Below, one piece after another: positions 1 to 64,000 of a DNA stretch of 64,000 bases (position 1 is the first letter of the stretch; each line of letters opens with the position of its first letter). The stretch covers positions 439,453-503,452 of the forward strand of contig CAWEDO010000001.1 in NCBI GenBank assembly GCA_963807915.1, written 5' to 3'. The position numbers and the translations under genes are program-made. The notes under the pieces were generated by a model. The model searched no databases. It was not told where the DNA came from and saw only the letters and a list, made by a program, of their open reading frames with translations. The stretch comes from an uncultured Chloroflexia bacterium. Its GTDB lineage: Bacteria > Chloroflexota > Limnocylindria > QHBO01.

Positions 1-884
1 TCGGCCGGCTGGGCGTATGGGGCCACCTCGACTCGCTGCCCATTGACGCCGCCCGAGCCTACGCCAGACGCGTCGACGAGCTCGGGTTCGGCACGCTGTG
101 GGTGCCCGAGACCGTTGGCCGCGAGCCATTCACGCTGCTCGGCCTGCTGGCCGGCGAAACCAGCGAGATCCGCATCGGCACCAGCATCGTGGGGATCTGG
201 GGCCACGACGCGCAGACCACGCGGATGGCGGCGGAGACGCTGCACGAGGCCACCGGCGGCCGGTTCGTGCTGGGGCTGGGCGTGTCGCATCCGCATCTCG
301 CCGAGAAGCTGCGGGGACACGCCTACGACCGGCCCCTCACCCGGATGCGCGAGTTCCTGGCGGCCTACCGGGCAGCGGTCTACCGCGGGCCGATGGCGGA
401 GGGGGCGGACGACCCACCGGTGCTGCTCGCGGCCCTGCGGGCACGGATGCTCGCCCTCGCGGCCACCGAGGCGGATGGCGCCTTTCCGTACCTCGTCACA
501 CCCGAACGCGTCACCTGGACCCGCGGCGAGCTCGATGCCGCGAGCCCGGATCGGCGCCCGATCCTGGCAGTCTCGATGCCGGCGGTGCTCGAGTCCGATC
601 CGACCGCCGCTCGGCAGGCGGCTCGCGCCTACCTGGGGCCGTACCTGCGCACCCCCGCCTACCAGGCATGCTGGACGGAGCAGGGCTTCGATCCCGCCGA
701 CTGGGAGAAGCCGGGGAGCGACCGCCTCGTCGACGCGATGGTCGCCCACGGCGACGTCGAGACCCTTCGCATGCGCGTCGCTGAGCTCGTGGCAGCGGGC
801 GCCGACCACGTCGCGGTGATCCCTCTCGCGCCCGACGGCACGACGGAGCATCTCCCCGTTCTCGAGGCGCTGGCAAGAGGCTAG
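1..884 (+). CDS. Luciferase-like (LLM class, probably F420-dependent) flavin oxidoreductase; 5' end cut by the window edge
   Basis: Frame-3 translation from nt 3 (GRLGVWGHLDSLPIDAARAYARRVDELGFGTLWVPE...) runs without a stop into ORF 102..884. The motifs are typical of luciferase-like monooxygenases. Its stop overlaps the stop of the convergent MFS gene. Confidence 0.7.
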   Translation, partial: GRLGVWGHLDSLPIDAARAYARRVDELGFGTLWVPETVGREPFTLLGLLAGETSEIRIGTSIVGIWGHDAQTTRMAAETLHEATGGRFVLGLGVSHPHLAEKLRGHAYDRPLTRMREFLAAYRAAVYRGPMAEGADDPPVLLAALRARMLALAATEADGAFPYLVTPERVTWTRGELDAASPDRRPILAVSMPAVLESDPTAARQAARAYLGPYLRTPAYQACWTEQGFDPADWEKPGSDRLVDAMVAHGDVETLRMRVAELVAAGADHVAVIPLAPDGTTEHLPVLEALARG

Positions 885-2143
885 GCGGGCGCTTCTGCCG
901 CTTCGGGTGCCTCCACCCAGCGCACCTCTCTCACCGCTCGCACGAGCAGCACGCCGTAATTGGCGAGCAGTCCGAGTACGGCTGCCCCCACCAGCGTCAC
1001 GGTCAGCCCATAGGTTGCCGCAAGGGGTCCCGCCAACAGGAAGCCCAGCGGCTGGAAGATGAGCGACACGAGCCAGTCATAGCTGCTCACCCGCGATCTG
1101 GCATGGTCCGGCACGTGCTGCTGGAGCATCGTGTACCACCACGTATTGGCGAGTTCGATTGCGATCAGCGACAGCATCGAGGCGCCCGCGATCAGGAGGA
1201 CGGGCAGTGGACCTACTAGCGCCAACGCTGGCAGCGATGTTGCCGCCATGATCATGAAACCGGTCATCAGCGGTCGTCGCGGGCGAAGGCGCAGGGCCAG
1301 GACACCGCCGATGACACCGCCGATCCCCCCGCCGGTCAGGATCAGGCCCCAGGCCGCGGCCCCCCCGAGGTGCTGCTCCGCCACGACCGGCCCAAGGATG
1401 ATGAACGGCGCCCCGGCTACGTTGCTCACCGCAAACGTGCAGATGGCGGCGACGATCCACGGGCGAGCGGTCACTTCGCGCCAGCCACTGGCGAGCTCCG
1501 CGAAGAACGGTTGCGGTTCTGCGGATCTTGCCTCGCGCGGTACCGGGCGGAGCAGGAGCAGGGAGATCGCGCTGACCACGAACGTCACAGCGTCGATCAG
1601 GAAGACGATGCCGACGCTGTGGAAGAGCGCAATCAAGGCCCCGGCGAGGGGGGGACCGAAGATGCGGGTTCCGTTGCGCGACAGTCCGATGAGCGCATTC
1701 GCCTGCTGCAGTCGCCCGGCGCTGACGGTCTGCGGGATCAGGCCCAGGCTCGCCGGCCCGAAGAATGCTCCCGCCCCGCCGATCACCGCCGCACCTACGG
1801 CGATGTGCCACACCTGTGCCGTCCCACTGATCAGCAGCAAAGCCAGGATCACCTCGGCGACGCCACGCACGATGTCGCAGGCAACCATGACGAGCTGTCT
1901 CGGCAGTCGATCGGCCCACACGCCGCCGGCCAACACGAGGGCGACGTTCGAGACCGTGAAGGCCGCAAAGACGATTCCCAGATCGGCCGCCGAGCCACCG
2001 ACCTGCAGCACCGCGAACGCGACCGCCACGAAGATCAGCGCGTCGCCAGCAGCGGACGCGGTCTGGCCGATCCACAGCAGACGGAACTGTGGCTCCGTCA
2101 GCGCTCCCAGGCGCCCGACGGGCGTGTTCGGCTCTGCCGTCAT
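881..2143 (-). CDS. MFS transporter (DHA3 / enterobactin-exporter-like)
   Basis: The real start is the internal Met (MTAEPNTPVGRLGALTEPQFRLLWIGQTASAAGD...) of the over-long ORF 881..2527. It has about 12 TM segments and MFS motifs (GxLaDRlGRR-like). The start overlaps the GNAT stop by 4 nt. Confidence 0.8.
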   Translation of the reverse strand: MTAEPNTPVGRLGALTEPQFRLLWIGQTASAAGDALIFVAVAFAVLQVGGSAADLGIVFAAFTVSNVALVLAGGVWADRLPRQLVMVACDIVRGVAEVILALLLISGTAQVWHIAVGAAVIGGAGAFFGPASLGLIPQTVSAGRLQQANALIGLSRNGTRIFGPPLAGALIALFHSVGIVFLIDAVTFVVSAISLLLLRPVPREARSAEPQPFFAELASGWREVTARPWIVAAICTFAVSNVAGAPFIILGPVVAEQHLGGAAAWGLILTGGGIGGVIGGVLALRLRPRRPLMTGFMIMAATSLPALALVGPLPVLLIAGASMLSLIAIELANTWWYTMLQQHVPDHARSRVSSYDWLVSLIFQPLGFLLAGPLAATYGLTVTLVGAAVLGLLANYGVLLVRAVREVRWVEAPEAAEAPA

Positions 2144-2676
2144 TGCTGGCGCGCCTCCCACTCGGTCCGGCCGATGCCGTAGACCAGCACGCGATGACCC
2201 CGCAGCTCGGTCTCGCCCCGATGCGTCTCGCCAAGTCGCGTGGCAACGGCGATGGAAGCGGTGTTGTCCGGGTCGATCAGGCTGATCAGGTCGTCGAATC
2301 CGATCTCCTCGAAGCCCCAGCCCATGGCGGCGCCTGCGGCCTCGGTCGCGTAGCCCCGGCCCCACCACGTGCGCCCGAGCAGATAGCCGACCTCGGGGCC
2401 CGGCCATTCCGCAGGGTTGCTGATTCCCGCGCGGCCGATGACACGGCCGCTGCCACGGTCCTCGATCGCCCACTGCCCGTAGCCGCGCATCGCCCAGTGA
2501 CCGAGCCAGCCGGCGACCGCACGCCACGTGTCCTCGTGGCTTGGCAGCTGTCGGTCACCCACGTAGCGCATGACATCGGGGTCCTGCGAGAGCTCGAAGA
2601 ACGCGCCCACATCGGCCTCCCGGAAGGACCGGAGGGTGAGTCGCTCGGTCTCGATCGTCGGGATCGCCAGCTGCAT
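2140..2676 (-). CDS. GNAT family N-acetyltransferase (RimJ/RimL-like)
   Basis: MQLAIPTIETERLTLRSFREADVGAFFELSQDPDVMRYV... plus an acetyl-CoA-binding region. ATGA overlap with the downstream MFS gene suggests translational coupling. Confidence 0.75.
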   Translation of the reverse strand: MQLAIPTIETERLTLRSFREADVGAFFELSQDPDVMRYVGDRQLPSHEDTWRAVAGWLGHWAMRGYGQWAIEDRGSGRVIGRAGISNPAEWPGPEVGYLLGRTWWGRGYATEAAGAAMGWGFEEIGFDDLISLIDPDNTASIAVATRLGETHRGETELRGHRVLVYGIGRTEWEARQQ

Positions 2677-2714
2677 CCGGGGATGATGCCGCAGGCGCCT
2701 CCGCACGCGCCGTT

Positions 2715-3974
2715 ATGATCCGCGCGATGTCGCCGCCCCCCACGCCCGAGATTGAGCGCCACCGTTCCCGGGCGCTTGCGACCTACTTCACGGCGGTGGC
2801 GCTGACGAGCATCGCCTACATCGCCACCTTCACGGTTGCCTCGATCGCGGCCCCCGGCATGACCGGGTCCGCCGGCTCGAGTGGGTGGCCGAGCGCGATC
2901 GCCGTCGCGGGAACGGCCCTCGCGGCCTCGCTCCTCTCGTCGGTCATGGCCACCCGCGGCCGTCGGGCGGGGATCGTCCTCGGCCTCGGTGTCGCGGTGG
3001 TCGGCGGCGCCCTCGCGGTCGTCGCGGTGATGGCCGAGTCCCTGATCCTCCTCCTCGTCTCCTCCGCACTCGTCGGGTTCGGCAACGCGGCCCTGAACCT
3101 GAGCCGATACGCCGCCGCCGACCTCTACCCGGCGGACCGTCGCGCGGGCGCGCTGGGGTTCGTGGTGTGGGGCAGCACCATCGGCGCAGTGGTCGGTCCG
3201 AACCTGGTCGCGCCTGCTGGCGCCATCGCACCCAACATCGGCCTCCTGCCGCTGGCTGGCGGCTTCGCGATGGCGTTCGCCTTCCTGCTCGCCGCGCTGG
3301 CGGTGGCGGCGCTTGGCCCGCGTGCCCCGGTCCAGCCCCACCTCGATGAGCCGGCTCGGGCAGTCGGATCGGTTCGAGCCTCCCAGCGCGGGCTCCTGCT
3401 CGAGCTGATGCGGAAGCCGCAGGGTCGCACCGCCCTCGTCGCCCTGGTGACGAGCCAGCTGGTCATGACGCTGGTGATGACCATGACGCCGTACCACCTG
3501 CATGCCGAGGGCCATGGCCTGGAGACGGTCGGGCTGGTCATCAGCGCGCACACCCTGGGCATGTTCGCCTTCTCGCCGCTGTCGGGCCGCCTGACCGATC
3601 GATTCGGCGCGAACGCCATGATCCTTGCGGGGTTCACCGTGCTTGCGGTCTCAGGCATCCTCGCCGCCGTCATCCCGGACAGCGGCGTCGGCCTCGCGAT
3701 CCCGATGTTCCTGCTGGGCGTCGGCTGGAACCTCGGCTTCGTGGCCGGCAGCTCGCTCCTCGCCTCGGAGGCGCCGCTCGGCGACCGAGCGCGGCTGCAG
3801 GGCGCCAGCGATGCCCTGGTCTGGGCGACGGCCGCGGCGGCCAGCTTCAGCTCGGGCTACGTCGTCGCGACGGCGAGCTTCGCCTTCCTGGCCGCGATGG
3901 GGGCTGGCGTTGCGATCGTCCTCGGATTCGTGGTGATCCGCAACATGCGCGTGGTTGGAGCGGCCACGGCCTAA
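2715..3974 (+). CDS. MFS transporter
   Basis: 419-aa polytopic membrane protein, Gly/Ala-rich TM helices, MFS fold. Clean ATG start. Stop overlaps the convergent DLH gene. Confidence 0.75.
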   Translation: MIRAMSPPPTPEIERHRSRALATYFTAVALTSIAYIATFTVASIAAPGMTGSAGSSGWPSAIAVAGTALAASLLSSVMATRGRRAGIVLGLGVAVVGGALAVVAVMAESLILLLVSSALVGFGNAALNLSRYAAADLYPADRRAGALGFVVWGSTIGAVVGPNLVAPAGAIAPNIGLLPLAGGFAMAFAFLLAALAVAALGPRAPVQPHLDEPARAVGSVRASQRGLLLELMRKPQGRTALVALVTSQLVMTLVMTMTPYHLHAEGHGLETVGLVISAHTLGMFAFSPLSGRLTDRFGANAMILAGFTVLAVSGILAAVIPDSGVGLAIPMFLLGVGWNLGFVAGSSLLASEAPLGDRARLQGASDALVWATAAAASFSSGYVVATASFAFLAAMGAGVAIVLGFVVIRNMRVVGAATA

Positions 3975-4648
3975 GTCAGGTTCTCGCGCAGGAAGGCGAC
4001 TGTGCGCGCGTAGACGAGCTCCGCGGCCTCGGCGTCGAACTCCGGCCGGTCCGGCTCCGTGAACCAGTGCTTCATGCCCGGGTAGACATGCGCGGTGCTG
4101 CCGTCGGGGAGCGGCTTCGCCCCGGCCGCCTCGGGAGATTCGACGAACTGGTCGTTCTCGGCGAAGTGGCCGAGGTAGGCCGCTCCGCCGGGACCCTCGT
4201 AGACGTCGCTGTAGATCGAGACGAAGGCAGCGACGTCCGAGCGCTCCGACGCCACGCTGCTGCCGTACCACCCGCCAAAGCTCAGCGCGACGATGCCGGC
4301 TCGGTCGCCACGCGCGTCCGGGTGTGCGAGCAGTGCGTCAAGGGAGGCCTTGACCCGTTCCATGATCCGGTCCGGATTCAGGCCGCCCGGCCCGCCACCT
4401 CCCTGCTCGATCGCCGTCGTGAACGCCTCCGCGTCCTGGATGGTGGTCAGCACGGTGCCGTCGAAGAGGTCTGGCGCCATGACCGTGAAGCCGTCGCCGG
4501 CGAGTCGGTCGGCCAGGTTGCGCAGGTCCGTATTCAGGCCCCACCAGCTGTGGAGCAGCAGGACGGGAGCGCCGGGCGACGGTGTCGCCGTGGCGAGGTA
4601 GATATCCGCGCCCCCGGCTCCATCCTCGATGCGAATCGTCTCTCCCAT
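3971..4648 (-). CDS. Dienelactone hydrolase family alpha/beta hydrolase (tandem paralog 1)
   Basis: Internal start MGETIRIEDGAGGADIYLAT... inside ORF 3971..4993. Contains HSWWG, the nucleophile motif LSFGG and HWF near the C-terminus. About 60% identical to the adjacent gene. Confidence 0.75.
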   Translation of the reverse strand: MGETIRIEDGAGGADIYLATATPSPGAPVLLLHSWWGLNTDLRNLADRLAGDGFTVMAPDLFDGTVLTTIQDAEAFTTAIEQGGGGPGGLNPDRIMERVKASLDALLAHPDARGDRAGIVALSFGGWYGSSVASERSDVAAFVSIYSDVYEGPGGAAYLGHFAENDQFVESPEAAGAKPLPDGSTAHVYPGMKHWFTEPDRPEFDAEAAELVYARTVAFLRENLT

Positions 4649-4652
4649 GCCG

Positions 4653-5312
4653 CTAACCGAGGTGTTCGCGCAGGAAGTCCACCGTGCGCTGGTAGGCCAG
4701 CTCGCTGGCGTCGCGGTCGAACTCCGGCCGGTCGTCCTCGATGAACCAGTGCTTGGTGCCGGGGTAGACGTACGCGGCGCTTCCCTCACCGAGCGTCTTC
4801 TCGAAGTCGGGCACTGCGGCCGAGTCGTCGAATTCATCGTCCTCGGCAAAATGGCCGAGGTAGGCGATGCCATCGGGCGCCTCGAAGATGCCGCTGTAGT
4901 ACATGACGACGGCGCCGATGTCGGACCGCTCGCCGGCGACTTCGGTGCCTTCCATCGCGCCAAAGCTGAGCCCGATGATTCCGGCGCGGTCACCGCGAGC
5001 GTCCGGGTGGGCCAGGAGCTGGTCGAGCGCCGCCAGGACGCCCGCTCGGATGCGCCCGCCGTCCGCCTCGGTGAGTGACCTGACGTTCGCCAGCGCTTCG
5101 TCCGGCGTCGTCAGGATCTTTCCCTGGAACATGTCCGGGGCCATGACCGTGAAGCCGTCGCCGGCAAGGCGGTCGGCCAGGTCACGGATCGTCTGATTCA
5201 GTCCCCACCAGGGATGGAGCAGGAGGACCGGTGGTCCAGGAGCTGGCCTGGCAGGTGCGAGGTACGCGTCGGAGTCGCCAAGTGCTGACTTGATGCGGAT
5301 CGTTTCTCCCAT
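4653..5312 (-). CDS. Dienelactone hydrolase family alpha/beta hydrolase (tandem paralog 2)
   Basis: MGETIRIKSALGDSDAYLAP...LSFGAM...HWF. Full-length paralog lying 4 nt upstream of paralog 1. Confidence 0.8.
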   Translation of the reverse strand: MGETIRIKSALGDSDAYLAPARPAPGPPVLLLHPWWGLNQTIRDLADRLAGDGFTVMAPDMFQGKILTTPDEALANVRSLTEADGGRIRAGVLAALDQLLAHPDARGDRAGIIGLSFGAMEGTEVAGERSDIGAVVMYYSGIFEAPDGIAYLGHFAEDDEFDDSAAVPDFEKTLGEGSAAYVYPGTKHWFIEDDRPEFDRDASELAYQRTVDFLREHLG

Positions 5313-5372
5313 CGTCCAACCTTAGCAGCGTCTACATGACAGGTCCTGACAGGTTCCAGGGACTTCCACTAG

Positions 5373-5388
5373 TAGAACATACGTTCTA
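5373..5388. promoter_or_regulatory. LexA (SOS) operator, Cheo-box type: palindrome TAGAACATACGTTCTA, 15 nt upstream of the dnaE2 start
   Basis: Perfect 14-bp palindrome AGAAC-ATAC-GTTCT fits the Gram-positive/Chloroflexi LexA consensus GAAC-N4-GTTC. It sits in the 90-bp gap directly upstream of the error-prone polymerase gene. Confidence 0.6.
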
Positions 5389-5402
5389 TCATTCGTCGTC
5401 CA

Positions 5403-8400
5403 ATGGACACGCCGGACGACTACTGCGAGCTCCACGCGCACTCCAACTTCAGCTTCCTGGACGGGGCCAGCCATCCCGAGGAGCTGATCGCGCGGGCCGC
5501 GGTGCTGGGCATGCCGGCGCTGGCCGTCACCGATCACGCGGGCCTGTACGGCGCGGTCCGCCTGTCGAAGGCGGCCGCCCAGACCCGGACCGATGAAGCC
5601 CGGGACGCCGGCCTCTCGCCGGTCACTGCCATCATCGGCATCGAGCTGACCATCCCCCGCGATGAGGGCGAGCTGCGCCTGGCCCGACGCGGACGGAAGC
5701 TCAACGACCCGTTCCGCGGCGAGCATGCGAGCCGAGGCTGGCCGGGGGAGCTGCATGCCGGCCCGATCCCCGGCGATCACCTCGTCCTGCTGGCCCGCGA
5801 CGCCGCCGGCTACACCGCCCTGTCGCGCCTGGCCAGCCGTGGCCACCTCGCCGGCGAGAAGCAGTTCCCGATCTTCGCGCGGGAGCTGGTCGAGGCGGGG
5901 ATCGACGAGGGGCGTGGCCACCTGATCGGTCTCTCCGGTTGCCGCAACGGGGAGGTGCCACGCCACCTGCTCGCCGGGGAGCGGGACGCCGCCAACGAGG
6001 CAGCGAAGCGCTGGGCGAGCTACTTTCCGGAGGGTGACTTCGGGGTGGAGCTGTCGCACCACCTTGAGCCCGATGACGACTGGCTCGTGGCGCAGCTCGC
6101 CGAGCTGGCGGAGGCGGCCGGGCTGCCGACGGTGGTCACCAACCAGGTGCACTACGCGACGGCCGGAGGCCATCGGCTCCAGGACGTGCTGGTCTGCATC
6201 CGCCACGGTGCCACCCTGGACGAGGCGCGCGAACTGCTCCTCCCCAACGGCGAATACCGGCTGAAGGGCGCGGACGAGCTGGTCACCATCGGCGCGGGGC
6301 TGCCGGACGCACACGCCCGGCGGGCGTGGGCCAGCGGCATGGCGCAGGCAGCCGCCATCGGCCAGTCCTGCGAACTCGACCTGAACTTCGAGCGCTATCG
6401 GTTCCCGGGCTTCACGGTCCCCGAGGGAGAGACGCCGTTCTCATATCTCTACCAGCGTGCACACGAGGGCTTACGGGTCCGTTATCGGCCCATTACCAGG
6501 CAGTCGGTGAAGCAGCTGGCCCACGAGCTGGAGATCATCGAGCGCACCAACCTGGCCGAGTTCTTCCTGATCGTGTGGGACCTGATGGAGTTCGCGCGGA
6601 CGAACGGGATCATCGGCCAGGGGCGGGGGAGTGCCGGCGACTCGATCGTGGCCTATTGCCTTGGCATCACCAAGGTCGACCCGATCGCCCACAAGCTCCT
6701 CTTCGAGCGCTTCATCAACGAGGCGCGGACGCTGCCGGACATCGACATCGACTTCGACGTCAACCGGCGCGAGGAGGTGATCCAGTACCTCTACAACCGC
6801 TACGGCGAGGACCACTCGGCCATGGTCTGCACGGTGATCACCTACCGCGCTCGGTCGGCGGTGCGCGAGGTGGCCAAGGCGCTCGGCTTCCCGCTCGAGG
6901 CGGTGGACCGCGTGGCCAAGGCGCTGGACACGCGCGACGCCTCGGACGTCGCCCGCGACCTGGCGCTGGACGGCGGCTTCGGCTGGCTCTTCGAGGAGGC
7001 CGGCCTGGACATGGCCGCGGAGGCGATCCCGCCGGGTCGGGATGGCCGGGGCCAGACCGATGCCGCGCCGGGCGCCGTCACGCGTCAGCCCTCCCACTCA
7101 CCGTGGCACGGCTCCGCGCGACCCTCGCTGGCACTCCCATTGCGCCCTGACCTGGCCGATGCCGAGGCGCGTGCCCGTGACGCCGCCGGTGACCACGACG
7201 GGCGGCCGTACAGCGAGAGCGGCTGGGTGCCGCCGAAGCGACCGAGCGTGCTCGACCAGTCGGTGGTATCGGTCAAGCACGAGGGCTGGCAGCAGAAGCG
7301 CTACGGCCCCGGCGGCCTGAAGCTGCCCGAGCCGCGCGATAACGGCACGCCCGGACCCTCGAGCGATCGGCCCGCCGTGGTGCGGGTGGACCCGGAGAGC
7401 GGGATGCCGATCGAGGAGCGTCGCCGGCCAAGTGTCCTGCCCGCGATGCATCAGGTGAATGAAACCGCACCGGAGACGGGCTTCCCGCAACGCCCCATGC
7501 GCGGGGTGACTGAGACAACACCGGAAGGGGCCGATCCGCGCGATTTGATGCACCCGATGAATGAGTCCTCCGCGCACGCCGCTCCAAGGAACCGCTGGCA
7601 GTGGCTCCTCCAGCTCTGCGGCGAGATCGACGGCTTCCCGCGCCACCTGGGAATCCACGTCGGCGGGATGCTCGTCACCCGCACCCCGCTGATCGACCTC
7701 GTCCCGATCGAGCGCGCCACGATGCCGGGAAGAGTGGTGACCCAGTACGACAAGGAGGACATCGAGGCGCTGGGCCTGGTGAAAATCGACCTCCTCTCCC
7801 TGCGCACGCTGGGCGTGGTCAGCGAGTGCCTCGACAAGATCGAGCGCGACACGGGGACCAGGATCGACCTGGACGCACTTCCCCACGACGACCCGGAGGT
7901 CTTCAAGACGATCCGCGCCGCCGACACGGTCGGCATGTTCCAGATCGAGAGCCGCGCCCAGATGCAGGCACTCCCCAAGTCAAGGCCCGAGCGCTTCGAG
8001 GACCTGGTGGTCCAGGTCGCGATCATTCGTCCCGGCCCGATCCAGGGCAACGCGGTCCACCCCTACCTGCGCCGCCGCGCCGGAACCGAGCCGGTCACCT
8101 ACCTCCATCCAAGCCTCGAACCGATCCTCAGCGACACCCTGGGCGTGATCCTCTACCAGGAGCAGGTGATGCAGATCGCGATCGAGGTGTGCGGCTACAC
8201 CGCCCTCGAGGCGGACATCTTCCGCAAGGCGATGGGGTCCCATCGGTCCCACCAGAAGATGCAGGCCGAGCGCGATCGGTTCGTAGGCGGTGCCATGCGC
8301 ACCGGCCTCAGCGAGGAGGACGGCGAGGACCTCTTCAAGCGCTGCTCGGCCTTCGCCGAGTTCGGCTTCGCGCGGGCCCACGCGGCGGCCTTCGCCAAGA

Positions 8401-9344
8401 TCACCTACGACACCGCCTGGTTGAAGCAGCGCTACCCCGCCTACTACTACGCCGGCGTCCTCAACAACCAGCCGATGGGCTTCTACTCGCCGGCCGTGAT
8501 CGTGGGCGACGCCAAGCGGCACGGCGTGAACGTGCTGCCGGTCGACGTCAACCAATCGCGCTGGGAGCACGAGGTCGAGCCGCTGCCGGACGGCAGAACG
8601 GCGCTGCGGCTGGGGATGCGGCAGGTCAAGGGGATCGACGAGAAGGCGCGCGAGACGCTCGAGGGCGAGCGCGCCACCGGTCCGTACACAGGCGTGCGCG
8701 ACTTCGTGGCGCGCACGGGTCAGGGCGAGCAGGTGGTGGAGCGGCTGATCGCGATCGGGGCGTTCGACTGGACCGATGTGCCCCGCCGCGAGCTCCTCTG
8801 GCAGCTGCGCAGCACCCTGGCCGATGCCAACCCCGCGCGTCCCGCGCTGGGCCTCACCGACGACGCGCAGCGCGAGCTCGGGGCGACGCTGCCGCCGATG
8901 ACCTTCGCCGAGCGGGTGGCGGCCGACTACCGGGAGCTGGGCCTCTCGCCAACCGCCCATGCCGCGGAGCTCTTCCGGGAGCGGCTCACCCAGCGGGGAG
9001 TGGTCCCCATCGCCGACGCCGGGAAGCGGCGCAACGGATCGCGGATTCGACTGGCGGGGCTGGCGGTCAGCATCCAGCACCCGATGACGGCCAAGAACTT
9101 CGTCTTCATCGCGCTGGAGGACGAGACCGGCATGATCAACGTCACGGTGCGGCCGCAGGTCTACACCGCGCACCGGGCGATCCTGCACCGCAACCCGCTG
9201 CTCGTGATCGACGGCATCCTCCAGGTCGAGGGCGAGGTTCTCAATGTGGTGGCGCGGGCCATCCACCCGGTTGCCGCGGTGATCGCCGAGGAGGCGAGGG
9301 AGACGCGGATCGAGCTGGCCAGGCAGCAGCGCATGTTCCGCTGA
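5403..9344 (+). CDS. dnaE2: Error-prone DNA polymerase DnaE2 (ImuC-type Pol III alpha paralog), carrying a ~185-aa low-complexity insertion
   Basis: N-terminal PHP domain (HAHSNFSFLDGAS..LAVTDH), Pol III alpha palm and fingers, and a C-terminal OB fold. It ends right after the OB fold with no tau-binding tail, and it has the LexA box upstream. 1313 aa against the usual ~1050-1100. Confidence 0.8.
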   Translation: MDTPDDYCELHAHSNFSFLDGASHPEELIARAAVLGMPALAVTDHAGLYGAVRLSKAAAQTRTDEARDAGLSPVTAIIGIELTIPRDEGELRLARRGRKLNDPFRGEHASRGWPGELHAGPIPGDHLVLLARDAAGYTALSRLASRGHLAGEKQFPIFARELVEAGIDEGRGHLIGLSGCRNGEVPRHLLAGERDAANEAAKRWASYFPEGDFGVELSHHLEPDDDWLVAQLAELAEAAGLPTVVTNQVHYATAGGHRLQDVLVCIRHGATLDEARELLLPNGEYRLKGADELVTIGAGLPDAHARRAWASGMAQAAAIGQSCELDLNFERYRFPGFTVPEGETPFSYLYQRAHEGLRVRYRPITRQSVKQLAHELEIIERTNLAEFFLIVWDLMEFARTNGIIGQGRGSAGDSIVAYCLGITKVDPIAHKLLFERFINEARTLPDIDIDFDVNRREEVIQYLYNRYGEDHSAMVCTVITYRARSAVREVAKALGFPLEAVDRVAKALDTRDASDVARDLALDGGFGWLFEEAGLDMAAEAIPPGRDGRGQTDAAPGAVTRQPSHSPWHGSARPSLALPLRPDLADAEARARDAAGDHDGRPYSESGWVPPKRPSVLDQSVVSVKHEGWQQKRYGPGGLKLPEPRDNGTPGPSSDRPAVVRVDPESGMPIEERRRPSVLPAMHQVNETAPETGFPQRPMRGVTETTPEGADPRDLMHPMNESSAHAAPRNRWQWLLQLCGEIDGFPRHLGIHVGGMLVTRTPLIDLVPIERATMPGRVVTQYDKEDIEALGLVKIDLLSLRTLGVVSECLDKIERDTGTRIDLDALPHDDPEVFKTIRAADTVGMFQIESRAQMQALPKSRPERFEDLVVQVAIIRPGPIQGNAVHPYLRRRAGTEPVTYLHPSLEPILSDTLGVILYQEQVMQIAIEVCGYTALEADIFRKAMGSHRSHQKMQAERDRFVGGAMRTGLSEEDGEDLFKRCSAFAEFGFARAHAAAFAKITYDTAWLKQRYPAYYYAGVLNNQPMGFYSPAVIVGDAKRHGVNVLPVDVNQSRWEHEVEPLPDGRTALRLGMRQVKGIDEKARETLEGERATGPYTGVRDFVARTGQGEQVVERLIAIGAFDWTDVPRRELLWQLRSTLADANPARPALGLTDDAQRELGATLPPMTFAERVAADYRELGLSPTAHAAELFRERLTQRGVVPIADAGKRRNGSRIRLAGLAVSIQHPMTAKNFVFIALEDETGMINVTVRPQVYTAHRAILHRNPLLVIDGILQVEGEVLNVVARAIHPVAAVIAEEARETRIELARQQRMFR

Positions 9345-9379
9345 TTGACCGCTCTGGTCGGGTTCCGTACGGTGACGTC

Positions 9380-10111
9380 GTGACCGTGGATCGCCCCGCT
9401 CGGTTCCTGCCCCTCGCGGCCGAGGACCTTGCCATCGCCGCATGGAACCTGGGCGGCGTACCACTGGCTGCCCTGAGCGGTGTCGGGCACGTCCTCGAGC
9501 TCGGTGACGCGCCCGATGCGCTTGCTGGCGTGATCCAGCTTCTCGCGGTGATCGGGGCGATCGTGGCCATCGCCACACGGCCTTCCGGAAGCACGATGCC
9601 TGCGGTGGAGCCGGGCTCCATTGACGCGCGGATGGCGTTCGTCGGCCCGCTCGCCCTGGCGATCGCCTTCGTCGCCGGATCTGCCTCGACCTACCTTGGA
9701 CTCGACGTTGAGGGACCGCTCGTTGGGACGGCGTTTCTGGCCATGGTGGCCGCCATGGCGTTCGCCAACCACCTCCCGACCTTAGACCAGGGGTTCAGGC
9801 GCGCAATGCTGCTGCCCTTCGTCCTCGTCTGCGCGGGCATCTTCGACGGGTTTGCCGCGCAACTTCTGGGCGACGTCAACCTGTCTGAGCTCATTGGCTC
9901 GCTCAGCGTCGACCAGACCGGCTTCGGGCTCTTCGTCGTCACCATGCTGCTCGCCGGCCTGGCGGTCTTCTACGCCGGCCTGGTGGTGGCGCCACGCGCC
10001 CTGGCATCGCCCGAGGAGCGGACCGGTTGCCTTGTCTGGCCCACCCGATTCGCCCTCTTCATCGTGAGTGCCGTGCTCGGCATCGGCTGGCTGACCGTCG
10101 TCTCGCCATGA
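9380..10111 (+). CDS. Hypothetical integral membrane protein (start uncertain)
   Basis: C-terminal ~245 aa of ORF 7601..10111, in a different frame from dnaE2. Six or more hydrophobic helices. GTG candidate at 9380, just after the dnaE2 stop. Its stop overlaps the next gene's ATG (ATGA). Confidence 0.45.
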   Translation: MTVDRPARFLPLAAEDLAIAAWNLGGVPLAALSGVGHVLELGDAPDALAGVIQLLAVIGAIVAIATRPSGSTMPAVEPGSIDARMAFVGPLALAIAFVAGSASTYLGLDVEGPLVGTAFLAMVAAMAFANHLPTLDQGFRRAMLLPFVLVCAGIFDGFAAQLLGDVNLSELIGSLSVDQTGFGLFVVTMLLAGLAVFYAGLVVAPRALASPEERTGCLVWPTRFALFIVSAVLGIGWLTVVSP

Positions 10112-10467
10112 CGCTCGTTGACGCGCTTCGCGCCTTCGCCTTCTCGCTGCCCCAAGCCTGGGAGGACCATCCCTGGGGCGAATCGGTCGCCAAGGTGGGG
10201 AAGAAGGTGTTCGTCTTCTTCGGCTCAATTGATGGCGACGGCCCTTTCGGCTTCAGCGTGAAGCTGCCGACCTCGAACGACGAGGCCCTCTCCATGCCTT
10301 TCACCGTGCCGACCGGCTACGGCCTGGCACGCGGCAACTGGGTAACGGTGCGACCTCCCGAGGATGTGCCGATCGACCTGCTGCTGGGCTGGATCGAGGA
10401 GAGCTACCGGACCGTCGCGCCCAATGCGCTGGCGGCTCAGCTGGAGGCCCATTCGGGAGACCGCTGA
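10108..10467 (+). CDS. MmcQ/YjbR family DNA-binding protein
   Basis: MTLVDALRAFAFSLPQAWEDHPWGESVAKVGKKVFVFFG...YGLARGNWVTV is the family signature. Translationally coupled to the preceding membrane protein. Confidence 0.7.
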   Translation: MTLVDALRAFAFSLPQAWEDHPWGESVAKVGKKVFVFFGSIDGDGPFGFSVKLPTSNDEALSMPFTVPTGYGLARGNWVTVRPPEDVPIDLLLGWIEESYRTVAPNALAAQLEAHSGDR

Positions 10468-10534
10468 GCGCAACAGGGAACTCTTGCCGGGACCGGGCCG
10501 TCCTGAACGGCAACCGAACGAGAGGACCCGAACC

Positions 10535-11593
10535 ATGCGTCGCCTCGCAGCCCCCTTCGCAGCCCTCGCCGTCACCCTCGCACTCGCCGCGCCCACCCTG
10601 GCCTGCGGCGGACTGATCGGTCCCAATGGCGCCGTCAACCTGCTCCGCACGACCACGCTGGCGGGCTATCACGACGGCATCGAGCACTACGTCACCGCCT
10701 TCGAGTTCGCCGGTGGTGGCGGTGCCTTCGGCAGCATCATCCCGCTGCCTGGCATCCCGAGCAGCGTCGTCCGCGGCGGCGACTGGACCCTCCAGCGCCT
10801 CGTGCGCGAGACGAACCCGCCGTCCCCAGAGGCCTTCTTCGCCGCCGGGGCGGCCGAGGATCGCGCCGTCGTCCTGCAGCAGGTACGCATCGACGCGCTC
10901 GACATCACCATCCTCAAGGGAGGCGGCGCCGAGATCGGCGTGTGGGCGAAGGAGCACGGCTTCTCGCTCCCGCCGGATGCGCCCGAGGTCCTCGACTTCT
11001 ACGCCAACCGCTCGCCCATCTTCATGGCCGCCTCGTTCGACGCCGATGCGGCCGCGGCCCGCGGCCAGGCCGTGGGCGATGGCACCCCGGTCCACCTCAC
11101 CATCCCGACCAAGAACCCCTGGGTCCCGCTTCGGATCCTCGCCCTCGGCAAGAGCGCCGGTGAGTCCGTCCAGGCCGATGTCTACCTCCTCACCGATGAC
11201 CACCCCGCACTCCTCCCGGCTCCCGGCAGCAAGCTGGCGGAGGGCGGCCTGCGGCTGGCGCACAGCGGCTCGGCCAGCGCCTCGCTGCTGACCGACCTGC
11301 GCTCCGACAAGGGGATGGAGTGGATCCCCGATTCCGCCTGGCTGACGAAGGTCGAGATCGATGCCTCGGCGGCCAACCTGCGCTTCGACCTGGCGATCGA
11401 TGCCAGCGGCGCGGGCGCACCCTCGATGCGCGACGCCGGCTTCGCTCCCTTCGGGCCACTTCCCGCGCCGCCGTCGTGGAACCCGCTGTGGATGATGCTG
11501 CTGGCGGTCTCGTTCGCGATTCCGCTCGGCGGCGCCTGGCTGCTGGCAGCGGTCGCGCGCAACGGCGGCGGAGGTCGGCCGCTCGCCGGCTGA
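10535..11593 (+). CDS. Secreted protein with signal peptide and C-terminal TM anchor (possibly DUF2330-like)
   Basis: Internal Met start MRRLAAPFAALAVTLALAAPTLA preceded by AGAGGA. About 310-aa extracytoplasmic domain, then a C-terminal hydrophobic helix LWMMLLAVSFAIPLGGAWLLAAV. Family assignment is tentative. Confidence 0.6.
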   Translation: MRRLAAPFAALAVTLALAAPTLACGGLIGPNGAVNLLRTTTLAGYHDGIEHYVTAFEFAGGGGAFGSIIPLPGIPSSVVRGGDWTLQRLVRETNPPSPEAFFAAGAAEDRAVVLQQVRIDALDITILKGGGAEIGVWAKEHGFSLPPDAPEVLDFYANRSPIFMAASFDADAAAARGQAVGDGTPVHLTIPTKNPWVPLRILALGKSAGESVQADVYLLTDDHPALLPAPGSKLAEGGLRLAHSGSASASLLTDLRSDKGMEWIPDSAWLTKVEIDASAANLRFDLAIDASGAGAPSMRDAGFAPFGPLPAPPSWNPLWMMLLAVSFAIPLGGAWLLAAVARNGGGGRPLAG

Positions 11594-11597
11594 CCGA

Positions 11598-12005
11598 ATG
11601 CGTCACCACCGGGTGCGGTCGGCGGCCCTGATCCTGTTGCTCCTGGCAGGACTGACCGCCGGCTGCGCCTCCTCCTCGTCACCGCAGCGGATCGAGATCC
11701 GGATCCACTACTCGCACTTCGATCCGAGCACCCTGACGGTGCCCCGCGGCGTGCCGATCACCTTCGTGCTGATCAACGAGGATCCGATCGACCACGAGTG
11801 GCTGATCGGCGACGCGGCCTTCCACGAGCGGCACCGCCACGGGACGGAGGCCCATCACGGGGCCCGGCCGGACGAGGTATCGATCGCGGCCCTCTCGACC
11901 CAGGAGACGACCCTGACCTTTGCGACCCCGGGCACGCTCCAGTACATCTGCCACTTCCCGGGTCACGAGGCCTACGGGATGGTCGGGACGCTCACCGTCA
12001 CCTAG
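11598..12005 (+). CDS. Cupredoxin-like (type-1 copper) lipoprotein
   Basis: Lipobox LAGLTAGC. T1Cu ligand pattern H..(HEWLIGD)...C-HFPGHEAYGM (His, Cys, His, Met). Starts 5 nt after the previous gene. Confidence 0.7.
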   Translation: MRHHRVRSAALILLLLAGLTAGCASSSSPQRIEIRIHYSHFDPSTLTVPRGVPITFVLINEDPIDHEWLIGDAAFHERHRHGTEAHHGARPDEVSIAALSTQETTLTFATPGTLQYICHFPGHEAYGMVGTLTVT

Positions 12006-12784
12006 AGCGGGGTCGCGGCGGGGACGCCCAGCAGGGTCGGCAGCAGGTTGCCGAAGAAGAATCCGGCCACACCGGCGAAGGCGCCGAGCGCGAGGATCTC
12101 CAGCCCGGAACGCAGCCATGCCTGGCGGGTCCATCGGCTCTTCAGCACCCCGATCCCGAACAGCACCCCCGCACTGGCGATGACGGCCGCCCAGATCGCG
12201 GCCTCGATCGGGAGGAGCAGGTAGACGAGGATCGGCACGAGCGCGCCAAGGCCGAAGCTGGCGCCCATCACGAGCGCGCCCTGGAACGGGCTTCCCTCGG
12301 CGTGCTCGCCGGTGAGCCCGAGCTCCTTCTCGACCATGGTCTTGAGGAGGACATCGGGGTGGGCGGCGATCGTGCCGGCCATGGCAGAGGCCTCGTCCCG
12401 TGGGAGGCCGTCCTCTTCGAGCATGTAGGCCATCTCGGCCTCCGCCTCGCCCGGGCGCTCGGCGACTTCTTCCCGCTCGCCGGCGATCTGGGCCACGAAG
12501 ATCTCGCGCTGGCTCTTGCTGCTCATGTATTCGCCCGCGGCCATGCTGAAGACCCCCGCCAGGCCGGTGGCGATGCCGGCGATCAGCACTGGCACCCGAT
12601 CGGCGGAGGCGCCCGCGACCGTGCTCACCACGGCGAGCGTGCTGACGAGCCCGTCCTGCGCTCCGAAGATCGCCTCGCGGATCTCGCCGAGCAGGCTCGC
12701 CTTGCGCCGCTCGTCCCTAAGGTGCTCGCGGAGCCAGGCCCGGTCGTATGCCGATGCAGGCGTCCCAGGTGGTGGAGCTTCCAT
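12002..12784 (-). CDS. VIT1/CCC1 family Fe/Mn transporter
   Basis: Internal start MEAPPPGTPASAYDRAWLREHL... of ORF 12002..13087. Has the FGAQDGLVSTLAVV motif and C-terminal TM helices typical of the VIT family. Confidence 0.8.
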   Translation of the reverse strand: MEAPPPGTPASAYDRAWLREHLRDERRKASLLGEIREAIFGAQDGLVSTLAVVSTVAGASADRVPVLIAGIATGLAGVFSMAAGEYMSSKSQREIFVAQIAGEREEVAERPGEAEAEMAYMLEEDGLPRDEASAMAGTIAAHPDVLLKTMVEKELGLTGEHAEGSPFQGALVMGASFGLGALVPILVYLLLPIEAAIWAAVIASAGVLFGIGVLKSRWTRQAWLRSGLEILALGAFAGVAGFFFGNLLPTLLGVPAATPL

Positions 12785-12878
12785 GCGAGGATCGTACCGG
12801 AGGAAGGGGAACGAGCGGATGGGCTGGAGCGTCCCTGTGTCAGACCCGCGCATGACGGAACCAAAAGAGGACGGACCG

Positions 12879-13817
12879 ATGCCCACCGCAGAACGCCGCT
12901 CCCGGCGCACCTTCTCCCCGAGATCGCTCGCAATCGTCAGCCTCTTGCTCCTGACCTTCGCGGTCGCCGCCTGCTCGGCGTCAGGCGCCGGGATCTTCCA
13001 GAACGTCGGCGACAACCTGCAGGGCCCCGATGGGGCGCCCGCGCCGGGCTTCGACACGGGCGGCGGCGGCCGGGACGATGGCGGCACGGGCGAGCAGCCG
13101 GCCGCTCTCGCGGATCAGCGGATCATCAAGACCGGCGAGATCAGCCTCGAGGTACCCAACGTCAGCACGGCCGTGGCAAAGGTGCGCGCCATGGCGCTCG
13201 ACCTGGGTGGGTATGTCGGCGGCTCGCAGGCGGGGACGCGCGACGAGGCCGCGACCCTGACCCTCCGCATTCCGGCAGACACCTTCGAAGAAGCGCTGAC
13301 AAGGCTGCACGACCTGGACGGCGACGTGGTGGCCGAAGCGACAAAGGAACAGGACGTGACCTCCGCTGTGGTGGATCTCGAGGCCAGGCTCGCCAACCTG
13401 CAGGCCTCTGAGGCCCAGTACCGAGTGCTGCTCGGCCAGGCCGTGAAGATCGATGACATCCTGGCGGTCCAGACTCGCCTCGACGACGTGCGCGGCCAGA
13501 TCGAGCAGCTCCAGGCGCAGCACAAGGAGCTCACTGGCCTGGCGGATCTCTCGACGCTGACCGTCACCCTCATCCCGACGGCACTGCAGCAGGCTGCCAA
13601 CGGGTGGGATCCGGGCAAGACCATCTCGGACGCGTTCGCCTCGCTGGTCGACGTGGGGCAGTCCATCGGCGATGGGTTGATCTGGTTCGCGATCGTGTGG
13701 CTGCCAGTGCTGATCGTGCTCGGGATCGTGATCCTGTTGGCGTGGCGCTTCCTCCCCGGCCTGCGCCGGCGTGCGCCACGCGAGCCCGAGGTCGCGGCGG
13801 GGGAGCGCGAGGGCTAA
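12879..13817 (+). CDS. DUF4349 domain lipoprotein with coiled-coil segment and C-terminal TM
   Basis: Start MPTAERRSRRTFSPRSLAIVSLLLLTFAVAAC (lipobox) preceded by AAGAGGA; an upstream in-frame ATG at 12819 also has an RBS. IIKTGEISLEV...GGYV matches the DUF4349 pattern. Stop overlaps the convergent bioY by 4 nt. Confidence 0.65.
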   Translation: MPTAERRSRRTFSPRSLAIVSLLLLTFAVAACSASGAGIFQNVGDNLQGPDGAPAPGFDTGGGGRDDGGTGEQPAALADQRIIKTGEISLEVPNVSTAVAKVRAMALDLGGYVGGSQAGTRDEAATLTLRIPADTFEEALTRLHDLDGDVVAEATKEQDVTSAVVDLEARLANLQASEAQYRVLLGQAVKIDDILAVQTRLDDVRGQIEQLQAQHKELTGLADLSTLTVTLIPTALQQAANGWDPGKTISDAFASLVDVGQSIGDGLIWFAIVWLPVLIVLGIVILLAWRFLPGLRRRAPREPEVAAGEREG

Positions 13818-14431
13818 GGGCGCTCGTCCCGCGAGCCCACTGCCCGCCAGGCGAGCGGCAGGATCGCGGCCGCGGCCACGATCTTGATCAGGTCCCACGG
13901 CACGAAGTCGAGTGCTCCGACCTGGATCGCGGTGGCCAGGTCGAGGCCGGTGATCGCGATCAGGACGGGCACGCCGATGGCGTAGATCACCAGGTTGCCG
14001 ATCACCATCAGGCCGATGGTCCGCGCCGGTGACCGATCCCACCCGCGCTCGGCCAGCCAGCCAACCAGGGCGGCGGCGACCACGAAGCCGCCGAGGTAGC
14101 CGAGGGTGGCGCTCAGCTGTCCATCGGTCGAGAGGCCGGAAGAGCCATTGGCAAAGACACCAAGGCCGACCGCTCCGAGCGCGATATACAGCACCATCGA
14201 GGCCAGTCCCAGCCGGGAGCCAAGGACCGTCCCAACCAGCAGCACGGAGGCCGTCTGGAAGGTGTACGGCACGAGGGGATTCCACGGGGCAAACCAGACG
14301 ATCTGCGCGGAGATCGCGGTGAGGGCGGCCCCCCCGGCCACCAGCAGCACTGCGCGCACCCATTGCGCGACCTGCCCGCGACCGATCGCCGGGACGGCGA
14401 CATCGGCCAGGGTTGCTGCGCGTGTGGTCAT
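13814..14431 (-). CDS. bioY: BioY family biotin transporter (ECF S-component)
   Basis: 205 aa, 5-6 TM helices, BioY signature (GTVLGSRLGLASMVLYIALGAVGLGVFANG...GYLGGF). Confidence 0.8.
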   Translation of the reverse strand: MTTRAATLADVAVPAIGRGQVAQWVRAVLLVAGGAALTAISAQIVWFAPWNPLVPYTFQTASVLLVGTVLGSRLGLASMVLYIALGAVGLGVFANGSSGLSTDGQLSATLGYLGGFVVAAALVGWLAERGWDRSPARTIGLMVIGNLVIYAIGVPVLIAITGLDLATAIQVGALDFVPWDLIKIVAAAAILPLAWRAVGSRDERP

Positions 14432-14567
14432 GGGCTCGACTCCTCGTGCGGCGACTGCTCGTGGCTGGCGATGGTACCGCGCGCATCAAGCGCGGACGTG
14501 CGGTGCGCTGCGCTAGACTCTGAGCGTCCTTTAAGCCCGGCCCTGCGAGGCCGGAAAGGAGCAAATC

Positions 14568-15725
14568 GTGCGAACGAGCCTGTCCCGCGACCTCACGACG
14601 CCACCCGCCCAGGAGCGGCCGGCGTCGTTGTTTTCGCCCTCCGGCGTGCTCGCCACGGAGGGGGGCCTGCTCCTGCATGGCCGATGGCGCGGCGCGGCCA
14701 CCCCGGCAGAAGGTGACCTCATCTTCTCCACCGCCGCGACCGGTTGGGGCGAGATCCTCACCGATCCGTCGTACGCGGGCCAGATCGTGATCCTCACCCA
14801 CCCGATGGTCGGCAGCTACCGGATCGACCCGAGCGAGCTCGAGTCGGACCGGGTGCACCCGCGCGCGGTGGTGGTGTCCCGACTGGTGACACCGCCTGCG
14901 GGGCCAGGTCGCTCCTTCGAGGATCTCCTGACCGAGGCGGGCATCCCCGCGCTCGATGGGATCGATACCCGCGCGCTCACGCTCGAGCTGCGGCGCGGCG
15001 CATCCCGCAGGGCCGTCATCCGGCCGTCGGCGGACGAGGCGGGAGCCGTCGAAGAGGCTCGCAACATCCCTGGCTGGGAGGCGGTGGACCACGTTGCCGC
15101 CGTCTCGACGCGCGCGTCCAACACCCTGGCACCCGCCGGAACGATGCGCGGGCGAGCCACCCTGGTCGACTTCGGGGTGAAGCGGTCCCTGCTTCGCGCG
15201 CTGACCGAGCGCGGCCTCGAGGTCATCGTGCTGCCACAAGACGCGACCGCCTCCGAGATCGATGCGACCCGCCCCGACCTCGTCGTCCTGTCGCCAGGTC
15301 CCGGCGACCCGTCGCGGATGGAGCAACAAATCGCCACGACACGAGAGCTTGCGAAGCTGGCGGTCGCGGGCGGGCCGCCGATCCTGGGAATCTGCCTCGG
15401 GCATCAGCTGCTGGCGCTGGCCGCGGGTGCAGAGACGCGGCGGCTGGCGGTCGGGCATCACGGCGGCAACCACGCGGTCCTGGAGCTGGAGACGGGCCGC
15501 GTCGACGTCGGCGCCCACAACCACGAGGTGGAGGTCGTCGACGGGCCGCGCCTGGCGGCGGCGGGCTATCGGGTCAGCCACCGCGACCTCAACGACGGCA
15601 CCGTGGAGGGGCTGGTTCACGCCTCGGGACGCATCGCATCGGTCCAGTTCCATCCGGAGGGGGCTCCCGGGCCGATCGACGCGGCGCGCGTCTTCGACCT
15701 GGCCGTGGAGGCAGCCACCGCGTGA
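14568..15725 (+). CDS. carA: Carbamoyl-phosphate synthase small (glutaminase) subunit
   Basis: CPSase small-subunit N-domain plus class-I GATase (ICLGHQLL, HNHEV). GTG start preceded by AAAGGAG. TGA overlaps the carB GTG. Confidence 0.9.
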   Translation: MRTSLSRDLTTPPAQERPASLFSPSGVLATEGGLLLHGRWRGAATPAEGDLIFSTAATGWGEILTDPSYAGQIVILTHPMVGSYRIDPSELESDRVHPRAVVVSRLVTPPAGPGRSFEDLLTEAGIPALDGIDTRALTLELRRGASRRAVIRPSADEAGAVEEARNIPGWEAVDHVAAVSTRASNTLAPAGTMRGRATLVDFGVKRSLLRALTERGLEVIVLPQDATASEIDATRPDLVVLSPGPGDPSRMEQQIATTRELAKLAVAGGPPILGICLGHQLLALAAGAETRRLAVGHHGGNHAVLELETGRVDVGAHNHEVEVVDGPRLAAAGYRVSHRDLNDGTVEGLVHASGRIASVQFHPEGAPGPIDAARVFDLAVEAATA

Positions 15726-18514
15726 CGCCGCGCAAGGTGCTCGTCATCGGCTCGGGACCGATCGTCATCGGCCAGGCGGCCGAGTTCGACTACGCCGGGG
15801 TGCAGGCCTGCCTGGCGCTGCGCGGCGAGGGCGTGGAGACCATCTTGGTCAACTCGAACCCCGCCACAGTGATGACCGATCCGGACGTGGGTGGCACGGT
15901 GGTCATCGGCCCGCTGACGGTGGCACACTTGACGGCAGTCATCGAGGAGCACCGGCCTGATGCCCTGCTCCCGACCCTCGGTGGGCAGACCGGCCTCAAC
16001 CTGGCCGTGGCACTCGACGATGCCGGCGTGCTGGAGCGCTTCAGCGTGCGTGTGCTGGGGACCCCGCTGGCCGCGGTCCGGGCGGCGGAGGATCGCGGCG
16101 GGTTCCGCGACCTGGTGACGCGGATCGGAGAGCCGGTGCCGGAGAGCGCGGTGGTCGAGACGCTCGAGGACGGCCTGCGCTTCGTGGAGGAGCTTGGCGC
16201 GCCGGTCGTGGTGCGGCCGGCGTTCACGCTGGGTGGAGGTGGCGGTGGGTTCGCCTCGACGCCGGAGGAGGCACGCCAGCGGCTGGCCACCGGGCTGGCG
16301 GCGAGCCCCATCGGCCAGGTCCTCGTGGAGCGCAGCCTGCTCGGCTGGTACGAGATCGAGTTCGAGGTGCTGCGCGACGCATCCGACACCGCGATCGCCA
16401 TCTGCGGCATGGAGAACCTGGACCCGATGGGGGTGCACACCGGCGACTCGATTGTGGTCGCCCCGATCCAGACCCTGCCCGATCCGGTCGTCCAGCGGCT
16501 GCGACGCTGCGCCCTGAAGATCGTCCGTGAGCTGCGGCTGGAGGGCGGCTGCAACGTCCAGCTGGCGGTGCGGCCCGACGGAGGCGACTACCGGGTGATC
16601 GAGGTCAATCCGCGCGTCAGCCGCTCATCGGCGCTGGCATCGAAGGCCACCGGCTACCCGATTGCACGCGTCGCCGCGCTCATCGCGCTCGGCAAGCGGC
16701 TCCACGAGCTCCCCAACCCCGCCACGGGGTCCGGCAGTGCCGCCTTCGAGCCGGCGGTGGACTACGTTGTCGTCAAGCTGCCGCGCTGGCCATTCGACAA
16801 GTTCCCGACCGCGGACCGCTCGCTCGGAATCCAGATGAAGGCAACCGGCGAGGCGATGGCGATCGACCGCGAGTTCGGATCGGCGCTGCTGAAGGCAATC
16901 CGCTCGCTCGAGCCCCGCGGCCACGGCTGGCTGTGGGAGGACGCGGACTGGGAGCTCTCCCATCGGCCGCCTGATGACCTCGCCACCTTCCTGGAGCCGA
17001 CCGACACCCGGCTGTGGCGGATGATCGGCCTCCTGCGCCACGGCTGGACCGATGCCGCCGGGCTGAGTGCCGCTACCGGGATCGCCCTCTGGTTCTCCGA
17101 GCGGCTGGCCGAGCTGGTCGATGCCGAGGCCCGGCTGGTCGGGATGCCGCTCGACGAGGCGAAGCAGCTCGGCTTCGGCGATGCCGACATCGCCGCGGTC
17201 TCGGGCGTGCCGGCCGTGGCCGTTCGACGGGCCAGGGTGCGGGCGGGGATCCGGCCGGCGTATCGGCGCGTGGACACCTGCGCGGGCGAGTTTCCGGCAG
17301 AGACACCCTACTTCTACTCGTCGCACACACTTCCCGAGGTCGCGCCGCCGGTCGAGCGGCGCAGCGTGATCGTGGTCGGGTCAGGCCCGATCCGGATCGG
17401 GCAGGGGATCGAGTTCGACTACTGCTCGGTCCGTGCCGCGTGGGCGATCCGCGAGATGGGCCTCGATGCGGTCGTGATCAACAACAACCCCGAGACCGTC
17501 TCGACCGACTACGACGCCTGTTCGCGTCTCTACTTCGAGCCGCTCGACGCCGAGAGCGTGCTCGACGTCATCGACCACGAGCGGGCGCTGACCGGGGAGC
17601 CGCCGTACGTGGTGCTCACCTTCGGCGGCCAGACGGCGATCGACCTCGCCAAGGAGCTGGCCTATGCCGATGTGCCGATCGCCGGGCTCACCGCCAAGGC
17701 GATCGAGCTGACCGAGGATCGCGAGCGCTTCGCCGCGCTGCTCGACGAGCTGGGGATCGAGGGGCCGCGTGGCCTGCTGGCGGCGGATGTCGCCGAGCTA
17801 CACCGCGTCATCGCGGAGATCGGCCTGCCGGTCATCGTGCGGCCGTCGTGGGTGATCGGCGGGCGGGGGATCGCGGTCCTGCGGGAGGAGGCCGACGTGA
17901 CGGCGCTGCTGGCGACTGAGATCGGGTGGCCACTGCGGGTCGACCCCATGGTCGAGGGCATCGAGCTCGACGTGGACGTGATCAGCGACGGGCGCGACTG
18001 GTGCGTGCCGGGGATTCTCGAACAGCTCGACCCGCCCGGCGTGCATTCGGGCGACTCGGTCGCCGTCCTGCCACCGCAACGCGTCGTGCGCCGGGTGCAG
18101 GAGGCCGCCGCGGAGACCGCCGGACGGATCGCGCTGCGCCTCGGCGTGCGCGGCATCCTCAACGTGCAGATGATCGTCGCCGGGGAGCGGGTGGTGGTGA
18201 TCGAGGCCAATCCACGGGCCAGCCGCACCGTGCCGATCGTGGCCAAGGCAACGGGTCGCGACGTGGTTGCGGCCGCGGTGCGCTGCGCGCTCGGGGCCAC
18301 CCTGACGGAAGTCGGCTGGTCGCCGGGGCTCGCCCCGGATGCGCCGCTGGTCGCGGTCAAGACGCCCATCGGCTCGCTCTGGCGCCTGCCGGGCGTCGAC
18401 GCCACCCTTGGCCCGGAGATGCGCTCGACCGGCGAGGTGCTGGGCCTGAAGCCGGACTACGCGTCCGCGATGGAGGCGGCCGAGGCGGCCGCCGCGGCGC
18501 ACGCCTCGCGCTGA
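15722..18514 (+). CDS. carB: Carbamoyl-phosphate synthase large subunit, short form (~930 aa) lacking the C-terminal MGS-like allosteric domain
   Basis: Starts VTPRKVLVIGSGPIVIGQAAEFDYAGVQA at a GTG overlapping the carA stop. Two ATP-grasp repeats; ends ...MRSTGEVLGLKPDYASAMEAAEAAAAAHASR. The N-terminal 325 aa of ORF 14744..18514 are out of frame and not part of the protein. Confidence 0.9.
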   Translation: MTPRKVLVIGSGPIVIGQAAEFDYAGVQACLALRGEGVETILVNSNPATVMTDPDVGGTVVIGPLTVAHLTAVIEEHRPDALLPTLGGQTGLNLAVALDDAGVLERFSVRVLGTPLAAVRAAEDRGGFRDLVTRIGEPVPESAVVETLEDGLRFVEELGAPVVVRPAFTLGGGGGGFASTPEEARQRLATGLAASPIGQVLVERSLLGWYEIEFEVLRDASDTAIAICGMENLDPMGVHTGDSIVVAPIQTLPDPVVQRLRRCALKIVRELRLEGGCNVQLAVRPDGGDYRVIEVNPRVSRSSALASKATGYPIARVAALIALGKRLHELPNPATGSGSAAFEPAVDYVVVKLPRWPFDKFPTADRSLGIQMKATGEAMAIDREFGSALLKAIRSLEPRGHGWLWEDADWELSHRPPDDLATFLEPTDTRLWRMIGLLRHGWTDAAGLSAATGIALWFSERLAELVDAEARLVGMPLDEAKQLGFGDADIAAVSGVPAVAVRRARVRAGIRPAYRRVDTCAGEFPAETPYFYSSHTLPEVAPPVERRSVIVVGSGPIRIGQGIEFDYCSVRAAWAIREMGLDAVVINNNPETVSTDYDACSRLYFEPLDAESVLDVIDHERALTGEPPYVVLTFGGQTAIDLAKELAYADVPIAGLTAKAIELTEDRERFAALLDELGIEGPRGLLAADVAELHRVIAEIGLPVIVRPSWVIGGRGIAVLREEADVTALLATEIGWPLRVDPMVEGIELDVDVISDGRDWCVPGILEQLDPPGVHSGDSVAVLPPQRVVRRVQEAAAETAGRIALRLGVRGILNVQMIVAGERVVVIEANPRASRTVPIVAKATGRDVVAAAVRCALGATLTEVGWSPGLAPDAPLVAVKTPIGSLWRLPGVDATLGPEMRSTGEVLGLKPDYASAMEAAEAAAAAHASR

Positions 18515-18520
18515 GGCTCC

Positions 18521-19186
18521 CTAGCGGCGGCGACGAGGCTCGGGCTGCCGGCGCGTGGCGGGATCGGCCAGGCGGCGACGGAGGTAGCCGCCATAGAAGC
18601 CGGCCAGGGCGCCGATGCCCAGCTGCACGAAGCCGTTCGTGACGAGCACGAGCGCGACCTGTGAGCCGGTGACGAGAGCCGCGGCTCCCGGCGTGGTGGC
18701 GATGCTGTAGATGAAGTAGGGCGCGTAGATCAGGTACCCGATGGCGGCAGCCGCGAGGCCGAAGAGCCAGGGCCGCTGCCAGCCGATCCAGCCGGCAGCG
18801 ACGAGAGCGCCGAACGACAGGAACGAGGCGATGCTCCCGATCGTGGTGCCGGCGTACTGGTCGACCATGATGTAGGTGGCCGCCCACAGGATGCCCATCC
18901 CGACTCCCGCGAACAGGTTCCGCGGGATGAGCCAGAGGTTCGCCACCATCGGACGCAGCCGTCCCGTATAGGTGAAGCCGACGAACGGGTCCGGCTTGCC
19001 GGCCAGCGGTGCGGCTGGCGGGAAGAGGCGCTGCATGAGCGGCATTCCGGGCTGGCGGACCGGAGCGGCGGCTTCGGGCTCGTCCAGTTCCTCGTCCGGG
19101 ACGCGGCCCTGGGCCTGCAGTCGCGCGCGGCGGCGGGCCTCCGCGCGCCGCTCGGCGTCCTGCTGGGCGGCGCTCTTCTTCGACAT
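18521..19186 (-). CDS. Hypothetical integral membrane protein with Arg-rich cytoplasmic N-terminus
   Basis: Internal start MSKKSAAQQDAERRAEARRRARLQ... followed by 4-5 TM helices. Lies convergent with carB. Confidence 0.5.
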   Translation of the reverse strand: MSKKSAAQQDAERRAEARRRARLQAQGRVPDEELDEPEAAAPVRQPGMPLMQRLFPPAAPLAGKPDPFVGFTYTGRLRPMVANLWLIPRNLFAGVGMGILWAATYIMVDQYAGTTIGSIASFLSFGALVAAGWIGWQRPWLFGLAAAAIGYLIYAPYFIYSIATTPGAAALVTGSQVALVLVTNGFVQLGIGALAGFYGGYLRRRLADPATRRQPEPRRRR

Positions 19187-19291
19187 GGGCCGCGATTGTA
19201 CGCGGGATCGATAAGCACGGCCTAAGGCGCCGGTAACGCCGCGAGCGGCATCCTGCGACGGCCTGCGCGCCTCCTCCAATCGAGGTGTGCT

Positions 19292-21799
19292 GTGCCCGTC
19301 GTCCGCGCCGTCCGTCCCGCTCCGAACCGTCTGCTCGCCGGACTCTTGGCCATGGTCGTGCTTGGCGTGGTCATGGATCACGCCCTGGCATTGCCGCTTG
19401 CCGACGAGGCCGGCGCCTCGCCGGCCCCGCTCGTGGAGACCGTCGGGCATCTCGTGGTGAGCGAGGTCATGACTGGTGGCGCCAGCGCCTCGGACGAGTT
19501 CATCGAGCTGTACAACCCGACCTCCGCGGAGCTCCCGCTCGAAGGGCTCGAGGTCGTGTACGTGACCGCGACCGGTGCCACGCTGACGCGCAAGGCCGCG
19601 TGGTCAGTTGGCGCGGTGGGAGTGGCGCCCGGTGCTCATCTCCTGCTTGCCAACGAGGCGGGCATCTTCGCCGGCCTGGCCGATGTGGCCTACGCGAACG
19701 GCCTGGCGGCGACCGGCGGCAGCGTGGCGCTGCGGGTCATCGGTGCCGCGACCGCCATCGACGCGGTGGGCTGGGGCAACGCGACCAGCAGCTGGCTCGA
19801 GACGCGCCCGGCGCCAGCGCCGGCGGCCGGGAGCAGCCTGGAGCGCCTCCCCGGGGGAACGAGCGGATCGGCCCAGGACACCGACGACAACCTCATCGAC
19901 TGGTTCGTGGAGCCCCTCCCGGATCCGCAGAACAGCGGGTCGCCTCCGATTCCGGTCGAGAGTGGCGGCCCGTCGCCCACCCCGTCTGCAACCGGGACCG
20001 AGACGCCGCTGCCGAGCGCCAGCCCGACCGCTCAGCCATCGCTCACGCCCAGTCCCACTGCGAGTCCGCTGAGCACCCAGTCGCCCGCCCCTACGGCGAC
20101 TCCAGCTCCGACCGTGACCGCCACGCCGACGCCGGAGCCAACCGCGATCACGGTCGCCGAGGCGCGGGTCCGACCGGACGGAGCGGTGGTGACGGTCGAG
20201 GGCCTCGCCCTGACCGCGAGCGACTTCGCCGATGGTGGGGGCTACCTGGCCGATGCGACCGCCGGCATCGCGGTGCTGGTGGCAGATGGGTCGTTCCCGC
20301 GCGGTGCGCTGCTGCGCATCACTGGCACCGTCGACGATCGCTACGCGCAGCGAACCATCCGCACGACCGCTGCCCAGATCACGAGCGTCGGCTCGGGCAC
20401 CGATCCGCTCCCGCTGGATACCGCGACCGGAAACATCGGTGAATCGTTGGAGGGGCGGCTGGTGGAGGTCATCGGCGTCATCTCGAGCTCGGCCACGACC
20501 CTCAGCACGGGGGTGGCGTGGGACCTCGACGACGGCACGGGGGCGGCGCGGGTGCTGGTCGAGAACGGAACGGGAATCGACACCTCTGGGTGGGGACGCG
20601 GCGTGGGGCTGACCCTCGTCGGCGTGGTGGGGCAGCGCGACTCGAGCGGAACCGGCGCGTCGGGCTATCGCATCCAGCCGCGAGACGCTGCCGATGTCCT
20701 GGCGGTGGTTCCGGCTGCCACGCCCAGCCCCAGCCCATCCCCTGCGCCGACCGCGCAGCCCAGCGGGCCGAGCTCGGGCAGCCCATCGGCCAGTCCGTCG
20801 GCCAGCCCGATAAGCCCGCTCGTCTCGATTGGGGAGGCCCGCGCGGCCGCAACCGGCACGAGGCTGCGCATTCGCGGCGTGGTGACGGCTCCGTCAGGCC
20901 TGATCGAAGCGGGCAGCGCGGTGGTGCAGGACGCAACCGCGGCCATCCTGGTTCGCATCGGGACCGATGTCGGCACGCTGTCGCTCGGCCAGCTGGTGGA
21001 GCTCGATGGGACGCGCTCGACGAAGGCCGGCATGTTGAGCCTGCGGGTGTCCACCACCCCGATCAACCTCGGCACGCAGGCGGACCCGGAGGCCCTGCGT
21101 CGCGCCACTGGCGCGCTGGGAGAGGCAGAGGAGGCTCGCGTGGTCATCGCGCGCGGCGCAATCAGCGGTGCCATCAGCCGGCCGCGCGGCGGGAATGTCT
21201 CGTTCGCCATCGACGACGGCTCAGGCCTGATCCGGGTCACCATCTCGTCCCGCGCGCACATCTCGACCGCCTCGCTGGCCTCCGGCAGCTGGGTCGAGCT
21301 GCGTGCCGTGCTCGCCCAGGAGACGACCGGCTCGGCCCCGATGAGCGGCTATCGGCTCTGGCCGCGAATCACCGCCGACGTGCGGGTGATCGCTGCGGCG
21401 GCGGCGGGGACGACCAACGCCACCCCTTGCTGCGCAACCGGCGCGGCGCAACGCAGCCCGGTCGGTGGCAACCTGCCGCACGCGCTGCAGGACCAGGCCG
21501 CGACGCCGGCGCAGCAGGGGATCGCGCCCATCCTGGCGCGGCCCCAACCCACCGCGTCTCCTCGGCTGTCCTCGATCACCGACCAGGAGGCATCGTCAGC
21601 GCAAGGTGCGGGTCCTGCCGCCGGAGGCCTTGTCGTCTCCGGCATGGGCCTTGTCGCGCTCGGCGGCCTCGCGGCGTGGGCCGGCCGGCGGGGCACGCCG
21701 GACGACGATCCGTCGGCGGAGGCGGTTCCACGCCTGTCCGTGCTGCGAACCGAGCGTGCGGACGCTCGGAAGGAGCGGCGTATACTCCCGCCGACCTGA
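19292..21799 (+). CDS. Cell-surface protein: signal/TM, lamin-tail domain (LTD), four OB-fold-like repeats separated by Pro/Ser/Thr linkers, C-terminal TM anchor
   Basis: GTG start. LTD motif VVSEVMTGGASASDEFIELYNPT...GGSVALR. PT-rich linkers (SPTPSATGTETPLPSASPTAQPSLTPSPTASP; PSPSPSPAPTAQPSGPSSGSPSASPSASP). Repeated ~80-aa modules, e.g. ...GLALTASDFADGGGYLADATAGIAVLV...RITGTV. TM helix near the C-terminus. Confidence 0.7.
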   Translation: MPVVRAVRPAPNRLLAGLLAMVVLGVVMDHALALPLADEAGASPAPLVETVGHLVVSEVMTGGASASDEFIELYNPTSAELPLEGLEVVYVTATGATLTRKAAWSVGAVGVAPGAHLLLANEAGIFAGLADVAYANGLAATGGSVALRVIGAATAIDAVGWGNATSSWLETRPAPAPAAGSSLERLPGGTSGSAQDTDDNLIDWFVEPLPDPQNSGSPPIPVESGGPSPTPSATGTETPLPSASPTAQPSLTPSPTASPLSTQSPAPTATPAPTVTATPTPEPTAITVAEARVRPDGAVVTVEGLALTASDFADGGGYLADATAGIAVLVADGSFPRGALLRITGTVDDRYAQRTIRTTAAQITSVGSGTDPLPLDTATGNIGESLEGRLVEVIGVISSSATTLSTGVAWDLDDGTGAARVLVENGTGIDTSGWGRGVGLTLVGVVGQRDSSGTGASGYRIQPRDAADVLAVVPAATPSPSPSPAPTAQPSGPSSGSPSASPSASPISPLVSIGEARAAATGTRLRIRGVVTAPSGLIEAGSAVVQDATAAILVRIGTDVGTLSLGQLVELDGTRSTKAGMLSLRVSTTPINLGTQADPEALRRATGALGEAEEARVVIARGAISGAISRPRGGNVSFAIDDGSGLIRVTISSRAHISTASLASGSWVELRAVLAQETTGSAPMSGYRLWPRITADVRVIAAAAAGTTNATPCCATGAAQRSPVGGNLPHALQDQAATPAQQGIAPILARPQPTASPRLSSITDQEASSAQGAGPAAGGLVVSGMGLVALGGLAAWAGRRGTPDDDPSAEAVPRLSVLRTERADARKERRILPPT

Positions 21800-21834
21800 G
21801 CGTCCCACGCTCGCACGAGGAGCTCGCCGAGACC

Positions 21835-22689
21835 TTGTCCGATCTCTCGCAGGCCGACGCACCACGCACCGGCGACCGCCAGTACCACATCGCGCTGGAG
21901 CGTGGCGAGCTGGCCGAGTACATCGTGCTGGTCGGCGACCCCGGCCGCGTGGCCAAGGTTTCGTCCCGCTGGGACTCGGTCGAGCTCAACCGGAGCAACC
22001 GCGAGATCACCACGGCGACGGGCACGTACCAGGGGATGCGCCTCTCGGCCATGTCCACCGGGATGGGCACCGACAACGTGGAGATCGTGCTCGCAGAGGT
22101 GATGGAGATCACCGATCGCCCCACCCTGATCCGCATCGGCTCCAGTGGCGCACTCCAGCCGGAGATCGCGCTCGGCGACCTGATCGTATCGATCGGGGCG
22201 GTCCGGCTGGAGAACACAACCGACTTCTACGTGCACCCCGGATACCCCGCCATCGCCCATCGGGACGTGGTCTGGGCCCTCGAGGCGGCATGCATCGAGG
22301 CCCGTGCTCCGTACCATGTGGGGATGACAGCGACGGCGAGCGGGTTTTACGCTCCGCAGGGAAGGGCGATGCGCACGCTCCCGGTTCGCTATCCTGATCT
22401 CGCGGAGGAGCTCCGCCGGCAACGTGTCGCTAACCTCGAGATGGAGTCTTCTGCACTCTTCGTGCTGGCGGGACTCGCGGGGTTGCGGTCGGGGACGGTG
22501 TGTGCCGCCTACGCACAACGCGTCGATGGGACGTTTTTGGAAGGCGCGGCGAAGGAGGCCGCAGAGGCACGCTGCATCGATGTCGGACTGGCCGGCATCC
22601 ACCTGCTCTGGGCGATCGACAACGGAGACGAAGGCGATCCCCATGCACGCTGGTCACGTTTGATCGGCGATCGGGGCGGGGAGCGTTAA
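21835..22689 (+). CDS. Nucleoside phosphorylase, PNP/UDP family 1 (start uncertain: TTG 21835 or CTG 21796)
   Basis: HIALERGELAEYIVLVGDPGRVAKV...GMGTDNVEIVLAEV...ANLEMESSALFVLA aligns to DeoD/Udp-type phosphorylases. There is no ATG or GTG between the upstream stop and the conserved N-terminal motif. Confidence 0.65.
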   Translation: MSDLSQADAPRTGDRQYHIALERGELAEYIVLVGDPGRVAKVSSRWDSVELNRSNREITTATGTYQGMRLSAMSTGMGTDNVEIVLAEVMEITDRPTLIRIGSSGALQPEIALGDLIVSIGAVRLENTTDFYVHPGYPAIAHRDVVWALEAACIEARAPYHVGMTATASGFYAPQGRAMRTLPVRYPDLAEELRRQRVANLEMESSALFVLAGLAGLRSGTVCAAYAQRVDGTFLEGAAKEAAEARCIDVGLAGIHLLWAIDNGDEGDPHARWSRLIGDRGGER

Positions 22690-22734
22690 GCAACGCCGGC
22701 AATCCAGGTCGGCACACAAGGAGGCACCTCACCG

Positions 22735-22878
22735 ATGGCGACCAATGCCTACTGCGTCAAGTGCAAGGCCAAGCGCGACATGCGCAACGAAAGCAAGATC
22801 ACGATGAAGAATGGCAAGCCTGCCACCCAGGGCACCTGTCCGGTGTGCGGCACCAAGATGTTCAAGATCGGCGGCTGA
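22735..22878 (+). CDS. DUF5679-type small zinc-ribbon protein (47 aa; under the 60-aa ORF-track cutoff)
   Basis: ATG preceded by AAGGAGG at an ideal spacing. MATNAYCVKCKAKRDMRNESKITMKNGKPATQGTCPVCGTKMFKIGG has two CxxC pairs. Followed by stacked GC hairpins. Confidence 0.7.
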   Translation: MATNAYCVKCKAKRDMRNESKITMKNGKPATQGTCPVCGTKMFKIGG

Positions 22879-23029
22879 CACTCCGAGCCTTGCAGTTCTG
22901 ATCGGCCGCGCGGGATTCGCCCGCGCCGCCGCATAGCAACCAGTCGGCCGTTCGGCCGCGCGTCGTCGGGAGATCCGACGGCCGCCGCCGAGCGGCCGAT
23001 TCCGTGCTCGGCCGCTAGAATGGTGGCTT

Positions 23030-25035
<2,006 letters not shown>

Positions 25036-25039
25036 CCGC

Positions 25040-27515
<2,476 letters not shown>

Positions 27516-27516
<1 letters not shown>

Positions 27517-28280
27517 TGGATGGCCTGACGGACCACGCCCGGACCAATCGGGCGTTCTGGAACGAGCTCTCCGACACCTACCAGGCCGATCACGGGCCCG
27601 ACCTGGCGCGCCATGGCGCCGCCTGGGGCGTGTGGCAGATCCCCGAGGACGAGATCCACGCGCTGGGCGAGGTAGCCGGCAAGGATGTGCTGGAGCTCGG
27701 CTGCGGCGCCGCCCAGTGGTCCATTGAACTCGCAAGGCGTGGAGCGCGGCCGGTGGGCCTCGACCTCAGCGAGCGGCAGCTGGAGCACGCCCGGGAGCTC
27801 ATGGCCAAGGCCGGCCTCGACTTCCCGCTGGTCCACGCCAGCGCTGAGGGAGTGCCATACCCGGATGCCAGCTTCGACCTCATCTTCTGCGACCACGGCG
27901 CCATGGTCTTCGCCGATCCCCGACGCACGGTCCCCGAGGCCGCACGCCTCCTCCGCGACGGCGGGCTGCTCGTCTTCAGCATGCACACCCCCGTCGCCGA
28001 CATCTGCTGGCCACCCGATTCGGAGCAGGTCACCGACCAGCTGCGCCTGAACTACTACGAGCTCAACGTCGTCGACGTCGGCGAGTCGAAGCACGTCGAG
28101 TTCCAGCTGCCGTACGGCGAGTGGATTCGCCTCTTCCGTGCCAACGGGTTGATCGTCGAGGACCTGATCGAGCTCCGCCCGGAACCCGATGCGGTGAGCA
28201 CCTACCGCACCGATGCGGACCGCGAATGGGCGCGCAAATGGCCGATGGAGCACATCTGGAAGGTGCGACGATCACGCTGA
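27516..28280 (+). CDS. Class I SAM-dependent methyltransferase
   Basis: Motif I VLELGCGAAQWS, then D-L-S... and LLRDGGLLVF. Start overlaps the eno stop (TGATGG). Confidence 0.75.
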
Positions 28281-28754
28281 CGAGCGGACGGCGTCCCCGG
28301 GGCGCACCGGCCCCTCGCTGACGACCCGCGCGTACCAGCGCGCCTCGGCAGGGTTGGTCTTGCCGCTGATCCGCGCGAACCGGCCGTCGGAGAACCAGTG
28401 CGCCTGGACCCTGCAGGGCTGCGCGTGCCAGGTGATCTCGATCACGAGTCCGTCCTCGCCGATGGCCAGCTGATCTCCCGGGCCCATCGAGTCCAGCTCG
28501 ATTCCCTCCAGCGTCAGGTTCTCACCGAAGGCCCCTGGGAAGACGTTGTGCCCTTCGGCCACGAGTCGCTGGATCGCCTCCATCGAGTACAGGCAAACGG
28601 CCTGGTCCGGGCCGCCGTGCAGCGGGATCGGCTCGTTGTGCCGGTCATCGGCCAACCCGAGGGGTCCGACCCACTGCTCGTCGACCGGCAGCTTCGGCAC
28701 GCCGCCCTCGTTGACGTTGACACTCACGACGCGCCCGGATCTGGCTTCGCTCAT
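28272..28754 (-). CDS. MOSC domain protein (YiiM-like)
   Basis: 160 aa with a conserved Cys in ...HAQPCRVQ. Convergent 9-nt overlap with the methyltransferase gene. Confidence 0.75.
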   Translation of the reverse strand: MSEARSGRVVSVNVNEGGVPKLPVDEQWVGPLGLADDRHNEPIPLHGGPDQAVCLYSMEAIQRLVAEGHNVFPGAFGENLTLEGIELDSMGPGDQLAIGEDGLVIEITWHAQPCRVQAHWFSDGRFARISGKTNPAEARWYARVVSEGPVRPGDAVRSSA

Positions 28755-28789
28755 CGGGCGGTCAGTCTAGCGCGCTAGGATGCCGAGCC

Positions 28790-29275
28790 ATGACCGAGCT
28801 CCCGCTGCACCCCCTCTGCGCGCCGGTCGCCTTTCTGCTCGGAACGTGGCAGGGAGAGGGGCACGGCGGCTATCCCGGCATGACGGAGTTCGCCTACCGC
28901 GAGGAGATGCGGGTCTGGCACACCGGCAAGGCGTACCTCGCCTTCGAGCAGCGCACCTGGCAGACCGACGGCGAGAAGGCCGGCCGCGAGATCCACGGCG
29001 AGCTTGGCTACCTGCGCTGCCTGGAGGGTGCCGGACTCGAGCTGCTGGTGGCGATGGCGCCCGGGCACGTCGAGGTCTCGAGTGGCTCAGTCGAAGGCAT
29101 GCGGATCACGCTCGCAAGCGTCGGCGTCGTGGACGCGCCCAGCGCGTCAGCTGTCAGCGCGGTGACGCGCACCTGGTGGCTGGAGGGGTACGAGGTCCTG
29201 CGCTACGACCTCGAGATGTCAGCCCTGGACCAGCCGATGAGCTGGCACCTGAGCGCGGAGCTGCGCCGGGTCTAG
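28790..29275 (+). CDS. Nitrobindin / DUF1794 (THAP4-like haem-binding beta-barrel) family protein
   Basis: LLGTWQGEGHGGYPGM lipocalin-like signature near the N-terminus. 161 aa. Confidence 0.65.
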   Translation: MTELPLHPLCAPVAFLLGTWQGEGHGGYPGMTEFAYREEMRVWHTGKAYLAFEQRTWQTDGEKAGREIHGELGYLRCLEGAGLELLVAMAPGHVEVSSGSVEGMRITLASVGVVDAPSASAVSAVTRTWWLEGYEVLRYDLEMSALDQPMSWHLSAELRRV

Positions 29276-29805
29276 CCCTCGGTGGGGGCCTCGCCGTCCC
29301 CGGCCTTGGCTCGCTTTCGGGCGGCCGCGGTCTCGCGGCTGGCACGCACGACGGCGACCTTGGCCTTGCCGGCGGCGGTGCGCGGCCGATCGGCGGACTT
29401 GGCAGCGGCGGCCTTCGACGCCTTGGCGGCGGCGACCTTCTTGCGCTGCACGGTCTTCGTCGCGGTCGACTTCTTCTTCGGCGCCGAGGGGGCCTCGCTC
29501 ACGGCACCGTCGAGGAGGTGCGCGGCGTTCGCCTTGATCATCAGCCGGCTCTTGCGGCGAGCGGCGTTGTTGGGATGGATGATTCCCTTCTCGGCAGCCT
29601 TGTCGAGGGCGCTGATGGCGGCGGTCACGGCGGCAGCGCCATCACCCTCGCTGCGGCCGAGCGCGATGTTGCTGGCCTGCACGACAAGGGTCTTGGCGTG
29701 GCTCCGCGTGCGCTGGTTGATGGTGCGACGGCGGAGCGACTGGCGGACGCGCTTCAGGGCCTGCGGCGTGCGCGCGCCCTTCCAGGTTCGAGCTTTTCGT
29801 GCCAC
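29272..29805 (-). CDS. rpsT: 30S ribosomal protein S20 with an ~85-aa Lys/Ala-rich C-terminal extension
   Basis: S20 core (LKRVRQSLRRRTINQRTRSHAKTLV...KGIIHPNNAARRKSRLMIKANA), then an AKKA-type tail (PKKKSTATKTVQRKKVAAAKASKAAAAKSADRP...KRAKAG). Divergent from lepA as in Bacillus. Confidence 0.8.
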   Translation of the reverse strand: MARKARTWKGARTPQALKRVRQSLRRRTINQRTRSHAKTLVVQASNIALGRSEGDGAAAVTAAISALDKAAEKGIIHPNNAARRKSRLMIKANAAHLLDGAVSEAPSAPKKKSTATKTVQRKKVAAAKASKAAAAKSADRPRTAAGKAKVAVVRASRETAAARKRAKAGDGEAPTEG

Positions 29806-29907
29806 GGATAGTCCTCAGCGATGGCGGGTGAAACAAAAAGAGCGCCGGCGAAGCCTGGCGCCGCAGTCCGGCGAGTATAGCATCGGTCTCGGCTAGACTC
29901 CGGCCCG

Positions 29908-31719
29908 ATGATCCCCCCGGAGCGCACCCGCAACTTCAGCATCGTGGCGCACATCGACCACGGCAAGAGCACGCTGGCGGATCGGCTCCTCGAGGCGACC
30001 CACACCATCGACCCGCGCCAGATGACCAGCCAGGTGCTCGACAGCATGGACCTGGAGCGCGAGAAGGGGATCACCATCAAGGCGCGAGCGGTGCGCCTCC
30101 AGTACGAGGCGCAGGACGGGCAGACCTACGCCCTCAACCTGATCGACACTCCCGGCCACGTAGACTTCACGTACGAGGTGAGCCGATCCCTCCAGGCCTG
30201 CGAGGGCGCCATCCTGGTCGTTGACGCCAGCCAGGGGATCGAGGCGCAGACCCTCGCCAACATGCACCTGGCCCTCGAGCAGCACCTCGTGATCGTCCCG
30301 GTCATCAACAAGATCGACCTCGCCTCGGCCGATCCCGAGATGGTCCTGGCCGAGCTGGAGGAGACGCTCGCCATCCCGCGCGAGGAGGTGATCCTGGCCT
30401 CCGCCAAGGAGGGGATTGGCATCCCGGAGATCCTCGAGGCGATCGTCAACCGCGTCCCACCGCCCCACGGCCAGGCCGACGCCCCGCTCCAGGCGCTCGT
30501 CTTCGACAGCCACTACGACCCATACAAGGGCGTGGTCGCCTACGTCCGCGTCGCCAACGGCACGCTCCACGACCACGAGCGGATCCGCTTCATGGCCACC
30601 GGCGTCGAGACCGACATCCTGGAGCTCGGCTACTTCCGGCCGCAGCCGGTTCCGACCCGCCGCCTGACGGTCGGCGAGGTTGGGTACGTGGCCTCCGGTC
30701 TGAAAAGCATTGCCGACGCCCGTGTTGGCGACACCCTGACCGATGCCGACCGCCCCGCCACCGAGCCCCTGCCCGGCTACAAGCAGGCGCTGCCGCTCGT
30801 CTTCGCCGGGATCTACCCGATGCGCGGCGACGACTACCCGCTCCTGCGCGATGCGCTCGAGAAGCTGCACCTCAACGACGCGTCGTTCGTCTACGAGCCC
30901 GAGTCGAGCGTGGCGCTGGGCTTCGGCTACCGCTGCGGCTTCCTGGGCCTGCTGCACATGGAGATCGTCCAGGAGCGGCTCGAGCGGGAGTTCGGGCTGG
31001 AGCTCATCGCATCGGCGCCATCGGTCGAATACCGCGTCAAGCGCCTGAACAAGGCCGATGAGCTGGTCGTCGACAACCCGGCCCAGTTCCCGCCCGCCGG
31101 CGAGGTGGAGGGGATCAGCGAGCCGTGGGTCTCGGCCACGGTCATCACCCCCACGGACTACATCGGCCCGATCATGGAGCTGGCCACCGCGCGCCGCGGC
31201 GACTTCATCAACATGGAGTACCTGGACCCGAAACGGGTCAACCTCCACTTCGAAATGCCCCTGGCCGAGCTGATCATCGACTTCTACGACCAGCTGAAAA
31301 GCCGATCCTCGGGCTATGCCAGCCTCGACTACGCATACCTGGGCTATCGGCCTGGCGAGCTGGTGAAGCTCGACATCATGGTCAGCGGCGAGCCGGTGGA
31401 CGCGCTCTCCCTGATCGTCCATCGGTCCAATGCCTTCCGGGTGGGGAAGTCACTGGTCGAGAAGCTGAAGGAGCTGATCCCGCGCCAGATGTTCGAAGTG
31501 CCGGTCCAGGCGGCAATCGGCTCGCATATCATCAGCCGCGAGACGATCCGGGCGATGCGCAAGAACGTGCTGGCCAAGTGCTACGGCGGCGACATCACCC
31601 GCAAGCGGAAGCTCCTCGAGAAGCAGAAGGAAGGCAAGCAGCGGATGAAGCGGATCGGCTCCGTCGAGATCCCACAGGAGGCCTTCCTGGCCATCCTTCG
31701 CATGGACGACGGGCAGTAG
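29908..31719 (+). CDS. lepA: Elongation factor 4 (LepA)
   Basis: [20 protein letters not shown]...; full-length 603 aa. Confidence 0.95.
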
Positions 31720-31720
31720 C

Positions 31721-32389
31721 GTGAACTTCCAGGACTCGTTGCGCCTCTCGATCGCCCTTGGGCTGACGATCTTCCTGGTCCTGCTGCGCTTCGACTCGGA
31801 TCGCATCATGCGCTCCGACTACTTCCGATCCCGCGCCCCGTGGGTCGGGCCGCTCTCCTACTACGGGCTGGTGGTGCTGTTCGCGATCGGGATCGCCTTC
31901 ATCCTGCCGCGCGGCCGAGCGCAGCTCTTCCTGGCGCCAGGCGACCCCGACTCGATGCTGCCGGTGATGCTGCTCTTCAGCGCGGTGGCGATCCTCAACG
32001 GGCTCGTGCTCGCCTTCGTCCGATACCGCGCCATCCTGCCCCTGCCGACCCCGCTCCTTGCCTCGCGCCTCGCCGGTGCCGCTGCCAACGCCTTCGCCGA
32101 GGAGCTCCAGTTCCGCTCGATCGTGCTGGGGATGCTGCTGTTTGCCGAGCTCCCCGGTGGAGTGGGCACCGCCCTGGTGGTGCAGGCGCTCCTCTACGGG
32201 CTCGCCCACCGGCGCCTCTGGAAGGAGCGCGACTGGTACTTCCTCGCCGGCTCGGTGATCCTGGGCTACGCCGCGGGGCTAGCCACCGTGACCACCGGAT
32301 CCGTGGTGCCGGCCATGGTCGGCCACTTCGCGGTCACCGCGTCGCTCTTCGCCTTCGCCGGGGGACGGCTCCGCCAAAGGCCGATCTAG
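31721..32389 (+). CDS. CPBP family intramembrane glutamic endopeptidase (CAAX protease-like)
   Basis: Motifs [15 protein letters not shown] and HFAVT within 6 TM helices. GTG start 2 nt after the lepA stop. Confidence 0.75.
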
Positions 32390-32664
32390 AGGTTCGGACG
32401 CGGGGCGCCTAATCGCCATGCGATTACATCAGCGCTCGAGGAGGCCTCGTCAGCTCGGATCCTCGCGTTGGTGCGCGATCCGAAACGCATGGCGGTTCAA
32501 AGCGCGCATGCGGGGCCGAGAAACGTGCCGGAGGTGCCGTTGTAACCGTATGCCGATTACGCCGCGGCAGGTCCCCGGCGTGTCGATTCCTGGGCTGGCC
32601 GAGCGTCGTAGAGGTAGATAGGCGAATCCACCCCGCCGAACGCAGTCCCAGAAGGAGTCCCCCG

Positions 32665-33006
32665 ATGGCAGCAGCCAAGGTCATTCACGTCGAGGTCACG
32701 GGCAAGGACGGCCCCGCCCTCCAGAAGTTCTACTCCGACATCTTCAACTGGGAGCTCGAGACCGGCCTCCCCGGCGGATACGCGATGGCGCGAGACGAAT
32801 CCGGCTTCACCAGCGGGTTCGGCCCCACCCAGGACGGGTCAGCCGGGATGGTGACCTTCTACGTCCACGCGGAGGATCCGCAGGGCGTCCTGCGCCGGGT
32901 CGAGGAGCTGGGCGGCAAGATCATCATGCCCCTGACCGAGGTGGCCAACGACACGACCATCGCCCTCTTCGCCGATCCCGAGGGGCACGTCGTCGGGATC
33001 ATGTAG
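32665..33006 (+). CDS. VOC (glyoxalase/bleomycin-resistance) family protein
   Basis: 113 aa, beta-alpha-beta-beta-beta module (IHVEVTGKDGPALQKFYSDIFNWEL...). RBS GAAGGAG. Confidence 0.65.
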   Translation: MAAAKVIHVEVTGKDGPALQKFYSDIFNWELETGLPGGYAMARDESGFTSGFGPTQDGSAGMVTFYVHAEDPQGVLRRVEELGGKIIMPLTEVANDTTIALFADPEGHVVGIM

Positions 33007-33058
33007 TCCCGCTCTCGCCTCGAGCGACGCCCCGGGCCAACCGATGTAGGCTCGGGGC

Positions 33059-34213
33059 GTGTCGTTGCCCACGCACCACCTGTACGTCCACGTCCCCTTC
33101 TGTCGGCTGGTCTGCGCCTACTGCGACTTCGTGACCGTTGGCGGGCGAGCCGCCCAGATCGCGGGTTACCCCGATCTGCTGCTCGCAGAGCTGGCGCTGC
33201 GCGAGGCCTCAGACGAGCTGGCGACCATCTATTTCGGCGGCGGCACGCCATCCCTGCTCCCGGCCGATGGCGTGGCGCGCGTCATCGCCGAAGCCCGTGA
33301 CCGATGGGGGATAACACCCAGCGAGGTCACCCTCGAGGCCAACCCAAGCGCCCGCGAGGCGCCTGACTGGTCGGGGCTGCGGGATGCCGGCGTGAATCGG
33401 ATCTCACTCGGCATCCAGTCGCTGCGCGACCCCGAGCTGCTCGCTTTGGCGCGGGGGCAGACGGCCGCCGAGGGCGAAGCCGCCTACGCCGCGGCCCGCA
33501 CGGCCGGCTTCTCCAACGTCTCGATCGACCTCATCTATGGAATCCCGGGTCAGTCGCTGGCCGACTGGCGTGATGGCCTCAGCCGTGCGCTGGCACTCGT
33601 CCCGGATCATCTCTCCCTGTACGCCCTCCAGCTCGCGCTCGCGCCCGATGAATGGGCAGCCCCGCCGCGACGAGGCGCCCTGCGCTGGCGTGAGCGGATG
33701 GCCTCCCGCCAGGACGATGGCCTGGCGGGAGGCCAATACCAACTCGCCGAGGAGGTGCTGGGCGACGCGGGATACCATCACTACGAGCTCTCCTCCTGGG
33801 CGCGGCCTGGGTTCGAATCCCGCCACAACTCCGCATACTGGGAGCGCCGGCCGTACACGGGGATCGGCGCCGGCGCACATTCCTTTGACGAACGAAGCCG
33901 GTCCTGGAACGAGCGCGATCTCGATCGGTACGCGACGCGCACGGCGGCCGGCGAGCGCGCCATGGCCGGCAGCGAGGAGCTCGACGACCCGACGCGAGCC
34001 TTCGAGGCGGTTGCGCTCGGCCTGCGGCAAGTGGACGGCTTCTCGCGTGCCGCGTTCGCCGACGAGTTCGGCGAGGACCCCGTGGCCCGCTTCTCGGACG
34101 CCGTGGAAGCGGGGACCGCGTCCGGCCTCCTCGAGGTCACCACTGAGATGATCCGCCTCACGCCCCGCGGGCGGCTGTTTGCGAACGAGGCACTCGTCGC
34201 CTTCGCGCCGTGA
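33059..34213 (+). CDS. hemW: Radical SAM haem chaperone HemW (HemN-like, oxygen-independent coproporphyrinogen oxidase-like)
   Basis: LYVHVPFCRLVCAYCDF carries the CxxxCxxC motif; HemN C-terminal domain; 384 aa. Sits in the lepA-hemW-hrcA position as in Bacillus. Confidence 0.85.
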   Translation: MSLPTHHLYVHVPFCRLVCAYCDFVTVGGRAAQIAGYPDLLLAELALREASDELATIYFGGGTPSLLPADGVARVIAEARDRWGITPSEVTLEANPSAREAPDWSGLRDAGVNRISLGIQSLRDPELLALARGQTAAEGEAAYAAARTAGFSNVSIDLIYGIPGQSLADWRDGLSRALALVPDHLSLYALQLALAPDEWAAPPRRGALRWRERMASRQDDGLAGGQYQLAEEVLGDAGYHHYELSSWARPGFESRHNSAYWERRPYTGIGAGAHSFDERSRSWNERDLDRYATRTAAGERAMAGSEELDDPTRAFEAVALGLRQVDGFSRAAFADEFGEDPVARFSDAVEAGTASGLLEVTTEMIRLTPRGRLFANEALVAFAP

Positions 34214-34235
34214 GCGGTGGTGGGGCGACCGCGCG

Positions 34236-34265
34236 TTGACATCGGTCCGGCAGGGTTGGTACGAT
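34236..34265 (+). promoter_or_regulatory. Sigma-A type promoter of the hrcA-grpE-dnaK operon (TTGACA -N18- TACGAT)
   Basis: Consensus -35 hexamer at 34236-34241 and -10 TACGAT at 34260-34265. The CIRCE operator lies immediately downstream. Confidence 0.5.
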
Positions 34266-34279
34266 TCGCGGCACACGAG

Positions 34280-34306
34280 TTAGCACTCTCACCCTTAGAG
34301 TGCCAA
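34280..34306 (+). promoter_or_regulatory. CIRCE operator (HrcA binding site): TTAGCACTC-N9-GAGTGCCAA
   Basis: Matches the CIRCE consensus TTAGCACTC-N9-GAGTGCTAA with one mismatch. It is 23 nt upstream of the hrcA start. Confidence 0.85.
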
Positions 34307-34328
34307 CGCACCCGGAACGGAGGTCGGT

Positions 34329-35438
34329 TTGGCCGACGAGCGGATGATCCGCAGCGACAAGAACGCTCCGTCTCGGTCACAACTCGAGCTGACCGAGCGG
34401 CAGCGCATCGTGCTGCGCGCCGTGGTCGAGGACTACGTCCTGAACGCGGTTCCCGTCGGCTCCCAGGCGCTCGTCGAGCGCTACGGGCTGCTCGTCAGCT
34501 CGGCAACCGTCCGGAGCGCAATGGCGGAGCTCGAATCGCTTGGGCTGCTCTCGCATCCGCACACGAGTGCCGGACGCGTGCCGTCGGACCTCGGCTACCG
34601 CATCTACGTCGAGTCGCTGATGCGCGAGGCGGCCCTCGACCGCGCCGACCAGTTGATGATCCGCCACCAGTTCAGCCAGGTGCAGCTGACGAGCAATGAG
34701 TGGCTCCGGCTGGCGGCCTCGATCCTGGCCACCAGCACGCGCTCCGCGGCGGTCGTCACACCCGCGCGTGCGCGTCGGGCGCGTTTTGGGCACGTGCAGC
34801 TGGTCGAGCTGGCCGACAAGGCGCGCCTGGCCGTCCTCGTCCTCGGCGATGGCAACGTCGTGCAGCGGCGCCTGGATCGCATCGGGTTCGAGAAGGCAAC
34901 AAGCGGCCAGGCGACTGGCCAGGCAGAGCTCGACGCGGCGGCGGCCGCGCTGAACACGGAGCTCGCCGGCCTGTCGGCGCCGCAGGTGCGACGCAAGCTG
35001 ACGAAGCTCGGTCCCCTCGCGGCGCACGTCGGCGAGGTGCTGGTGGGGATGCTCGAGGAATCCGACTCGGTGGCCGTCGAGGAGGTCTTCACCGATGGCA
35101 TCGTCAACGTCCTGGAGCAGCCGGAGTTCGCCGGCGGCGCCAAGCTGCGTGGCGTGCTGGAGGTGCTCCAGCGCTCCGACTTCCTGGAGCAGCTGGTTCC
35201 CGTCCTCAGCCGTCGCGGCGGGGTGACGGTGATCATCGGCCACGAGAACGTCAATGACGCGATGCACGAGGTGAGCCTCGTCTTCGCCCCGTATGGCACC
35301 ACCGACAGCGCCCTGGGCCTGCTCGGTGTGCTCGGCCCGACCCGGATGCCCTATCCGCGGGCCATTCCGACCGTCCGCTACCTCTCCAACCTGATGAACG
35401 AGCTGATCACGAATCACCCGACGGAGAACCATGACTGA
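34329..35438 (+). CDS. hrcA: Heat-inducible transcription repressor HrcA
   Basis: LTERQRIVLRAVVEDYVLNAVPVGSQAL... N-terminal wHTH. TTG start with GGAGG RBS; an in-frame ATG at 34344 is the alternative. Confidence 0.9.
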   Translation: MADERMIRSDKNAPSRSQLELTERQRIVLRAVVEDYVLNAVPVGSQALVERYGLLVSSATVRSAMAELESLGLLSHPHTSAGRVPSDLGYRIYVESLMREAALDRADQLMIRHQFSQVQLTSNEWLRLAASILATSTRSAAVVTPARARRARFGHVQLVELADKARLAVLVLGDGNVVQRRLDRIGFEKATSGQATGQAELDAAAAALNTELAGLSAPQVRRKLTKLGPLAAHVGEVLVGMLEESDSVAVEEVFTDGIVNVLEQPEFAGGAKLRGVLEVLQRSDFLEQLVPVLSRRGGVTVIIGHENVNDAMHEVSLVFAPYGTTDSALGLLGVLGPTRMPYPRAIPTVRYLSNLMNELITNHPTENHD

Positions 35439-35997
35439 GCGACCCACCAACGGCGCCCCGAACGGCGCCCCGGAGGACGCGCGCCACGCGCGCGGACCTT
35501 CCCGCAACGCATTGATCGAAAAGATCGAGGATCTCGAGCGCGTCCTCGAGCAGACCCGGGACCAGTCCGACGAGCACCTGCGTGGCATGCAGCGCGCCGC
35601 CGCCGACTTCGCCAACTACCGGCGCCGGGTCGACGAGGAGCGCGAGGGGCTGTCGCAGTTCAGCAACGCGCTGCTGATCAGCAAGGTGCTGTCGGTCCTC
35701 GACGACTTCGACCGCGCCCTGGAGAACGTCCCCCCGGACATCGACGAGGGCTGGGTCGACGGGGTGCGCCTCGTCGAGCGCAAGCTGCGCAACCTGCTCG
35801 AGGCCGAGGGCGTGACCCAGATCGAGGCGCTCGGCCAGCCATTTGATCCAAACCTGCACGAGGCGGTCGTCCACGAGGAGACCGCGGACCATCCCGACAA
35901 CCAGGTGATCGGCGAGCTGCAGCGGGGCTACCGGCTGCGTGACCGGGTCCTGCGCCCATCGCTCGTCCGCGTCGCGAACAACCCGAAGGAGCACTGA
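35431..35997 (+). CDS. grpE: Nucleotide exchange factor GrpE
   Basis: GrpE coiled-coil and beta-domain ([14 protein letters not shown]...). 8-nt overlap with hrcA. Confidence 0.9.
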
Positions 35998-36001
35998 CAA
36001 C

Positions 36002-37942
<1,941 letters not shown>

Positions 37943-37964
37943 CGGAACTTCGGGACACGGGATA

Positions 37965-38025
37965 GGGCCCGGCGATCATCCCTCGGCTGGCTAGCGCAAC
38001 AGCCTTCGGGACGATCGCCGGGCCC
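37965..38025 (+). terminator. Long GC hairpin (18-bp stem, 17/18 paired, ~25-nt loop) immediately after the dnaK stop; putative transcription terminator
   Basis: GGGCCCGGCGATCATCCC ... GGGACGATCGCCGGGCCC inverted repeat, followed by CTTCACAAC. Confidence 0.6.
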
Positions 38026-38101
38026 CTTCACAACTCGGCAAGCTCCGGTAGGCATCCTTGCGTATGAGTCTCGTGGCTGGTCTGGAACCGCCTGTCTGGG
38101 A

Positions 38102-38419
38102 TCAGGGCGTGACGTCCGTCACCTCGTAGAACACCACGAGTGGCGCGAGACGCTGGAACTTCTCGCGCTCGGCTGGGCTGTCGCCCATCGCGTTCAGGGC
38201 ATCCACCGTCGCCATCCAGTCGGTCAGGGAATCGAAGGTGGCTTCAAGGACGCGCGAGTATGGAGACGGACCTCCACGACTCATCACCGTCCCGTCGTTC
38301 ACCCGGAGCGAACGGAGCCCCGCGGCGCTGGTGAACTGCGGGATCAGCCGCTCAGTGAGGAGCTCATCAACCTCGGCTTCGTCGAACTCCCTGGGGAACA
38401 GGTTGAGCACGTCGATCAT
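38102..38419 (-). CDS. Small dimeric alpha/beta-barrel protein (EthD/Dabb-like), function unknown
   Basis: 105 aa with coding-like composition and no signal peptide. Weak resemblance to the EthD family. Confidence 0.45.
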   Translation of the reverse strand: MIDVLNLFPREFDEAEVDELLTERLIPQFTSAAGLRSLRVNDGTVMSRGGPSPYSRVLEATFDSLTDWMATVDALNAMGDSPAEREKFQRLAPLVVFYEVTDVTP

Positions 38420-38447
38420 CAGGGACCTCCTTGGTCACGCATTTGCG

Positions 38448-39206
38448 TCAGCCGATGAAGATCAGTTTGAACCCGGCGATGACGAGTACCGCCGCGAGGG
38501 CGCGCCTCAGCCAGAGCGTGGGCGCACGGCGGTTGCCGGCCTCGGAGCCGATGACCGCGCCGATCACCACGGCGGCGATCCAGAGTGGAAGGGTGCTGGG
38601 CAGGGCGGCCAGCCGGGAGACGCTGCCGGCGAGGCCGGCGATTGAGTTGCCGAGAATGAAGGGGGCGGCAATGCCGGACGCGGCGCGCGTCTCGGCCCAA
38701 CCGGCGAGGAGAACCACCGGGCTCAGGAAGATCCCGCCCCCGGTGCCGGTCAGGCCCGACAGCAGGCCAATCGCGGCGCCAATGCCAACCGCCGGCAGGG
38801 TCGGGACCTGGGGCTTCGCGCGACCGGTATCGGCTTCCGCGGCTCGCCTGGCCGTCATCGCCATCCCGGCCGCTGCAAGGAGGAGCACCACGCCGACCAA
38901 CTTCTTGTAGAGCGCCGGTGCCACCGGGAGCGAACCCCCAAGGAACGCCAGGGGGACCGAGCCGATCAGGAACGGCAGCAGCGCGCGACCCGAGATGTAG
39001 CCGCCACGCCAGAAGCGGAACGTGACGAAGGTCGCGACCACGATGTTCAGGGCCAGCGCGGTCGGGCGAGCGACGTCGGGGGCGACCCCGGTGAGGGCCA
39101 TGATCGCCAGGTAGGCAGACGCCCCGGCATGCCCTACGGAGGCGTAGAGCAGCGCCGCGATCAGGAACAGGGCGGCGAGGAGAAGCGGGTCGATCACCGA
39201 CGGCAT
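38448..39206 (-). CDS. TauE/SafE (DUF81) family sulfite/organosulfonate exporter
   Basis: Internal start MPSVIDPLLLAALFLIAALLYASVGHAGAS... Two 4-TM halves with the GxGGG motif (LTGTGGGIFLSP). Confidence 0.75.
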   Translation of the reverse strand: MPSVIDPLLLAALFLIAALLYASVGHAGASAYLAIMALTGVAPDVARPTALALNIVVATFVTFRFWRGGYISGRALLPFLIGSVPLAFLGGSLPVAPALYKKLVGVVLLLAAAGMAMTARRAAEADTGRAKPQVPTLPAVGIGAAIGLLSGLTGTGGGIFLSPVVLLAGWAETRAASGIAAPFILGNSIAGLAGSVSRLAALPSTLPLWIAAVVIGAVIGSEAGNRRAPTLWLRRALAAVLVIAGFKLIFIG

Positions 39207-39272
39207 CGTAGTCAGCGGACGGTTGGGCTCGCTCGGCCGTTCGTAGAATCGCCGCATGCCGTTCTGCAGACC

Positions 39273-39902
39273 ATGGAGGGCGCGACCATGACCAAGATCT
39301 GGAGCGAGACGCGCGTTGCGCGGGTGAAGGAGCAGGTCGCGGACGTCGCGACGCTCGCGTGGCTTTGGTTCTGGGGGAGCATCGCCTGGCAGCTCTTCCA
39401 GCTCCTCGCCGGCTTCGCCCAGGCCGGCCGGACCATCCACGCCGGCGGCCAGTCGATGATCCAGGGTGGACGCGACCTGGGGGAGTCGCTGTCGGGGATC
39501 CCGCTTGTCGGGGAGGGCGCCCGAGACATCGTCCGGAACGCGTTTGCTGGCGCCGGGACGCCCCTATCCCAGTTTGGGACGGATCTGGAGCGCTTCATTC
39601 TCATCGTCGCGACTCTGTTGACCCTCCTCTTCGCGCTGGCGACGCTCGGGCCGTGGCTGGCCCGCTATCTCCCGTGGCGCTGGGAACGGCTGCAGCGGGT
39701 GCGCGCCGCCCATCGGGTGATCCGGACGGCGCCCAAGGTGAGTGACGTCCAGGTCGAACGTGCCCTTGCGATGCGGGCCTTCTCGCGGCTCGACTACGCA
39801 ACGCTCCTCGAGTACAGCTCCGATCCCCTGGGCGACTGGGCCAGGGGCCGCCATGATCGGCTGGCCCGGGCTGAGCTTGCCAGCGTCGGCCTGCGCCCAT
39901 AG
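39273..39902 (+). CDS. Hypothetical membrane protein
   Basis: Start MEGATMTKIWSETRVARVKEQ... (ATG 39273 or 39288). Two hydrophobic segments (WLWFWGSIAWQLFQLLAGF; FILIVATLLTLLFALATLGPWL). Confidence 0.45.
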   Translation: MEGATMTKIWSETRVARVKEQVADVATLAWLWFWGSIAWQLFQLLAGFAQAGRTIHAGGQSMIQGGRDLGESLSGIPLVGEGARDIVRNAFAGAGTPLSQFGTDLERFILIVATLLTLLFALATLGPWLARYLPWRWERLQRVRAAHRVIRTAPKVSDVQVERALAMRAFSRLDYATLLEYSSDPLGDWARGRHDRLARAELASVGLRP

Positions 39903-39931
39903 AAAAACCGCCCCGGCCGAAGCCGGAGCGG
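39903..39931 (-). terminator. Rho-independent terminator on the minus strand (CCGCCCCGGC-CGAA-GCCGGAGCGG stem followed by TTTTT), downstream of the ABM-like gene; also abuts the stop of the plus-strand gene
   Basis: 10-bp stem with one mismatch and a tetraloop. The A5 run on the plus strand is a U5 tract on the minus strand. Confidence 0.55.
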
Positions 39932-40001
39932 TCTTGGTAGCTGCGAGTGCAGGGGCGGCGGGTAGGCCGACCGCCCGTGCCGGGCAGCTTGCGAAAGCGG
40001 A

Positions 40002-40307
40002 CTAGGCGGTGACGGGCACGCCACGGAAGAGGACCAGGTCACCGATGTGCGTGGTCACGAGGCGAACGCGGTCCGCGATGTTCTGGCGGACCCAGGTGGC
40101 GGCCATGTCAGCCGACTTGAGGGCCTCTTCGCGGGTCTCCCAGATGCTGATCGAGAGCACCTTGTGGTTGCCGGCGTCGACCAGTCCGTAGTTCACGAAG
40201 CCAGGCTCCTTGACGAAGGTCGGCAAGATGCCGGTCTCGGCAATGCTGGTCAGCTCGGGGAAGGTCCCCTTGGTCAGATCGTAGGTCGAGATTCGTGTGT
40301 AGCGCAT
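40002..40307 (-). CDS. Antibiotic-biosynthesis-monooxygenase (ABM)-like / Dabb-type small protein
   Basis: 101 aa; ...VLSISIWETREEAL... is typical of ABM domains. Confidence 0.55.
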   Translation of the reverse strand: MRYTRISTYDLTKGTFPELTSIAETGILPTFVKEPGFVNYGLVDAGNHKVLSISIWETREEALKSADMAATWVRQNIADRVRLVTTHIGDLVLFRGVPVTA

Positions 40308-40484
40308 GGTTGACTCCTCTGCCCCCAGTTGCGGCCAAGTCGATACGAAACGGGTTTGCCAATGGCTCTCCGTCGCGCGACGGCCATGAGATCAGTCGGT
40401 TCGCAGCCTTGCAGCCGGATACGCAGTATACAGCCTGTGATAGATTAGCGCCAGCTCGATACATACTCGTACAGGAGTGGACAG

Positions 40485-40907
40485 GTGCCGAGGATCGAAT
40501 TCGAGGCGGATAGCGAGGAGCAGCTGCTCGCGCTCGCCTGGAGATGGGTGATGGGCCCGCGCCACGAGGCCGGCGATCCGGTGATGGACGAGGCGGACCA
40601 GGCGGACCTGCGTCGCAAGCAGCTGGGCGAGGTGCTCAACGCCATCCAGGGATCGGACAGCCGTCGCCTGCTCCGTGAGGTCGCGGACCTCTCCACCCGA
40701 AATGCTGCGCTGGTGCTGGACGCCGCTCTCACCGCCCGCTACGGGAAGCAGACGGGCACCGCCTTCGCAGGCATCGTGGCCGGGCCGAACAAGGTCATGC
40801 GGCGCGTGGCGCACCGGGACCTGATCACCTGGGACGCCGATGCGCGCGGCTACCGCATGGATCCGGCGGACGCCGAGATCGTGCTGCAGCGCTGGCCTGC
40901 GTCCTAG
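40485..40907 (+). CDS. Hypothetical protein (acidic, no recognisable domain)
   Basis: GTG start preceded by AGGAGTGGA. 140 aa. Its stop overlaps the convergent mscL stop. Confidence 0.45.
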   Translation: MPRIEFEADSEEQLLALAWRWVMGPRHEAGDPVMDEADQADLRRKQLGEVLNAIQGSDSRRLLREVADLSTRNAALVLDAALTARYGKQTGTAFAGIVAGPNKVMRRVAHRDLITWDADARGYRMDPADAEIVLQRWPAS

Positions 40908-41305
40908 GTCAGCTGGCTCGTGCAGGCAGGGCAGCGGGTGGCGGCGGTGGGGATGTCGGTGGCGCAGAAGGGGCAGGTCTTGAGCGGCGGTACGCCCTCG
41001 GGCTCGGGCTTCTTCAATCGCGCGGTCATCGCATTTACCGGCTTCACCACGAAGAAGAAGATCGCGGCCGCGATCAGGATGAAGCTGATGAGGGCGTTCA
41101 GGAATTTGCCGTAGGTGACGGTTGCCTCGCCAGCCTGGAACGAGAGCTCCGAGATTTGGCCCAGGCTGAGCAGCCCGAGCAGGGGCGTGAGGATGTCGGT
41201 CACGAACGAGTTCACCAGCGCACCGAAGGCGGCGCCGATGACGATGCCGACGGCGAGGTCGATGACGTTGCCCCGCAGGATGAAATCGCGGAATTCCCTG
41301 ATCAT
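40904..41305 (-). CDS. mscL: Large-conductance mechanosensitive channel MscL with a C-terminal CxxC...CxxC zinc-ribbon extension
   Basis: MIREFRDFILRGNVIDLAVGIVIGAAFGALV... TM1/TM2. The C-terminus carries KTCPFCATDIPTAATRCPACTSQLT. Confidence 0.8.
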   Translation of the reverse strand: MIREFRDFILRGNVIDLAVGIVIGAAFGALVNSFVTDILTPLLGLLSLGQISELSFQAGEATVTYGKFLNALISFILIAAAIFFFVVKPVNAMTARLKKPEPEGVPPLKTCPFCATDIPTAATRCPACTSQLT

Positions 41306-41328
41306 CGGGCCCTCCTACCGGCTGGCGT

Positions 41329-42200
41329 TCACGAGGCTCGGAGTATAGGTCGGGTCATGCAGGTCGGGCCCCCGGAACCATTGATCCCGACCTCGGTCGC
41401 GGGATAGGTGTGGACTTCGCAGCCAGCCGCCTCCAGCGCAACCTGGGTGACCGGGTTGCCCTCGGCCATGATCAGCACGCCGGGCCGCACCGCGAGGACG
41501 TTGCAGCCGAGGGTCGGGTACTCGTCGTCGGGGACGGCGATGGTCCGGATATCGAGTTCTCCCAGCAGCGCCCACAGGCCCGCTGGGAGGAGCGGCGGGT
41601 AGATGACTGTCAGGTCGTCGGTGACCGGGGAGATGACCGACAGCAGGTGGACCAGCTCCGCTTCGCCCCGCCAGTAGGGCACGTCGAAGATGCGCACGAC
41701 CCCGCCGACCAGCTCCGCCAGCTGTTGCGCTCCGGCGTCGTTGGTGCGCAGCGAGCGGCCGATGCACAGCAGGCCTGGCCGCAGCCAGAACGTGTCGCCG
41801 CCCTCGATCGTCCCCGGCGGCTCGATGCGCCCAGGCTCGGGATTCCCGCGGCCGCCGTCCACGCCTCGAGCAGAGCGGGCTCGCCGCGGCGATTGGGCTT
41901 GCCCGGCCGCAGGGAGATGGTCCCGCGGTCGGTGACCAGGAGCGGGTCGAAGGTGTAGACGAGGTCCGGGTCATCGGTCTCCACATCGAGCGCATGGACC
42001 TCCACGCCAAGGCTCACGAGGAGGTCGACGTACGCGTCGTGCTCCCATTGCGCCGCGACGAGCTCCACCGGCATCAGGAAGCCGTGGGCCGGATCGTCGA
42101 AGGCACGACCGAAGGCAGGTCCGGGCCGATGGACGAGCGCCTCGCGCAGGGGAGCGGTCATGCTCTGGGCGCCCCAGCGGCGGGCCGGCCCATCGGTCAT
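41329..42200 (-). pseudogene. Amidinotransferase / dimethylarginine dimethylaminohydrolase (DDAH)-family gene disrupted by a frameshift near 41825-41862 (real pseudogene or indel error)
   Basis: The N-terminal 135 aa (MTDGPARRWGAQSMTAPLREALVHRP...RRGEPALLEAW) lie in ORF 41610..42263. The C-terminal 165 aa (...EPPGTIEGGD...GGPTCMTRPILR, with catalytic Cys) lie in ORF 41329..41862, offset by one frame. The start overlaps the stop of the upstream molybdoenzyme gene. Confidence 0.6.
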
Positions 42201-43267
42201 GTGGACCGAACCGAGACGTGCACCTTCTGGACGAGGTTGTTGCCGACCCCCTGGCGATTCCATGGCTGGTCAACCGGCTGGACGTTGCCGGCGGCATCGG
42301 TCGCTCGACAGGTGAGCTCGTGCTCGCCCGGCTTCGCGTCCCAGTCGAACGACCAGCCGCGCCATGCGAACTCGCCCGCCGGAGGGTCGAGCTGCGCATC
42401 GGCGCAGGCGCCATCGACGGCGACTTCGACGCGCTCCACCGTGCCCCCTCCCGACCAGGCTCGGCCGCGCAGCGTCACGTGACCGGCGTCGACCACCCGG
42501 TTGCGGGTGAAGAAGTCGGGGATTCCGGGCGGGACCATCAGGGCGTGGACCCGGATGCGCATGACCGGATCGTCGAGCTGGCCGGGCTCGACCTCGTAGT
42601 GGTAGGCCGGCGTCTGCTGGTAGCCGGTGAACGGCTCCGCCACCGCCTCGATGCCAGTCAGCCACTTCACGCTGGTCATGCCGTACCAGCCGGGCACCAC
42701 CAGCCGCAGCGGAAACCCGTGCTGGGGCTGGAGCGGTTGCCCGTTCATCTCGTAGGCGAGGAGCACCTCGGGACGGCGGGCATCGGCGATGGTCAGGCTG
42801 CGCTGGTAGTCCTGCTCGACCTCGCCCTGGATGCCGCGGTCCGCGCCGGTGAAGACAAGCTCGAGGGCCTCCGGGGCGAGGCCGGCCTCGTCGAGGAGCG
42901 GAGCCAGCGGCGTGCCGGTCCACTCCGCCGTGCTCACCGCCTCGAACAGCCAGGGCTGGCTCAACGCGCGTGGGGTCATCCGGGCGCGGCCGTTTCCGGC
43001 GCACTCCAGTGTCACGGGAATCGTCTCGCGCGGCCGGGTGCGGAGCTGGTCCAGCGTCAGCTCCATCGGCTCCTTGACCAGACCGCCAAGCCGAAGTCGC
43101 CAGGTGGCGGCATCCACCGCCGGGATGTCCCAGTGGATGAGCAGGTAGTGGAGGCCGGTTGGCGTCAGGTCGTAGCGCAGCGCTTCGAGCGGCATCCCGC
43201 GGTTGCGCGTCGCGAGCTGGAGCTCCTCGAAGGTGAGGGGACCCTCGGTGGGTTCGCTGGTCGCCAT
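42197..43267 (-). CDS. Sulfite-oxidase-family molybdopterin oxidoreductase (Moco domain plus dimerisation domain, no haem domain)
   Basis: 356 aa; TLECAGNGRA (Moco-binding Cys); Ig-like C-terminal domain; no signal peptide, so cytoplasmic. Confidence 0.8.
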   Translation of the reverse strand: MATSEPTEGPLTFEELQLATRNRGMPLEALRYDLTPTGLHYLLIHWDIPAVDAATWRLRLGGLVKEPMELTLDQLRTRPRETIPVTLECAGNGRARMTPRALSQPWLFEAVSTAEWTGTPLAPLLDEAGLAPEALELVFTGADRGIQGEVEQDYQRSLTIADARRPEVLLAYEMNGQPLQPQHGFPLRLVVPGWYGMTSVKWLTGIEAVAEPFTGYQQTPAYHYEVEPGQLDDPVMRIRVHALMVPPGIPDFFTRNRVVDAGHVTLRGRAWSGGGTVERVEVAVDGACADAQLDPPAGEFAWRGWSFDWDAKPGEHELTCRATDAAGNVQPVDQPWNRQGVGNNLVQKVHVSVRST

Positions 43268-43311
43268 GGTCGGGCCATGGTACGACCGCGAGTCTGGCTA
43301 GACTCGGACCG

Positions 43312-44103
43312 ATGCGCCTCGCCACCTGGAACGTCAACTCGCTCAAGGCCCGCCTCGACCGCGTGCTCGCCTGGACCGAGGCGATCGGGCCGGACATCCT
43401 GTGCATGCAGGAGACCAAGCTCAAGGACGAGACGATGCCCGAGCTCGACTTCCGGGCCCTGGGCTACGAGATCGCGCACCACGGGCTGGGGCAGTGGAAC
43501 GGGGTCGCGATCGCGTCGCGCGTCGGCATCAGCGACGTGCAGCCGGGTCTGCCGACATCAGACGGCTGGACCGATGACGGCGGCCGCTTCCTGGCCGCCA
43601 CCTGCGGCGGCGTCCGCGTGGCGAGCATCTACGTGCCCAACGGCCGGGTGGTCGGCTCCGAGTCGTACGACCAGAAGCTCGTCTGGCTGGACCGCATCAA
43701 CGAGTGGCTCATCACGGGGTGCGATCCGAAGGTCCCGATGGCGGTGTGCGGCGACTACAACGTGGCTCCCGCCGATGACGATGTCTACGACCCGGTGGCC
43801 GTGCACGGAGGCACGCACGTCTCCGGCCCGGAGAGGGAGGCAGTGGCGCGGATGCGCGAGTGGGGCCTCGTCGACGTCGTGCGGCGCTTCCACCCCGAGC
43901 CCGGCTTCTTCACCTGGTGGGATTATCGTGCCGGCAACTTCCACAAGAACCTGGGGATGAGGATTGACCACGTGTACGTGACCGAGCCGCTCGCCGCCCG
44001 AGCTGTCCGCGCCGAGCGCGACCGCGACGCGCGCAAGCCATCGACCTACCCGGGCATCCCCTCGGACCACGCCCCACTGGTCGTCGACTTCGAGGATCAG
44101 TGA
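43312..44103 (+). CDS. xth: Exodeoxyribonuclease III (AP endonuclease)
   Basis: MRLATWNVNSLKARL...CMQETK...SDHAPLVVDF. Confidence 0.9.
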   Translation: MRLATWNVNSLKARLDRVLAWTEAIGPDILCMQETKLKDETMPELDFRALGYEIAHHGLGQWNGVAIASRVGISDVQPGLPTSDGWTDDGGRFLAATCGGVRVASIYVPNGRVVGSESYDQKLVWLDRINEWLITGCDPKVPMAVCGDYNVAPADDDVYDPVAVHGGTHVSGPEREAVARMREWGLVDVVRRFHPEPGFFTWWDYRAGNFHKNLGMRIDHVYVTEPLAARAVRAERDRDARKPSTYPGIPSDHAPLVVDFEDQ

Positions 44104-44546
44104 TGAGCGATCAGGTTCTCGAGGAGTACATCGGGACGCTCGTCGACCCGCGCGGGGAGCCCGTTGTGCGGCAGCTCGATCGGATCATCCGGGCGACCGA
44201 ACCCGAGCTCGGGATGGCGATCAAGTACAAGATCCTGATGTACGGGCTGGGGGGCGACTTCCACACCTGGGTCTGCGCCATCAACTCCGGCCGGCGCCAT
44301 GTCTCGGTCAACTTCCTCTACGGCGTGATGCTCGACGATCCACGCAAGGTCCTCCGCGCCGGCAGCTCGGTGCTGATGTCCTGGGATTTCTCGTTCGACG
44401 AGGAGGTCGAGGCGGCGGCCCTGGGTCCGTACGTCGCCGAGGCGGTCAGGAAGAACCCCGACTACAAGGCGAACCGGCAGGCAGTGCAGGACGCCGCCTA
44501 CGCCGATGCCGAGAAGGCCGGCCGCCGCCCGAAGCCCCAAGGCTGA
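44100..44546 (+). CDS. DUF1801 (YdhG-like) domain protein
   Basis: 148 aa with the typical DUF1801 N-terminal half. ATGA overlap with xth. Confidence 0.7.
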   Translation: MMSDQVLEEYIGTLVDPRGEPVVRQLDRIIRATEPELGMAIKYKILMYGLGGDFHTWVCAINSGRRHVSVNFLYGVMLDDPRKVLRAGSSVLMSWDFSFDEEVEAAALGPYVAEAVRKNPDYKANRQAVQDAAYADAEKAGRRPKPQG

Positions 44547-44690
44547 GTCCCGCACGAGCCACCCTTGTGTATGGGCGCGTTTGGTCGCCGGAACGCGCGT
44601 CCTCACCAGTGGCACTTGTGCCGTGACGCCTAGGAGACCGCTCTGGGCTCGTCTGGAGGCCTATGTGTGCCGATGTACAAGCCGTGCTTG

Positions 44691-45950
44691 TTACCGAGGG
44701 CCTCGGAGCGCTCGCGCCAGTTCGCGCGCCTGACGGGTGGCTGGCCAGGTGACGGACTCAGCGCCGACGAAGCGCCGGTAGGCATCGAGCGCCTCCGCCA
44801 GGGCTGGGACGAAGTAGGGCTCCTCCATCGGTCCAAAGCCATCCTCGAACCAGATGCCGGCAATCCGCAACGTATGTGACGCGCGGTCGAGGCGTGGCTC
44901 GATCCGCCCAACGAGCCCGTCCCCGAAGAGGAGCGGCAGCACGTAGTAGCCGTGGCGCCGCTTGGGCTCCGGGACGTAGACCTCCCAGATGTAGTCGAAG
45001 CCGAACAACCCTTTGATCAGGCGGCGGTCCCACATCAGTGGATCCAGTGGCGCCACGAACGAGACCGATGGCCTCCGCCGACTCCGCCTGGCCGCCGCTT
45101 CCAGGATCGGCAGCTCGTCGGCCAGGACGTGGCGGACCTCGCGGAAGCCCTCGACGGCGGCGGGAATGAGCAGCCCGTCCTCGACAAGCGTGGCCGTGGT
45201 TCGCGCGCGATCGGCCGCGAACCCGGTCCCCATGACGAGCTCGCCGGCGCCGCCCACGCCCATCAGCCCCACGCCGCGGTGGCGGCTGAGGAGCCGATGG
45301 CGCAGCTGATCGGCCTCGACGGCATGGGTCTCGAGCAGCTCGGCGGGGACCAGCCGCTCGATCAGGTCGTAGAAGCGCCGATTCCCTTCGCGGCGCGAGA
45401 TCCCCAGCTCGCCGACCACGAAGAGCGCCTCCATGACCGCTCGCGCGGCCGTGGTGCTGGTCGAGTCGTCGTTGTCCCACCACCACTGGATGCGGTCCTT
45501 GACGTCGCGGAACGAGGCCGTCGAGACCGGCCCTCCATCACGGATGTGCTCTCGGATCCGGTCAGCCAGTCCCTGGTGCTGCTCGAGGAAGTCCTTGTAG
45601 TTGTTCGCCCCACGGCTCCAGGCCAGGCGGTAGTAGGGGAGCTCATCGGCCGGGAGGATGTTGAGGCTCTTGTTGTAGAGCTCGATCAGGCGCCGATCCC
45701 TGCCGTACAGCCACCGCTCGCACCACGCGCGGCGGTAGCCGGCGATCCGGTTGTGGAGCACGAGGTCGTGGTTCCGGGCGCCCGGCACCTCGAGTGGGTC
45801 GAACTGCAGGCTGCCGAGCCGATTCACCACCTGCAGGACCGATGCCGGCCGCGACGGCAGCGACCGCGGCGGGTCGAGCAGCTGGCGGCGAACCAGGAAG
45901 CGGCGTGCCTGGTCGGCCGAGATCCGGAGGTCGGGGAGCGGGTCGGGCAT
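44691..45950 (-). CDS. Winged-helix DNA glycosylase of the YcaQ/AlkZ family (HTH_42, interstrand-crosslink repair type)
   Basis: Internal start MPDPLPDLRISADQARRFLVRRQLL..., 420 aa. The rest of ORF 44691..46700 is antisense to the next gene and not part of the protein. Confidence 0.65.
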   Translation of the reverse strand: MPDPLPDLRISADQARRFLVRRQLLDPPRSLPSRPASVLQVVNRLGSLQFDPLEVPGARNHDLVLHNRIAGYRRAWCERWLYGRDRRLIELYNKSLNILPADELPYYRLAWSRGANNYKDFLEQHQGLADRIREHIRDGGPVSTASFRDVKDRIQWWWDNDDSTSTTAARAVMEALFVVGELGISRREGNRRFYDLIERLVPAELLETHAVEADQLRHRLLSRHRGVGLMGVGGAGELVMGTGFAADRARTTATLVEDGLLIPAAVEGFREVRHVLADELPILEAAARRSRRRPSVSFVAPLDPLMWDRRLIKGLFGFDYIWEVYVPEPKRRHGYYVLPLLFGDGLVGRIEPRLDRASHTLRIAGIWFEDGFGPMEEPYFVPALAEALDAYRRFVGAESVTWPATRQARELARALRGPR

Positions 45951-46001
45951 CGGGCGCGATCCTAGCAGCGGCCCGTCAGACGCCACTCCTACAATGGGTC
46001 C

Positions 46002-46739
46002 ATGGCCATGGAGCACCAGCCGTCGGGTCCGCCGCAGGCGGGCACGGCCGATGCGAACGCGGCGCGGGCCCTGCGGATCCAGATCCTGGCGACCGAGCAC
46101 TGGAGCCTGCTGGCCACCCGCTCCCTCTCCTGGAACGAGGCCTTCGCGCGGGCAAGCATGTTCCTCTCGCTCCTCTCGGGAGCCGTGGTGGCGCTGGCGC
46201 TCGTGGCGCAAGCGACATCCTTCGGCGAGGGCTTCGTCCTCTTCGCGCTGATGCTGCTGCCGGTCGTGCTGTTCGTGGGTCTCGCGACCTACGTCAGGCT
46301 GCTTGAGATCAACAACGAGGACTACGTCTGGGTCAAGGGCATGAATCGCCTTCGGTCGGCCTACATCGAGGTCGATCCGGGCCTGGCCCGCTACTTCGTG
46401 ACCGGCGTCTCCGAAGCTCCCGAGGCCATCTTCCAGACCTTTGGATCGCAGCCGGGCGTTCCCGGCGCTCTCCAGGCCGGCAACTTCCATGGATTCGTGA
46501 CGACCCCATCCACGATTGCGTTCGTCGACGCGATGCTGGCGGCCGCGCTGGCCGCGATCGTCGCCGTGCAGCTGATGCCCGAGGCGATGGCACCCACGGC
46601 CGGAGTCGGCGTCATTGCCTTCCTCGTCGTCGGCGGTGCCCTTGCCTACTTTGGCTATCGCAACCAGGTCCTGGCACAGCTCGCCAAACCGTCCGAACAA
46701 GACGATTCACCGAAGCACTCAGAGGAGGGTTCCCCATGA
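46002..46739 (+). CDS. Hypothetical membrane protein
   Basis: MAMEHQPSG... with 4 hydrophobic helices. TGA overlaps the next ATG. Confidence 0.45.
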   Translation: MAMEHQPSGPPQAGTADANAARALRIQILATEHWSLLATRSLSWNEAFARASMFLSLLSGAVVALALVAQATSFGEGFVLFALMLLPVVLFVGLATYVRLLEINNEDYVWVKGMNRLRSAYIEVDPGLARYFVTGVSEAPEAIFQTFGSQPGVPGALQAGNFHGFVTTPSTIAFVDAMLAAALAAIVAVQLMPEAMAPTAGVGVIAFLVVGGALAYFGYRNQVLAQLAKPSEQDDSPKHSEEGSP

Positions 46740-47260
46740 CCGATCAAGCCCCACCGCCCGCACCACCCGCGGCTCCACCTCCGCCACCTGCGCCCGAGTC
46801 CACCTGGGCGGCACCGCCACCGCCGCCGGCGAGCAACCGACCTGGACCGATGGCCGGCTGGCACTACGCCGGCTTCTGGGTCCGGTTCCTGGCGTTCCTC
46901 ATCGACGGGATCCTGCTCGGGATCGTCACCGCGCCGTTCGCCCCGCAGTTCACCAGCACCGGGACCACCTTCCAGGTCAACGCCGGGGCGAACGCGATCG
47001 GGACGATCGTCGGCCTCATCTACTTCGTTGCCCTCTGGTCCTGGCGCGGACAGACGGTTGGGATGATGCCGTTCAACATGAAGGTCGTCAGTGTCGCGGA
47101 CGGCAAGAACATCGACGTGATGCGTGCCCTGCTGCGATACGTCGGCTTCATCATCGCGGCCATCCCGCTGCTCATTGGCCTCATCTGGGCGGCCTTCGAC
47201 TCGCGCAAGCAGGGCTGGCACGACAAGATCGCCGGGACGGTGGTCATTCGCCCGAACTGA
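46736..47260 (+). CDS. RDD family membrane protein with Pro-rich N-terminus
   Basis: PPPAPPAAPPPPPAPESTWAAPPPPPA, followed by an RDD-type 3-TM core (WVRFLAFLIDGILL...WHDKIAGTVVI). Confidence 0.7.
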   Translation: MTDQAPPPAPPAAPPPPPAPESTWAAPPPPPASNRPGPMAGWHYAGFWVRFLAFLIDGILLGIVTAPFAPQFTSTGTTFQVNAGANAIGTIVGLIYFVALWSWRGQTVGMMPFNMKVVSVADGKNIDVMRALLRYVGFIIAAIPLLIGLIWAAFDSRKQGWHDKIAGTVVIRPN

Positions 47261-47318
47261 ACCCGCCTTCGGTTGGCACTCTGGATAGCGGAGTGCCAAT
47301 CGCTATAATCCGCGCCCT

Positions 47319-48449
47319 ATGGCCACCAAGCGTGACTACTACGAGGTGCTGGGCGTCGGGCGTGACGCCTCCGACGAGGAGATCAAGCGCTCCTATCGGC
47401 GGGCTGCCCAGCGCCATCACCCCGATATCGACTCGTCCGATGGTGCCGAGGCGCGCTTCAAGGAGCTGAACGAGGCGTACCGCGTCCTCTCCGACCGCCA
47501 GCGGCGGACCGCGTACGACATGTTCGGGCATAGCGGCGTCGACGGGGCCAGCGCCGGTGGCTTCGAGGGCGGCTTCGGCGGCGGCTTTGGGCCGTTCGGC
47601 GACATCTTCGACGCCTTCTTCGGTGGCTCGCCGGCCGGCACGCGGGGTCGTCGACGGGTCGTCGCCGGTGCCGATCTCCGCTACGACCTCACCATCGAGT
47701 TCAGCGAGGCCGTCTCGGGCGTTACCCGCGAGATCACCTTCCCGACCCTCGTGCGCTGCAATGTGTGCCAGGGCTCCGGAGCCGAGCCGGGCAGCGAGCC
47801 CGAGGCGTGCCCGGAATGCAACGGAACCGGCGAGAAGCGGCGGGTCGCCCAGACGATCCTGGGCCAGATGGTGAACATCACCGCCTGTCCCCGATGCAAC
47901 GGCGAGGGCAAGGTCATCGCCAAGCCATGCAGCACCTGTCGCGGCGAGGGCCGGGTTCGGGAGCAGCGGACGCTGCAGGTCGAGGTGCCGGCGGGGATCG
48001 ACTCGGGGCAGCGGATCGCGATCGAGGGGCAGGGCGAGGACGGCCCGCGCGGTGGCCCCCCCGGCGACCTGTACGTGGCGGTCACGGTGCGCGACCACCC
48101 GCAGCTCCTGCGACGCGGCACCGAGCTCTACTACGAGGTGCCCGTCACCTTCCCGCAGGCAGCACTGGGGGCGACCCTCGAGATCCCGACCGTCGAGGGC
48201 ACGGAGCCGATGGAGGTTCCCGCCGGCACCCAGAGCGGTACCGAGCTGCGGCTCCGGGGCCGCGGGGTGCCGCGTCTGCGGGGCTCGGGCCGTGGCGACC
48301 TGCACGTGATCGTGACCGTGGTCGTCCCGCCGAAGCCGTCGAAGCGGGAACGTGAGCTGCTGCAGGAGCTGCGCGACGTGGGCGCGCCGGCGGTCCTGCC
48401 CAAAGGCAGCCCCAGCCTGGTGGATCGGCTTCGCGACCTGTTCAGCTAG
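47319..48449 (+). CDS. dnaJ: Molecular chaperone DnaJ
   Basis: J domain (DYYEVLGV...HPD), G/F region, four CxxCxGxG repeats, C-terminal domains. Confidence 0.95.
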   Translation: MATKRDYYEVLGVGRDASDEEIKRSYRRAAQRHHPDIDSSDGAEARFKELNEAYRVLSDRQRRTAYDMFGHSGVDGASAGGFEGGFGGGFGPFGDIFDAFFGGSPAGTRGRRRVVAGADLRYDLTIEFSEAVSGVTREITFPTLVRCNVCQGSGAEPGSEPEACPECNGTGEKRRVAQTILGQMVNITACPRCNGEGKVIAKPCSTCRGEGRVREQRTLQVEVPAGIDSGQRIAIEGQGEDGPRGGPPGDLYVAVTVRDHPQLLRRGTELYYEVPVTFPQAALGATLEIPTVEGTEPMEVPAGTQSGTELRLRGRGVPRLRGSGRGDLHVIVTVVVPPKPSKRERELLQELRDVGAPAVLPKGSPSLVDRLRDLFS

Positions 48450-48458
48450 GCGCCCGGC

Positions 48459-49376
48459 GTGCGCTGGCTGGAGCTGACCGTCACCTGCGACGACGAGGCG
48501 ATCGAGGCGGTCAGCGAGATCCTCGGTCGAATCAGCCAGGGCTCGGCGGTCCGACCGACCCGCCTCATTCGCGATCCCGCCGACGAGCTCTCGGCGCGCG
48601 AGGACACGACCGCTCCCTACGAGATCGTTGCGCACATCCCCGCTGACGAGGCCGCGCCAGCAGCCGTGGAATCCACCGAGCGGGCGCTATGGCACCTCCA
48701 GGCGTTTGGCCTGCGGCCGGTCGGCGAGCTGCAAGTCCGGGAGGTCGACGACGCGGACTGGACCGATGCCTGGAAGGCCGGCTACGTCCCCCAGCGCATC
48801 GGTCGGGTGGTGATCGTGCCGTCCTGGCTGGACGAACCGATCGGCCCTGGCGAGGTCGCCCTGCGCCTGGATCCCGGCATGGCGTTTGGCACGGGCCTCC
48901 ACCCGACGACCCGCGGCTGCCTGACGATGCTCCAGGAGGTCGGGCCGATGCCTCCCGTCGTCCTCGATGTCGGCTCCGGCTCCGGGATCCTGGCGCTGGC
49001 GGCTCTCCGGCTGGGCGCCGAGCGGGCTGTTTGCTACGACACCGATCTACTCGCCGTCGCGGCGACCCTGGCCAACGCGGAGGCAAACGATCTGGCCGAT
49101 CGGGTGACGGCGCACGAAGGATCGCTGCCGGCAGCGCCGGCTCGCGAGCCCTACCCGCTCGTCCTCGCCAACCTCGTCGCCGCCGTGCTGATCGACCTGG
49201 CCTCACCGCTCGCGGCACACACCGCTCCGGACGGCACGCTGCTCGCCAGCGGGATCATCGAAGGCCGAGCCGACGAGGTCCTTGCCGCCCTCACCGGTGC
49301 TGGATTCGCGCTCGAAGGCCGCCTCGACGACGGCGAGTGGGTCTCGTTGCAGCTCCGGCACAGCCCCGCTCGGTAG
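48459..49376 (+). CDS. prmA: Ribosomal protein L11 methyltransferase
   Basis: PrmA N-terminal domain plus SAM-binding VLDVGSGSGILA. Sits after dnaJ as in Firmicutes. Confidence 0.85.
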   Translation: MRWLELTVTCDDEAIEAVSEILGRISQGSAVRPTRLIRDPADELSAREDTTAPYEIVAHIPADEAAPAAVESTERALWHLQAFGLRPVGELQVREVDDADWTDAWKAGYVPQRIGRVVIVPSWLDEPIGPGEVALRLDPGMAFGTGLHPTTRGCLTMLQEVGPMPPVVLDVGSGSGILALAALRLGAERAVCYDTDLLAVAATLANAEANDLADRVTAHEGSLPAAPAREPYPLVLANLVAAVLIDLASPLAAHTAPDGTLLASGIIEGRADEVLAALTGAGFALEGRLDDGEWVSLQLRHSPAR

Positions 49377-49386
49377 GCTGGACCGC

Positions 49387-50080
49387 ATGCATCGATTCTT
49401 CGTCGAGCCTCCAGCGATGGCAGGCGAACGGTTCCCGATCCCAACGGCAATCGCCCACCAGGTGACGCGGGTGCTGCGACTCGCCGACGGCGACGAGCTC
49501 CTGCTGCTCGACGGCCTCGGGATGCAGGTGCGCTGCCGGCTGGAGCGCGGCGACTGCGCCGTGCTGGAGCGGGTCCAGGCAACCGGGGAGCCGACGCACC
49601 AGCTGAGGGTGTGGCAGGCCCTTCTCAAGGGCGACCACCTCGAACCGGTGATTCGGCACGGAACCGAGATCGGGATCGCACGGTTCGGGCTGTTCGTGAG
49701 CGAGCGCTGCGTGGCGCGGCACGTCTCACCCCGGAAGCTCGAGCGGCTCCAGGCTGTCGCCCGCGAGGCGGCCGAACAGTCGGAGCGGGGAATCGTGCCT
49801 CCCGTCGACCCGCCCCTTCCGTTTGCGGCAGCGTTGCAGCGCGCCACGCCCGCATCGGTCCTGCTCTTCGAGCGGCACGGGGGCAAGCGCCTGACCGAGC
49901 TGGAGTTGCCGCCGGCGGTCTTCATCGGTCCGGAGGGAGGCTTCAGCCCAGCGGAGGTCGCTGGCAGCGGAACGTCATGGGCTGGCGATCGCCGGTCTGG
50001 GGCCGCGGATCCTGCGCTCGGAGACGGTGGCCGTGGCGGTTGCGGCGGCTGTCTTGTCGCGCACCGGCGACTTCGCCTAG
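49387..50080 (+). pseudogene. rsmE: 16S rRNA (uracil1498-N3)-methyltransferase RsmE interrupted by a +1 frameshift at ~49958-49962 (real pseudogene or assembly indel)
   Basis: Frame 1 reads MHRFFVEPPAMAGERFPI...FIGPEGGFSPAEVA. The conserved C-terminus LAAERHGLAIAGLGPRILRSETVAVAVAAAVLSRTGDFA* is in frame 2 and ends at 50080. The 3' end of the listed ORF 49282..50151 (GSGTSWAGDRRSG...) is the out-of-frame continuation. Confidence 0.7.
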
Positions 50081-50089
50081 GCTCCCTGC

Positions 50090-50452
50090 ATGGCCGATCG
50101 CGACCCCACCTACCAGCCCGATTGCCTCTTCTGCCGGATCGCCGCCGATGAGATCCCGTCCGACCGGGTCTACGAGGACGAGACGGTGATCGTGTTCCGC
50201 GACATCAACCCGAAGGCGCCGACCCACGTCCTGGCCATTCCGCGCCGGCACCTCGACTCGGCGGCGGACCTCACCGATGCCGACGGCGACGTGCTGACCG
50301 CGCTCTTCGGGGCGATGCGGCGGGTCGCCGAGGAGGCCGGGCTCACCGGCTATCGCATCCTCTCCAACGTGGGCGCGGAAGCGGGGCAGAGCGTCTTCCA
50401 CCTCCACTTCCACCTGATGGGCGGTCGCTCGATGGGGTGGCCGCCGGGATAG
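50090..50452 (+). CDS. HIT family (histidine triad) hydrolase
   Basis: CLFCRI...HLHFHLMGG triad motif. Confidence 0.85.
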   Translation: MADRDPTYQPDCLFCRIAADEIPSDRVYEDETVIVFRDINPKAPTHVLAIPRRHLDSAADLTDADGDVLTALFGAMRRVAEEAGLTGYRILSNVGAEAGQSVFHLHFHLMGGRSMGWPPG

Positions 50453-50517
50453 CGCATCCGCGTCGTGGCGATCCGCCAGAATCACGGCCGATCAATCCGC
50501 ACCGAGGACTCCGAGCC

Positions 50518-50979
50518 GTGCGCATCTTCGTCTTCCTGCACATCGCGACCATGTTCACCGCGGTTGCCCTGACCATCGGCCCCACGATCGTGCTGCGCCG
50601 CATCGGCAAGTCGGGTGACGTGCCGGCCATCCGCCGCAGCTTTGCGGCGGCCGGGCCGATCATCAAGGCCGCACCCGCGCTCTACGGGCTGGGTGCAGCC
50701 CTCGGGATCGTGGCGATCTTCACGAATGGATTCGATCCCTTCCAGCCCTTCCTGCTGATTGCCTACGGGCTGTTCGTGATTGCGACCGCCGCAGGCATCC
50801 TCTTCAACGCGCCCTGGTTCGCCCGAGTGGCGCAAGCAGCGGCCAACAGTCCTGACGCAGCGCCCTCGCCCGAGCTGGCCGCGGAGCTCGACGCTCCCGT
50901 CGCGCGCTTCCTGGATTGGTTCGACCCGCTGGTCATCCTCCTCTTCATCTTCGACATGGTCGTGAAGCCCTTCGGCTGA
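50518..50979 (+). CDS. Small integral membrane protein (DUF2269-like)
   Basis: GTG start VRIFVFLHIATMFTAVALTIGP...; 4 TM helices. Its last base is the first base of the next gene's ATG. Confidence 0.5.
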   Translation: MRIFVFLHIATMFTAVALTIGPTIVLRRIGKSGDVPAIRRSFAAAGPIIKAAPALYGLGAALGIVAIFTNGFDPFQPFLLIAYGLFVIATAAGILFNAPWFARVAQAAANSPDAAPSPELAAELDAPVARFLDWFDPLVILLFIFDMVVKPFG

Positions 50980-52262
50980 TGCTCCGCGTCCTTCGCCAGC
51001 GGGACTACGGACTGCTGTGGTTCGGCGGCCTCATCTCGATGCTCGGCGACTTCGTGCTGTTCGTCGGGCTGCCCACCGAGATCTATCGGCTGACGGGCTC
51101 GACCATCGCTACCGCCGGCATGCTGCTGTCCTTCCTCGTCCCCAACATCCTGCTCGGCTCGGTGGCCGGGGTGTACGTGGACCGATGGGATCGGCGCCGG
51201 CTGATGATCACCGTCAACCTGCTCCAGTCGATGAGCATCCTCCTGCTCCTGCTCGTCCCGCAGGTCGGTCTTTGGCTCATCTACGCGGTGCTGGTGCTCG
51301 AGAGCAGCGTCTCTCAGCTCTTCAACCCTGCCCAGGTCGCGCTGATGCCGACTCTTCTCACCGGGGGTAAGGACGAGCTGCTCACGGCGAATGCGCTCTC
51401 CGGGGTGGGCCGGCACCTGGCGCGGCTGATCGGTCCGGCGGTGGGTGGTGTGATCGTTGCTGCTGGAGGGCTGAGCGCCGTGGCAGCGGTGGACTCGGCC
51501 TCCTTCGTCGCCTCGGCTGGCCTGCTGACCCTGATCCGGACGCGGCCGTCGGCGCCGCGCCCGACCGAGTCGCTCGAGCACGCCGCCCTCTCCGCCTGGG
51601 GGCGCCTCGCGCATGAATGGCGCGAGGGGCTGCGAATCGTGTGGCACCAACCCGTGCTGCGGGCATTGCTCGTCTTCTTCGCCATCACCGCCGTGGGTGA
51701 GGGCCTGACCGGGACGCTCTTCGTGCCATGGGTGTTCGACGCCTTGCACTCCGATGCCTCCGGCTTCGGCTGGGTCGTCTCGACGCAGGCGATTGGGGGT
51801 GTTGCCGGAGCGATCGTGATCGCTCGGATGGGTGCCCGCCTGCGTCCGCTTCAGCTCCTGATCGGGAGCGCCCTCGTCTTCGGCGCCATCGACCTGGTGC
51901 TCTTCACCTACCCGATCCTGTATCCGCACATCGCGCCGGCGCTGATCCTGCTGGTGATCGTCGGCGTGCCAGGAGCAGCGATGGGCGCCGCGCAGACAAC
52001 GCTCCAGCAGTCACAGACGGAGGACCGGCACCGGGGACGCGTGGTCGGGGCGATCGGTGCGGTGGCGGGCGTCGGCGCCTTCATCGGCGCTGTGAGCGCG
52101 GGAATCCTCGGCGAGTTCATCCCGGCGGTGCTGCTGCTGATCGTGCAGGGGAGCGGCTATCTCATCGGCGGGACGGTGGTCTTGCTGATGGTTGGGCGCC
52201 GCCGGATCGCGGCGGATGCCGAGGGAATCGTCGGTGTAGGCTCCGCCGGTGACCCAGCGTAG
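50979..52262 (+). CDS. MFS transporter (DHA3-like; paralogous in type to the gene at 881..2143)
   Basis: MLRVLRQRDYGLLWFGGLISMLGDF... with 12 TM helices. Starts at an internal Met of ORF 50916..52262, overlapping the upstream stop. Confidence 0.8.
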   Translation: MLRVLRQRDYGLLWFGGLISMLGDFVLFVGLPTEIYRLTGSTIATAGMLLSFLVPNILLGSVAGVYVDRWDRRRLMITVNLLQSMSILLLLLVPQVGLWLIYAVLVLESSVSQLFNPAQVALMPTLLTGGKDELLTANALSGVGRHLARLIGPAVGGVIVAAGGLSAVAAVDSASFVASAGLLTLIRTRPSAPRPTESLEHAALSAWGRLAHEWREGLRIVWHQPVLRALLVFFAITAVGEGLTGTLFVPWVFDALHSDASGFGWVVSTQAIGGVAGAIVIARMGARLRPLQLLIGSALVFGAIDLVLFTYPILYPHIAPALILLVIVGVPGAAMGAAQTTLQQSQTEDRHRGRVVGAIGAVAGVGAFIGAVSAGILGEFIPAVLLLIVQGSGYLIGGTVVLLMVGRRRIAADAEGIVGVGSAGDPA

Positions 52263-52280
52263 GACGAGGAAGCGCGACTG

Positions 52281-52757
52281 ATGGTGAGGATCATCCTGTT
52301 CGGAGCGGCGGTGGTTGGCGTCCTGGTGGCCGCCCTGGTGTGGGCCGTCATCACAGGGCAGTACGAAGCGGCTCAGCCGAGCCCGTCACCGAGCGTGGCG
52401 GCCAGCGGCGAGCCATCCGCGTCGTCAACTCCAGCTGGGGGTGTCGTGGAGAGCGCAGCGGCCGAGGCTTCGCCGAGCGCCGGAGCCAGTGGCGCGGTGA
52501 CGATGGTCGAGATCCTCAACTCGGACTTCGGTCCGGACCTGACCGTCGCCGTGGGCGCCACCGTGATGTGGATGAACGCAGACACCTACGCCCATACCGC
52601 GACCGAAGGATCGGATGGGGTGAAGGCGCCGGATGCCCTCTTCGACCTGCAGCTTGCCGCCGGCGCGTCCGACAGCTACACGTTTGCCGAGGCGGGCAGC
52701 TACCAGGTCACCTGCACGCTCCACCCGAACATGAACATGACCATCACCGTGCAATAG
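52281..52757 (+). CDS. Membrane-anchored cupredoxin (type-1 copper) domain protein
   Basis: N-terminal TM (IILFGAAVVGVLVAALVWAVI), Ser/Ala-rich linker, then a cupredoxin domain with ligands H(AHTA)...C-TLHPNMNM. Confidence 0.65.
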   Translation: MVRIILFGAAVVGVLVAALVWAVITGQYEAAQPSPSPSVAASGEPSASSTPAGGVVESAAAEASPSAGASGAVTMVEILNSDFGPDLTVAVGATVMWMNADTYAHTATEGSDGVKAPDALFDLQLAAGASDSYTFAEAGSYQVTCTLHPNMNMTITVQ

Positions 52758-52761
52758 GGAC

Positions 52762-53601
52762 CTAGCGCGACTGGTTCTGGTGGTCGATGGCCAGCTTCGC
52801 GACCTTGACCGCGATGCTGCCGCCGGGCACCAGCAGCCCGACCGTATCGGCGCCGATATCGAACAGTGAATCGCGCGTCACCGTGCGCGACAGCCTGGCC
52901 ATCAGCGCCTGGCTGTTGCGCAGCTCGCCGGTGACCGGATCCAGCTCCACCACGCCCTTCTTGTCCTTCAGCTTCCAGTGGAACTCGAAGGCCCACCACG
53001 GGCGGAAATAGAGGTCGACGTACTCGAAGGTGATCGACTCCTCGTGCACGACGTCGGCCTGCAGCGGCTTGAGCATGCCCGTCAGGAGCTGGCGCACGAC
53101 GAACGATGCGCGCTGTTCCGGGGGCCGGACGATATCGGCTTCGGCGGTGAGCGCATCGAGGTCCGTGACCTCGTGCTTCGGGTTGCCGATCAGTGTCGGC
53201 GCCTCCGCGACCGCTGCTCCGCTCACGCCATCGAGGTACAGCGCCTGGCGAGACTCGTCGCGGTTGTGCTCGACGGTGGGGATGGTGAAGGAGCCGCCGG
53301 AGGTCGGATGGTCCTCGCCGTGCACCGTCACCGACTGCACCTGCGGACCGCTTGCCGGGACCACGTAGTCGTGTGATCGGTCGTAGACATAGAGGGCATT
53401 GCACTGCACGTGCCAGAACGGCTCCAGCCGGCGCTGGCTATCGATCAGCTCGATGTCATCGGCCTTCGGGCGGCTGAAGAGGCTGTCGAGGCCGCCGCCG
53501 AAGGCTCCGGTGCGGCGATCCATGGCCCGCTGCCGGATCTCTTCGGGGGTCAGCTTGTCCTCGAGGCGGTAGATGTGCTGGTCCGCGAGCTGGATTTCCA
53601 T
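52762..53601 (-). CDS. Hypothetical cytoplasmic protein, 279 aa, no recognisable domain
   Basis: Clean ATG start (MEIQLADQHIYRLEDKL...), coding-like composition with high GC3, no TM or signal peptide. Ends 5 nt from the cupredoxin gene. Confidence 0.5.
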   Translation of the reverse strand: MEIQLADQHIYRLEDKLTPEEIRQRAMDRRTGAFGGGLDSLFSRPKADDIELIDSQRRLEPFWHVQCNALYVYDRSHDYVVPASGPQVQSVTVHGEDHPTSGGSFTIPTVEHNRDESRQALYLDGVSGAAVAEAPTLIGNPKHEVTDLDALTAEADIVRPPEQRASFVVRQLLTGMLKPLQADVVHEESITFEYVDLYFRPWWAFEFHWKLKDKKGVVELDPVTGELRNSQALMARLSRTVTRDSLFDIGADTVGLLVPGGSIAVKVAKLAIDHQNQSR

Positions 53602-53727
53602 TGCCGATGCTGACCTCTCTCCTGTTGGCGTGACGGGGCCGGGCCGATAGGTTTTCGGAGCATGTTAGGAAGGGGATCGCGATTCGACTAGACCCAACCT
53701 CGCGCCTGCCCGCGGGGGCCGATGCGA

Positions 53728-53756
53728 TTGACCCTCTCCACGCTCACTGATAGACT
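53728..53756 (+). promoter_or_regulatory. Putative sigma-A promoter for rpsU (TTGACC -N17- TAGACT), followed by a short GC hairpin in the leader
   Basis: -35 at 53728-53733 and -10 at 53751-53756. The downstream inverted repeat TTCGCGCG-GGATA-CGCGCGAG is followed by a GGAGAGGAGG RBS. Confidence 0.45.
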
Positions 53757-53812
53757 CCGCAGGCTTTCGCGCGGGATACGCGCGAGTTCAGAGCGGAGAG
53801 GAGGCGAGACGT

Positions 53813-53989
53813 TTGGCAGAGGTCCGCGTGGGCGAGAACGAGTCGTTCGAGAGTGCGCTGCGCCGATTCAACAAGAAGATCCAGCAGTCGGGGATCCTGG
53901 CCGAGGCGCGACGTCGCGAGCACTACGAGAAGCCCAGCGTGAAGCGGAAGCGCAAGGAAGCCAAGAAGCGCAAGGTAACCCGCGAATAA
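53813..53989 (+). CDS. rpsU: 30S ribosomal protein S21 (58 aa; under the 60-aa ORF-track cutoff, and in a different frame from the spurious ORF 53722..54072)
   Basis: TTG start. (M)[57 protein letters not shown] aligns to E. coli S21 ([41 protein letters not shown]...). Confidence 0.8.
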
Positions 53990-54068
53990 CCGCCAGACGC
54001 TCCCTCAACATTGCGCGGACCACGGTCCAGGCGTTTGACAGACCGATGATCCCCGCCGAAGTCCGCAC

Positions 54069-54515
54069 ATGACCCTCCAGCAACGGATCGAGTCCGCCAT
54101 GCGCGATTCGATGCGCGCCCGCGACGAGCGGCGCACCCAGACGCTGCGGATGGCGATGTCGGCTGCCCACAATCGGCAGATCGAGGTCGGCCGCGCCCTG
54201 ACCGATGAGGACTACGTCGAGATCCTCGGCAAGCAGGTCAAGCAGCGTCGCGAGAGCATCGAGGCGTTCCGGTCAGGCGGCCGCGAGGCGATGGCTGAGA
54301 ACGAGGAGGCCGAGGCCGCCATCCTCGCCGAGTTCCTGCCCGAGCCGCTTTCGGCTGACGAGCTGGAGTCGATCGTGCGCGCAGCCATCACCGAGACCGG
54401 TGCTTCGTCGCCCGCCGACCTGGGCAAGGTGATGGGCAAGGTCGTGCCGCAGACCAAGGGACGCGCCGACGGCAAGGCCGTCTCCGACCTGGTGCGGCGC
54501 GTGCTGGGGAGCTGA
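54069..54515 (+). CDS. GatB/YqeY domain protein
   Basis: MTLQQRIESAMRDSMRARDERRTQTLRM... typical of YqeY. The rpsU-yqeY pairing is conserved. Confidence 0.8.
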   Translation: MTLQQRIESAMRDSMRARDERRTQTLRMAMSAAHNRQIEVGRALTDEDYVEILGKQVKQRRESIEAFRSGGREAMAENEEAEAAILAEFLPEPLSADELESIVRAAITETGASSPADLGKVMGKVVPQTKGRADGKAVSDLVRRVLGS

Positions 54516-54520
54516 GCTGA

Positions 54521-56629
54521 GTGTTCATTCCACGCACGCTGGCGAGCACCGAGTCGACGGGACGGGGGGCCTGGGCACGTGCCGCAATCGTCGGCGGCTT
54601 CCTGGCGCTGGTCCTCTTCGCCGTCCTGAGCGTCAGCGTCGGATCGGGGCAGGTCAACCTGGCGGCCGGCGACGTGGCGAACAAAGACATCACCGCGCCA
54701 TTCTCGAAGACCTTCTTCAGCGAGTCGCTGACCGAGGCCGCGCGTACCGCGGCAGCCGACGGCGTGGCCCCGGTCCACGAGGAGATCGCACCTCGCGCCG
54801 ATATCCGCGACCGCCAGCTGCGCATCTATGACAACCTCGCGCGCTCGGTCCGCACGGTCCTCATCCAGCGCGATGCCGGCACGATCGAGGCTGACGAGGT
54901 GCTGACGCGCCTCTCCTCGGCGCTGCCGGCCTTCGCCGACGATCAGATCGCCCTGCTCGCCGCCCTGCCGGTCGACGCCTGGGGGCGGATCACCGACGCC
55001 GGACGCGCTGTCCTCGAGACGACCCTCTCGGGGGAGGTGCGCGACGACATGCTGGCCGACGCGAGGCAGCAGGTACGGACCAACATCACCAATGACCTTT
55101 CGCAGCCGCAACGCGAGATCGCGGGGGACCTGGCCGCCGCCCAGGTCGCGCCCAACATGCAGCTGTCGGCGGCGAAGACGGCGAGCGCCAAGGCGGCCGC
55201 CCGCAACGCCGTGCCGGAAGTCGCGGTTGACATCCGCGAGGGCGAGATCATCGTCCGCGCCGGCGACCCGATCACCCCGCAGATCGTCGAGAAGCTCGAG
55301 GAGCTCGGGCTGACCCGGCCGCGGCTGGAGGTCTCGACCCTGGCGGGCCATGCGCTGGTGGCGATCCTGCTGGCCGCGCTGCTGGTCGCGTTCCTGTGGC
55401 GCTTCGAGCCGAGCATCTGGTTCCGCAACCGCTCGCTGCTGCTCTTCTTCCTGGCCCTGCTCGGGACGGCGGTGGCGCTCCGCATCTCGGCCGACCGGAC
55501 GCTGTGGGCCTACGTGGTGCCGACGGCGGCGACGGTGCTGCTGACAGCGATCCTGCTTGACGGAGCTGCGGGAGTGGCGATGGCGCTCACCCTCGCGACG
55601 CTGGCGGGAGTGATGAACCAGGATGCCTTCGGCCCGGCTGCGTACACTCTCGCCGGCGGGCTGGCGGCAGTCATCACCATCGTGCGGGCCGAGCGCCTCA
55701 ACGTGTTCGTGCGGGCGGGGGTCGCCATCGGCCTCACCAATGTGGTGGTGCTGACCGCCTTCAACCTCATCGAGCAGCGCGACGTGCCAGCCGTCCTGCA
55801 GGGCATCGCGGCGGGCTCGGTCAACGCCGCGCTGTCCGTCTTCCTCGCGGTTGGCTCGTTCGCGGTCCTCGGCCACCTGTTCGGGATCATGACCGTGTTC
55901 CAGCTGCTCGAGCTCGCGAACCCCTCGTCGCGCCTCCTGCGACGCCTTCTGATGGAGACGCCGGGGACGTATCACCACAGCGTCATGGTCGGCAACCTGG
56001 CCGAGCGAGCGGCCGAGACGATCGGCGCGGACCCGCTGCTCGCCCGCGTGGCGGCCTACTACCACGACATCGGCAAGATGAAGAATCCCCTGGCCTTCAT
56101 CGAGAACCAGGCCGGGGCGCACAACATCCACGACGACCTGACCCCGGAGTCGAGCGCGCGGATCATCGCCGGGCACGTGCGCGACGGGATCGACCTGGGC
56201 TACGAGTTCGGGCTGCCGGTGCAGATCATCGGCTTCATCCCGCAGCACCACGGCACGAGCGTCATGAGCTACTTCTACGGCAAGGCGCTGCGCGAGCTGG
56301 GTGGCGACGAGGAGGTCGCGGCGCGCGACCGCTACCGCTATCCGGGGCCGAAGCCGCAGAGCCGCGAGGCGGCGATCCTGATGCTGGCCGACGGGGTGGA
56401 GGCATCGGTCCGATCGCTCGAGGAGAAGGACGAGGTCTCGATCCGCGCCATGGTCAACCGGATCGTTGACGCGCGGGTCGAGGACGGCCAGCTCGACGAG
56501 GCGGAGCTCACGCTGCGCAACCTGACGCAGATCAAGGAAGCGTTCGTCCAACAGCTGCTGGGCATGTACCACACCCGGATCCAGTACCCGGACAACGTCG
56601 TCCCGCTCGAGCAGCAGCGGGAGGCTTGA
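54521..56629 (+). CDS. pgpH: 7TM receptor with intracellular HD hydrolase (PgpH/YqfF-type cyclic-di-AMP phosphodiesterase family)
   Basis: Extracellular N-domain, 7 TM helices, and an HD domain (HHSVMVGNLAERAAETIGADPLLARVAAYYHDIGKM). GTG start. Confidence 0.8.
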   Translation: MFIPRTLASTESTGRGAWARAAIVGGFLALVLFAVLSVSVGSGQVNLAAGDVANKDITAPFSKTFFSESLTEAARTAAADGVAPVHEEIAPRADIRDRQLRIYDNLARSVRTVLIQRDAGTIEADEVLTRLSSALPAFADDQIALLAALPVDAWGRITDAGRAVLETTLSGEVRDDMLADARQQVRTNITNDLSQPQREIAGDLAAAQVAPNMQLSAAKTASAKAAARNAVPEVAVDIREGEIIVRAGDPITPQIVEKLEELGLTRPRLEVSTLAGHALVAILLAALLVAFLWRFEPSIWFRNRSLLLFFLALLGTAVALRISADRTLWAYVVPTAATVLLTAILLDGAAGVAMALTLATLAGVMNQDAFGPAAYTLAGGLAAVITIVRAERLNVFVRAGVAIGLTNVVVLTAFNLIEQRDVPAVLQGIAAGSVNAALSVFLAVGSFAVLGHLFGIMTVFQLLELANPSSRLLRRLLMETPGTYHHSVMVGNLAERAAETIGADPLLARVAAYYHDIGKMKNPLAFIENQAGAHNIHDDLTPESSARIIAGHVRDGIDLGYEFGLPVQIIGFIPQHHGTSVMSYFYGKALRELGGDEEVAARDRYRYPGPKPQSREAAILMLADGVEASVRSLEEKDEVSIRAMVNRIVDARVEDGQLDEAELTLRNLTQIKEAFVQQLLGMYHTRIQYPDNVVPLEQQREA

Positions 56630-56660
56630 GCCGCGCCCCATAGGAGCCTACGATGGCACC

Positions 56661-57248
56661 ATGGGCTGCGAGGTCACCTTCCATCACCGGATCGGCCAGG
56701 ATCGGCTGACCGCGGCCATCGCTCCCCAGACCTCCGAGGCGTTCCACAAGCTGCTCGAGTCGGCCCTGGCCGAGACCTGTCAGGCGGCGCTCGGCTCGCA
56801 GGATGTTGAGATCGAGCTGACGCTCTCCGGCGACGAGGAGATGACGCACCTCAACTTCGACCACATGGGCGAGCGCGGCCCCACCGACGTCCTCGCCTTC
56901 CCGCTGCACGAGTGGTCGGTCGACATGGGCCACTCCCACCTCGCCGATGAGGATGCCGGCATGCCGCCGGGCGGCCTCCTGCTCGGGGACGTGGTGATCG
57001 ACGTCGAGCAGGCCGTGCGGCAGGCGACCGATGGCGGCTGGAGCGCGGCGCAGGAGATCGCCCTGCTCGCGGTCCACGGGACGCTGCACCTGATCGGCCA
57101 TGACCACGTCGAGAGCGAGGACGAGGCCGCCATGCGGGCGATCGAGCGGAAGGTCCTCGAGAAGCTGCACAAGCGCCACGCCGATGTCGGCTGGCGGCCC
57201 GGCTCCCTCTTCGACCGGCCGGGCAGCACGGTCCCGGCCGGCGCCTAG
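56661..57248 (+). CDS. ybeY: rRNA maturation endoribonuclease YbeY, with a ~35-aa C-terminal extension
   Basis: Zinc motif HGTLHLIGHDH; 195 aa. Follows pgpH as in the Bacillus yqfF-yqfG arrangement. Confidence 0.85.
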   Translation: MGCEVTFHHRIGQDRLTAAIAPQTSEAFHKLLESALAETCQAALGSQDVEIELTLSGDEEMTHLNFDHMGERGPTDVLAFPLHEWSVDMGHSHLADEDAGMPPGGLLLGDVVIDVEQAVRQATDGGWSAAQEIALLAVHGTLHLIGHDHVESEDEAAMRAIERKVLEKLHKRHADVGWRPGSLFDRPGSTVPAGA

Positions 57249-59038
57249 CTGGGCACGAGGTGCACGGGGTTCCCGCGGATGGTGACCGCCCAGGTCGTCG
57301 TGTCGTTCCCGCCGCCAACCGTGTAGCGCACCTTCCACCACCCCGGCGCCGGTTCCCCACCCGGGGTGAGCCCGGTCAGCCCATACGTGGACGGCAGCGT
57401 GATGCTGATGCGCAGCCAATAGGCATCGAAGTGGCTGCCGCTGCCATCCGTGCTGCGCGGGCAGTAGGCCGGCAGGCCGGCCGGGACGCTCGACCCGTGA
57501 TTGGTCTGGATGCAGCGCACGTTCGTCCCTGACTCGCCAGCCGTTCCGCTCTTGTCATGGCTCGTGTACGAGAAGGTGGCGGCGTTGTAGGCATTGCCGT
57601 CGGGGTTGAGGACCTCGAGCCACGCGCCGCCGCCGACGTCGCCGGGATCGTAGAGATCGATGTCGATCGTCTTGCCCGCCCCCGACGGCCGGTCGATCTG
57701 GGCCAGGTAGAAGGTCTGGACGCCCGTCTGGACGTTCGCGTAGGCCGCCATCCGGCTTGACCCGTAGACGCGCGGATTGCCCGACGTGCTCGTGACCTCA
57801 AGACCCCAGCGATTTGCCGCTCCCACCCCGGCGTTGATGTTCGGGTCGAGGATGACCGTGCCACCCCCACTGGCGGTCACCACCTTGGTGGTGGTGACCT
57901 GGAGCCGGTACTTGCCGGCCGCCAGATTGACCGGGATCCGCCACCACTTGAGGTGGTATTGGTAGTTCGGATCGGTCGCCCGGTCGCAGCGCGTGACGCC
58001 GTTGCTTCCACTTGCGTATTGCGGGGCGCCGGTGCCGAGCAGGCCGCTCTCGTCGACCTGCCGCTCGTTCTCGAACGTGCCACCCGAGCCCCATACCAGC
58101 GTGTCATCGGTCAGCAGGAAAGGCGTTCCGTTCTGGTTGTAGAGGTTGAAGTAGGTGGACACCGACTGCGGATTGGACCCGCCCATGTTCGTGGTCCACT
58201 CGTCACCCGTCCCGGCCCGGCCGGAGCCGACTACCGGCATGCCGCAGAAGCCGGGATCGAAGAGGTAGACCCGTCCGCCGCCACCACCGGGGATCTCGAC
58301 GGTGTAGCCGTACCCGGCCGGATCATATTCGGGGTTGGTGATGGTTGGTCCGCTCACCCGGGTCGGCAGGTAGGCGTCGCCGTTTCGGCTGTCACCGCCC
58401 ATGGTGAATGACACGCCCCAGAAGCCCTGGCTGTTCAGCTGGCTGGGCGCGCTCCGGCCGAGCGCGGTGCTCGAGGCCGTGGCGTTGGGGACGCCGCTCG
58501 AGGAATTCGAGTTCCCCGACGTGATGCACAGCGGGTCGCTGCCTGCCGCGCGCATGTCAATGCAGCCGACGCCGTAGTAGTTGAGCGGGCTGCCCATCGG
58601 CACGGGGAGGACGTATTCGGCGCTGGCAGTGCGGGCGATCGGGATGGTGTTGATGCCGACGATCCGCGCGAAGAAGGTGTCGACACGGGTCGAGATCGTG
58701 ACATTCAGGCGCCGCGGGTTGCCAGGGTCCTGGACCGGCGTGACGACCGTCCCCGATCCATCGGTGTACCCGTTCTTGGTAGCCTCCTGCTCGGCGATCG
58801 TGTATCCGGTCGCAACCTGGCCGGGCAGGAAGACCACCCCCGCCAGCGCTGCCGCGTCCGCGGCGCGCTGGACGCGCAGGACGTTGCTCTGGTACCAGCC
58901 GAGGTCGATGATCAGGCCGACCAGCGCGATGAGCGGGATGAGGACGCCGCCTGCGATGACGAGCACCTGTCCGCGGTGCGAGTTACGCGAACGCCGGCGG
59001 TCGGTGGTGGCCGGTGACGGGCTGTCGTGGCTGGGCAT
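57245..59038 (-). CDS. TadG-like / Tad N-terminal-domain pseudopilin-like large protein (597 aa, Gly/Ser/Thr-rich beta-rich extracellular region)
   Basis: N-terminus VLVIAGGVLIPLIALVGLIIDLGWYQSNVLRVQRAADAAALAGV is the Tad/TadE-G-like N-terminal TM motif. Long low-complexity extracellular part. Confidence 0.7.
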   Translation of the reverse strand: MPSHDSPSPATTDRRRSRNSHRGQVLVIAGGVLIPLIALVGLIIDLGWYQSNVLRVQRAADAAALAGVVFLPGQVATGYTIAEQEATKNGYTDGSGTVVTPVQDPGNPRRLNVTISTRVDTFFARIVGINTIPIARTASAEYVLPVPMGSPLNYYGVGCIDMRAAGSDPLCITSGNSNSSSGVPNATASSTALGRSAPSQLNSQGFWGVSFTMGGDSRNGDAYLPTRVSGPTITNPEYDPAGYGYTVEIPGGGGGRVYLFDPGFCGMPVVGSGRAGTGDEWTTNMGGSNPQSVSTYFNLYNQNGTPFLLTDDTLVWGSGGTFENERQVDESGLLGTGAPQYASGSNGVTRCDRATDPNYQYHLKWWRIPVNLAAGKYRLQVTTTKVVTASGGGTVILDPNINAGVGAANRWGLEVTSTSGNPRVYGSSRMAAYANVQTGVQTFYLAQIDRPSGAGKTIDIDLYDPGDVGGGAWLEVLNPDGNAYNAATFSYTSHDKSGTAGESGTNVRCIQTNHGSSVPAGLPAYCPRSTDGSGSHFDAYWLRISITLPSTYGLTGLTPGGEPAPGWWKVRYTVGGGNDTTTWAVTIRGNPVHLVPS

Positions 59039-59047
59039 GGACTCTCC

Positions 59048-59641
59048 TCACTGACCCGTCGGATTGAGGGCCATCACGGTTCGATCGTTCATCGTCAGGC
59101 TGCTCACGCCGGCGAGCGCCAGGAACGGGGTCTGGAAGTCGTACCTGTAGCGCATGGCGATGCCGATCGAATCGGCAGGCTGCGTGTTGGTGCGGAAGCA
59201 GGCACTCCATCCCACCGAGACCTGCGAGAAGTCCAGCCTCTGGCCGCCGACCACGGGTCCGCCACCAGGGTTGTATCGCCAGACGTTGACGATGCCGGGC
59301 GTCTCGCCGCCGGTGGCCGTCGCCTTGAAGATGCGAATCTCTCCGACCTGGGCGGGCTGGATGGGCGATCCGGACCCCTCCAGCACGCGCTCGATGGCAG
59401 CGATGATGTTCGGGTCAACGCTCGCGGCGTTCGGGGACTTGCCTGCGCCGCAGCCGAGCGGCCCGCCACCGTTCGCCAGGGCCGATCCGACGCGAGCGCC
59501 CTCTCGGGTGGCGTATTCGATCGTCAGGTTGTTCGTGAAGATGAACCCGAACTCCACGGCGCCCAGGATCAGGAAGAGGAGGAACGGGATCGCCATCGCC
59601 GCCTCGACCATGCTCTGGCCGCGCTCAGCGCGCCCGCTCAT
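59048..59641 (-). CDS. TadE-like protein (paralog 1)
   Basis: Internal start MSGRAERGQSMVEAAMAIPFLLFLILGAVEFGFIF (TadE motif) of ORF 59048..60052. 198 aa. Confidence 0.7.
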   Translation of the reverse strand: MSGRAERGQSMVEAAMAIPFLLFLILGAVEFGFIFTNNLTIEYATREGARVGSALANGGGPLGCGAGKSPNAASVDPNIIAAIERVLEGSGSPIQPAQVGEIRIFKATATGGETPGIVNVWRYNPGGGPVVGGQRLDFSQVSVGWSACFRTNTQPADSIGIAMRYRYDFQTPFLALAGVSSLTMNDRTVMALNPTGQ

Positions 59642-59661
59642 CGCTCGCTCCCGGTCGCGAG

Positions 59662-60255
59662 TCACAGAACCGGCTCCATGCGCATCTGCTGCGTCGCCGT
59701 GAAGGTGGGCGGACCGACGAAGCCGATCATGCCGGAGAGCGGCGTCTTCCAGGCGTACCGGTAGGTGACCTTCACGCCGATGGTGTCGATCCCCGTGTGG
59801 ACGCCGCCGCAGCCAAGGAGAACGTTGCAGCGGCCGGGCTCGGGATAGGTGGTGGCGACGACGCTGTACGGCAAGGTATGTGCGATGCCGTCCAGGTCGG
59901 AGCAAGTCATCGACCCCGTCCGGCGATACCGGTTCACCTGGCCGCTGATGACGTTCCCGTTCAGGTCGGAGAAGTAGACCTCGACGGTGGCGATGCCCGA
60001 CCGGTCGGACGTGGCGCCGAAGTCGCGCTCGAGGGCGTTCAGTGCCGTGCAATCAGTCCCCGTCCGATCGCCGCCCTCGGCCACCACCTGGGCAACGAGA
60101 CGGGTCGCGTAGTTGAGCGCATTGAGGGTGCTGAACGCGAAGGCGAACTCGACGAATGCAATCAGAACCATCAGGAACAGTGGAAGGACGAGCGCGAACT
60201 CGACTGCGGCCTGGCCGCGCCTTTGCCGCCCACGCCGCGCACGGAGGAGGAACAT
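59662..60255 (-). CDS. TadE-like protein (paralog 2)
   Basis: Internal start MFLLRARRGRQRRGQAAVEFALVLPLFLMVLIAFVEFAF. 198 aa, the same length as paralog 1. Confidence 0.7.
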   Translation of the reverse strand: MFLLRARRGRQRRGQAAVEFALVLPLFLMVLIAFVEFAFAFSTLNALNYATRLVAQVVAEGGDRTGTDCTALNALERDFGATSDRSGIATVEVYFSDLNGNVISGQVNRYRRTGSMTCSDLDGIAHTLPYSVVATTYPEPGRCNVLLGCGGVHTGIDTIGVKVTYRYAWKTPLSGMIGFVGPPTFTATQQMRMEPVL

Positions 60256-60572
60256 TCGGTTTCCCTTGGCGCTACGGTCTGATCGTACGATTTGGCCCAC
60301 AGACTGGGACGAATAGGGCGTGGGCGCGATGGCCCATTAGTCCTGGGCGGGTGGGAAGACCGGTTGCCTTCGGGCCGGATGTCAGGGAGCGGGCGTCCCT
60401 CGGTCGGCGGCTCCGTCGGCTCGCCTCGGCTCGCCTCGGCCGATAACCCAGGGTCATCGTCATGCGCCGATGCACTCTCTCGTGCGCCAAATGATCAGCG
60501 TGGGTGATTCGGAGACGCCGGAACAGGCTGAGATGCCCACGAGCATCAGCAGCGGTAATGACCGCCCGCGAG

Positions 60573-61724
60573 TCAGCTCGGGGTGGGTCGCGCTGCCGCC
60601 AGCTCGGGGGGCACCGTTGCCCCCTTGAGGATCGCCTCGACCACCAGCTGGGCCGACGCCGGGCCAGTAGAGATGCCCCAGGGGCCGTGGCCGGCGCACA
60701 CGAACAGGCCCTCGACCCCGGCCACCGGACCGATGAAGGGACGGCTGTCCGCGGATTGCGGTCGCGCGCAGACGCGCACCCCCCGCACGGGCGCGCTCGC
60801 GATCGCCGGGAGGTAGGTCGCTCCGCGCTCGATCAAGAGTCGTGCAATCCGCGCGCCATCCGGCTCGCTCGGCAGGAAGGTGGATCCCAGCGTGGAGACA
60901 CCGGCCGCCGCCGCGACGGTGAAGAGGGTGTGCGGATTCGCCTCGGGCTCGCCGGCTGCGGCCTTCGCTGCTGCAACCAGCGGACGGTTCACCGCGTCCA
61001 CCTCGTCCTCCTCGATGACGTGGTGCGGCGCCGCCTCGCCCAGGTCGAGCTGCACGGTGACGCCCCAGGTGCGCTTGATCGGATCCCAGACGCCCGTGGT
61101 GTCGACCAGCTGCGGCGACCAGGGGCCGGCGGCGACGAGCACGACCCCCGCCGCGTGTCGTGTGCCGTCCGTGAGCCTGACGCCCTTGACTGCGCCCTCC
61201 TCCATCCACGGCTCAGCTCCCATCCCGATCCGAGTCTTGGCGCCGCGCGCCGCGGCGAGCTTCGCAAATGCGGCGGTCGCCGAGGCCGGCGGGATCGGGT
61301 AGCCAGTGTCCAGGCGGCACGCGGCGAATCCGGGAACCAGTGAGGGCTCGGCGGCGGCCACCGCATCGGTCTCTGCGAACTCGACCTTCAGGTCCGGGAC
61401 GGCCTCGCGCAGGTGCGCGACCTGGCGACGGGAGGCATCGGGATCACGGTTCAGCATCAGGACGCCGCGTGGCGCCGAGGGCATCGCGAACCCCGTCCCC
61501 TGCGCCGCCAACGCGTGGTACGCCTCGAGGCTGGCGTAGTAGAGGGGCGCCAGGGCTGCGTCGAAGGGGTGCTGGATGGCCCCGAGGTTGCGCCCAGATG
61601 CGCCCGCGCCGATGGCAGTGGCCTCGTACAGGGTGACCCTCGCGCCACGGTCGGCAAGAAAAGCGGCCGCCGAGCAGCCGATGATCCCGCCGCCGATGAC
61701 GGCGACCTCAGGAGCTGCTGGCAT
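60573..61724 (-). CDS. FAD-dependent oxidoreductase (DAO family; glycine/D-amino-acid oxidase-like)
   Basis: Internal start MPAAPEVAVIGGGIIGCSAAAFLADRGARVTLYE (Rossmann GxGxxG) of ORF 60573..61919. The start coordinate is taken from the ORF frame and could be off by 1. Confidence 0.75.
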   Translation of the reverse strand: MPAAPEVAVIGGGIIGCSAAAFLADRGARVTLYEATAIGAGASGRNLGAIQHPFDAALAPLYYASLEAYHALAAQGTGFAMPSAPRGVLMLNRDPDASRRQVAHLREAVPDLKVEFAETDAVAAAEPSLVPGFAACRLDTGYPIPPASATAAFAKLAAARGAKTRIGMGAEPWMEEGAVKGVRLTDGTRHAAGVVLVAAGPWSPQLVDTTGVWDPIKRTWGVTVQLDLGEAAPHHVIEEDEVDAVNRPLVAAAKAAAGEPEANPHTLFTVAAAAGVSTLGSTFLPSEPDGARIARLLIERGATYLPAIASAPVRGVRVCARPQSADSRPFIGPVAGVEGLFVCAGHGPWGISTGPASAQLVVEAILKGATVPPELAAARPTPS

Positions 61725-62077
61725 CGAAGGGTGGGTGCCAGTCGCGCGGCAGACTGCGGAATGCCATGTTCCCGTTGGAGAACACGCCACAAGCCTTAGG
61801 ACTCGGAGGCGGGATTGGGGTGTTGGGCAATCCGTGGCCGACCCAAGGCAATCGTTCGCTGCTAACCCACCAGCGTCCAATCTCGGCGTCGCCAGTTGGG
61901 AAGCCCAGCGCGATCTCACTCGTCTCCGCGATGAAAGCGAAGTGCGTTCGGTCGGGGAAGCCGCAGGCGGCCGGGGTCTTCGGGGTCGTAGGGAGGCCGA
62001 AGCAGCCCGACAGCAGGACGGTGACGATCAGCAACGAACCCTTCACGGTCCGCGGATTGTGCCACCATCGGCCGGCA

Positions 62078-62665
62078 ATGAAGGTCATCTGCGGCCTGGG
62101 CAACCCGGGCGAGCGCTACCTGCTCACGCGTCACAACATCGGCTTCCGGGTGGTGGACCTGCTCGCCGACCGGTGGGGCCCGACCGGAGCTGGCCGAGTG
62201 CGAGATGGGGCATCCGTGCTCGAGACGACCCTGGCGGAACCGATCGGCCGCGTGTTGCTGGTGAAGCCGCAGCGGTTCATGAACCTCTCCGGATCGGCGC
62301 TCAAGGCCGCCATGCGCCAGACAGATGCGGACCCCGCCACCGATCTCCTGGTGATCGCCGACGAAGCCGACCTGCCGCTTGGCAAGGTGCGGCTGCGCCG
62401 ATCCGGCTCGGCCGGTGGCCATAACGGGCTGCGCGACATCATCGCGGCCCTGGGGACGAACGAGTTCAACCGGCTGCGGATCGGGATCGGTCGGGGCGGG
62501 GAGCTCGTCGACCACGTGCTCGCCACCTTCAAGCCGGGCGAGAAGACGCTCGCCGCGGAGGCGATCGCCACCGGAGCCGATGCCGCCGAGCGCTGGCTTC
62601 GCGACGGGATCGACGCCGCGATGAGCGAATTCAACGGCCTCGACCTGGCCGACGATCCGGAGTGA
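62078..62665 (+). CDS. pth: Peptidyl-tRNA hydrolase
   Basis: MKVICGLGNPGERYLLTRHNIGFRVVD... internal start of ORF 61766..62665. The upstream 100 codons of that ORF are low-GC and do not look like protein. Confidence 0.9.
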   Translation: MKVICGLGNPGERYLLTRHNIGFRVVDLLADRWGPTGAGRVRDGASVLETTLAEPIGRVLLVKPQRFMNLSGSALKAAMRQTDADPATDLLVIADEADLPLGKVRLRRSGSAGGHNGLRDIIAALGTNEFNRLRIGIGRGGELVDHVLATFKPGEKTLAAEAIATGADAAERWLRDGIDAAMSEFNGLDLADDPE

Positions 62666-64000
62666 CCGCCCCGACTCGCAGCGGAGCCGACCGCCGCGTC
62701 GCCGTCCTGTCCGGCGAGCTAGCTGCGCACCTTCCCGCACAGACCGCTGCTCCGCTGCGCGTGCCAGCCGCAGCCCGTGGCGCGCACCTGGCCGCTCGGC
62801 GCAGCGCGTTAGCGGACCTGACCCCGCTGGTGGCGGTCGTTCGCAACGACGAGGAAGCCCACCGCCTCGCTGACGACCTCGCCGCCTTGATGCCCGCCGG
62901 TCTCGTGCGCGTCCTATCCGAACGGGCCGCCTTGCCGCTCGAGCGCGCGCTGCCCGAGCACGATGAGTCTGGTGATCGGCTCGAGGTGCTCGACCTGCTT
63001 GCAGGACGCCATCACGACCTCGTGGTCGTCGCGCCGTTGCTGGCGCTGGTGCAGCGGACCGTCTCGCCTGAGCAGCTGGCCTCGGCACGTGTCTCGCTGC
63101 GGCTCGGTGAACGCGTCGACCAGCGCGCATTGCTGACCGCGCTCGTCTCTGGCGGCTACGATGCAACCGTCGAGGTGAGCGGGGTGGGGGAGTTCGCCAA
63201 CCGCGGCGGGATCATCGACCTCTGGCCGCCGGGACTGCCCGATCCACTCCGCCTCGAGCTCTTCGGCGACGAGGTCGAGTCGATGCGCGCCTTCGACCCG
63301 ATGACCCAGGGCAGTCGGCGGCGCGTGGAGCGTGCCGTCCTGCTCCCGGCGAGCGAGTTCCTGCCGTCAGCTGGCTGGCAGAGCCTGGCAGAGGCGGCGC
63401 CGAGCCTCCCATCCGAGGCGCTTCAGACGGACCTGGCACGACTCGAGCAGGGCGACCTGGGCGAGGCGGCGGAGACCTGGGCGGCCTTCCTCACGGCTGG
63501 CGCGGCAGTCGAGCACGTCGTAAACGCGCACCTGGTTCTGACCGATCCGTCGGAGCTCCGCGCCATCGCCACCGACCTGGACACCCAGGCAACGGAACGC
63601 CTCGCCGGTCTCGTGTCAGCCGGCGAGCTGCCCCAGGATTGGCCGCTCCCGTACAAGGCCGCCGCCGCCCTCGGCCAACTCGAAGCACGCGCAGCCGAGG
63701 TGCTCGATGAAGCCGGCATCGACGCCGGCTACGGCACTGCGCCCTCGCTGCCGGGTCGCGCCGATCGCATCGGTCCGTGGCTGGCAGAGCTGGCGGCAGG
63801 AAAGCGGCTGGTGGTGACCACCGACCAGGCCAGCCGCGTCGGCGAGCTGCTCGAGGAGGCGGGGCGCGCGGTGCTGCCGGTCGCCGAGCTGCAGGAGCTC
63901 CCGCCGGCAGGCGCCATCGGCCTCGTGCATGGCTCGCTCTCGGGCGGGTTCACGCACGGACCATCGAAGCTCCAGGTGCTCACCGACCGCGAGCTGTTCG
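62662..64000 (+). CDS. mfd: Transcription-repair coupling factor Mfd, N-terminal region (3' end cut by the window edge; not in the ORF track because it has no stop)
   Basis: GTG overlapping the pth stop (GTGA). Own translation gives ...GEFANRGGIIDLWPPGLPDPLRLELFGDEVESMRAFDPMTQGSRRRVERAVLLPASEF..., matching the UvrB-homology / D2 region of Mfd. pth-mfd adjacency is conserved. Confidence 0.8.
   Translation, partial: MTAPTRSGADRRVAVLSGELAAHLPAQTAAPLRVPAAARGAHLAARRSALADLTPLVAVVRNDEEAHRLADDLAALMPAGLVRVLSERAALPLERALPEHDESGDRLEVLDLLAGRHHDLVVVAPLLALVQRTVSPEQLASARVSLRLGERVDQRALLTALVSGGYDATVEVSGVGEFANRGGIIDLWPPGLPDPLRLELFGDEVESMRAFDPMTQGSRRRVERAVLLPASEFLPSAGWQSLAEAAPSLPSEALQTDLARLEQGDLGEAAETWAAFLTAGAAVEHVVNAHLVLTDPSELRAIATDLDTQATERLAGLVSAGELPQDWPLPYKAAAALGQLEARAAEVLDEAGIDAGYGTAPSLPGRADRIGPWLAELAAGKRLVVTTDQASRVGELLEEAGRAVLPVAELQELPPAGAIGLVHGSLSGGFTHGPSKLQVLTDRELF

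Follow-up and report, generated by a model that had tools for sequence, protein, structure and literature searches.

The window analyzed here, a 64-kb stretch of DNA whose host is an uncultured Limnocylindria-like Chloroflexota bacterium, contains a DNA polymerase gene that is preceded by a LexA-type palindrome and enlarged by a long insertion. We asked which polymerase this gene encodes, how it is controlled, and whether the insertion is a working part of the enzyme.

Identity of the polymerase and position of its insert

The open reading frame at 5403..9344 (+ strand), encoding 1313 aa plus a stop codon, scored 1072 bits with the error-prone NCBIfam model NF004225 (cutoff 939) and 789 bits with the DnaE1 model NF004226, under its cutoff of 1002. 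Pfam placed a PHP domain at aa 9-220 (5427..6062, +; PF02811, E 8.7e-34), DNA_pol3_alpha at aa 348-513 and over a second stretch, the finger at aa 802-967 and HHH_6 at aa 1041-1131, followed by a C-terminal OB fold at aa 1216-1289 (9048..9269, +; PF01336, E 1.5e-4), a match that lies below the gathering score here and exceeds it in some dnaE2 orthologs. After the OB fold Pfam found no tau-binding domain, and the chain stops 24 aa later. On alignment with Taq Pol III alpha, the catalytic Asp pair D446/D448 in PDIDIDF (6738..6746, +) and the third catalytic Asp, D796 (7788-7790, +), matched PDIDTDF and K-M-D-F-L of the Taq enzyme, and these motifs were unvarying in alignments of 44 and 112 orthologs. 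Besides 119 orthologs of 72-94% identity, the protein set included P0001, which is 100% identical. Since the error-prone model exceeded its cutoff, the DnaE1 equivalog model stayed below its own, and the tau-binding C terminus is missing, the gene is a DnaE2, as the original prediction had it, that is, a C-family translesion polymerase with intact catalytic residues.

Apart from an insert in the thumb loop, this dnaE2 is an ordinary gene. An insertion of ~185 aa had been proposed, and alignment to DnaE2 and DnaE proteins fixed it at aa 541-727 (7023..7583, +), with the flanks quoted for it correct. In HMM and PDB alignments, aa ~510-724 stand opposite only 21 Taq Pol III alpha residues (527-547), and Taq 513-552 forms the thumb helix-loop-helix (PMC3919608). 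Homologue lengths gave the same clade-specific picture: the insert site spans 28-48 aa in 70 diverse DnaE homologues, so that the segment is not a conserved part of DnaE1, versus 153-310 aa in the Limnocylindria-like clade. In this DnaE2 the insert itself measures 187 aa, and in relatives about 100-260 aa; it is absent from distant DnaE2 (actinobacterial proteins and Thermomicrobium roseum). Neither Pfam nor PDB profiles matched it. When 1.84 billion representative proteins were searched with its profile, 24 matches were returned, and those inspected were DnaE2 fragments or full-length DnaE2. Judging by these inspected matches, the module is confined to this DnaE2 clade.

Inteins occur in some dnaE genes, and the large size of the insert could be taken to indicate an intein or other mobile element, or a replicative DnaE1. 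Besides the equivalog scores and the missing tau-binding domain, the SOS box before the gene contradicts a DnaE1. For an intein, Pfam detected no Hint/intein match in the protein or the insert, and the junctions (...AEA/IPPGR and ...HAAP/RNRW) do not follow the Cys/Ser...His-Asn-Cys/Ser/Thr pattern; for a mobile element, no repeats or inverted repeats of that type lie at the insert, which has been passed on vertically along with dnaE2. On these grounds we rejected the DnaE1, intein and mobile-element readings, which retain a negligible probability.

Conservation and predicted structure of the insert

Across 120 orthologs, aa 575-685 (7125..7457, +) formed a conserved motif block with block identities of 0.66-0.86, common to every ortholog found in the clade. 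It holds the helix LRPDLADAEARARDAAG as well as RPYSESGWVPPKRPSVLDQSVVSVKHEGWQQKRYG, LPEPRDNGTPGPSS and VRVDPESGMPIEERRRPSVLP, and ortholog alignments revealed P, W, G, E, R and Y residues within it that never vary; over aa 571-660 the block identities reached 0.75-0.86, like the polymerase core. The tail of the insert, aa 686-727 (7458..7583, +), is hypervariable (identity 0.14, gaps 36%); in relatives it varies in length between 0 and about 100 aa and shows tandem duplications. Synonymous/nonsynonymous fractions were 0.19/0.11 and 0.29/0.18 for aa 575-685, 0.17-0.19/0.06-0.07 and 0.25-0.28/0.16-0.20 for the core, and 0.07/0.38 and 0.07/0.74 for the tail, where nonsynonymous differences affected 38-74% of codons. 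The insert is made up of short motifs under purifying selection and fast-evolving, indel-prone linkers, followed by the hypervariable tail.

The description of the insert as low-complexity held in part. Pro accounts for 15% of its residues versus 4-6% of the core, and the charge-hydropathy boundary puts it among disordered sequences; however, conservation of aa 575-685 equals that of the catalytic domains, and no tandem repeats were found in the insert of this DnaE2. The lower GC reported for 7440-7560 does exist (0.65 versus a gene mean of 0.70), but the dip is modest, being matched by 20% of the gene's 120-nt windows, and it marks only the fast-evolving tail. The distinctive part is GC3, which is 0.71 in aa 686-727 versus 0.91-0.94 in the core.

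Two AF2 models were obtained, both of low overall pLDDT (51.6 and 61.1) and one with the polymerase core itself poorly modeled, so that "disordered" and "poorly modeled" are not firmly separable. Most of the insert had a pLDDT below 55, with 70-86 at aa 578-607, 75-76 at aa 658-677, and 43-53 at aa 601-637, the most conserved motif. Charge-hydropathy and low pLDDT favor disorder, while aa 578-607 and 658-677 show local order, and we infer a mostly disordered insert with locally ordered segments. Alternatively, the conserved part could be a small, autonomously folded novel domain (e.g., a helix plus a beta-rich module) missed by AlphaFold because the alignment was shallow. The two segments at pLDDT 70-86 and the conserved aromatics W568, W608, W629, Y603 and Y634 would suit such a domain, and the alignment did consist of close relatives only, with even the core badly modeled. 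This reading is nevertheless unlikely, given 15-16% Pro, 15-20% aliphatic residues and a mean hydropathy under the order/disorder boundary, motifs broken up by variable-length linkers, a most conserved motif that is itself of low pLDDT, and the lack of any match among Pfam and PDB profiles.

A further alternative is that the insert represents neutral, GC- or slippage-driven growth of a permissive surface loop without a role of its own. Consistent with this are its length range, the indel-rich linkers and the duplications in relatives, the almost neutral evolution of aa 686-727, and a published finding that DnaE2 core length varies in the PHP and thumb regions, in correlation with genomic GC (rho 0.58; PMC3919608). 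In addition, L002, a 50%-identical relative, holds an unrelated Pro/Ala/Arg-rich insert without the motifs at the same site, which is therefore simply permissive. Against this, ~110 insert residues match the catalytic core in conservation among orthologs that are 72-100% identical, which neutral sequence would not retain; the motifs are still recognizable in insert sequences only 45% identical, the insert contains invariant Trp, Pro, Gly, Glu and Arg positions, and its synonymous/nonsynonymous ratios are core-like. We therefore consider a wholly neutral insert improbable, and part of its length may be neutral.

Operator, promoter and accessory genes

A LexA-type operator, TAGAAC-ATAC-GTTCTA (TAGAACATACGTTCTA; 5373..5388), precedes dnaE2, with its GAAC-N4-GTTC core at 5375-5386. 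The palindrome AGAACATACGTTCT (5374-5387) had been placed 15 nt before the start codon, and position and spacing were both correct, as exactly 15 nt (5388-5402) precede the ATG at 5403. Taken alone, this single palindrome is not significant: GAAC-N4-GTTC occurs once in the 64 kb versus 0.48 expected, and at least once in 39/100 shuffles, with the operator 16-mer at up to two mismatches expected 0.11 times. The operator is recognized as real because it is conserved in relatives. TAGAAC-N4-GTTCTA was present upstream of dnaE2 in 41/43 related loci, with invariant arms and a free spacer, and in 33 of the 41 boxed loci 16 nt separate GTTC from the ATG. The related loci (532 kb in total) contained 50 boxes where base composition predicts ~4, and almost every box stands before dnaE2 or an imuA-like gene; these include 7 loci in which the same box precedes an imuA-like operon. 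The box stays put though the upstream neighbors vary between relatives; in the window, the neighbor is a divergent dienelactone-hydrolase gene (4653..5312, - strand; PF01738, E 2.3e-27) that shares a 90-nt intergenic region with dnaE2.

GAAC-N4-GTTC is the LexA box class of Firmicutes, Actinobacteria and Chloroflexi (PMC4951493). The lone occurrence in the window, and the finding that no lexA gene was seen in it or in any related locus examined, could point to the operator of a non-LexA regulator or to a chance palindrome, but the distance fixed in 41/43 loci whatever the upstream neighbor, the same box before the imuA-like operon and the match to an experimentally established class that includes Chloroflexi render this very improbable. 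The palindrome is thus of SOS type, as predicted, and presumably bound by LexA. Its core dyad and spacing are identical to those of the Cheo box (GAAC-N4-GTTC of Firmicutes/Actinobacteria, with Chloroflexi variants), which likewise lies within the promoter of SOS mutagenesis genes, whereas in the clade the consensus is longer, TAGAAC-N4-GTTCTA, and fused to a -10 element. T. roseum and mycobacteria have CGAAC/GTTCG flanks, unlike the TAGAAC/GTTCTA of the clade.

The putative -10 hexamer TATCAT (5387..5392, +) overlaps the right operator arm at a position conserved in relatives, which carry TATCAT, TATTAT, TATAAT or TATACT there, and in 36 unique upstream regions the information content was highest on the operator arms and TATCAT. 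A putative -35 hexamer, TTCCAC (5364..5369, +), lies 17 nt before it, following a cTtc.c consensus in these regions; it is too weak for a strict sigma-70 promoter scan, which called no promoter. Since the putative -10 ends just 10 nt before the ATG, the leader would be very short or absent and lack a Shine-Dalgarno sequence, and transcription would start so as to give a nearly leaderless dnaE2 mRNA. LexA would bind the operator and occlude the promoter, and DNA damage would switch dnaE2 on.

Downstream, a membrane protein and an MmcQ/YjbR protein had been suggested as coupled neighbors, and the ATG of the yjbR gene (10108..10467, +) does overlap, in ATGA, the stop of the membrane-protein ORF (9380..10111, +; start uncertain, GTG 9380/9386 or ATG 9596/9632). 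The family assignment is weak for the window gene (NCBIfam E 2.7e-4) and comes from PF04237 in orthologs; the membrane ORF had no family match. The latter is missing in most relatives, where yjbR directly follows dnaE2, in many of them after 11-60 nt. Both genes are probably co-transcribed with dnaE2.

The absence of imuA/imuB neighbors is true inside the window, where tblastn found neither. It is most likely a window-edge effect, as relatives carry a boxed imuA-like/inactive-PolY/84-aa operon 2-13 kb upstream of dnaE2, and in syntenic relatives its place is two genes upstream of a luciferase-like gene, the counterpart of the first gene in the window. Synteny thus puts the operon probably ~1-3 kb left of window base 1, and the arrangement is most likely a loosely linked split cassette. 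In relatives, the imuA-like protein is a short dedicated RecA paralog whose Walker A motif is degenerate. The accessory Y-family protein there runs to only about 350 aa, and its C terminus bears QLPAF and ...RFGEGRLWR, which by eye (unscored) resemble clamp-binding and RecA-NT motifs. The separate 84-aa gene comes next, and its product aligned with ImuB-C at an hhalign E of 0.02, with 1/27 members matching DUF6504 (E 0.008). DnaE2 would work with these three proteins.

Related systems and a possible role of the insert

This DnaE2 shares the PHP-Pol3-(HhH)2-OB order, the lack of a tau-binding tail, the intact Asp triad and SOS-box control with DnaE2 (ImuC) of the LexA-regulated ImuA-ImuB-DnaE2 mutasome (Mycobacterium tuberculosis, Caulobacter, Pseudomonas), and in Actinobacteria, too, the accessory genes can stand apart from dnaE2 in an operon with its own box (PMC3919608). 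It differs in that its thumb helix-loop-helix loop holds about 190 extra residues, the actinobacterial DnaE2 loop being 28-33 aa, shorter even than in DnaE1 (median 43), and in that the accessory Y-family protein of relatives is small and has a separate 84-aa gene after it. As in the inactive-PolY/ImuB-C system, the relatives combine a truncated, presumably inactive PolY with a small separate protein, beside a RecA-like gene and linked to dnaE2; in the relatives, however, the RecA-like partner is the degenerate paralog rather than RecA itself, and the 84-aa protein is only a candidate ImuB-C. A thumb insert is not mentioned in the paper on that system. Among cultured relatives, the nearest found was Thermomicrobium roseum DSM 5159 (45.6% identity over the C-terminal half), whose megaplasmid (NC_011961) carries a recA-like/416-aa hypothetical/error-prone polymerase cassette. 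The promoter of this cassette is likewise boxed (CGAAC-N4-GTTCG, overlapping TATGAT), and its first gene is RecA-like. There, in contrast, the three genes are contiguous, the 1059-aa DnaE2 lacks the insert and has a short thumb loop, and the ImuB-like protein is one 416-aa chain.

In published AlphaFold models of ImuA-ImuB-DnaE2, the interfaces of DnaE2 are formed by its PHP and (HhH)2 regions and not by the thumb (PMC12926913), which counts against a docking arm there. No clamp-binding, RecA-NT or other catalogued motif was recognized in the insert.

Overall, we favor, with somewhat more confidence than doubt, an SOS-controlled DnaE2 with a conserved thumb-loop arm and a split mutasome cassette. 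That the arm docks a partner or DNA is a more tentative proposal, short of an even chance. In T7 DNA polymerase, the thumb carries a flexible, lineage-specific thioredoxin-binding loop of tens of residues beside the duplex product. The likeness, a lineage-specific flexible insertion at the thumb tip, is a functional analogy only, as the T7 enzyme belongs to the unrelated A family and has no sequence similarity, and a partner or processivity role of the insert is our proposal. The insert would be a largely disordered, conditionally folding arm that extends from the tip of the thumb alongside the exiting duplex. Its conserved motifs would either close over the primer-template or dock a partner, for which the beta clamp, RecA or the ImuA-like protein, and other mutasome components are candidates. 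Such docking or closure would tune the recruitment or processivity of the error-prone DnaE2.

Identity and domain layout of DnaE2

The product of the ORF at 5403-9344 (plus strand, 1313 aa) scored 1072.2 bits against NF004225, the NCBIfam model of the error-prone subfamily (cutoff, 939), and 789.5 bits against the DnaE1 equivalog NF004226, below its cutoff of 1002. Pfam matches comprised a PHP domain (aa 9-220), two stretches of the Pol III alpha core (aa 348-513 and after ~731), the finger domain (aa 802-967), HHH_6 (aa 1041-1131) and a weakly matched C-terminal OB fold (aa 1216-1289). Since the chain stops 24 residues past the OB fold, the tau-binding domain is absent, and the protein shows the PHP-Pol3-(HhH)2-OB layout without a C-terminal tau-binding domain that characterizes DnaE2. 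These data identify the protein as a DnaE2, as the original prediction had proposed. The catalytic Asp triad, in PDIDIDF (D446, D448) and KIDLL (D796), aligned with the corresponding motifs of Taq Pol III alpha, and neither motif varied among orthologs; the enzyme is predicted to be catalytically intact.

An invariant P-A-L-G-L was found just past the HhH domain (window 8841-8855, aa 1147-1151), at the site of the internal clamp-binding motif of DnaE1; although it lacks the Gln, it is similar to QLVLGL-type motifs. In one Chloroflexia MAG (locus L001, 6203-10139) the dnaE2 ortholog is split over several frames, by a frameshift or an assembly error, and both the operator box and the downstream yjbR are intact despite the broken gene.

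Operator, promoter and linked genes

A palindromic operator, TAGAACATACGTTCTA, was found at 5373-5388, with 15 nt between it and the ATG and a GAAC-N4-GTTC dyad at 5375-5386. GAAC-N4-GTTC occurred once in the 64 kb of the window versus 0.48 expected, and for the 16-mer class of the operator 0.11 occurrences were expected; the palindrome taken alone is weak evidence for an operator, and related loci were therefore collected, 2 from GTDB genomes, 2 by exact-protein look-up and 60 from metagenomes with an insert-specific profile. TAGAAC-N4-GTTCTA was found in 41 of the 43 loci with enough upstream sequence, with a one-mismatch version in two more, and the spacing from GTTC to ATG was exactly 16 nt in 33 of the 41 boxed loci. 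The LexA-type palindrome named in the original prediction is thus present before the start codon and kept among relatives. Over 36 unique promoters the consensus read cTtc.c.gaaTAGAACA..cGTTCTATcAT.ggtcGTCCgATG, with invariant operator arms and a free spacer, and the right arm ran into a TATCAT, TATTAT or TATAAT hexamer. This design is conserved, and the box is kept although the upstream gene varies, being a dienelactone hydrolase in the window and L081, an MFS transporter in L082 and a regulator in L001.

In the window, the putative -10 hexamer TATCAT (5387-5392, plus strand) overlaps the operator, and a weak -35 (5364-5369, plus strand) lies 17 nt upstream of this hexamer fused to the right arm; a strict promoter scan called nothing at the dnaE2 promoter. 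In Firmicutes and Actinobacteria GAAC-N4-GTTC is the established motif for LexA, and variants of it occur in Chloroflexi (PMC4951493). No lexA gene was found in the window or the fetched related loci. We conclude that the dnaE2 box is a predicted LexA-type operator working by promoter occlusion, through which LexA would repress dnaE2 and DNA damage would induce it. As the -10 element ends 10 nt before the ATG, which makes a Shine-Dalgarno sequence impossible, the dnaE2 mRNA is probably nearly leaderless. TATCAT is followed by a conserved GTCC(G/A)ATG with no Shine-Dalgarno room (window 5387-5405; same position in L081-L142), and the promoter of the imuA-like operon in L092 has a layout identical to that of dnaE2, which suggests that SOS transcripts are near-leaderless across the clade.

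Two tandem dienelactone-hydrolase paralogs on the minus strand (3971-4648 and 4653-5312) adjoin dnaE2 divergently. Between the proximal paralog and dnaE2 are 90 nt that hold the operator, which could also act on this paralog; the latter is not a conserved neighbor in relatives. Downstream, a membrane-protein ORF (~9380-10111, plus strand) separates dnaE2 from an MmcQ/YjbR-family gene (10108-10467, plus strand), whose ATG overlaps the membrane ORF stop as ATGA (10108-10111), in line with the translational coupling predicted originally. In many relatives yjbR lies 11-60 nt past dnaE2, following it directly in L082, L092, L101, L105, L112, L117, L128-L130, L135 and L138, and it is probably cotranscribed with dnaE2 under the same box. 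An extra small or membrane ORF stands between the two genes in the window and a few relatives; the pairing was not seen beside actinobacterial dnaE2.

Searching the window with tblastn revealed no imuA or imuB, so that their reported absence stood within these limits. In 10 related loci, however, a three-gene accessory operon lies on the same strand 2-13 kb upstream of dnaE2, and it was present in 6 of the 8 loci whose upstream sequence extends 8.3 kb or more. Gene 1 encodes a RecA-core paralog of ~230-290 aa (Pfam RecA, E 4.7e-21; NCBIfam ImuA, E 3.3e-14, below cutoff) that has lost the Walker A lysine. The second product is a Y-family protein of ~350 aa, which lacks the N-terminal catalytic part, since Pol IV models match only from position ~85-119 on; the end of this inactive polymerase (iPolY) carries QLPAF and RFGEGRLWR, which by eye resemble clamp-binding and RecA-NT motifs, respectively. 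Gene 3, of 84 aa, overlaps the iPolY stop (L092, 3875-4129; L082, 5708-5962; L144, 11047-11301). The same TAGAAC-type GAAC-N4-GTTC box precedes gene 1 in 7 loci, the other contigs ending before the promoter. This imuA-like/iPolY/84-aa arrangement agrees with modules that were reported in 2026 as "split ImuB" (PMC12926913).

The 84-aa protein is highly conserved, with an invariant CN.WR...WWR...K...D...WH..R..D, and a word-based search with it returned only stand-alone 84-aa homologs. Its hhalign match to the C terminus of a 416-aa protein of Thermomicrobium roseum was weak (E 0.02, probability 2.3%), and DUF6504 was matched weakly by 1 of 27 family members (E 0.008); it is a candidate for an ImuB-C domain that has become a separate protein. 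In T. roseum itself (megaplasmid NC_011961, 516647-522112) a recA-like gene, the gene of the 416-aa hypothetical protein and dnaE2 are contiguous, and the first two, annotated "recombinase A" and "hypothetical protein," look like ImuA-like and ImuB-like proteins. The box upstream of this cassette differs, being CGAAC-N4-GTTCG fused to TATGAT.

Window positions 1-887 aligned at 81% with a luciferase-like gene of L144, and 912-3879 aligned with the next L144 block (MFS/acetyltransferase/MFS). The order in L144 and L082 is imuA-like, iPolY, 84-aa gene, (variable), RibD_C, luciferase, MFS on the minus strand and, farther on, dnaE2; from this shared gene order, the operon is predicted to lie ~0.8-3.2 kb beyond the left edge of the window. 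The absence of imuA/imuB from the window thus probably stems from the position of that edge. By synteny, dnaE2 and the accessory operon are predicted to form a loosely linked split cassette, as known for Actinobacteria, in which DnaE2 would cooperate with the upstream gene products.

A conserved insert in the thumb loop

With every NCBIfam model, the DnaE2 match broke at about residue 510-540 and resumed at 729-735, bracketing an insert at aa 541-727 (nt 7023-7583). In the alignment with Taq Pol III alpha, DnaE2 residues 365-509 corresponded to 379-526 and residues 725-900 to 548-720, leaving ~215 DnaE2 residues opposite 21 of the Taq enzyme. Taq residues 513-552 form the thumb helix-loop-helix touching the duplex (Timinskas et al., PMC3919608); the insert maps between Taq residues 527 and 548 and therefore replaces the loop of this element.

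Measured between the positions equivalent to residues 500 and 740, the segment was 153-310 aa long (median, 239) in 46 loci of the insert clade, versus 28-48 aa (median, 43) in 70 diverse DnaE homologs and 28-33 aa in two actinobacterial DnaE2 proteins. A genome-contig search with the single DnaE2 protein returned mostly unrelated DnaE1 genes, which were used solely as a length control. The T. roseum DnaE2, a protein of 1059 aa with 45.6% identity across the C-terminal half, likewise has a short loop, so the claim that related DnaE2 proteins lack the insert was borne out for distant ones, namely those of Actinobacteria and T. roseum. The best 120 homologs (72-100% identity) were all 1275-1399 aa long and came from MAGs labeled Chloroflexota, Candidatus Limnocylindria or Dormibacteraeota, which makes the insert a clade character. 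In a relative with 50% identity (L002) the same site holds an insert of unrelated sequence, which argues that the loop is a permissive site, functionalized in this clade.

The ortholog alignment revealed a chain of motifs in fixed order: (V/I)PPGRDGR; SDSxW(H/N)..RP; LRPDLAxAEARARDAAGDHDG, an acidic amphipathic helix limited to one subclade; RP(Y/V)SE(S/G)GW(V/Y)PP(R/K)R(P/A)xVLDxSVxxV(K/R)xE....KRY; LPxPRD(N/T)GxPGP; and VR(V/L)DPESGMP(I/V)EERRRPxV(L/V)P. In the insert itself these include GW-PP-RRPSVLD and VDPESGMPIEERRRP. They are followed by a practically unalignable tail of 0 to ~100 aa, after which the core restarts at HAxPRNRWQWLL. Block identity was core-like at aa 571-660 (0.75-0.86) and fell to 0.14 at aa 691-720.

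If the insert were a neutral expansion, the motif block would not be constrained, and codon comparison with two relatives, L081 and L082, contradicted this reading for the block. In the conserved block (aa 575-685), the fractions of codons with synonymous-only and nonsynonymous changes were 0.19 and 0.11 against L081 and 0.29 and 0.18 against L082, resembling the polymerase core (0.17-0.19 and 0.06-0.07; 0.25-0.28 and 0.16-0.20, respectively), whereas the tail (aa 686-727) gave 0.07 and 0.38 against L081 and 0.07 and 0.74 against L082. Because of this resemblance, we conclude that the block is translated and under purifying selection; the tail is without selection. Synonymous changes as common as in the core also argued against an overlapping gene or RNA behind the block conservation, and scanning the window for Rfam families and tRNAs yielded nothing.

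The insert had been described as low complexity. Its composition fits that description (Pro 15%, few aliphatic residues, a charge-hydropathy balance in the disordered range), but the motif chain of fixed order does not, and no tandem repeats were found in the insert of the window. The lower-GC stretch noted originally corresponds to the tail, where GC3 was 0.71 versus 0.91-0.94 in the core, but its overall GC of 0.65 was matched by 20% of the gene's windows and is not unusual. Linkers of relatives show recent tandem duplications, namely a ~30-aa block (L122 tail), GSAGL repeats (P0102) and DAT repeats (P0112, like P0102 an orthologous DnaE2), and these sequences indicate that linker length change is driven by slippage.

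A profile of the conserved block gave 24 hits among 1.84 billion representative proteins, and the ones examined were this DnaE2, whole or in fragments, apart from one spurious low-score match; on this search the insert is confined to this DnaE2 clade, and borrowing from another protein was rejected. Inteins carry a Hint domain and have an N-terminal Cys/Ser and a C-terminal His-Asn followed by Cys/Ser/Thr. The insert had no Hint match, its junctions read Ala-Ile...Ala-Pro/Arg and no repeats were present, so that an intein or mobile element was likewise rejected.

Possible roles of the insert

AlphaFold2 models had low overall confidence, with a pLDDT of 51.6 for DnaE2 minus the OB fold and 61.1 for a thumb fragment with 112 sequences. 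In the latter, most of the insert stayed under a pLDDT of 55, with values of 70-86 at aa 578-607 (helix 582-595) and 75-76 at aa 658-677, a modeled pattern typical of conditionally folding segments. A rival reading is that the insert is an unrecognized small folded domain; Pfam yielded no match for the insert up to E = 1, and profile searching of the PDB produced a single hit attributable to chance (E 0.79).

The motif chain may instead be a built-in docking arm that recruits a clade-specific partner (the beta clamp, a RecA/ImuA-like filament or other) or clamps the primer-template, a role that we favor over its rivals, although we rate its probability below even. T7 DNA polymerase has a thioredoxin-binding loop in its thumb. 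This is the closest analogy, the insert likewise being a thumb element adjacent to the duplex product, and it is by analogy that partner binding is proposed. A flexible arm would project from the tip of the thumb, alongside the duplex as it leaves the enzyme, and its motifs would fold on meeting a partner or DNA, whereby recruitment or processivity would be tuned. Against the docking arm, no known motif was recognized in the insert, and published complex models place DnaE2 interfaces on PHP and (HhH)2, not on the thumb (PMC12926913). Resemblances to clamp-binding motifs are only loose and unconvincing: RPSVL occurs twice, and one subclade has LALPL. That the insert stands in for missing ImuB functions was rejected as the main idea, as iPolY retains QLPAF and RFGEGRLWR and is followed by the 84-aa gene.

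For DnaE2 systems, SOS control of the gene, split cassettes and variation in thumb length are already known (PMC4951493, PMC3919608), and the regulatory and family assignments of this locus are ordinary in themselves. A conserved, motif-bearing thumb insert was undescribed in the top full-text literature on DnaE2 thumb, insertion, Chloroflex- and mutasome. SOS-controlled DnaE2 polymerases are drivers of mutagenesis after DNA damage, and their recruitment and restraint are still poorly understood. Their thumb length variation has been noted in surveys and is unexplained; this clade is an extreme, well-sampled case in which the extra sequence is partly under selection, and it supplies defined peptide motifs for partner tests as well as an insert-free cultured comparison (Thermomicrobium). 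The fixed operator/-10/near-leaderless promoter design and the split imuA-like/iPolY/small-protein operon are documented here for an abundant uncultured lineage of soil and freshwater. If true, the docking arm would constitute a previously undescribed control of, or added processivity for, a C-family translesion polymerase.

Follow-up and report, generated by a model that had tools for sequence, protein, structure and literature searches.

What is a bacterium doing with three genes for minor pilins of the Tad type in a stretch of chromosome where no part of a pilus machine accompanies them? The host is a soil or freshwater Chloroflexota bacterium of Candidatus Limnocylindria (class Limnocylindria), and both this class and Chloroflexota in general are regarded as monoderm. 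The window, i.e., the whole stretch of DNA analysed (64 kb), contains only one set of these genes, which lie consecutively on the minus strand (Table 1). We conclude that the trio is probably a self-contained minor-pilin cassette of the tadE-tadF-tadG type, the tip module of a type IVc (Tad/Flp) pilus detached from its machine. Most likely, its products form the tip complex of an adhesive Tad pilus, and the trio stands apart from the motor genes.

Table 1. Features of the cassette and its surroundings (positions are those of the window)
Feature	Position	Strand	Remarks
FAD oxidoreductase	60573 to ~61724	-	Co-directional, upstream of cassette by 317 bp
Intergenic leader	60256-60572	-	FAD oxidoreductase stop codon to tadE1
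Tandem repeat CGGCTCGCCT (plus strand)	60408-60440		Period 10 bp, 3.4 copies
Weakly conserved 42-nt block CAGGACTAATGGGCCATCGCGCCCACGCCCTATTCGTCCCAG	60304-60345	-	3' end 48 nt 5' of tadE1 ATG; candidate promoter or operator
tadE1, tadE-type minor pilin 1 (E1 type)	59662-60255	-	197 aa; PF07811, 42.9 bits
tadE2, tadE/tadF-type minor pilin 2 (E2 type)	59048-59641	-	197 aa; PF07811, 48.6 bits
tadG-type large minor pilin, putative tip cap	57245-59038	-	597 aa; PF13400
ybeY	56661-57248	+	Converges on TadG-type gene; 3' ends share 4 bp

A sequence-only reading of the locus had recognised Tad-type N termini in three consecutive minus-strand genes, and the domain searches agree: the N termini it quoted are present, and the two matches to PF07811 (TadE; Pfam gathering cutoff, 22.9 bits) and the one to PF13400 (Tad; cutoff, 22.3 bits) are all above cutoff, the last with 33.6 bits over residues 23-68. 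The two small proteins, which had been described as paralogs, have 197 rather than 198 aa, counted from ATG codons at 60255 and 59641. None of the three reading frames is interrupted. The genes are a tight predicted operon, with spacers of 20 nt and 9 nt, a Shine-Dalgarno-like GGGAA 6 nt 5' of the tadE1 ATG, and GGAG 5' of the tadG ATG.

Each of the two TadE proteins begins with a class III signal (short basic leader, Gly-1, Glu+5, and about 20 hydrophobic residues) that has Gln+1, and the motif G/Q-x-x-V-E, in which the slash marks the predicted cleavage site, is invariant in both types. In TadE1, a basic leader of 14 residues precedes G/QAAVEFALVLPLF (context RRG/QAAVEFALVLPLF), the predicted mature length is 183 aa, and GQxxVEF is unchanged across eight orthologues. 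TadE2, whose sequence is an exact match to database protein P0391, has the leader MSGRAERG/QSMVE (context ERG/QSMVEAAMAIPF) and a predicted mature length of 189 aa; its homologues retain Gly-1 (41/41), Gln+1 (40/41), and Glu+5 (42/42). The TadG-type protein, identical to database entry P0001, has a leader and then G23/Q24 VLVI, without Glu+5, and cleavage there would yield a mature subunit of 574 aa. Its homologues keep G/Q, and position +5 is Ile, Leu, Met, Val, or Thr in all 54 sequences. According to a review, the subunit that caps a tip complex lacks Glu5 (PMC10191384), and the loss of this residue here fits the expectation for a pilus-tip capping subunit. In older literature, TadG is classed among the components of the cytoplasmic membrane rather than the pilins (table in PMC10191384), which counts against the pilin reading.

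The large protein combines its N-terminal PF13400 domain with a large extracytoplasmic region, as TadG-type proteins do. Next to the leader, it is predicted to have a long alpha-1 helix and a pilin-like head; the ectodomain that follows spans about 450 aa in the AF2 model, is rich in beta structure, and contains 6 Cys. In the AF2 model of TadE2 (pLDDT 88), a helix (residues 6-54) is followed by a five-stranded sheet. The length of 597 aa and the Gly/Ser/Thr-rich ectodomain reported from sequence are both correct (combined share of Gly, Ser, and Thr over residues 145-597, 34%). Past residue 90, Pfam and NCBIfam contain no matching domain, von Willebrand A or other described adhesive domains included, and the ectodomain has no relative in the PDB by sequence or by fold. 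It is also restricted to this lineage and has 681 representatives in a set of 1.84 billion proteins. The ordered E1-E2-G cassette recurs at 24 independent loci in unrelated or changing neighbourhoods. It defines a conserved three-gene unit, the large subunit of which bears an uncharacterised ectodomain.

Genes for assembling a pilus were sought in the window and around related cassettes. In approximately 55 other open reading frames of the window, Pfam detected housekeeping genes only, and Pfam and motif scans of all 64 kb found no Flp pilin, CpaF/TadA, TadB/C, or A24 peptidase, in keeping with the earlier claim that none is adjacent. Nor does the window contain a CpaF-type Walker A motif, an A24 GxGD-K motif, or, in any frame, a further class III signal motif. 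A six-frame motif scan for a Flp/Fap major pilin (50 to 80 aa, G/xxxxEY plus hydrophobic helix) found none in the window or in Limnocylindria-type loci; as a positive control, it did recover Flp genes, in 12 distant loci. The same machine, peptidase, and pilin genes were not found in 15 related loci (each at least 12 kb; 353 kb in total), and in no close relative was a machine gene detected less than 10 kb from the cassette. In the regions covered, no partner machine was thus observed; we assume that a Tad machine elsewhere in this genome serves the cassette. The distant full-length TadG homologues L027 and L042 lie 5 to 7 kb from cpaB-tadZ-cpaF-tadB-tadC, and locus L070 has the canonical tad layout A24-Flp-TadE-TadG-CpaB-TadZ-CpaF, with a Flp that shares the G/Q site. 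As a separate observation, the CpaF of locus L085 used as a query gave at least 120 matches, and those listed all have at least 81% identity; the ones named belong to Gaiellaceae or other Actinomycetota. The papers searched contain nothing relevant to pili of Limnocylindria, Ellin6529, or CSP1-4.

In Aggregatibacter actinomycetemcomitans, the tad locus has the order flp-tadV-rcpCAB-tadZABCDEFG. The cassette resembles its tadE-tadF-tadG part in its TadE and TadG-type domain families and in the succession of two small pseudopilins and a large TadG. It differs in being detached from flp, tadV, and tadZABC, in a TadG ectodomain without detectable similarity to described domains, and in that outer-membrane components are not expected. 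The Rv3654c and Rv3655c proteins of Mycobacterium tuberculosis, encoded inside a flp/tadABC locus, have the N-terminal TadE-type hydrophobic motif in common with the cassette. The closer kinship suggested from sequence does not hold, with scores of 18.8 against TIGR03816 (cutoff, 50.95) and 16.2 against NF041390 (cutoff, 40); these NCBIfam models span about 100 to 110 positions, and the mycobacterial proteins are therefore much shorter. The GspK-GspI-GspJ pseudopilus tip of type II secretion and the PilVWX-PilY1 priming complexes of type IVa pili are also among the closest systems.

The nearest parallel comes from Myxococcus, in which four dispersed kilLMN (TadE/F/G-like) clusters provide interchangeable Tad pilus tips (Nat Commun 2025, PMC12075869). 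The trio does not adjoin a tad machine locus (tadZ, tadA/cpaF, tadB, tadC, flp, tadV), an adjacency that is customary and not a strict requirement (PMC12075869). Like the KilL/KilM/KilN "Tip" clusters of the Myxococcus xanthus Kil Tad pilus, the cassette consists of three co-located TadE-, TadF-, and TadG-homologous genes away from machine genes, with prepilin-type cleavage sites and a large TadG-like subunit whose C-terminal domain has no PDB relative. Several paralogous sets per genome, as in Myxococcus, are seen here in relatives: four loci (L009, L010, L011, and L094) contain two to five TadE/TadG sets in tandem within one 20-kb stretch, which suggests interchangeable tips. In contrast to KilLMN, the ectodomain is unrelated, lineage-specific, and beta-rich, the trimer, tip location, and machine dependence are predictions, and the host, a Chloroflexota bacterium, is regarded as monoderm, whereas Myxococcus is a diderm predator. 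The detached layout has been known since 2025 in Myxococcus, and the present cassette is a further example.

Taking other type IV filaments as a guide, we envisage the following mechanism. The hydrophobic N-terminal helices would place all three proteins in the membrane, where a TadV-type prepilin peptidase encoded elsewhere would cleave after the invariant Gly (G/Q); processing of TadE and TadF is described as TadV-dependent (Tomich et al. 2006, as cited in PMC10191384). The 574-aa TadG-type subunit, which lacks Glu+5, would then associate with the two pseudopilins of about 185 aa, which have it, in a heterotrimer formed by bundling of the three alpha-1 helices. This trimer may initiate the assembly of a Flp-type major pilin, driven by a CpaF/TadBC machine whose genes lie elsewhere, and finish at the tip, with the TadG-type protein as cap and its lineage-specific, beta-rich ectodomain setting the binding specificity of the pilus. 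That only the large subunit lacks Glu+5 lends indirect support to priming and capping by such a heterotrimer. If so, the idea of interchangeable Tad pilus tips, which comes from a diderm predator, applies also to a Chloroflexota class that is abundant, uncultured, and regarded as monoderm, cassette number and variety may mirror the attachment targets of Limnocylindria, and isolated TadE/TadG genes should be annotated as functional tip modules, not as debris.

At none of the 24 loci, those with as many as five TadE/TadG sets in an array included, was a machine, a peptidase, or Flp detected nearby, which also admits a machine-independent surface adhesion or envelope module specific to Limnocylindria. 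Such a module could be a membrane-anchored complex or a short TadE-like filament, without CpaF/TadBC or Flp, that has only the N-terminal helix in common with Tad pseudopilins. The lineage restriction of the ectodomain and its want of known relatives are in line with this, and more distant TadG-like homologues, by contrast, routinely adjoin Flp and CpaF. However, the strict Gly-1 and Glu+5 of both TadE types, with Glu+5 lost only in the large subunit, are the signature of peptidase-processed subunits stacked in a type IV filament, and their retention would otherwise be hard to explain. Detached cassettes that rely on a distant machine are documented (PMC12075869), and Tad pili have been reported in other Chloroflexota. 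We therefore consider machine independence unlikely. Rather unlikely, too, is that Limnocylindria have no canonical Tad machine at all and that the TadE-TadE-TadG cassettes, each with a lineage-specific ectodomain of its own, are a new surface system, either a pseudopilin complex that assembles by itself or is powered in another way, or a short TadE-like filament without Flp; a new mechanism would follow only if the machine proves absent.

The cassette might instead serve another type IV filament machine, such as a Tad-like or Com pilus for competence (DNA uptake), of which Micrococcus luteus is an example, with the ectodomain binding DNA or a cell wall component and not a surface. The host is thought to be monoderm, as are Actinobacteria, in which TadE/TadF/TadG-like genes are described as acting in Flp-pilus-dependent transformation (PMC4322843), and the genes around the cassette are of the housekeeping kind. 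Against this, neither the window nor the related loci contain a pointer to competence genes, the best structural echoes of the ectodomain are carbohydrate-binding and lectin-like beta-sandwiches and not DNA-binding folds, and multiple paralogous cassettes per genome are a better match to variable adhesion. We regard a role in competence as quite improbable.

The FAD-dependent oxidoreductase gene upstream of the cassette had been called divergent; it is on the minus strand and so co-directional with the trio, which raises the question of whether the two are co-transcribed and functionally tied, e.g., through pilin modification. The shared strand, the distance of 317 bp, and a spacer without a terminator-like site are compatible with a link, but the relatives make it very improbable. 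Other genes, including amt, lie directly upstream of the cassette in L004-L006 and L096; where the oxidoreductase gene is seen among these (L005, L006, and L096), intervening genes split it off. In L002, L003, and L008, it sits beside ybeY and pth with the cassette 6.6 kb off, and L001 and L095 do not have it. The two genes that separate it from the cassette in relatives, amt and one other, are absent in the window, and the site here has therefore been rearranged; tblastn found no remnants of amt or of a 467-aa gene in the window. Downstream, ybeY lies where it had been reported.

Could the trio nevertheless be what is left of a tad locus in decay, a remnant as the sequence-only reading allowed? 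Machine genes not found nearby and the rearranged site might suggest as much, but this is scarcely credible given three intact frames, a dN/dS of 0.12 to 0.29, mature lengths equal to those of orthologues 75 to 80% identical (the three closest, L004-L006; slightly different in L002), more than 1,000 full-length homologues each for the TadG-type protein and TadE2, gene order kept in 24 loci, and retained prepilin signals. As judged from these ratios, the cassette is under purifying selection, and the other option, a stand-alone minor-pilin module, is borne out by the same evidence and by the changing neighbourhoods.

The leader presumably carries the cassette's own promoter and 5' untranslated region. 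Its GC content is 65.6%, versus 69.4% for the window, and the low-GC stretch at 60461-60560 noted earlier is real (60% GC, the 2.5th percentile of 100-bp windows). It contains no sigma-70 consensus and no Flp-like reading frame, the latter as already noted, and no Rfam family matches it, the sole hit (E value of 0.69) being at a different site and irrelevant. A repeat had been described there as 2.5 copies at 60418-60441; its presence is confirmed, and Tandem Repeats Finder (score, 52; 91% matches) gives the extent and copy number in Table 1. In relatives, the repeat has no significant match and falls in an alignment gap in most (L005, L006, L002, and L003); it is probably a functionless slippage product. 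In a MAFFT alignment with L004-L006, the 42-nt block is identical to L006 at 33 of 42 positions by hand count, despite differing upstream genes; evidence for its conservation is weak because blastn (word size, 7) does not report it. We propose that the cassette, which presumably has its own promoter region, travels within the genome as a unit.

Two minor observations concern the multi-copy loci. A 66-aa gene in L094, labelled "TadE (weak)" and considered as a small pilin, was rejected as a fragment of a frameshifted cassette. Multi-copy cassettes of Limnocylindria often adjoin two-component regulators.

We conclude that the TadE1-TadE2-TadG-type trio of the window is probably a functional Tad tip module, detached from a partner machine that we infer to be present in the genome. 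The last genes of a canonical tad locus are tadE, tadF, and tadG. In Myxococcus, as reported in 2025, homologues of TadE, TadF, and TadG are encoded by four kilLMN clusters at dispersed sites. The resulting heterotrimeric tips are interchangeable and prime the Kil Tad pilus, and their large subunit has a domain without a relative in the PDB (PMC12075869). The window cassette fits the same kind. New here are the host, a member of an uncultured Chloroflexota class regarded as monoderm, the ectodomain family, and the consistent detachment from any machine.

The three genes are tightly packed (spacers of 20 nt and 9 nt), with GGAG ahead of the third ATG, and the GC content of the window (69.4%) agrees with the 68.9% average for the class (PMC10608941). 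The TadG-type and TadE2 products match database proteins P0001 and P0391, which share one contig of 1,434,293 bp, at 100%; those close homologues that carry names belong to MAGs of Candidatus Limnocylindria and Chloroflexota. The sequence-only reading described an orphan trio with a lower-GC leader and a tandem repeat, every element of which is borne out, but it erred in giving both TadE proteins as 198 aa and in calling the FAD oxidoreductase gene divergent; that gene lies on the trio's strand and is therefore not divergent. Downstream, ybeY is convergent with the TadG-type gene and their stop-codon ends overlap, so that neither strand has space for an intergenic terminator.

Features of the window (numbers alone) and of compared database loci (L numbers)
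Feature	Coordinates	Strand	Remarks
Trio	57245-60255	minus	
TadE1	59662-60255	minus	197 aa; PF07811 (TadE) above gathering score
TadE2	59048-59641	minus	197 aa; PF07811 (TadE) above gathering score
TadG-type protein	57245-59038	minus	597 aa; PF13400 (Tad), residues 23-68, above gathering score
ybeY/TadG-type overlap	57245-57248		4 bp
Leader	60256-60572		65.6% GC
Lower-GC stretch	60461-60560		60% GC
Tandem repeat	60408-60440		10 bp x 3.4 copies
FAD oxidoreductase	60573 to ~61724	minus	
LTD ORF	19292-21799	plus	835 aa; PF00932, E 3.4e-10
Conserved ORF	52762-53601	minus	279 aa
LTD-domain protein	L001:13171-13584		near cassette
Regions compared with leader	L004:1-3300; L005:3590-6990; L006:5641-8720; L096:6808-8784		
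Tandem arrays	L009:900-12154; L010:2086-18661; L011:6977-15886; L094:2400-11806		each within one 10-16 kb stretch
TadE/TadG to machine	L027:9363-21566; L042:9752-21506		
Frameshifted cassettes	L007:9362-11908; L094:2400-5952; L096:8784-9920		

Housekeeping genes account for some 55 further ORFs of the window, among them dnaE, carAB, gap-pgk-eno, lepA, hrcA-grpE-dnaK, dnaJ-prmA, yqeY, a 7TM-HD protein, ybeY, pth, and mfd. One ORF combines a Lamin Tail Domain (LTD) with a weak OB-fold match and may encode a secreted or cell-surface protein; L001 also has an LTD-domain protein. A 279-aa ORF without a match in Pfam has GC3 typical of coding sequence; in the corresponding position upstream of yqeY, L004 encodes an N-terminus that is 88% identical, and the ORF product is therefore a conserved protein.

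Motif scans of the window found neither a CpaF-type Walker A motif nor an A24 peptidase motif, and, across all frames, the class III signal motif is confined to TadE1 and TadE2. The 15 cassette loci that span 12 kb or more, together 353 kb, yielded no CpaF, A24 peptidase, or Flp. Unlike at these loci, machines are found close to more distant family members: in L027 and L042, cpaB-tadZ-cpaF-tadB-tadC is 5-7 kb away from a full-length homologue (31-42% identity), L070 is a canonical A24-Flp-TadE-TadG-CpaB-TadZ-CpaF locus, and true Flp genes occur in 12 distant loci. In L027 and L042, on actinobacterial-looking contigs, two large ORFs (putative polA and rpsA, called from size and N-terminal sequence only) separate the TadE and TadG-type pair from the machine, a layout that resembles a halfway step towards detachment. 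It is quite improbable that the partner machine is truly absent, in which case the cassettes would be something new. A reading of the trio as a remnant is ruled out by dN/dS values of 0.12-0.29 for all three genes (against orthologues in L002, L004, L005, and L006, 75-81% identical) and by mature lengths (183, 189, and 574 aa) that are the same in L004-L006 and slightly different in L002.

Both TadE types have a short basic leader, then G|Q-x-x-V-E, then a hydrophobic helix. Predicted cleavage at G|Q would give mature proteins that start at Q15 (TadE1), Q9 (TadE2), and Q24 (TadG type). Among 42 TadE2 homologues, Gly-1 is kept in 41/41, Gln+1 in 40/41, and Glu+5 in 42/42, and GQxxVEF is unchanged in all eight TadE1 orthologues. 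In the TadG type, Gly-1 and Gln+1 are retained (53/53), with Ile, Leu, Met, Val, or Thr at +5 in 54/54 sequences. Flp pilins adjoining distant homologues have the same G|Q site. In type IV filaments, the Glu5 of each subunit is paired with the N-terminus of the next subunit up, and tip complexes have a capping subunit without Glu5 (PMC10191384). The presence of Glu+5 in the TadE types and its lack in the TadG type thus suggest an order in which the TadG type would be uppermost, with both TadE proteins beneath.

No Pfam or NCBIfam domain was found in the approximately 500 residues of the TadG-type protein outside PF13400. Its AlphaFold2 model (pLDDT 84.6, pTM 0.80) predicts a helix (residues 22-68), a small head of alpha/beta type, and a large ectodomain (residues 145-597) rich in beta structure. 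Foldseek gave TM-scores of at most 0.13, and a profile search of PDB sequences gave no match. The ectodomain alone retrieved 681 representatives from 1.84 billion proteins (86 at E <=1e-30); it is C-terminal in full-length matches and so is a lineage-restricted domain.

HMMs for four parts (E1, E2, TadG N-terminus, and TadG ectodomain) recovered the ordered E1-E2-G cassette at 24 independent loci. Its surroundings vary from locus to locus, and the cassette is a mobile unit. It adjoins ybeY in L004-L006 and L096, as in the window, with different upstream genes, amt included; where the oxidoreductase is seen (L005, L006, and L096), such genes part it from the cassette. In L002, L003, and L008, the cassette lies 6.6 kb off, flanked by an AlkZ-like gene on one side and an acetyltransferase on the other, and ybeY, the oxidoreductase, and pth are still neighbours; in L001 and L095, the contexts are wholly different. 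Close relatives carry amt upstream of the cassette, some also a gene of ~467 aa; L006 instead has ORFs of 623 and 466 aa. The window has only 317 bp between oxidoreductase and cassette, with no trace of amt or the ~467-aa gene, so this junction is rearranged. The leader showed no significant similarity to relatives except a weak 42-nt block, its 3' end 48 nt ahead of the start codon, and no counterpart of the tandem repeat was detected in relatives.

Between two and five TadE/TadG sets lie in tandem in L009, L010, L011, and L092-L094, and these arrays often adjoin two-component regulators, DUF192, or a VWA protein. Lengths of their TadG-type proteins run from 165 to 789 aa, PKD domains occur in one TadE-like protein, and some cassettes have the order G-E1-E2. 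In long-read MAGs (L007, L094, and L096), several cassettes are frameshifted, with TadE/TadG ORFs fused or split; the frameshifts probably reflect indel errors of assembly rather than pseudogenes.
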